In this document: in pieces, positions 1 through 10,584 of the stretch | Position numbering within the stretch: the stretch's first letter is position 1 | Layout: the number at the start of each line of letters is the position of its first letter | Assembly (NCBI GenBank): GCA_050330455.1 | Contig: JBHJNV010000034.1 | Span: 1 to 10,584, forward strand | DNA: 10,584 nt | Reading direction: 5' to 3' | Source of the DNA: Bernardetiaceae bacterium | GTDB lineage: Bacteria; Bacteroidota; Bacteroidia; Cytophagales; Bernardetiaceae | Position numbers and translations under genes: made by a program | The notes under the pieces: model-generated | Database searches by the model: none | Told to the model about the DNA's origin: nothing | Seen by the model: the letters and a program-made list of their open reading frames with translations, nothing else

Positions 1-821
1 TTGATTTTTTTAATTTGATATAAGGGTTCTGCGGGTTTAGTTTCTTGTATTTTTACCCGATATTCAGGCTCAAAAATAATCTGCCTTAAACCTTCAAAAG
101 TTGGATTGGCTTTTATCCAAGTGAAATTACCTATTTCTTCTATTTTATGAGCATCAGAAGTATGCACAACAGATTTAGGAACAGCATTTTCATACCTTGA
201 TTTATCAAGAAAATGATTTCTATCTTGGCTACGCCCAAAGAAGAAATTTGCTTTTTTATCAAATATCTCAGCAATGGCAACACTTCTACCTTCTTTATTA
301 TTTGAGCGAAAACCACCGTAACCGTTTGGACAACAAACTATAAGATAGTCCTCATATTCTATAAAATCTTTTTGAAGTTGGTTTAATAAAGTTTCGTCAT
401 TTACAACAGATGTACTGAAGTCGTTGTTGCTTGTCAAATTATTACAATATGTATCTGTTTTAGTTTGCAACCTACCTAAAAAACTATGAATTGCAGTATT
501 ATCAACTCTATCAGGATTGAAAATGATATGCAAGTTGATATATTCACCACTCTTGTTAGGCTGTGCTATACGAAATTCCAAATTTGGCAAAACTAAGATG
601 TGATGCTGATTAAGCTTTGCCTTCACTGTGTTCAATTCATTTTCTGCAAAACGGAAGTAATTAGTCAAACCAATAACCCTAACTCCACTATCGACAATTC
701 TCTGACCCCAATTATCCCATTCATTATTGAATTGGTTGTTCAAGTGAGTCATTGGGCTATGCACATGCAAATCCCACTTTGCCCATTCAGAGCCTTTTGG
801 ATATGGATTGTATCTTGCCAT
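1..821 (-). CDS. N-terminal part of a PHP (polymerase/histidinol-phosphatase) phosphoesterase domain protein. Start codon at 821..819; the 3' end lies beyond the window. Possibly the PHP module of a TrlF-like SMC/AAA ATPase.
   Basis: Reverse-strand translation from the ATG at 821..819 gives MARYNPYPKGSEWAKWDLHVHSPMTHLNNQFNNEW..., uninterrupted to position 1 (~273 codons). PHP hallmarks are present: the DLHVHS first motif, a conserved His in ...YINLHIIFNPD..., and the terminal HTSDAHKIEEIG (SDAH) motif. An in-frame stop lies 4 codons upstream of the ATG. The gene sits in a markedly AT-rich block unlike the rest of the window. It is missing from the supplied ORF track only because it is open at the window edge. 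Confidence 0.7.
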   Translation of the reverse strand, partial: MARYNPYPKGSEWAKWDLHVHSPMTHLNNQFNNEWDNWGQRIVDSGVRVIGLTNYFRFAENELNTVKAKLNQHHILVLPNLEFRIAQPNKSGEYINLHIIFNPDRVDNTAIHSFLGRLQTKTDTYCNNLTSNNDFSTSVVNDETLLNQLQKDFIEYEDYLIVCCPNGYGGFRSNNKEGRSVAIAEIFDKKANFFFGRSQDRNHFLDKSRYENAVPKSVVHTSDAHKIEEIGNFTWIKANPTFEGLRQIIFEPEYRVKIQETKPAEPLYQIKKI

Positions 822-932
822 AGTTTTTTTGATTTACCTCTCACCCCAAAGCAAACATACTAAAAAACTACAGCAAACCAAAAACGCCCCTGCCCTTGCA
901 CAAAACCGCTCCATATTGCTTATCTTTGGCTG

Positions 933-1589
933 ATGAAACACGTTTCGCTTACCATCCAGGCGCCCTATACCACGTATCATGCCCTGACCCCATCCACGCG
1001 GCATATCTGGATGGCCTGTCATGGCTATGGCCAACTGGCGCGGCATTTTGTCCGTCGCTTTGATGCCCTGGAGCCACAGGAAAACTTCGTGATTGCGCCC
1101 CAGGGCTTGTCCCGTTTTTATCTCGACGACAAGTACCAGCACGTGGGTGCCTCCTGGATCACGCGGGAGGAGCGGGAGATGAGCCTCCAAAATATGTACA
1201 CTTACCTCAACGCCGTCTTTGCGGCCGAGACCGCAGAAGCCCCTGATACAGCAGGTCTTACGCTCTTTGGCTTCTCGCAGGGAGCGGCAGCCGTGATCCG
1301 CTGGGCCCTGGCGCACCAGGTGCCGTTTGAGCGGTTGTTTTTTTGGGCGGGTGGCTTCCCCGAGGAGATCACACCGCAGGATGTCCGCTACCTGAACACG
1401 GACGAGATCGAAGTAAACTTCTTTGTGGGCAGCGAAGACCCATTTTATACCCCCGAGACGCTCGAGCGGCAGATGTCTCTGTTGCAACGGGTCTTTCCGC
1501 AGGTGCGCGTGATTCCTTTTGAGGGCGCGCATGAGGTCAAGCGGGAGGTATTGGTACAGGTAGCAACGCGCCCGATGCTCTCGCGTTAG
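933..1589 (+). CDS. alpha/beta-fold hydrolase (phospholipase/carboxylesterase or FSH1-like serine hydrolase family)
   Basis: 218-aa ORF with ATG at 933. GFSQG nucleophile-elbow motif (GxSxG). N-terminal ...IWMACHGYGQ... hydrolase-core motif. C-terminal FEGAHEV consistent with a catalytic His. The overlapping 232-aa minus-strand ORF (834..1532) is taken as a shadow. Confidence 0.7.
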   Translation: MKHVSLTIQAPYTTYHALTPSTRHIWMACHGYGQLARHFVRRFDALEPQENFVIAPQGLSRFYLDDKYQHVGASWITREEREMSLQNMYTYLNAVFAAETAEAPDTAGLTLFGFSQGAAAVIRWALAHQVPFERLFFWAGGFPEEITPQDVRYLNTDEIEVNFFVGSEDPFYTPETLERQMSLLQRVFPQVRVIPFEGAHEVKREVLVQVATRPMLSR

Positions 1590-2134
1590 GCTTTCATTTT
1601 TTGGGCAAAGCTAAGGAGTGCCTGCGCAAAGGTTTCGATTTTAGAAAGAAAATCAGGGTTGATTAAAGCCCCCGTTTCGTCGATCTGTTGGGTGATCTGC
1701 CCACAGAGGAGCATCTGGGGTTGGGGATAGGCCTGCACGGCCAGGATGAGCTGTTGGAGTGCCAGGGCTGCCCGCATACCGCCCATCGCCCCCGTCGATG
1801 CTGTGGCAACGCCGATGGGTTTTCCGCCTAGCTCGTCCTTGCCCATACGATCAACGAATCCCTTGAGGGCAGAAGAGAAGCTACCGTTGTACTCTGGGCT
1901 GACCAAAATCACGGCATCGGCATTTTTTAGGTCTGTGCTGGCGGCGAGCAGTTCCGCTGATGGGTCTTCGAGTAACCGCAGGCGTTCTACGAAAGGAGGT
2001 AGGTCAAGGGCGGCTAAGTCGATCAGTTGTACCGATGTATCGGCTTGGTTTTTCAGATACTGCTCGAGAGCCAGTGCTAGGCGGTGGCTGTTGCGACCTG
2101 GACGGGTGCTGCCAGAGATGATGGCGATTTTCAT
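1586..2134 (-). CDS. NADPH-dependent FMN reductase family oxidoreductase (flavodoxin-like fold; SsuE/YieF/ArsH-type)
   Basis: 182 aa starting MKIAIISGSTRPGRNSHRLA..., followed by ...AVILVSPEYNGSFSSALKGFVDR.... This is the typical FMN_red signature (the S-x-R motif and the SPEYNGS loop). ATG confirmed at 2134..2132. Its 3' end overlaps the hydrolase stop by 4 nt (convergent). Confidence 0.85.
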   Translation of the reverse strand: MKIAIISGSTRPGRNSHRLALALEQYLKNQADTSVQLIDLAALDLPPFVERLRLLEDPSAELLAASTDLKNADAVILVSPEYNGSFSSALKGFVDRMGKDELGGKPIGVATASTGAMGGMRAALALQQLILAVQAYPQPQMLLCGQITQQIDETGALINPDFLSKIETFAQALLSFAQKMKA

Positions 2135-2181
2135 TTGGAACGATAATTGTTTTTTTTGAGGGAAAAAAAATAAAAAGACCT

Positions 2182-2724
2182 ATGAAAAAGTTGTGTGTAT
2201 TTGCCATGGCCTTCTTTTGGATTTGTTTTCAAGGACTTGCCCAACAGGTGATCCCCCTGGAAGAGAACCAATCATCCAATCAGGATGGTTTGTCGGTGGG
2301 CTTTTCGGTAACCAATGAACGCACCCAAAGCGCGGGCAAAGAAGAATTTTCACGGTACGAAATTACGGTTTATCTGACTAACCAAAGCGGTTGCCCAAAA
2401 ATTGTCTTGACCGGAACGGGCTTTCAGGGAGCTTTTGGGGGGAGTATCATGGATCCATCCGTTTTTGGGGTCTTTGATTGCATCAATGCTACGGGTCGTC
2501 GCATGACCTCCAAAAGTGCCGAAGTACGCGCCAACCAGTTTATTGTCCCCTTTGAGCGGCAAGATACCAACGCCGAAGGAAAAACGATCACGCGCACCGA
2601 GCGTGTCCAGGCAGGTTTTATTCTCCGCGATGGCGAGACCATCTCAACGGACATCATCGTTTTGGTGCCGCTCGGAGAACGCCCGAGGATACAAGCCCGC
2701 GTAACGGCATTCTCTAACCTATAA
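2182..2724 (+). CDS. hypothetical secreted protein with N-terminal signal peptide
   Basis: 180 aa beginning MKKLCVFAMAFFWICFQGLAQQ (hydrophobic signal peptide, likely AQQ cleavage region). ATG at 2182. No recognisable catalytic motif. The remainder has uniform coding-like composition. Confidence 0.55.
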   Translation: MKKLCVFAMAFFWICFQGLAQQVIPLEENQSSNQDGLSVGFSVTNERTQSAGKEEFSRYEITVYLTNQSGCPKIVLTGTGFQGAFGGSIMDPSVFGVFDCINATGRRMTSKSAEVRANQFIVPFERQDTNAEGKTITRTERVQAGFILRDGETISTDIIVLVPLGERPRIQARVTAFSNL

Positions 2725-2725
2725 G

Positions 2726-3538
2726 TTATTCATCTTCAATGATCTGTACGACACGTATCAGCGAGGAAGCACTAAAAATACCCAAACCGCCATTGCTGAT
2801 GTTGGTGCGTGGATTGACGGGTGGCGGCGAAAACAAACCACCGTCGTTGCCCGCCAGGCTCAACAGATCGCTATAATAATCGAAGACATCTTCATTGATC
2901 GAGTACTGCTCCAAAGCCACCGTATCGCCCAGATCGAAGGCGTAGGGAAGTTCTAGGTTTTCGATGTTGTCCTGGACAAAGCGATCATCGGCGAGCAAAA
3001 TATCATCGAAGCCATCAAATAGGCTGTCATTGAGATAGACCCTCCAGCGATAGAAGTTCTTTTCGTTGGGGGGTTCTTTGGCAAAAAAGTACAGGTAATA
3101 CCCGTCGTCTCGGAACGGCCGGCCGGCTACATAGCGCACCGTCAGGGAGTCGATTTGGGTAACGGGTAGGAGTTGGGAGCTAGCCCTAAAAAATTCTTCC
3201 TGGACTTGTACCGAAAGGCTATACGTGCGCCCGACCTCTCCCTTGAAGGCGGGGTCTGTGGGGACGTAAAAGCCCGGGCTGTCCTCCCGAAAGATCATTT
3301 CGTTGCCCGTATCGTCGCTTATACTCACCTGGGCCCCCGAGATGCGGGGGGCTTGCGTAGGGTTGTAGAAATCAAGAGATTGGGTAAGGATGACCCAGGA
3401 ATAGCCCACCGTATCCACGACCTGCCCTTGTATGACAACGAGCGGTTCCTCCATGCTGCGGAGGGGTAAGTCGATCACTTGTTCGCAAGCGGTGAGCAGG
3501 GTACCGATCATCAAAATCCATACAAAATAAATGCGCAT
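2726..3538 (-). CDS. DUF4249 family lipoprotein (Bacteroidota)
   Basis: 270 aa. Lipoprotein signal MRIYFVWILMIGTLLTAC (lipobox Cys). C-terminal ...NPRTNISNGGLGIFSASS... matches the conserved DUF4249 C-terminal G-L-G-x-F-x-A motif as I remember it. ATG at 3538..3536. Confidence 0.7.
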   Translation of the reverse strand: MRIYFVWILMIGTLLTACEQVIDLPLRSMEEPLVVIQGQVVDTVGYSWVILTQSLDFYNPTQAPRISGAQVSISDDTGNEMIFREDSPGFYVPTDPAFKGEVGRTYSLSVQVQEEFFRASSQLLPVTQIDSLTVRYVAGRPFRDDGYYLYFFAKEPPNEKNFYRWRVYLNDSLFDGFDDILLADDRFVQDNIENLELPYAFDLGDTVALEQYSINEDVFDYYSDLLSLAGNDGGLFSPPPVNPRTNISNGGLGIFSASSLIRVVQIIEDE

Positions 3539-3564
3539 CTGTTTTCTTGTTTTGATTACTCTTC

Positions 3565-3581
3565 TTACAAAGAGGCTTTGT
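3565..3581. repeat. perfect inverted repeat TACAAAG-agg-CTTTGTA in the divergent intergenic region upstream of the SIR2-like gene; candidate operator
   Basis: Read directly: tacaaag (3565-3571), agg (3572-3574), ctttgta (3575-3581); a 7-bp stem with a 3-nt loop. It lies ~65 bp upstream of the ATG at 3646. Confidence 0.45.
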
Positions 3582-3645
3582 AGAGCAAAAAGTTGCTTGA
3601 TGGTTCGTATTTTTTTTTTCGCTATCTTGCCTCAAATTATCATGT

Positions 3646-4752
3646 ATGCCCGTTAAGCCACCCGATCAAGTAAACTGGGATTTTATTGTAGAAACGATCC
3701 GTACCGAGCGTTGTGTGTTGATGCTAGGCCCTGAGGTGGCGCGTAATGCCGAGGGCTTATCGCTTTATCAGTCGCTCCTGGAAAGCCTCGACCTAAGCAA
3801 CCAGGCAAAGGTACGTTATTACAACGACGATGAGTTTTTTTTCTTTCGCGACCCTTTGGCCAAAACGAGGGCCGTTTTTGATATTCAGCAGTTTTATGCT
3901 CGGCATAGTCCCTCGCCGCTTTTTGAGCAAATTCTCCAAATTCCTTTCCATCTGTGTATCTCTGTTTCGCCGGACTTGATGCTGCGTCAGTCTTTTGAGC
4001 AGTACAACTTGCCCCATCGCTTCGACTACTACCGCAAGTACGAGAACCCCCAAGCGATCGAACGTCCTACGCAAGATTATCCCCTGATCTACAATCTCTT
4101 TGGTGCTATTGAGGATGATGAATCGCTGATCTTTACCCACGAAGACCTCTTCGAGTTTTTGTTCGCCATCCTGGGGGATCGGAAGCTACCACGCGGGCTG
4201 GAGAGCCAACTCCAAAGTGCCAAAAACTTTATTTTTTTGGGCTTTAAGTTCGATAAATGGTACGTTAAGTTGCTCTTGCGTTTGTTGAGTTTGCATACGG
4301 GAAACTTCTTGCGCTACGCTTCTTATAGCCAGGATTCGGTCGAGACGCTCAACTTTTGTATGGATCACTTTCGGATTGATTTCATTGACCTAAGCATGGA
4401 TGATTTTGTTCAGACCCTCTACGACCGCTGTCAGGAACGCGGGATGCTCCGCCCACTCTCGACGAGCGATACCGTACAAACGCCCTGGGAAATCATCCAG
4501 GGATACATCCGAAAAGACGAAGTGAAGGCGGCTTTGCTCAAAATCGAAAGCTACCTAGCTCCCCTGCCCCAGGAGGAGGAACTCCTCACGACGCTCACCC
4601 TGCTGATGAGCCGCTACAACCGCCTCCAGCGAAAGATCACCAATGGGGTCATCGACGAGGACGAATCCGAACGCCAACTCAACCGCATCAAACAAGATGT
4701 CCTTAGCCTCGGGGAAGCCCTCCAGGAAATACTTGAAGAACAGCAGCTATAG
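3646..4752 (+). CDS. SIR2_2-like (ThsA/DSR-type sirtuin-fold, putative NAD+-consuming effector) protein with a C-terminal alpha-helical effector-associated-domain-like module
   Basis: 368 aa with ATG at 3646. Motif matches to the SIR2_2 family, with the first two motifs in canonical order:
- N-terminal ...WDFIVETIRTERCVLMLGPEVA... corresponds to '...vvlFlGAGvS'.
- ...PLIYNLFGAIEDDESLIFTHEDLFEFL... corresponds to 'iyKLHGs.....lvlTeeDY..f'.
- ...NFIFLGFKFDKWYVKLLLR... corresponds to 'lLFiGySl.D..i..ll'.
The C-terminal ~90 aa (PWEIIQGYIRKDEVKAALLKIESYL...LLMSRYNRLQRKITNGVIDEDESERQLNRIKQDVLSLGEALQE) is an all-helical module. Its 'SRYNRLQRK..G.I..DE...E.NRI' pattern recalls the effector-associated domains of conflict-system effectors. 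Confidence 0.65.
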   Translation: MPVKPPDQVNWDFIVETIRTERCVLMLGPEVARNAEGLSLYQSLLESLDLSNQAKVRYYNDDEFFFFRDPLAKTRAVFDIQQFYARHSPSPLFEQILQIPFHLCISVSPDLMLRQSFEQYNLPHRFDYYRKYENPQAIERPTQDYPLIYNLFGAIEDDESLIFTHEDLFEFLFAILGDRKLPRGLESQLQSAKNFIFLGFKFDKWYVKLLLRLLSLHTGNFLRYASYSQDSVETLNFCMDHFRIDFIDLSMDDFVQTLYDRCQERGMLRPLSTSDTVQTPWEIIQGYIRKDEVKAALLKIESYLAPLPQEEELLTTLTLLMSRYNRLQRKITNGVIDEDESERQLNRIKQDVLSLGEALQEILEEQQL

Positions 4753-4757
4753 CCACC

Positions 4758-5132
4758 ATGGAAAGCACCTTGCATTTGGCAGATAACCTGCGTTGGCTGC
4801 GCCAGGAACACGACCTAACCCAGGATCAGCTGGCCCAGATACTCGACCTCAAGCGCAACACCATCACGGCTTATGAGAGCCAAAGAAGCCTACCGCCCCT
4901 GCCCATCTTGATTCGTTTGGCGGGATACTTTCAGGTGAGCATCGACCATCTCTTATTCTGGGACTACAAAGCCGATGCCCCCATAGATGATACACCTGCC
5001 GCTTCCGAACGCGAAACCTTGCGCCAGCACTACGAAGCCTTACAGATCGCGTACCTACGTCAGGAGATTCACTGCCGCCAGGAGATCATACGCCTCAAAG
5101 AAGAACTCCAACAACTCAAGGGCGATCTTTGA
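4758..5132 (+). CDS. XRE/Cro-C1-family helix-turn-helix transcriptional regulator with a C-terminal coiled-coil
   Basis: 124 aa. The ATG at 4758 lies 5 nt after the SIR2-like stop (TAG 4750-4752), so the two genes are probably co-transcribed. LRWLRQEHDLTQDQLAQILDLKRNTITAYESQRSLPPLPILIRLAGYFQVSIDHLLF is a textbook HTH_XRE. The C-terminus ETLRQHYEALQIAYLRQEIHCRQEIIRLKEELQQLKGDL has heptad-like coiled-coil character. Confidence 0.75.
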   Translation: MESTLHLADNLRWLRQEHDLTQDQLAQILDLKRNTITAYESQRSLPPLPILIRLAGYFQVSIDHLLFWDYKADAPIDDTPAASERETLRQHYEALQIAYLRQEIHCRQEIIRLKEELQQLKGDL

Positions 5133-5328
5133 GCGGGCAGGTATTGACCCCAATCAGGGTGTATAGCCCACAAAAGCGAACCGTCGCCGTGGCGGCCAGG
5201 GCAATGCCCCCAACCAAGACAACCCAGCCTAGGGTTCCGGCAACGACTCCACTGGCGTACAAGACCACCAAGATAAGGGCTACGGCGTAGCGGATCAGTC
5301 GGTCTATTTTTCCTACGTTTGTTTGCAT
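5116..5328 (-). CDS. DUF2892 (YgaP-like) small membrane protein
   Basis: 70 aa, MQTNVGKIDRLIRYAVALILVVL...TVRFCGLYTLIGVNTCP. It has two hydrophobic helices plus the conserved C-P/G-L-Y...G..TC motif of the DUF2892 family. ATG at 5328..5326. Its 3' end overlaps the HTH gene's 3' end by 17 nt (convergent). Confidence 0.65.
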   Translation of the reverse strand: MQTNVGKIDRLIRYAVALILVVLYASGVVAGTLGWVVLVGGIALAATATVRFCGLYTLIGVNTCPLKDRP

Positions 5329-5419
5329 GGCATGATTGTTTCAGAAATGGTTTAAGCGAAAGTACAAAAAAAATATGACTTACCCCAAAGACAGTCTGTA
5401 GGCCGCTTTGGCGGTTTGG

Positions 5420-6556
5420 TTATTCCACCATGAGCAGCGGCTGGGGCGTAAAGCAAAGCACAAAGACTACCAGAGCCAGCACACCCAACGCCTTCCTGAT
5501 CGGGCTAAGCGGAACAGACTCCTCTGCCCCCGGATGAGAGATACCCACCACACGCCCCAGCAAAAAACCAAACAACAGCCAGGCATGGTAGCCCTCAATG
5601 CCTGGAAACAAAGCCGCAATACCCCATTGGCACAAAACCAGCACCAGAGCCACCACCAAAGCCGCCTGCCAGTGCCGAAACTCACGCGCCCATACCCAGT
5701 ACAGATAGCCCACATACAAGATAAAGCCCGTCGGAGATTCCCATACATCGGATACCGAAAACAGCCCCAATCCCGCATAGCCCAAAAAGACAAAGAAAAA
5801 CAGCCGTGCAATACGCTGATGCCAGCGGTAGCCCACCAGCCCGTAAAGGACATGCCCGCCGTCGAGTTGGCCGATGGGCAGTAGGTTGAGGGCCGTAAAA
5901 AACAAAGCCAGATAACCGGCCAGCAAATACGGGTAGTGCATGATCTCGAAATCATTGGGGAGCAATGCCGGATCTGCGACCCAATATTTGAACGCCTCAA
6001 AAAGCAGATTTGTGCCCAGCCGAACGCCACCCTCGGGGGCATCCTGATACACGTGATCGGCATAAGCCAGACCATACTGGGCATACTCGGGATGAATCTC
6101 GAAGATATGCTCGGCGGGCGGCAAAAAAGTAAATCCGTACCACAACACACCCAATGCTACCACAAAGCCCGCTAGTGGCCCCGCAATCCCGACATCAAAA
6201 TACACCTTCCGAGACCATATCCGGCTCCTGATACGGATAAACGCGCCCATTGTCCCGATGGAAGGCGCACCCGCAAAAAGTGGTAAAAAGCCCAACCAAA
6301 GCGGAATGTAGTACGGCAAGCTGACCCGCAGCCGGTGGTATTGCGCCACAAAGTAATGCCCAAACTCATGTACGGTCAGGATGCCCAAAAAAGGGATCGA
6401 GTAATGTAGCCCATCCCAAAAGTGCGCCCACGTCAGGGCAGGTGAAACCCAAAAAAAAGGCCGCCCCCATATCCACTCTGCCCCCGCAAATGTCGTAGCA
6501 ATGAAGGTCAGGAGGAAGAGCAGGGGATGCAAAAGCAAGCGAAGCAAGGGGCGCAT
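5420..6556 (-). CDS. site-2 protease family (peptidase M50) intramembrane zinc metalloprotease
   Basis: HEFGHYFVA (HExxH) and ...NLLPIGQLDGGHVL... (the LDGG motif of M50), in a multi-pass hydrophobic protein. The ORF track begins at a GTG (6574..6572). The first ATG is at 6556..6554 (MRPLLRLLL...). I list the ATG; the GTG start is possible. Confidence 0.8.
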   Translation of the reverse strand: MRPLLRLLLHPLLFLLTFIATTFAGAEWIWGRPFFWVSPALTWAHFWDGLHYSIPFLGILTVHEFGHYFVAQYHRLRVSLPYYIPLWLGFLPLFAGAPSIGTMGAFIRIRSRIWSRKVYFDVGIAGPLAGFVVALGVLWYGFTFLPPAEHIFEIHPEYAQYGLAYADHVYQDAPEGGVRLGTNLLFEAFKYWVADPALLPNDFEIMHYPYLLAGYLALFFTALNLLPIGQLDGGHVLYGLVGYRWHQRIARLFFFVFLGYAGLGLFSVSDVWESPTGFILYVGYLYWVWAREFRHWQAALVVALVLVLCQWGIAALFPGIEGYHAWLLFGFLLGRVVGISHPGAEESVPLSPIRKALGVLALVVFVLCFTPQPLLMVE

Positions 6557-6570
6557 AGGGGGCGATGTTT

Positions 6571-7227
6571 TCACTTGGTCAGGATGTACATCTCCCGCTC
6601 GAGTCCCGTAGCAGAGCTATAAGGGCGTTGCTCGAGGGAGGAGAAGCCGGCCGCCTCAGACATCCGAGCCATATCTTCGGGATAGGGCATATAGCCCTCC
6701 AGGGTTCCCCACTCGGTTTCGACGCGGATGTATTTTCGGTCTATCTTTTTGCCGACGTATTTGATTTGATCGCGGGGTGCGTCGATGTATGCCTTGCCTT
6801 GTGGGTGGAGTTGGGAGTAGATGCGATGGAGGCAAAGCATTTGATCCTCGGGAGTTTGTTCGAGTATGCCTGACCAGAGCCACAAGACAGCATCGACCGC
6901 TGTGGGCAGTTGTAGGTCTCGGATGTCTTGTTGGATCGGGCTTACGGGGGGGTGAGTAGTTTGTTCTTCGATCAGTTGCAATAGATGGGGGATACGATCG
7001 ACGGCAAATATTTCTCCGGCGTAGCCCATCTCGAGCAGCCCCAGGACACAACGCCCATAGCCTGCCCCTAGCTCGGCGATGCTTTGGGTGTCCACCAAAT
7101 CAGGGAAGATCACTTGCAGGTCAGGGAGGGTATCAAAGCCCGTCAGTTGTGCCAGTTCATGGAACTTTTGGAGTTCCATTTTGCGGTAAAAGTCAAGGTT
7201 ATCTGCTCGGATGGTGGAATGCGTCAT
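6571..7227 (-). CDS. class I SAM-dependent methyltransferase
   Basis: ...IAELGAGYGRCVLGLLEMGYAGEIFAVDRIP... is motif I (E/DxGxGxG) followed by an acidic residue at the end of beta-2. The track start is a TTG at 7251..7249. ATG at 7227..7225 (MTHSTIRADNL...) is preferred. Stop TGA at 6573..6571. Confidence 0.7.
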   Translation of the reverse strand: MTHSTIRADNLDFYRKMELQKFHELAQLTGFDTLPDLQVIFPDLVDTQSIAELGAGYGRCVLGLLEMGYAGEIFAVDRIPHLLQLIEEQTTHPPVSPIQQDIRDLQLPTAVDAVLWLWSGILEQTPEDQMLCLHRIYSQLHPQGKAYIDAPRDQIKYVGKKIDRKYIRVETEWGTLEGYMPYPEDMARMSEAAGFSSLEQRPYSSATGLEREMYILTK

Positions 7228-7237
7228 GAAAGCAAAA

Positions 7238-7912
7238 TTACAAATTTTCAAAGAGGCGGCGTTTGAGCTGCTGAAATTCTTCTTCGGAGATTGTCCCTGC
7301 CTGGCGGAGTTCCATCAGTTCGTTGAGGCGATCCAGGGGGTCTTTGGCGGCGGTGGGTTGTACTTCTACCTCTACTTCGTCGGCCTCAGAAAACTCATCC
7401 TGGGCAGCCTTGCCCCGCTTGACAAACTCGTCCTGCATCTGTCGGGCAAACTGCTTGCCCTTCTCAAACTCCTGCTGATAAAAGCTCTTGACGGCTTCGG
7501 CATCGAAGTCCTCCAAAGTGCCGCCTTTCTCAAAATGCGTTACAAAAACACGCCCCGTCGCGTAGGTAGAAGCCCCCGAAAGGATCGCCATACTGACCCC
7601 GCCCACGACCGCACCCACGCCCGGAATCATCTTGATTGCCTGTGATCCCAACTTAGGCAACGCACTGCCAGCCAGTGTATTGAGCCAGGATTCTAGGTTG
7701 CGACGACGAAAATCAACGCCATAGATTTTACACAACTCATGTACCATATCTATTTGGATCGCCGTAACGGCTACCATATCGGCCAGTGGGATCGGAATCA
7801 AGCCGGCCCCCAACGACCAACCTACCGATCGCTCCACGATACGCTCTGCCCGCTCGTTATCGGTATCCATGCCCATTTTTTCCTTGAACTTATAGAAGAG
7901 ATAATCTAACAT
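7238..7912 (-). CDS. DUF697/EcsC-like domain protein with C-terminal SHOCT domain
   Basis: 224 aa with ATG at 7912..7910. The central ...GAGLIPIPLADMVAVTAIQIDMVHELCKIYGVDF... resembles the DUF697/EcsC conserved core. The C-terminus DPLDRLNELMELRQAGTISEEEFQQLKRRLF is a clear SHOCT (short C-terminal domain) motif. The acidic linker EADEVEVEV precedes it. Confidence 0.5.
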   Translation of the reverse strand: MLDYLFYKFKEKMGMDTDNERAERIVERSVGWSLGAGLIPIPLADMVAVTAIQIDMVHELCKIYGVDFRRRNLESWLNTLAGSALPKLGSQAIKMIPGVGAVVGGVSMAILSGASTYATGRVFVTHFEKGGTLEDFDAEAVKSFYQQEFEKGKQFARQMQDEFVKRGKAAQDEFSEADEVEVEVQPTAAKDPLDRLNELMELRQAGTISEEEFQQLKRRLFENL

Positions 7913-7932
7913 TGTCTTTATACAGATGATTC

Positions 7933-8050
7933 ATAATGGTAACGGATCAAGGCAAATAATGGATTAGAAAAAAGATATAAAACCCGAAAAAGTTTTTTGA
8001 CTGCCGTATTTTTTGTATCTTTCCCAATCCCTTGACCGTAATCCATTGTA
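7933..8050. promoter_or_regulatory. AT-rich divergent promoter region containing three copies of an A(T/C)AATGG motif (two direct, one inverted)
   Basis: ataatggt at 7933-7940. ataatggatta at 7956-7966. The inverted copy taatccattgt is at 8039-8049 (aatggatta 7958-7966 vs taatccatt 8039-8047). Located between the divergent starts at 7912 (-) and 8075 (+). Confidence 0.35.
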
Positions 8051-8074
8051 TTCACCGCCTAGCCCTTTGCGTTT

Positions 8075-8716
8075 ATGTCCGCCAAAAAAGATACCCAGCC
8101 TGTGCGTCGTCGGCCGCTCAATGCCCTCCAACACATCGAAAAACAACATCCCTATGTGGTGATGCTCTACGTGGGCATGATTGGCATTTCAGCCATGTTT
8201 TTGTTTTTGTTATTTTCATTTCGTTTTTATGAAATTCAGGAGGAGGTCTTGGCGCGGTTTCGCTTTCCGACGGGCTTTGTCATCAGCACGTGTTTGCTCC
8301 TGATGAGCAGCCTAACGATTCATCAAGCGAAGTTGTCGTTTTATGAAGATGATTTTTTGCAGATGCGGCGTTATCTCCTGATTACTTTGGGCTTGGGTAT
8401 TGGTTTTTCGGTTTGTCAAGTGGTGGGTTGGTATGAGTTGCAGGCCGCTGGGCTGGCTTGGGCAAGCCAAAACTCTACAACGTATCTCTATTTGGTCTCG
8501 GGGCTACACGTCTTGCACCTCCTGGGAGGCTTGGCTTTTGTGGGGGTGCAGGCATATAGCATCCATCAAAAGTGCCACGATCCGGTAAAAGTGTTGATTG
8601 CCGTAACCAACCCTCACGAAAAAATGAAGCTAACCTTGATGACGCTCTACTGGCACTTCATGGATGGGCTTTGGGTGGTACTGTTTTTGTATTTCGTGAT
8701 GGCGTTTTTGTTTTAA
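8075..8716 (+). CDS. cytochrome c oxidase subunit III family membrane protein (stand-alone short form)
   Basis: 213 aa, polytopic. C-terminal ...LMTLYWHFMDGLWVVLFLYFVMAF... matches the hallmark YWHFVD..W..LF segment of heme-copper oxidase subunit III. ATG at 8075. No subunit I/II genes are in the window. Confidence 0.6.
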   Translation: MSAKKDTQPVRRRPLNALQHIEKQHPYVVMLYVGMIGISAMFLFLLFSFRFYEIQEEVLARFRFPTGFVISTCLLLMSSLTIHQAKLSFYEDDFLQMRRYLLITLGLGIGFSVCQVVGWYELQAAGLAWASQNSTTYLYLVSGLHVLHLLGGLAFVGVQAYSIHQKCHDPVKVLIAVTNPHEKMKLTLMTLYWHFMDGLWVVLFLYFVMAFLF

Positions 8717-8726
8717 TGGCTCCTTG

Positions 8727-10580
8727 ATGCGGATACTTTTTTGGCTTAGTCTGATTATTGCTTACCCCTTGATGGGTCAGGAGGCTTGTTTTGATGTCAA
8801 TATCACGACTGGATGCGCTCCTTTGACGGTGCAAGTCATTGATTGCTCGGGGGCAGCGGCGGGCAATATCCTCTACGACTACGGCAACGGCAACAAGGTT
8901 ACCCAAACGACATTTACTTACACCCAGGCCGGCACATACCCCATCACGCAGTACGTAGGTTCGGGGGCGGGCGGGGATTCGCTACGCAAAGAAAACCTCA
9001 TCGTCGTCAGGGAACCTCAACCGATTGCCTTTGATCTGCTGCCTTGCCCAGACCAGGGGCTGCTCTTGATCCTGACCGACACCACCCGAGATACCTACAC
9101 CATCGACCTCGGCGATGGCAACCGAGCCACCCTCAACGCCACCGATACCCTCATCCACTACTATCCCGATACCCAGCTACGCAACATCCGAGTACAGGGT
9201 ACGCTCCCCAACTGCCCCTCCACCGATACCGTTTTTGCCCCGCAACCCAACCCAGCCACCATCACCATCGACCGCCTCGAAGTCCTGGATGACCAACGCC
9301 TACAACTGACCCTCTCCCAAACCCCAGCCGTAGCAGACTACCAACTCGAGCAACAAACCGACAACGGGGCTTTTGTTGTCCTGCAAGACCTCCCCATCGG
9401 AACAGAGACCCTGATCCTGGATGGACTAGACCTCCCCAACCGCAGCTACAGCTACCGCATCAGTCAAACCAACCTTTGCACCGGTGGCCGTACCAGCGAT
9501 CAGCCCATACGTACCACCTACGCCCGCCTCACCGTCGGGAACGGCAACCTCGGTCTCCAATGGACGGCCCAGCCCCTGGATAGCACCCAGTTTGAGGGTT
9601 ACCAAATCACCAAAGACGGCAATGACTTCATCACGCTCCGCGACCCCCGCACCACAACCGCCGTGGATGGCGACGTGCGTTGCCGCAGGCGATACTGTTA
9701 TCGCATCACGGCCACGCTCACCGGCGGACGGCAGTCGGTTTCGCAGGAGGTCTGTGCCGATGCCCAACTCACCCGCAGCCTACGCCCACCGGACTCCCTC
9801 CGCGTAACGGTCAATCGCGCCAACCAAATCGAACTTACCTGGGGTAGCCTCCTCGATTCACTCTTTAACCGGATGCGCTTCACCCGCCGCGATTCCGTCG
9901 GTATCGACACCCTCACCGGCAACGACAAAGCGGCATACATCGACTTTGGGGCCAACCCCAACGCACAAGTCTTTTGCTATCAGGTAGGCTATCAGGATTT
10001 TTGTGGCAACCAGTCCACTTTTAGTGCTGCCGTATGTCCGATCCGCTTGCAGGTAACGACGGATTCGCTGCGTTTTGATCTTCGGTGGTCTGCCTATCAG
10101 GGGTCTTTTGAACCGCTGACCTACTACCTGCTCAAGTTGGACGAAGAGAGAAATGTACTTGATTCGATTCCGGTGAGTAGTTTTCGCTTTGGTGAGCAGA
10201 TCGCCGATCAGAGCCGGCAGGTGTTGCGCTTTCAAGTCGTGGCCGTGGGCAGCCAAACCGGCTTTGCGTATGCCTCCAACAGCTTGTTGGTGCGTCTGCC
10301 CTCCAGGATGCTCATCGCCGATGCCTTTACGCCCAACGGCGACGGACTCAACGACACCTTCGGCGGCGTAGGACGCTTCATCGAGACCTACGAACTACGC
10401 ATCTTTAATGCCCTCGGCAATCCCATTTTTTACAGCGACAACCTAGAAACGCGCTGGGATGGCACCCGCAACAACGGAGAAGCCTTGCCAGCAGGTGTTT
10501 ATTTTTTTCAGTTGCGGGCCACCGATCAGATCGGGCGCACCTACAACATCCGCAACACCGTAACTTTGATTCGGCGATAA
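8727..10580 (+). CDS. T9SS cargo protein with gliding-motility-associated C-terminal domain (CHU_C / T9SS type B sorting domain). N-terminal signal peptide and PKD/Fn3-like beta repeats.
   Basis: The C-terminal ~90 aa LIADAFTPNGDGLNDTFGGVGRFIETYELRIFNALGNPIFYSDNLETRWDGTRNNGEALPAGVYFFQLRATDQIGRTYNIRNTVTLIRR is the canonical CHU_C sorting domain: FTPNGDGxND..., the WDG and GxY motifs, and ...VTLIR at the end. The track starts at a TTG (8724). The ATG at 8727 (MRILFWLSLIIAYPLMGQ, signal peptide) is preferred. Stop TAA at 10578-10580. Confidence 0.85.
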   Translation: MRILFWLSLIIAYPLMGQEACFDVNITTGCAPLTVQVIDCSGAAAGNILYDYGNGNKVTQTTFTYTQAGTYPITQYVGSGAGGDSLRKENLIVVREPQPIAFDLLPCPDQGLLLILTDTTRDTYTIDLGDGNRATLNATDTLIHYYPDTQLRNIRVQGTLPNCPSTDTVFAPQPNPATITIDRLEVLDDQRLQLTLSQTPAVADYQLEQQTDNGAFVVLQDLPIGTETLILDGLDLPNRSYSYRISQTNLCTGGRTSDQPIRTTYARLTVGNGNLGLQWTAQPLDSTQFEGYQITKDGNDFITLRDPRTTTAVDGDVRCRRRYCYRITATLTGGRQSVSQEVCADAQLTRSLRPPDSLRVTVNRANQIELTWGSLLDSLFNRMRFTRRDSVGIDTLTGNDKAAYIDFGANPNAQVFCYQVGYQDFCGNQSTFSAAVCPIRLQVTTDSLRFDLRWSAYQGSFEPLTYYLLKLDEERNVLDSIPVSSFRFGEQIADQSRQVLRFQVVAVGSQTGFAYASNSLLVRLPSRMLIADAFTPNGDGLNDTFGGVGRFIETYELRIFNALGNPIFYSDNLETRWDGTRNNGEALPAGVYFFQLRATDQIGRTYNIRNTVTLIRR

Positions 10581-10584
10581 AAAA

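Follow-up and report, generated by a model that had tools for sequence, protein, structure and literature searches.

The left end of the window (the whole 10,584-nucleotide stretch analysed here, contig JBHJNV010000034.1 of the Bernardetiaceae bacterium assembly GCA_050330455.1) changes abruptly in base composition beside an incomplete gene, raising the question of what protein this gene encodes and how it came to lie next to a compositionally different flank. GC content was 33.9% over positions 1-821, 41.4% over the intergenic region 822-932 and 52.8% over 933-10584. In 200-nt windows it was 0.31-0.36 up to position ~700, 0.40-0.455 over 600-1000 and at least 0.545 from 901, and when compared with 821-nt windows to the right of 932 (minimum 0.445, mean 0.526, sd 0.036) the 1-821 segment had a z-score of -5.1. 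Third-position GC (GC3) was 0.271 in the 1-821 ORF vs 0.54-0.71 in all 12 other genes of the window. A preliminary description of this DNA had placed the edge of a low-GC island here, which the GC profile across the junction confirmed as a real and sharp change; its estimate of 55-60% GC to the right was too high, as the mean there is 52.8% and 500-nt windows range between 0.44 and 0.61. The switch had also been placed near the start codon of a PHP gene, in agreement with a break at 818-830 that we located by comparison with two sister assemblies.

The low-GC segment is occupied by a minus-strand ORF that begins with an ATG at 821-819, has an in-frame stop four codons upstream of it and continues for 273 open codons until it is cut by the window end. 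The motifs GSEWAKWDLHVHSP and HTSDAH were both found in this ORF, and an Rfam search of the window returned no RNA families. The features of the region are listed below, where L001 and L002 denote the two sister assemblies and P0065 a full-length relative, all described further on.

1..821, minus strand: first 273 codons (5' part) of a TrlF-family gene that encodes a PHP + SMC/Rad50-like ABC ATPase protein and is cut by the contig end (translation, NF045780, identity to P0065)
1..119, minus strand: conserved post-PHP linker (WIKANPTFEGLRQIIFEPEYRVKIQETKPAEPLYQIKKI), 100% identical to L002 693-811; the window contig ends here
108..785, minus strand: PHP phosphoesterase domain, ~residues 13-238, with candidate metal ligands H19, H21, E82, H98, D223 and H225 (AlphaFold2, Foldseek, invariant columns)
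120..765, minus strand: PHP-core segment, codons ~20-234, with a core of another subtype in L002 (blastn, head/body identities)
766..821, minus strand: codons 1-19 (MARYNPYPKGSEWAKWDLH), common to the L002 allele (sequence comparison)
818..830, no strand: breakpoint between shared flank and alternative cargo (TrlF-like vs gajA), within AAATCAAAAAAA[C/A]TATG on the coding strand (three-way register alignment)
824..932, no strand: intergenic region common to the three assemblies apart from a single difference at 845 (register alignment)
859-852, minus strand: candidate Bacteroidota-type -7-like motif TATGTTTG (TAnnTTTG pattern), 31 nt upstream of the ATG
921-928, plus strand: candidate Bacteroidota-type -7-like motif TATCTTTG (TAnnTTTG pattern)
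933..1589, plus strand: alpha/beta-hydrolase gene (Abhydrolase_2/FSH1-like by Pfam), divergent, the first conserved flank gene

The encoded fragment matched the NCBIfam model NF045780 (TrlF family AAA-like ATPase) its residues 9-264 covering positions 1-278 of the 944-position model (E 8.7e-56, 190.2 bits). This score lies under the curated cutoff of 350 bits, as expected because the fragment covers only 29% of the model, and a longer 498-aa fragment from L002 scored 268 bits. Three relatives, P0065 (85% identity), P0066 (69%) and P0067 (60%), aligned to the model end to end and passed the cutoff at 484, 528 and 650 bits, respectively. An exhaustive search with the PHP-head fragment returned 2397 cluster representatives at E <= 0.001; the best 150 of these were mostly 850-1000 aa long and were matched at their N-terminus, and the closest among the relatives listed was P0065, an 878-aa protein of Rhodoflexus caldus annotated as a TrlF family ATPase. 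Positions 1-821 are therefore the PHP head of a TrlF-family protein, itself a member of an already known and annotated family, as the preliminary description had proposed. The G-S-x-W-x-K-W signature that it had ascribed to this group was also recovered, as the longer G-S-x-W-x-K-W-D-L-H-x-H, invariant or nearly so across the family. The fragment aligned to the model of the anti-phage protein Ppl (NF042955) at 30.3 bits over linker residues 217-273 only, far below the cutoff of 1000, and to the PADLOC Ppl model PDLC02208 at 20.9 bits. Full-length TrlF relatives reached 95-130 bits on the Ppl model vs the same cutoff of 1000, and the alternative head encoded by L002 aligned to Ppl over residues 10-321. 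Ppl and TrlF share a domain logic, a PHP head with an ABC-type ATPase, and detectable homology.

An AlphaFold2 model of the fragment, built from 31 homologues, had a pLDDT of 91 and a pTM of 0.90. When this model was searched against the PDB with Foldseek, the top 27 matches all belonged to the PHP family (probability 1.00, TM ~0.45-0.53) and included TM0559, the Pol III alpha PHP domain and RNase AM. The earlier claim of a complete PHP fold thus holds, though Pfam PF02811 (PHP) gave no match to the fragment at E <= 0.01. Family-wide, residues G10, S11, W13, K15, W16, D17, L18, H19, H21, E82, D223 and H225 show no or almost no variation; of the candidate ligands, H98 is nearly invariant and the others (H19, H21, E82, D223, H225) fully so, and the order of the motifs suggests that these six residues would coordinate metal. 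The head encoded in the window departs from the canonical pattern in two motifs, with TNY at motif 2 vs the canonical TDHH in the L002 head, and Cys, not His, at motif 4. Its full catalytic competence may be presumed but is not assured, since the motif-2 DH reads NY.

The window ends within the linker, and the ATPase that had been predicted to lie beyond position 1 was seen by proxy. Window positions 1-119 are identical to L002 693-811, after which L002 runs on for 692 nt, encoding there a Walker A motif (GGRGTGKST) as well as coiled-coil-like helices. The ATPase motifs were read from the full-length relatives, in which the invariant positions, numbered as in P0065, are G317, G318, G322 and K323 of Walker A, Q380 of the Q-loop, S765 and G767 of the signature, D788 of Walker B (E789 nearly so), D795 of the D-loop and H821 of the H-loop. 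In a full-length model of P0065 (pLDDT 87.5) the PHP head is joined by an ATPase head that is split, with long helices amounting to ~250 residues, and the nearest solved folds to this model were the heads of MukB, Rad50, JetC, SMC and RecN. A sequence search of solved structures with a full-length relative returned generic ABC-transporter ATPases only, and no TrlF or Ppl structure. Judged from these relatives, the complete window gene would encode ~880 aa, with a PHP head, a conserved linker and an SMC/Rad50-like ABC ATPase in which a coiled coil of ~250 residues would part the two lobes. Since the window holds 273 of the ~880 codons, the remainder of this particular allele could be truncated or disrupted.

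We compared the locus with those of the sister assemblies L001 (GCA_964537755.1, locus at the end of a 183-kb contig) and L002 (DAISIL010000002.1, 'Bernardetiaceae bacterium', locus at the end of a 116.6-kb contig). The three assemblies all derive from metagenomes and belong to the same species; each breaks off 0.8-1.8 kb inside the cargo, where L001 and L002 contain 10-N gaps. Over the ~9.8-kb flank 824-10584 the window differs from L001 at 9 positions and from L002 at 19 (~99.8-99.9% identity), and the divergent hydrolase gene at 933-1589 is ~99.1-99.4% identical among the three (6 and 4 differences in 657 nt). To the left of 823 the assemblies that share this flank diverge. The window carries its TrlF-like gene, L002 a TrlF gene whose PHP head is of another kind, and L001 an unrelated sequence, the Gabija gene gajA, which begins at the same ATG (PADLOC E 2.8e-172, Pfam AAA_15 + OLD-like TOPRIM, GC 0.30). 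The TrlF gene is thus low-GC accessory cargo in a strain-variable defence slot beside the conserved hydrolase gene, with a conserved flank and alternative defence cargo, of which the right boundary is the one observed. The presence of gajA in the same slot of a near-identical conspecific genome supports both parts of the earlier claim, that the gene was acquired and that it is a defence gene.

Further states of the slot were sought in several ways. A scan of species-representative genomes with the hydrolase returned the conspecific L002 locus and two distant homologues of 33-38% identity, which were left out of the synteny comparison. No empty site beside the hydrolase gene was found among the conspecific loci. 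An exact search of metagenomes with the 28-nt shared-leader pattern gave 0 matches, a protein scan of metagenomes likewise gave 0, and so did a scan of viral contigs. An exact look-up with the FMN-reductase returned the L001 contig again and a 3.9-kb Logan contig ending inside the hydrolase gene, adding no new slot state.

Exchange was also apparent within the TrlF gene. L002 shares codons 1-19 with the window and then encodes a PHP core without DNA similarity to it (window 120-765 vs L002 812-1439, no similarity by blastn), before identity resumes in the linker. The L002 head shares 57-62% identity with the heads of another subtype, represented by P0295, whose bodies are only 35-38% identical to the L002 body, which is itself 87% identical to P0065. 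By these identities the L002 TrlF gene is an inter-subtype recombinant, with a P0295-type head on a P0065-like body, and the window allele is the one congruent with P0065 (head 83%, tail 92%). The end of the window contig, 119 nt into the shared linker, may represent an assembly-graph branch, if both heads coexist in the sample. Three metagenome contigs that start at the PHP/ATPase boundary of another relative, P0213, were considered as a further head polymorphism and rejected. By eye, the sequence upstream in these contigs resembles the terminal part of an oppositely oriented IS3-type transposase gene, and they would be explained by an IS insertion, the contigs ending in the repeat.

No tRNA, no integrase among the genes and no convincing flanking direct or att-like repeats at the junction were found in the window, and with only the right boundary visible the edge of a mobile element proposed earlier for this junction is a putative one; a recombination hotspot fits equally well. 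Att-like repeats and an inverted repeat (815-829 / 862-876, 87%) were considered as an att site and set aside as chance matches, being short and A/T-rich. Both cargos, TrlF-like and gajA, lie behind the same upstream region with an A-rich, Bacteroidota-like leader. The TAnnTTTG motifs, suitably placed on the two strands of this region, are putative promoter elements; the window as a whole shows no enrichment of the pattern (9 occurrences vs 6 expected). A junction that is precise to the start codon is economically explained by recombination between short homologies in the A-rich leader, with subsequent homologous exchange through the flanking sequence. A more elaborate possibility is that 824-932 would act as an 'expression socket', a fixed promoter and leader before promoterless defence genes that are swapped at the start codon in an integron-like manner, without a recognisable integrase, the TrlF nuclease head being a second exchangeable cassette between GSEWAKWDLH and WIKANPTFEGL joints. 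We regard this as decidedly unlikely; short-homology recombination in the A-rich leader and in the conserved motifs, followed by homologous exchange in the population, is simpler and fits equally well.

Gene clusters of defence function located between conserved flanks are known as hotspots from P2/P4-like elements and from chromosomal defence islands. The slot described here resembles them in its sharp boundary, alternative defence cargo and low GC. It differs from them in showing no phage, satellite or integrase context and only one boundary, which falls at the start codon, such that the cargo uses the upstream region of the flank.

TrlF-family genes had a GC of 0.25-0.34 in every host examined. 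Full-length members were found in seven plasmid records at coverage of at least 80%, and one Microcystis phage record contained a match at 61% coverage and 30.5% identity. The neighbouring genes varied between hosts:

Rhodoflexus caldus (L006) and L007, directly downstream: N6-adenine methyltransferase of ~660 aa with a specificity-like C-terminus
L005: no partner gene
Compostibacter, inside a CTnDOT-type conjugative element, upstream: HTH gene
Helicobacter pylori, upstream: DUF2130 gene
Lactococcus lactis plasmid pNP40, upstream: DUF2130 gene

That a methyltransferase accompanies the gene in the closest relatives points to self-discrimination by methylation in at least some members. The TrlF-family gene of pNP40 was considered as one of the newly named lactococcal systems Rhea, Aristaios or Kamadhenu and ruled out, as those are small unrelated proteins.

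The family is named after a Photorhabdus temperature-restriction locus, trlR-trlF-trlG, in which trlF is a large gene annotated 'histidinol phosphatase' (PMC7554251). That locus is strain-variable and is also present on the Yersinia ruckeri plasmid pYR3, and trlF gained no mutations in the Photorhabdus temperature-restriction screen (PMC7554251). Photorhabdus TrlF belongs to the same family as the window protein, sharing the GSxWxKWDLHxH PHP head from model position 1, a length of ~870-940 aa and a patchy, strain-variable distribution. The two differ in host (Gammaproteobacteria for Photorhabdus TrlF vs Bacteroidota here) and in gene neighbourhood: trlF is preceded in Photorhabdus by trlR, a small HTH regulator gene, whereas a 111-nt intergenic region and the divergent hydrolase gene, with no HTH, are found here, and trlF is followed there by trlG, an AlbA_2/HATPase_c_4 partner, in contrast to N6_Mtase or no partner in the closest relatives of the window gene. 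Our search found no TrlF-family protein tested in phage defence in the searchable literature. Ppl, an uncharacterised single-gene system of an ATPase and a PHP domain, is validated as anti-phage (PMC11482910).

The reading that we favour is that the window carries a TrlF-family PHP + ABC ATPase gene as low-GC cargo in a variable slot, with the role of an anti-phage nuclease-ATPase, to which we assign a probability of about 0.78. An alternative is that the low-GC tip of the contig comes from another organism or locus and was misjoined to the Bernardetiaceae flank during metagenome assembly. The three contigs all end within 0.8-1.8 kb of the junction, the L001 and L002 cargos contain 10-N gaps, coverage of L002 is just 5.3x, and the window contig stops exactly 119 nt into the segment shared with L002, as is typical of a graph branch. 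Such breaks would be expected at strain-variable loci in any case, and in three assemblies low-GC cargo starts at the same nucleotides with a junction free of gaps in each. Moreover, the N-termini of the cargo proteins are complete, the TrlF and GajA models both aligning from position 1, both genes are preceded by the A-rich Bacteroidota-like leader, and the nearest TrlF relative comes from Rhodoflexus caldus, which we take to belong to a genus related to the window's host. We therefore consider a chimeric contig highly improbable.

If the gene is real, it might have a function other than defence, such as SbcCD/RecN-like repair, growth control or temperature restriction, with its position in the slot incidental. 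For the locus that gave the family its name, the sole genetic work deals with growth restricted by temperature (PMC7554251), relatives are annotated 'DNA repair protein' or 'SbcC/Rad50', and the fold is nearest to Rad50, MukB and RecN. Against this, the slot is allelic with Gabija gajA, the distribution of the family is patchy and low in GC and includes plasmids and a conjugative element, the partners are a methyltransferase or an HTH protein, there is homology to the validated Ppl, swapping of heads between alleles is typical of arms-race genes, and the stress toxicity seen in Photorhabdus resembles that of an auto-immune defence system. On balance a non-defence function appears unlikely. The further alternative raised by the preliminary description, a PHP enzyme with a housekeeping role (histidinol phosphatase or a PolX/Pol III-associated protein, for example), with no ATPase and within low-GC core genome, could draw on the 'histidinol phosphatase' annotation of family members (PMC7554251) and on the Pol III alpha PHP domain among the structural neighbours. 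It is effectively refuted and retains almost no probability: the HisJ/K and polymerase families gave no NCBIfam or Pfam match while TrlF matched from model position 1, L002 and every full-length relative carry an ATPase after the head, and genomes with a ~99.8-99.9% identical flank lack the segment or have another in its place.

Under the favoured reading of an anti-phage nuclease-ATPase, we infer a defence role, a DNA substrate and a division of labour between head and body. On the analogy with SbcCD/Mre11-Rad50 and the order of the domains, we propose that the ABC/coiled-coil body would bind DNA and use ATP in recognising or clamping some feature of foreign DNA, that the metal-dependent PHP head would then cut phosphodiester bonds, and that the protein may in this way operate as a one-chain equivalent of SbcCD/Mre11-Rad50. 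A partner might be encoded downstream, where the two closest relatives with downstream sequence carry an N6-adenine DNA methyltransferase. The likeness to SbcCD/Mre11-Rad50 lies in the combination of an SMC-type ABC ATPase and coiled coil with a metal-dependent phosphoesterase acting on DNA. It is a resemblance in principle and not one of nuclease homology, as SbcCD/Mre11-Rad50 has a separate calcineurin-fold nuclease subunit vs the PHP domain fused in cis here, and its coiled coil is far longer than that of TrlF (~250 residues in all). Gabija GajA likewise fuses an ABC-type ATPase to a nuclease and occupies the identical slot and start codon; its layout is an N-terminal ATPase with a C-terminal TOPRIM domain (OLD family), and it has no sequence kinship to the window gene. 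The head exchange that occurred naturally in L002 is in line with an effector that can be separated from an unchanging sensor body.

TrlF-type PHP-ATPases are numerous and have been named automatically by NCBI, and this locus changes no concept in the field. What it contributes is the observation that TrlF and Gabija can stand in for one another at one position of the chromosome within a single species, which is circumstantial evidence for an immune role of the family. The swapping of the PHP head between subtypes, with the ATPase body kept, argues for separable effector and sensor modules, and the expression socket, if true, would amount to two-level modular swapping of defence genes in Bacteroidota. 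The 85%-identical gene of R. caldus, which lies beside a methyltransferase gene, offers a tractable experimental entry to the family.

The first 119 nt of the window (1-119) matched positions 693-811 of L002, a sister assembly of the same species whose TrlF-family gene carries a different PHP head, at 100% identity, and the window's contig stops exactly 119 nt into this shared segment. The stop resembles a branch in the assembly graph and suggests that both PHP-head alleles were present together in the source sample. Elsewhere in the otherwise near-identical flank, 5 of the 19 differences between the window and L002 fell in a 43-nt stretch inside the M50 peptidase gene (window 5813-5855), a cluster that may represent a small recombination tract. 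The start of the window's TrlF-family gene also carries a repeat.

Window 815-829 and 862-876: inverted repeat, 15 nt, 87% complementary, spacer 32 nt

Its left arm spans the TrlF start codon and leader, and pairing could occlude the start codon within a longer transcript; the repeat is A/T-rich and probably arose by chance.

Contig breaks were frequent around TrlF genes, a pattern that would be expected if the cargo is flanked by repeats or varies between strains. The Rhodoflexus caldus TrlF gene and its methyltransferase partner (L006) lie alone on a contig of 5,027 nt, and the contig of another family locus, L005, starts just 50 nt upstream of the TrlF gene (L005 1-50). The relative P0213, from another organism and 72% identical to the body of the L002 protein, lacks the PHP head. 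Inspected by eye, the sequence upstream of it resembles the terminal part of an IS3-type transposase gene on the opposite strand, and this is where three independent metagenome contigs stop.

L010 1-122: contig end upstream of the headless P0213 gene
L011 1-107: contig end at the same site
L012 1-104: contig end at the same site

An additional AIG2/GGACT-like domain (PF13772, PF06094) lies at the N-terminus of some TrlF-type proteins (P0226, P0228). NCBI gives many Helicobacter pylori members of the family (860-875 aa) the name 'gamma-glutamylcyclotransferase', probably a misnomer that has spread between records.

The window itself also encodes a defence-like gene pair, and conflict-type genes were found beyond it in the sister assembly L001.

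Window 3646-5132, + strand: protein of 368 aa with SIR2_2 and EAD11 (effector-associated domain 11), then HTH_3 protein of 124 aa
L001 11605-12601, just past the window's right end: NTase_sub_bind and NTP_transf_2 (MNT/HEPN-like toxin-antitoxin pair), then HNH_2 protein

The SIR2_2 and HTH_3 genes are separated by 5 nt, are kept in all three assemblies (window, L001 and L002) and lie where GC falls locally to 0.44-0.49. PADLOC returned weak LmuA/LmuB and HTH_VI/RmrA-like matches to them and nothing stronger. The preliminary description had placed the PHP-domain gene in what was probably a second, independent defence locus, and this pair is probably the 'first' that it implied. Together with the L001 genes, the neighbourhood therefore holds several conflict-type genes.

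Adjacent partners of TrlF-family genes included the following.

L013 4668-8538 (lactococcal phage-resistance plasmid pNP40): DUF2130 gene (~426 aa) directly upstream of the TrlF-family gene
L016 4679-8625 (H. pylori chromosome): same arrangement
L006 2785-4794: gamma-class N6-adenine DNA methyltransferase, ~660 aa, type-I-specificity-like C-terminus
L007 3043-5019: same type of methyltransferase

The order DUF2130 then TrlF is common to pNP40 and the H. pylori chromosome, and the pair is conserved across phyla; we found no published description of it. Of the relatives for which downstream sequence exists, L006 and L007 are the closest; in both, the methyltransferase begins 2-4 nt after the TrlF gene and is classed by PADLOC as MTase_II/MTase_I, with additional mad2 and mad5 matches. 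In these relatives, TrlF and the methyltransferase form a restriction-modification-like two-gene module.

Follow-up and report, generated by a model that had tools for sequence, protein, structure and literature searches.

Effector-associated domains (EADs) are the basis of the EAD-coupled, NTP-dependent conflict systems described by Kaur et al., and the EAD principle extends to EAD genes that are encoded away from the core system (PMC7159879; PMC8195603). In Avs5 proteins such as EfAvs5 and PaAvs5, a SIR2 domain, a STAND NTPase and a sensor are combined in one polypeptide, and the catalytic motif is either HG or NG (PMC12931631). A further motif, T-N-Y-D, holds an Asn that corresponds to N112 in ThsA, N141 in EfAvs5, N110 in PaAvs5 and N163 in FAM118B. 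Defence by EfAvs5 is abolished by N141A (PMC11897194), immunity by PaAvs5 is abolished by N110A, D112A and E202A (PMC12931631), and FAM118B loses its activity with either H206A or N163A (PMC12700824). SIR2 domains are also found in ThsA of Thoeris, where the architecture is SIR2-SLOG, and in KomC, the SIR2 NADase of Kongming. Type II toxin-antitoxin (TA) pairs of reverse order, of the HigBA and MqsRA type, have XRE antitoxins.

We analyzed a stretch of 10,584 nt from a Bernardetiaceae bacterium (contig JBHJNV010000034.1 of assembly GCA_050330455.1), here called the window, in which two adjacent genes at positions 3646-5132 had been proposed from the sequence alone to form a functional module of a SIR2-like effector and an XRE-family HTH protein. 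Both genes are real and tightly spaced (Table 1), and Pfam profile matches bear out the domain calls of the original prediction, namely SIR2_2 and an effector-associated domain in ORF1 and an XRE HTH with a helical tail in ORF2. The pair matched no named system in PADLOC, as had been anticipated. In ORF1, the SIR2_2 profile (PF13289) scores above its gathering cut-off and the Rossmann-type SIR2 fold is present, with a structure model that strongly matches the SIR2 fold of active NADases. The motifs of the family take the form LGPE (aa 27-30), SVSPD (aa 106-110), IYNLFG (aa 148-153) and FLGFKFDKWY (aa 197-206). EAD11 is a small terminal domain, all-helical and non-enzymatic, and the C-terminal helices of the model span residues 280-289, 293-304, 311-332 and 338-367. 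No NTPase domain was detected in the 368 residues by Pfam profile search. The HTH_3 domain of ORF2 scores 49 bits against a gathering cut-off of 23, with a match to the phrog_8 transcriptional regulator at 6e-15. AlphaFold run on the single sequence of ORF2 gave a model of low confidence (pLDDT 59), from which secondary structure alone was taken.

Table 1. Features of the ORF1-ORF2 locus, in positions of the window
Feature	Position	Strand	Remarks
Intergenic region 5' of ORF1, 107 nt	3539..3645	.	With T10 run
ORF1, 368 aa, SIR2-like domain and EAD11	3646..4752	+	Identical to NCBI 'MAG: SIR2 family protein [Bernardetiaceae bacterium]'
SIR2-like Rossmann domain, ORF1 aa 1-275	3646..4470	+	
Ser108-Pro109-Asp110 codons, ORF1	3967..3975	+	
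Asn150-Leu151-Phe152-Gly153 codons, ORF1	4093..4104	+	
EAD11, ORF1 aa 284-357, C-terminal four-helix module	4495..4716	+	Pfam PF19964, 49.5 bits (gathering cut-off 26)
Spacer, 5 nt, ORF1 stop to ORF2 start	4753..4757	.	TAG CCACC ATG
ORF2, 124 aa, XRE-family regulator	4758..5132	+	
HTH_3 domain, ORF2 aa 11-65	4788..4952	+	
Long C-terminal helix, ORF2 aa 82-123	5001..5126	+	Conserved motif LRxEIxxRxEIxRLK

The usual partner of the SIR2-like gene was established from 82 distinct SIR2-like homologues, 77 of which had enough flanking DNA (80 loci from species-representative genomes). The loci were ORF-called and then searched with ORF2 as a query and with purpose-built HMMs of three domains (SIR2-like, EAD11 and nSTAND1). 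We found an nSTAND1 STAND NTPase gene directly downstream and on the same strand in 72 of the 77, with an overlap of the two genes in 26 (typically 4 nt) and a gap of 0-30 nt in 27. The NTPase gene lies directly upstream in one more, so that it is adjacent on either side in 73 of 77, and the four solo copies are those of the ORF1 source genome and of loci L036, L043 and L051. A probable fifth is L010, where a convergent HEPN gene lies 3' of the SIR2-like gene. At the locus of the closest ORF1 homologue (P0002, 74% identity) nSTAND1 begins 82 nt downstream, and the same gene order is seen in Rapidithrix and other homologues. The family is a system in which the SIR2-like and STAND parts are split. 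The absence of a usual partner domain such as STAND, which had been pointed out for ORF1, therefore holds in cis at the ORF1 locus but not for the family. The nSTAND1 partners start directly at the P-loop NTPase domain, with no N-terminal EAD and no detectable EAD11. Those of greater length have WD40 propellers or TPR arrays in addition, and their architecture is thus NLR-like. No PADLOC model matched these partners, no PADLOC (2023) model matched the SIR2-like/nSTAND1 operon, and no description of the operon was found in the literature searched.

The SIR2-like domain and its nSTAND1 neighbor are constant, but the C-terminal part of the SIR2-like protein is not: EAD11 is present in most members, TIR_2 in a subgroup of about 465 aa and EAD7 in a few, and some carry nothing. 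An additional EAD11-fusion gene was found in 13 of the 63 loci with EAD11 on the SIR2-like protein, compared to none of the 26 without it (duplicate assemblies included). The product of this third gene is EAD11-TIR_2 in L019, L020, L060, L065 and L068, CHAT-EAD11 in L052, EAD11 with TM and SH3 in L061, and EAD11 with unassigned regions in L005, L034, L050 and L062. Its EAD11 is only moderately close to that of the cognate SIR2-like protein (ranks 1-45 of 55, median about 4). The proposed link to EAD-coupled NTP-dependent conflict systems (Kaur et al.) is supported, and ORF1 probably belongs to these known EAD-coupled STAND conflict systems, as an orphan. The likeness to the described systems (PMC7159879; PMC8195603) lies in the small, all-helical, non-enzymatic EAD at the terminus, in the same EAD on a second protein with TIR or CHAT in loci related to ORF1, in the STAND NTPase (nSTAND1) with repeat sensors and in the Bacteroidota distribution. 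The family departs from them in bearing the EAD on its constant SIR2-like subunit, nSTAND1 having none. In the portion of the Kaur et al. supplements covered by our search, 'SIR2+EAD11' does not appear, and EAD11 is found there only on LRR+AP-GTPase+COR(+TIR) proteins. Compared to the single polypeptide of Avs5, the ORF1 family is divided over two genes and its junction is occupied by EAD11, TIR or EAD7, its STAND clade is nSTAND1 and there was no PADLOC Avs match.

The ORF1 locus itself has no such partner. We examined the window together with its extensions (L001 and L009), reaching 4.6 kb upstream, where the contig ends, and 10 kb downstream, and found neither an nSTAND1 gene nor a second EAD11 gene; an EAD-sharing second protein, as present in the 13 related loci, is likewise not encoded within this range. 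A tblastn search of the window with four partner NTPases revealed no nSTAND1 remnant, and an nSTAND1 pseudogene was rejected as a candidate, as the best match (E 0.023) fell on an unrelated gene. When the EAD11 profile was run against a database of 5.8 billion proteins for a partner in the same genome, there were only two short matches at the database-size E-value. With the NTPase and a second EAD11 gene both absent from the window, ORF1, if it works, would have to act in trans. We consider it probable (about 0.7) that ORF1 is a SIR2-like/EAD11 subunit orphaned from a Bacteroidota NLR-like (nSTAND1) conflict system, which would act in trans if functional and more likely as an adaptor, and that ORF2 is an XRE regulator of a separate family, with the 5-nt spacing being incidental. 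The present state of ORF1 is best explained as that of an intact orphan that either may act in trans with partners encoded elsewhere or is on its way to decay.

Related loci offer a plausible route to such orphaning. The nSTAND1 gene is broken into two ORFs in L011 and four in L064, and these broken genes are plausible intermediates of partner loss. Solo copies are polyphyletic and scattered among nSTAND1-linked relatives, the nearest relative of ORF1 being nSTAND1-linked, and the solo copies in L036 and L043 form an intact pair with 65% identity between them. Since the solo copies are not one clade and this pair is intact, separation from the NTPase has occurred repeatedly, and solo copies are able to persist. 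We also weighed whether ORF1 is a non-functional relic, recently orphaned by the loss or relocation of nSTAND1 and not yet degraded, and regard this as unlikely. The missing partner and the NTPase decay in L011 and L064 would fit a relic, and the probably frameshifted gajA nearby points to decay of defence genes in the region. In addition, crude scans of the intergenic region upstream of ORF1 revealed no sigma-70-like promoter and no exact Bacteroidota TAnnTTTG element, although promoters of Bacteroidota are poorly modelled. However, ORF1 is full length, keeps all nine family-invariant residues (9/9) and has a GC3 that is fully ameliorated to the host. The comparison with its closest homologue, which averages over both lineages, gives a dN of 0.18 with dS saturated. 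Intact solo copies in other lineages, such as the L036/L043 pair, also argue against a relic, and dispersed EAD genes are expected under the EAD principle.

The original prediction treated ORF1 and ORF2 as one functional module. Comparison of the loci does not support this. Among the other 81 distinct SIR2-like homologues none has an ORF2-like neighbor, nor was one found in the other 88 loci, and the place next to the SIR2-like gene is usually taken by nSTAND1 (72 of 77, as described above). A word-indexed search of 5.8 billion proteins with ORF2 returned only ORF2 itself, and a viral scan gave no match. In a metagenome scan there was one match (L089), which was to the HTH only and had no SIR2, nSTAND1 or EAD11 nearby. 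Exhaustive HMMER searching brought up generic HTH matches in excess of 10,000, together with P0109 (43% identity) and P0201 (about 40-41%), which are related to ORF2 over their full length and have the C-terminal motif listed in Table 1 in common with it. These relatives are found in the contexts ABC-2 permease / HTH / DUF6992 / RsfS / FtsH / MutY / SSB and HTH / GyrB / methyltransferase, and no SIR2-like neighbor was present on the three contigs examined. The sample that yielded one of these contigs also yielded L004, in which nSTAND1 accompanies the closest SIR2-like homologue. Co-occurrence, by which the original prediction was to be judged, thus fails from both sides, with the SIR2-like gene routinely found without the HTH gene and ORF2 relatives found without SIR2 beside housekeeping genes. 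Two further ways of tying ORF2 to the family were rejected. It is not the truncated N-terminus of a lost nSTAND1, as BLASTP detected no similarity and nSTAND1 proteins start at the NTPase, nor does its C-terminal helix hide an EAD11 for pairing with ORF1 (about 1 bit by hmmsearch, 0.3% probability by hhalign).

The arrangement of the two genes still invites comparison with TA pairs. As in the HigBA and MqsRA type, the larger gene comes first and is closely followed on the same strand by a small XRE HTH gene, and one could picture ORF1 and ORF2 as a lineage-specific unit in which an HTH protein has replaced the NTPase and acts as a downstream repressor or antitoxin of a SIR2-like effector or toxin, in the 'toxin first' order of higBA. 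Both genes are intact, no terminator was found between them, many defence and TA loci use proteins of the XRE type as regulators or antitoxins, and in PADLOC/NCBIfam ORF2 weakly resembles CapH, C-proteins, HipB, MqsA and PezA, with each score under the curated cut-off. Nearby there are further genes of a defence or TA-like kind, namely GajA, an NTase_sub_bind/Polbeta pair and HNH. We nevertheless judge such a unit to be quite unlikely. The pairing is unique to the ORF1 genome, the relatives of ORF2 are not beside toxins, and they have junctions of 4-8 nt with unrelated neighbors, as tight as that between ORF1 and ORF2. A crude scan of the region upstream of ORF1 found no operator-like palindrome, the C-terminal helix of ORF2 has no EAD11 similarity, and ORF1 is not from a known toxin family whose active site is intact, lacking the residues needed for canonical NADase toxicity. 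From sequence comparison, ORF2 is most likely a dimeric XRE regulator with no link to ORF1 other than being the next gene. The 5-nt spacing on the same strand makes co-transcription, or at least regulatory coupling, possible, and this is not evidence for a shared function.

The SIR2-like domain was next compared with characterized relatives at the level of active-site residues. The register of the motifs was taken from the Pfam model, from phmmer against ThsA (7uxt) and from a family profile against KomC (8zsf/8zsi), and these three independent alignments are concordant. In ORF1, GAGxS corresponds to LGPE, T-T-N-Y-D to S-V-S-P-D and K-x-H-G to N-L-F-G. The position of the essential Asn in the TNYD motif is occupied by Ser108, and across the 82 homologues it is Asn in 39, Ser in 34 and Thr in 7. 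The catalytic position of the HG/NG motif is Phe152, followed by Gly153, and the homologues have Phe in 56, Cys in 15, Leu in 5 and other residues in 6, with His or Asn in none of them. The SIR2-like domain of the family has a third active-site state, [F/C/L]G next to HG and NG. As a result, the assignment of ORF1 as an NAD+-depleting effector is doubtful. Because Ser108 and Phe152 occupy both positions required for NAD+ hydrolysis in characterized relatives, as mutagenesis of ThsA, Avs5 and FAM118B shows, we think an adaptor or a module for ligand binding more likely in ORF1 than a canonical NADase, and the constancy of the SIR2-like domain against the variable TIR and CHAT also favors such a role over that of an effector. 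The substitutions also set ORF1 apart from the described SIR2 proteins. The Phe, Cys or Leu at the HG/NG position distinguishes the family from Avs5, and ORF1 has in addition Ser at the essential Asn and no STAND partner. The catalytic Asn and His of ThsA are replaced, the PADLOC ThsA model matched at an E-value of only 0.038, and the locus has no SLOG/STALD, ThsB or TIR gene. Unlike KomC, ORF1 has no KomA or KomB and does not keep the GAG, TTNYD-Asn and HG motifs.

Lack of His by itself is no ground for calling the domain catalytically dead, since Avs5 uses NG. Asn150, two residues upstream of Phe152, is invariant in the family, and Asp110, Tyr149, Ser160 and Asp167 are, like it, invariant or nearly so, suggesting a conserved pocket. 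The invariant Tyr149-Asn150 could form an alternative active site in ORF1. Given this possible site and the use of NG by Avs5, ORF1 may still be active. Taken further, the same residues, together with the strong fold match to active NADases and the plasticity of the His position in Avs5, might suggest that ORF1 is an autonomous, active NAD+-consuming enzyme in which Tyr149-Asn150 takes the place of the HG/NG residue and neither the NTPase nor the HTH protein is needed. We consider this highly improbable, as the Asn of TNYD is missing as well and Ala at that position abolishes function in EfAvs5, PaAvs5 and FAM118B. A NADase without regulation would moreover be toxic, and nearly all members of the family come with a STAND switch. 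Absence of the HG/NG residue in 82 of 82 members, and of the essential Asn in about half including ORF1, instead leads us to a tentative proposal for the family, that its SIR2-like domain depletes no NAD+ but is the unvarying, catalytically inactive partner of nSTAND1, which as an adaptor or ligand sensor delivers TIR or CHAT through a C-terminal EAD11, through EAD7 or by direct fusion. The solo ORF1 would then be a free-standing adaptor for a distant NTPase/EAD11 network, possibly co-expressed with the XRE gene.

By analogy with Avs and NLR proteins and with the EAD principle, we infer the following order of events for the family. At a standard locus the SIR2-like gene is translationally coupled to the downstream nSTAND1 NTPase with its WD40 or TPR sensor repeats. 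An invader or trigger may be sensed through these repeats and lead to oligomerization of nSTAND1, and the SIR2-like/EAD11 subunit, made from the coupled upstream gene, would join the NTPase assembly. Homotypic EAD11-EAD11 contacts could then recruit EAD11-TIR or EAD11-CHAT effectors. In sister variants, TIR is fused directly to the SIR2-like domain, or EAD7 is carried instead. At the ORF1 locus the SIR2-like/EAD11 subunit stands alone and would act only with partners encoded elsewhere.

With ORF1 most likely orphaned from an NLR-like STAND system and ORF2 most likely an unrelated regulator, the apparent 'SIR2 + HTH' defence pair should not enter catalogues as a new system of two genes. The more useful lead is the family, a widespread Bacteroidota SIR2-like + nSTAND1 operon that sometimes includes an EAD11-TIR or EAD11-CHAT gene. 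Whether its SIR2-like domain is an enzyme or an adaptor bears on how split bacterial NLR-like systems recruit effectors via death-domain-like adaptors.

With respect to genomic context, a patch of lower GC had been noted at the two genes. Overall GC does dip over the SIR2 part of ORF1, but GC3 equals that of the neighboring genes, so recent acquisition is not indicated and a foreign-DNA signature for ORF1 and ORF2 was rejected. A split gajA with a GC of 0.32, probably frameshifted, lies at the left edge of the window. Beyond the right edge we found the NTase_sub_bind/Polbeta pair and an HNH_2 gene, and here defence or TA-like genes are interspersed with housekeeping genes.

Two SIR2-like loci carry a broken copy of the STAND NTPase gene (nSTAND1) that usually lies directly downstream of the SIR2-like gene. 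At locus L011 this partner is split into two consecutive ORFs and at L064 into four, and these are likely to be pseudogenes or assembly frameshifts. Both loci look like intermediate stages toward orphaned SIR2-like genes. At the solo locus L043, where the SIR2-like/EAD11 gene has no nSTAND1 partner, the next gene encodes a TPR-adenylate/guanylate cyclase; a 143-aa ORF without a Pfam match separates this gene from an OmpR-type response-regulator gene. The cyclase and response-regulator genes could represent an alternative signalling partner, or a coincidence.

Several genomes (KLAP56, J06554_4 and Saprospiraceae 0686931a) hold two to three SIR2-like/nSTAND1 loci each, and a single contig, L032, carries two such pairs in tandem, with SIR2-like(+TIR-length) genes. 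In the Cytophagales genome PH2015_01D, one SIR2-like locus is solo (L051) and another is complete (L077). In one subgroup of the extra genes found at some SIR2-like/nSTAND1 loci, in which EAD11 is fused to another domain (L005, L034 and L050), the proteins share a C-terminal region that has no Pfam match and ends in the conserved motif ...YNS(I/V)AEW(C/F)(G/A)LPQVP(K/R)L(F/L)LKK. Possibly the region is a new module, either an effector or one for membrane targeting.

Table. Coordinates of features in the window and at related loci
Feature	Location	Strand	Remark
gajA, GajA-type OLD-family ATPase/TOPRIM nuclease (Gabija)	window 1-821 (L001 3-1833)	minus	PADLOC GajA E 1e-142
NTase_sub_bind + Polbeta nucleotidyltransferase pair, then HNH_2 endonuclease gene	L001 11605-13287		1-2.7 kb past right window edge
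nSTAND1 gene 3' of SIR2-like gene	L011 11315-13184		2 consecutive ORFs
nSTAND1 gene 3' of SIR2-like gene	L064 11150-12736		4 consecutive ORFs
Solo locus	L043 11145-13971
Tandem SIR2-like/nSTAND1 pairs	L032 4154-7738; 9410-13821
EAD11-X third genes	L005 8996-9859; L034 9264-9914; L050 4802-5395
ORF2-like XRE gene contigs	L090 637-1595; L091 1181-2139; L092 378-2792

The XRE-family regulator gene ORF2 and a convergent gene for a YgaP-like membrane protein (5116-5328, minus strand) overlap by 17 nt at their 3' ends (5116-5132), and the ORF2 stop codon is flanked by a perfect 8-nt inverted repeat (arms 5094-5101 and 5126-5133). ORF2-like XRE proteins are a small Bacteroidota regulator family of about 121-126 aa with a C-terminal helix, LRxEIxxRxEIxRLK. 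In two of the three ORF2-like contigs the XRE gene shares 4 nt with a DUF6992 gene; in the third, gyrB lies 7 nt downstream.

At the left edge of the window, gajA is in two pieces, a 90-aa N-terminal ORF (549-821) and a 532-aa remainder that is cut off by the contig end; this end is common to both MAG assemblies. The GC of gajA is 0.32, compared with about 0.52 elsewhere. A frameshift in the gene or a foreign origin is probable. Beyond the right edge, the NTase_sub_bind/Polbeta pair has the architecture of a HEPN/MNT-like toxin-antitoxin.

Follow-up and report, generated by a model that had tools for sequence, protein, structure and literature searches.

A degenerate SIR2-like protein with a C-terminal EAD11 domain, encoded without a neighbouring nSTAND1 NTPase gene in a Bernardetiaceae bacterium

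Across Bacteroidota, genes for the SIR2-like protein family characterized here open an operon of two genes and are followed in it by a gene for an nSTAND1 NTPase. The window, i.e., the complete stretch of 10,584 nucleotides from a Bernardetiaceae bacterium that was analyzed, contains one member of this family, a 368-amino-acid protein encoded on the plus strand at positions 3646 to 4752 and recognized by Pfam SIR2_2 and EAD11. The NTPase gene is missing in the window, which leaves this copy, in our reading, as an adaptor without its usual partner. Considering all of the evidence, we find it somewhat more probable than not that the protein is a degenerate SIR2-like adaptor with an EAD11 tail, present in the window as an orphan. 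It is 100% identical to NCBI entry MGF1533698.1, 'MAG: SIR2 family protein [Bernardetiaceae bacterium]' (P0001). This automatic label suggests an NAD-depleting abortive-infection effector, and our motif census argues otherwise for a whole Bacteroidota clade. The combination of a SIR2-like protein with a transmembrane nSTAND1 NTPase is newly defined here as a cassette. What this means for the window is limited: it holds an orphan member, the activity of which depends on partners.

The EAD11 tail

Residues 279 to 368 of the protein (positions 4480 to 4749, plus strand) are a genuine, already catalogued EAD11 domain. A preliminary description, made from the DNA letters alone, had proposed an effector-associated-domain-like segment in this place, and its coordinates and quoted sequence correctly delimit the C-terminal 90 residues of the ORF. 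A Pfam comparison matched residues 284 to 357 to EAD11 (PF19964). The score was 49.5 bits (E=4e-13) for the full-length protein and 53 bits (E=3.5e-14) for the 90-amino-acid segment alone, in both cases about twice the curated gathering cut-off of 26 bits. In its architecture the domain likewise conforms to EAD11, being about 88 amino acids long, all-alpha, non-enzymatic, and placed at the protein terminus, C-terminal to SIR2_2. AlphaFold2 confidently predicted a four-helix bundle (residues 280-289, 293-304, 311-332, and 338-367; mean pLDDT of 96.8 for EAD11 alone and 92.2 for the whole protein), rather than the two or three helices anticipated. The RYNRLQ-type core that had been flagged as distinctive corresponds to the conserved core of the EAD11 family alignment, LLxSRxxRLxRKxxxGxIxxxxAxxxxNxI.

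An exhaustive search of 1.84 billion proteins, with the segment and 38 homologous tails combined in one profile, matched 7653 cluster representatives at E<=0.001, of which 560 reached E<=1e-10, and the EAD11 relatives occur in varied architectures. Word-indexed protein searches with the segment alone or the EAD11 alignment returned almost no matches, this query being too short for the index. On the effector side, Pfam domains identified on 57 non-SIR2 EAD11 proteins included TIR_2 (7), Peptidase_C14 (5), CHAT (5), and Trypsin_2 (4), and the NTPase domains on the same proteins were nSTAND1 (4), KAP (3), NACHT (3), NB-ARC (2), and Roc-COR (2). The sharing of this segment among TIR, trypsin, caspase, and SIR2 effectors, as put forward in the preliminary description, is reflected in actual domain fusions, which extend to NTPases. 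These properties recall the EAD-coupled NTPase conflict systems (PMC7159879; PMC8195603), which likewise feature a small, non-catalytic, all-helical terminal EAD11, common to TIR, caspase/CHAT, trypsin, and SIR2 proteins and to STAND-type NTPases. In both cases nSTAND1 is the associated NTPase clade, and the host of the window belongs to a filamentous Bacteroidota family.

The SIR2-like body and its NAD site

Residues 1 to 275 (positions 3646 to 4470, plus strand) constitute a SIR2-like Rossmann domain, as indicated by Pfam SIR2_2, Foldseek, and profile alignment. SIR2_2 (PF13289) scored 38.2 bits, the cut-off being 24.5, and the best Foldseek matches of the modelled domain were ThsA, KomC, and DSR2 (E=3e-10 to 1e-6, with ThsA at E=3e-10). 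Compared with the PDB, a SIR2-core profile matched ThsA at E=2.6e-12; ThsA and KomC were reached only with this broader, core-only profile, and the full-length alignment gave noise. The protein hence has in common with the NADases ThsA (Thoeris), DSR2, and KomC/HAM-SIR2 (PDB 6lhx, 8bto, 7uxt, 8wyb, and 8zsi) a SIR2_2-type Rossmann fold and a defence-island context. It is nevertheless not a Thoeris ThsA. ThsA possesses a SLOG/STALD sensor and DSR2 a long helical sensor, whereas the window protein has neither and carries the C-terminal EAD11 instead, and its PADLOC match to ThsA (E=0.038) covers the SIR2 part only. The TIR gene of the Thoeris partner ThsB likewise has no counterpart in the window.

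The most conspicuous difference concerns the NAD site. The loop expected to read GAG is G28-P29-E30, S106-V-S108-P-D110 (SVSPD) stands in place of TTNYD, and Y149-N-L-F152-G (YNLFG) in place of xHLHG. The profile alignment places Ser108 opposite N112 of ThsA and Phe152 opposite H152 of ThsA and H146 of KomC, so that none of the catalytic Asn, the catalytic His, and the GAG loop of ThsA-type NADases is retained. GPE, SVSPD, and YNLFG are shared with the Bacteroidota relatives, and G28, D110, G153, G199, and W205 remain conserved in the SIR2-like body. A column census of 75 SIR2 proteins of the cassette found both Asn and His kept in only 8. These eight are short proteins (285-349 amino acids) from other phyla, and their motifs are GAG/GSG, T[TS]N[YF]D, and xH[LF]HG.

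In our reading, these replacements suggest that the SIR2-like body is a pseudo-enzyme adaptor, devoid of the residues for NAD+ cleavage, rather than an NADase effector. The preliminary description had referred to the protein as the effector arm of a larger system, a label that is doubtful because all three NAD-site motifs are degenerate. The loss of Asn and His would be compatible with some non-canonical chemistry or ligand binding by this domain. The conversion of an effector into an adaptor is known from eukaryotic innate immunity; for bacterial STAND systems, we did not find it described in the literature searched.

The cassette with nSTAND1 and its exchangeable tails

We define the cassette as a gene for a SIR2-like protein followed by an nSTAND1 (PF20703) gene on the same strand. 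A scan seeded on the SIR2 core only yielded 70 assessable metagenome loci, and at least 66 of them (at least 94%) have the nSTAND1 gene downstream; it also lies directly downstream in all four long contigs of close homologues. The same pairing was present in about 75 representative genomes, in a scan that was biased toward it, given its chimeric query, an alignment of the window SIR2 and the nSTAND1 of L005 (80 loci kept). The stop codon of the SIR2-like gene and the start codon of the nSTAND1 gene often overlap. The nSTAND1 partners are orthologous (41-51% identity over about 500 amino acids) and usually have a single transmembrane helix together with a C-terminal region that varies. Members of the first-gene family share an orthologous SIR2-like body and vary in their C-terminal tail. 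The window protein fits this description and is 74% identical to P0002 and 45-47% identical to P0005 and P0014. The cassette is widespread and uncatalogued, PADLOC v2 giving no strong match.

The NTPase partner, previously predicted to be encoded at a distance, is in the relatives the product of the next gene. Moreover, no EAD11 was found in the nSTAND1 partners, a relaxed profile search included, and therefore the link between the SIR2-like protein and the NTPase is not the homotypic EAD11 pair that had been proposed. In one locus, L029, nSTAND1, SIR2, and EAD11 are naturally fused in a single ORF of 779 amino acids. Such a fusion resembles Avs5 and other single-chain SIR2-STAND NTPases, in which a SIR2-like module and a STAND NTPase also form one defence unit. 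The cassette differs from these in that its components are normally encoded by separate genes, its NTPase is of the nSTAND1 clade and has a transmembrane helix, and its SIR2 is predicted to be inactive, with the output passed to a TIR or EAD tail.

The tail slot of sister SIR2-like proteins is occupied by EAD11, EAD7 (P0076 and P0078), or TIR (L015, L038, L053, L058, L102, P0041, and others). TIR-bearing proteins such as P0041, L015, L038, and L053 have an orthologous, similarly degenerate body, 33-46% identical to the window protein over the aligned SIR2-like part, and nSTAND1 is encoded downstream in all four such loci read for context (L015, L038, L053, and L102). In these proteins TIR occupies the position of EAD11, with the output in cis, as opposed to the presumed recruitment in trans. 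Beside some cassettes, genes for EAD11-CHAT (L012), EAD11-trypsin (L029), EAD11-TIR (L093), and TIR-EAD11 (L119) were detected, and several EAD11-tagged neighbours carry domains of unknown kind. All EAD11 neighbours observed thus belong to effector classes (TIR, CHAT, and trypsin) and none is an NTPase, and a second EAD11 gene was nearby in only 8 of 98 SIR2-EAD11 loci.

Under the EAD principle (Kaur, Burroughs, Iyer & Aravind, eLife 2020, PMC7159879; Kaur et al., eLife 2021, PMC8195603), the core NTPase component itself bears a copy of the EAD. We found no such copy in the window, in the 15.7-kb sister contig, or on the adjacent nSTAND1 of relatives, where the core NTPase lacks EAD11 and the domain resides on the degenerate SIR2-like product of the upstream gene. 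Neighbouring EAD11 copies are also no more alike than others (22% identity versus 21% for random pairs), contrary to the trend described by these authors, and there is therefore no co-evolution signal for homotypic pairing. These observations bear on the possibility that the window protein acts as an effector with SIR2 NADase activity, whose EAD11 pairs homotypically with an EAD11 on an unlinked STAND/AAA NTPase of a dispersed system. This would agree with the fusion, elsewhere, of EAD11 to NTPases of the nSTAND1, NACHT, NB-ARC, KAP, and Roc-COR kinds, and any partner would indeed have to be unlinked, since there is none within 15.7 kb. However, the replacement of the catalytic Asn, His, and GAG loop, the adjacency of an EAD11-less NTPase in relatives, and the effector nature of the EAD11 neighbours all speak against it, and we consider this explanation distinctly unlikely.

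The orphan locus and a possible mechanism

In the window, no nSTAND1 gene lies directly downstream of the SIR2-like gene on the same strand, and the NTPase, a fixture of the EAD-coupled systems, is wholly absent. Searches by tblastn with four nSTAND1 partners revealed neither the gene nor a pseudogene remnant in the window or in L001. No second EAD11 was detected in the window or the 15.7 kb of the sister contig, and no TIR gene in the window. Given the lack of an NTPase gene and of a second EAD11 within 15.7 kb, the orphan may be without any function.

One form of such a loss of function is a remnant, in which the nSTAND1 gene was lost and the surviving SIR2-EAD11 gene is decaying without a role. 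Retention of the adjacent NTPase gene by at least 94% of the assessable relatives, its traceless absence here, the missing second EAD11, and the position within a strain-variable defence region with evident gene turnover are what one would expect of a remnant. Yet the ORF is intact and of full length, keeps the residues that are near-invariant in the family, is identical in three assemblies, and is followed, after a spacer of 5 nt, by a tightly coupled regulator gene. Other intact orphans also exist, one followed by a convergent HEPN gene (P0003/L006) and one by an apolipoprotein N-acyltransferase gene (L103). We thus regard decay as unlikely, although it deserves some weight.

The regulator gene (positions 4758 to 5132, plus strand) starts 5 nt past the stop codon of the SIR2-EAD11 gene, at the place of nSTAND1 in relatives. 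It encodes a 124-amino-acid XRE-family helix-turn-helix (HTH) protein (Pfam HTH_3, 49 bits) with a coiled-coil-like C-terminal tail. PADLOC matched it to HTH_VI, Control_protein, and capH, and RstR-like (NCBIfam), HipB, PezA, and MqsA-type matches were below cut-off. Comparison with viral contigs and phage genomes revealed weak Cro/CI-type phage-repressor similarity, confined to the HTH region. The two genes might accordingly be viewed as a self-contained module of the toxin/antitoxin or regulator/effector kind that does not need an NTPase, considering that the 5-nt spacing implies co-transcription and that the HTH protein is similar to families of antitoxins and defence regulators. By contrast, the SIR2-like domain appears to lack catalytic residues, with no evident toxic activity. 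The pairing, moreover, is unique to the lineage of the window: the HTH protein is the sole member of its 90%-identity cluster, and in none of the other family members examined is the SIR2-like gene followed by an HTH gene. We therefore give this module very little credence.

Returning to the orphan adaptor, we propose that the degenerate SIR2-like body would be the invariable part that docks onto the nSTAND1 NTPase, a link suggested by gene order and one fusion. The NTPase would sense a trigger and oligomerize, whereupon the clustered tails would act: a TIR tail directly, and an EAD11 tail either through self-bundling or through the recruitment of effectors that carry EAD11 and are produced elsewhere. 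Self-association of EAD11 is equally plausible as recruitment because its fold is a generic helical bundle. The orphan, if working, would depend on an NTPase and on EAD11-tagged effectors supplied in trans from other loci, and the HTH protein probably controls SIR2-EAD11 expression.

More tentatively, it is conceivable that the Bacteroidota proteins annotated in this way as 'SIR2 family proteins' are not NADases and that they descend from an active SIR2 effector but now serve solely as pseudo-enzyme adaptors. They would link a membrane-anchored nSTAND1 sensor to interchangeable outputs, i.e., TIR in cis, and EAD11- or EAD7-tagged TIR, CHAT, and trypsin in trans, with XRE-regulated orphans plugging into NTPases and effectors elsewhere. 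We consider a generalization of this breadth less likely than not. Such proteins would be bacterial counterparts of the ASC/MyD88 type; the likeness to metazoan Death-fold/TIR adaptors (ASC, MyD88, and FADD) is a functional analogy only, resting on a non-enzymatic bridge that connects an oligomerizing NTPase or receptor to effectors via small helical domains.

Around the SIR2-HTH gene pair, only short, chance-like repeats were found where mobile-element boundaries were sought, and the window contains no tRNA or Rfam match. Sigma-70-type promoters gave no matches in the window either, as expected for a Bacteroidota host, whose promoters lie outside the coverage of the scan. A full set of components is present in Rapidithrix thailandica (GCA_039710355.1), a sequenced and named species that encodes SIR2-EAD11, nSTAND1-WD40, and a second EAD11 protein and thus offers an experimental handle.

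EAD11 tail and SIR2-like body of the window protein

A single long ORF at 3646-4752 (+ strand) encodes the 368-aa SIR2-like protein of the window, whose C-terminal segment (residues 279-368; 4480-4749, + strand) was examined with Pfam and AlphaFold2. When the whole protein was searched, residues 284-357 matched EAD11 (PF19964, "Effector-associated domain 11") with 49.5 bits, well above the gathering score of 26, and the excised 90-aa segment scored 53 bits against the same model (E=3.5e-14). The effector-associated-domain-like module postulated here in the preliminary description is therefore real and correctly positioned, far beyond chance. Its quoted motif is the conserved core, LLxSRxxRLxRKxxxGxIxxxxAxxxxNxI, of an alignment of this segment and 38 homologous tails; a profile of this alignment retrieved 7653 proteins at E<=0.001, 560 of them at E<=1e-10, from all 1.84 billion cluster representatives. 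The AlphaFold2 model (mean pLDDT, 92.2 for the whole protein and 96.8 for the EAD11 domain alone) bore out the helical nature of the segment, but with four helices (280-289, 293-304, 311-332, and 338-367) rather than the "two or three" proposed.

The EAD11 domain itself is known, and dozens of database entries already carry SIR2_2+EAD11 as a precomputed architecture. Profile matches revealed up to seven to eight tandem EAD11 copies in some proteins. Outside the window, the large proteins P0084, P0085, P0086, and P0091 (1100-1600 aa) carry five to eight copies in tandem, and P0084 has seven EAD11 units and otherwise no Pfam domain. Such multi-EAD11 proteins could serve as a hub or scaffold for EAD11-tagged partners.

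Residues 110-220 of the window protein match SIR2_2 (38 bits; cut-off, 24.5). The protein is identical to MGF1533698.1, "MAG: SIR2 family protein [Bernardetiaceae bacterium]", from assembly GCA_964537755.1, Bernardetiaceae lying within the Cytophagales, Bacteroidota. Top structural matches of the model in Foldseek were the defence NADases ThsA, KomC, and DSR2 (E=3e-10 to 1e-6), and a profile built from 25 diverse SIR2 cores in this family recovered ThsA (E=2.6e-12) and KomC (3e-8) by sequence. In the profile alignment, ThsA TTNYD is aligned with the family motif "slspd", so that ThsA N112 corresponds to window residue S108; likewise, ThsA KMHG and the position of KomC H146 are aligned with "YnLlG", which places F152 at the position of the catalytic His. 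The window protein has degenerate versions of all three NAD-site motifs, which read GPE, SVSPD, and YNLFG as in its relatives. ThsA is inactivated by N112A and by H152A. Corresponding mutants of DSR2 (H171A) and KomC (H146N) appear in PDB entry titles. Since the motifs are degenerate and equivalent mutations inactivate ThsA, the window protein is predicted to lack canonical NADase activity.

Motif loss prevails among cassettes, as we term a SIR2-like gene with a variable tail followed by an nSTAND1 NTPase gene: in an alignment of 75 distinct cassette SIR2 proteins, both Asn and His were kept in only 8. These canonical members, with GAG/GSG, T[TS]N[YF]D, and xH[LF]HG, are short (285-349 aa), and none of the eight was matched by the EAD11 profile; the one run through Pfam, from locus L081, has SIR2_2 alone. 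Their contig labels are Terriglobia, Pyrinomonadaceae, Acidobacteriota, Udaeobacter, Acidimicrobiia, Pseudomonadota, and Marinifilum.

An nSTAND1 partner gene in relatives

For four close homologues, P0002 (74% identical), P0005, P0014 (Rapidithrix thailandica), and P0028, the gene directly downstream encodes an nSTAND1 (PF20703) protein, of 627-700 aa or, with WD40 repeats, of 1711 aa. The four NTPases are orthologues that share 41-51% identity over ~500 aa and diverge beyond. JGI metagenome contigs were scanned with only a SIR2-core pattern as seed, a search thus unbiased as to the neighbour; of the 80 loci returned, 70 were assessable, their SIR2 gene being followed by at least 300 nt of sequence. 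nSTAND1 lay immediately downstream on the same strand in 63 of the 70, and within ~1 kb in 3 more. The remaining four are without nSTAND1 over downstream sequence of only 359-1133 nt; in L103, the only one with a downstream gene identified, this gene encodes apolipoprotein N-acyltransferase. A one-genome-per-species scan with a chimeric SIR2+nSTAND1 alignment, a query biased toward the pair, yielded ~75 loci with both genes, mainly in Saprospiraceae, Lewinellaceae, Chitinophagales, Flammeovirgaceae, and Spirosoma, and less often in Acidobacteriota, Verrucomicrobiota, and Proteobacteria; stop and start codons of the two genes frequently overlap at these loci. At locus L029, nSTAND1, SIR2, and EAD11 are naturally fused in one 779-aa ORF, confirmed by Pfam. 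The order there (3806-13206) is EAD11-trypsin, a second SIR2-like gene, the fusion, a further nSTAND1, and a 254-aa protein ending in EAD11.

The NTPase partners themselves carry no EAD11 according to Pfam. The EAD11 profile likewise gave no match to the four close partners, even when every filter was disabled and E values up to 100 were admitted, and no match at E<=1e-3 to the remaining cassette ORFs. There is no space for an N-terminal adaptor in the partner, because its NTPase module begins at about residue 5. Within 120 residues past this module, 113 of 130 partners have a strongly hydrophobic 19-mer, and the partner is accordingly predicted from sequence to be usually membrane-anchored. 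The predicted transmembrane helix of these 113 (loci L004-L168) follows the module by ~30 residues, and beyond it the partners differ, with coiled coil, WD40, or other regions at the C-terminus. Membrane anchoring would be unusual for a STAND, and the sensor here is possibly periplasmic.

Exchange of the tail and a proposed docking/adaptor model

On the same degenerate SIR2-like body, EAD11 is replaced by TIR in P0041-P0062 and at loci L015, L038, L053, L058, and L102, and by EAD7 (PF19960) in P0078, with matches below the cut-off in P0076 and L046; in P0034 and L041, the tail is a coiled coil or nothing recognisable. Some EAD11-type cassettes adjoin further EAD11 genes, encoding EAD11-CHAT (L012), EAD11-trypsin (L029), EAD11-TIR (L093), TIR-EAD11 (L119), or EAD11 with unknown regions (L004, L010, L114, L122, and L029). 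Among 57 non-SIR2 EAD11 proteins, Pfam identified TIR_2 (7), Peptidase_C14 (5), CHAT (5), Trypsin_2 (4), nSTAND1 (4), KAP (3), NACHT (3), NB-ARC (2), and Roc-COR (2), as well as LRRs. The range of carriers named in the preliminary description, with TIR, trypsin, caspase, and SIR2 effectors and STAND/AAA NTPases, was thus correct. This distribution agrees with the EAD principle of one copy on a core NTPase component and matching copies on effectors (Kaur et al. 2020, PMC7159879; Kaur et al. 2021, PMC8195603).

In our preferred model, the SIR2-like body would be a former effector that now serves as the invariable part docking to the nSTAND1 NTPase, with the output shifted to the tail. A TIR tail would act in cis, and an EAD11 or EAD7 tail would be an adaptor, which might recruit matching effector fusions or bundle upon NTPase oligomerisation. 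Observation supplies the domain identities and fold, the motif loss, the conserved gene order in relatives, the one natural fusion, the tail exchange, and the EAD11-effector neighbours; every physical interaction in this model is one that we infer. Against the model, a second EAD11 gene was nearby in only 8 of the 98 SIR2-EAD11 loci compared, adjacent EAD11 copies are no more alike than random pairs (22% versus 21% identity), and EAD11 folds into a helical bundle of generic type that matched no Death fold. Searches of the literature on EAD, nSTAND1, and SIR2 with STAND turned up no account of motif degeneration in this clade of SIR2 proteins, of their constant association with a transmembrane nSTAND1 that lacks an EAD, or of the exchangeable tail; such architectures may, however, be listed in supplementary material of Kaur et al. 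No PADLOC v2 model fits the nSTAND1 partner, and the SIR2-EAD11 protein gave weak matches only.

The orphan copy at the window locus and its surroundings

Neither the window nor the sister contig, over its 15.7 kb, yielded an nSTAND1 gene or fragment or a second EAD11. Instead, an XRE helix-turn-helix gene (4758-5132; 124 aa; HTH_3, 49 bits) starts 5 nt past the TAG stop of the SIR2-EAD11 ORF. Its product also matched PADLOC HTH_VI, C-protein, and capH, with RstR-like below threshold, and is the sole member of its 90% cluster. The NCBI MAG and two independent Logan assemblies carry the SIR2-HTH pair in identical form. P0003 (58% identical) is encoded by another orphan, that is, a SIR2-EAD11 copy not adjoined by nSTAND1, followed by a convergent HEPN (RiboL-PSP) gene; orphans are rare yet recurrent, and intact. 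At the P0003 locus (L006), the RiboL-PSP-type HEPN gene fragment (4476-4811, - strand), of defence type, overlaps the 3' end of the orphan gene.

Within the docking/adaptor framework, unlinked partners, as put forward in the preliminary description, are the only route by which the window protein could act, and it is possible that it works in this way. The nearest alternatives are a decaying remnant and a self-contained module regulated by the adjoining HTH protein. The lower GC content of the pair (44-49%, versus 52-55% in the flanks) suggests that it was inserted. At their 3' ends, the HTH gene and a convergent gene for a YgaP-like membrane protein (5116-5328, - strand) share 17 nt (5116-5132).

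The first 818 nt of the window differ from the NCBI MAG, and this difference at the left end shows that the window derives from a sister strain. This end (1-821, - strand) is AT-rich (31% GC), has no match to the otherwise 99.9%-identical MAG contig, and contains an ORF of at least 273 aa (- strand) running off the window edge, with a PHP-like 'WDLHVHSP' start and weak PADLOC matches (Ppl, E=2e-5; PDC-M49A). At the equivalent position, the MAG contig (L001, 3-1833) carries Gabija gajA (475 bits), split in two ORFs and containing Ns. The region looks like a strain-variable defence slot. Just past the window's right end, after a CHU_C/PKD gene, L001 has a HEPN/MNT-type pair (NTase_sub_bind and Polbeta nucleotidyltransferase) and an HNH_2 endonuclease gene (11605-13287), which make the region look still more like a defence island. 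At 2182-2724 (+ strand), the window has an ORF for a 180-aa product whose N-terminus is hydrophobic; it has no Pfam match and is conserved in sister contigs.
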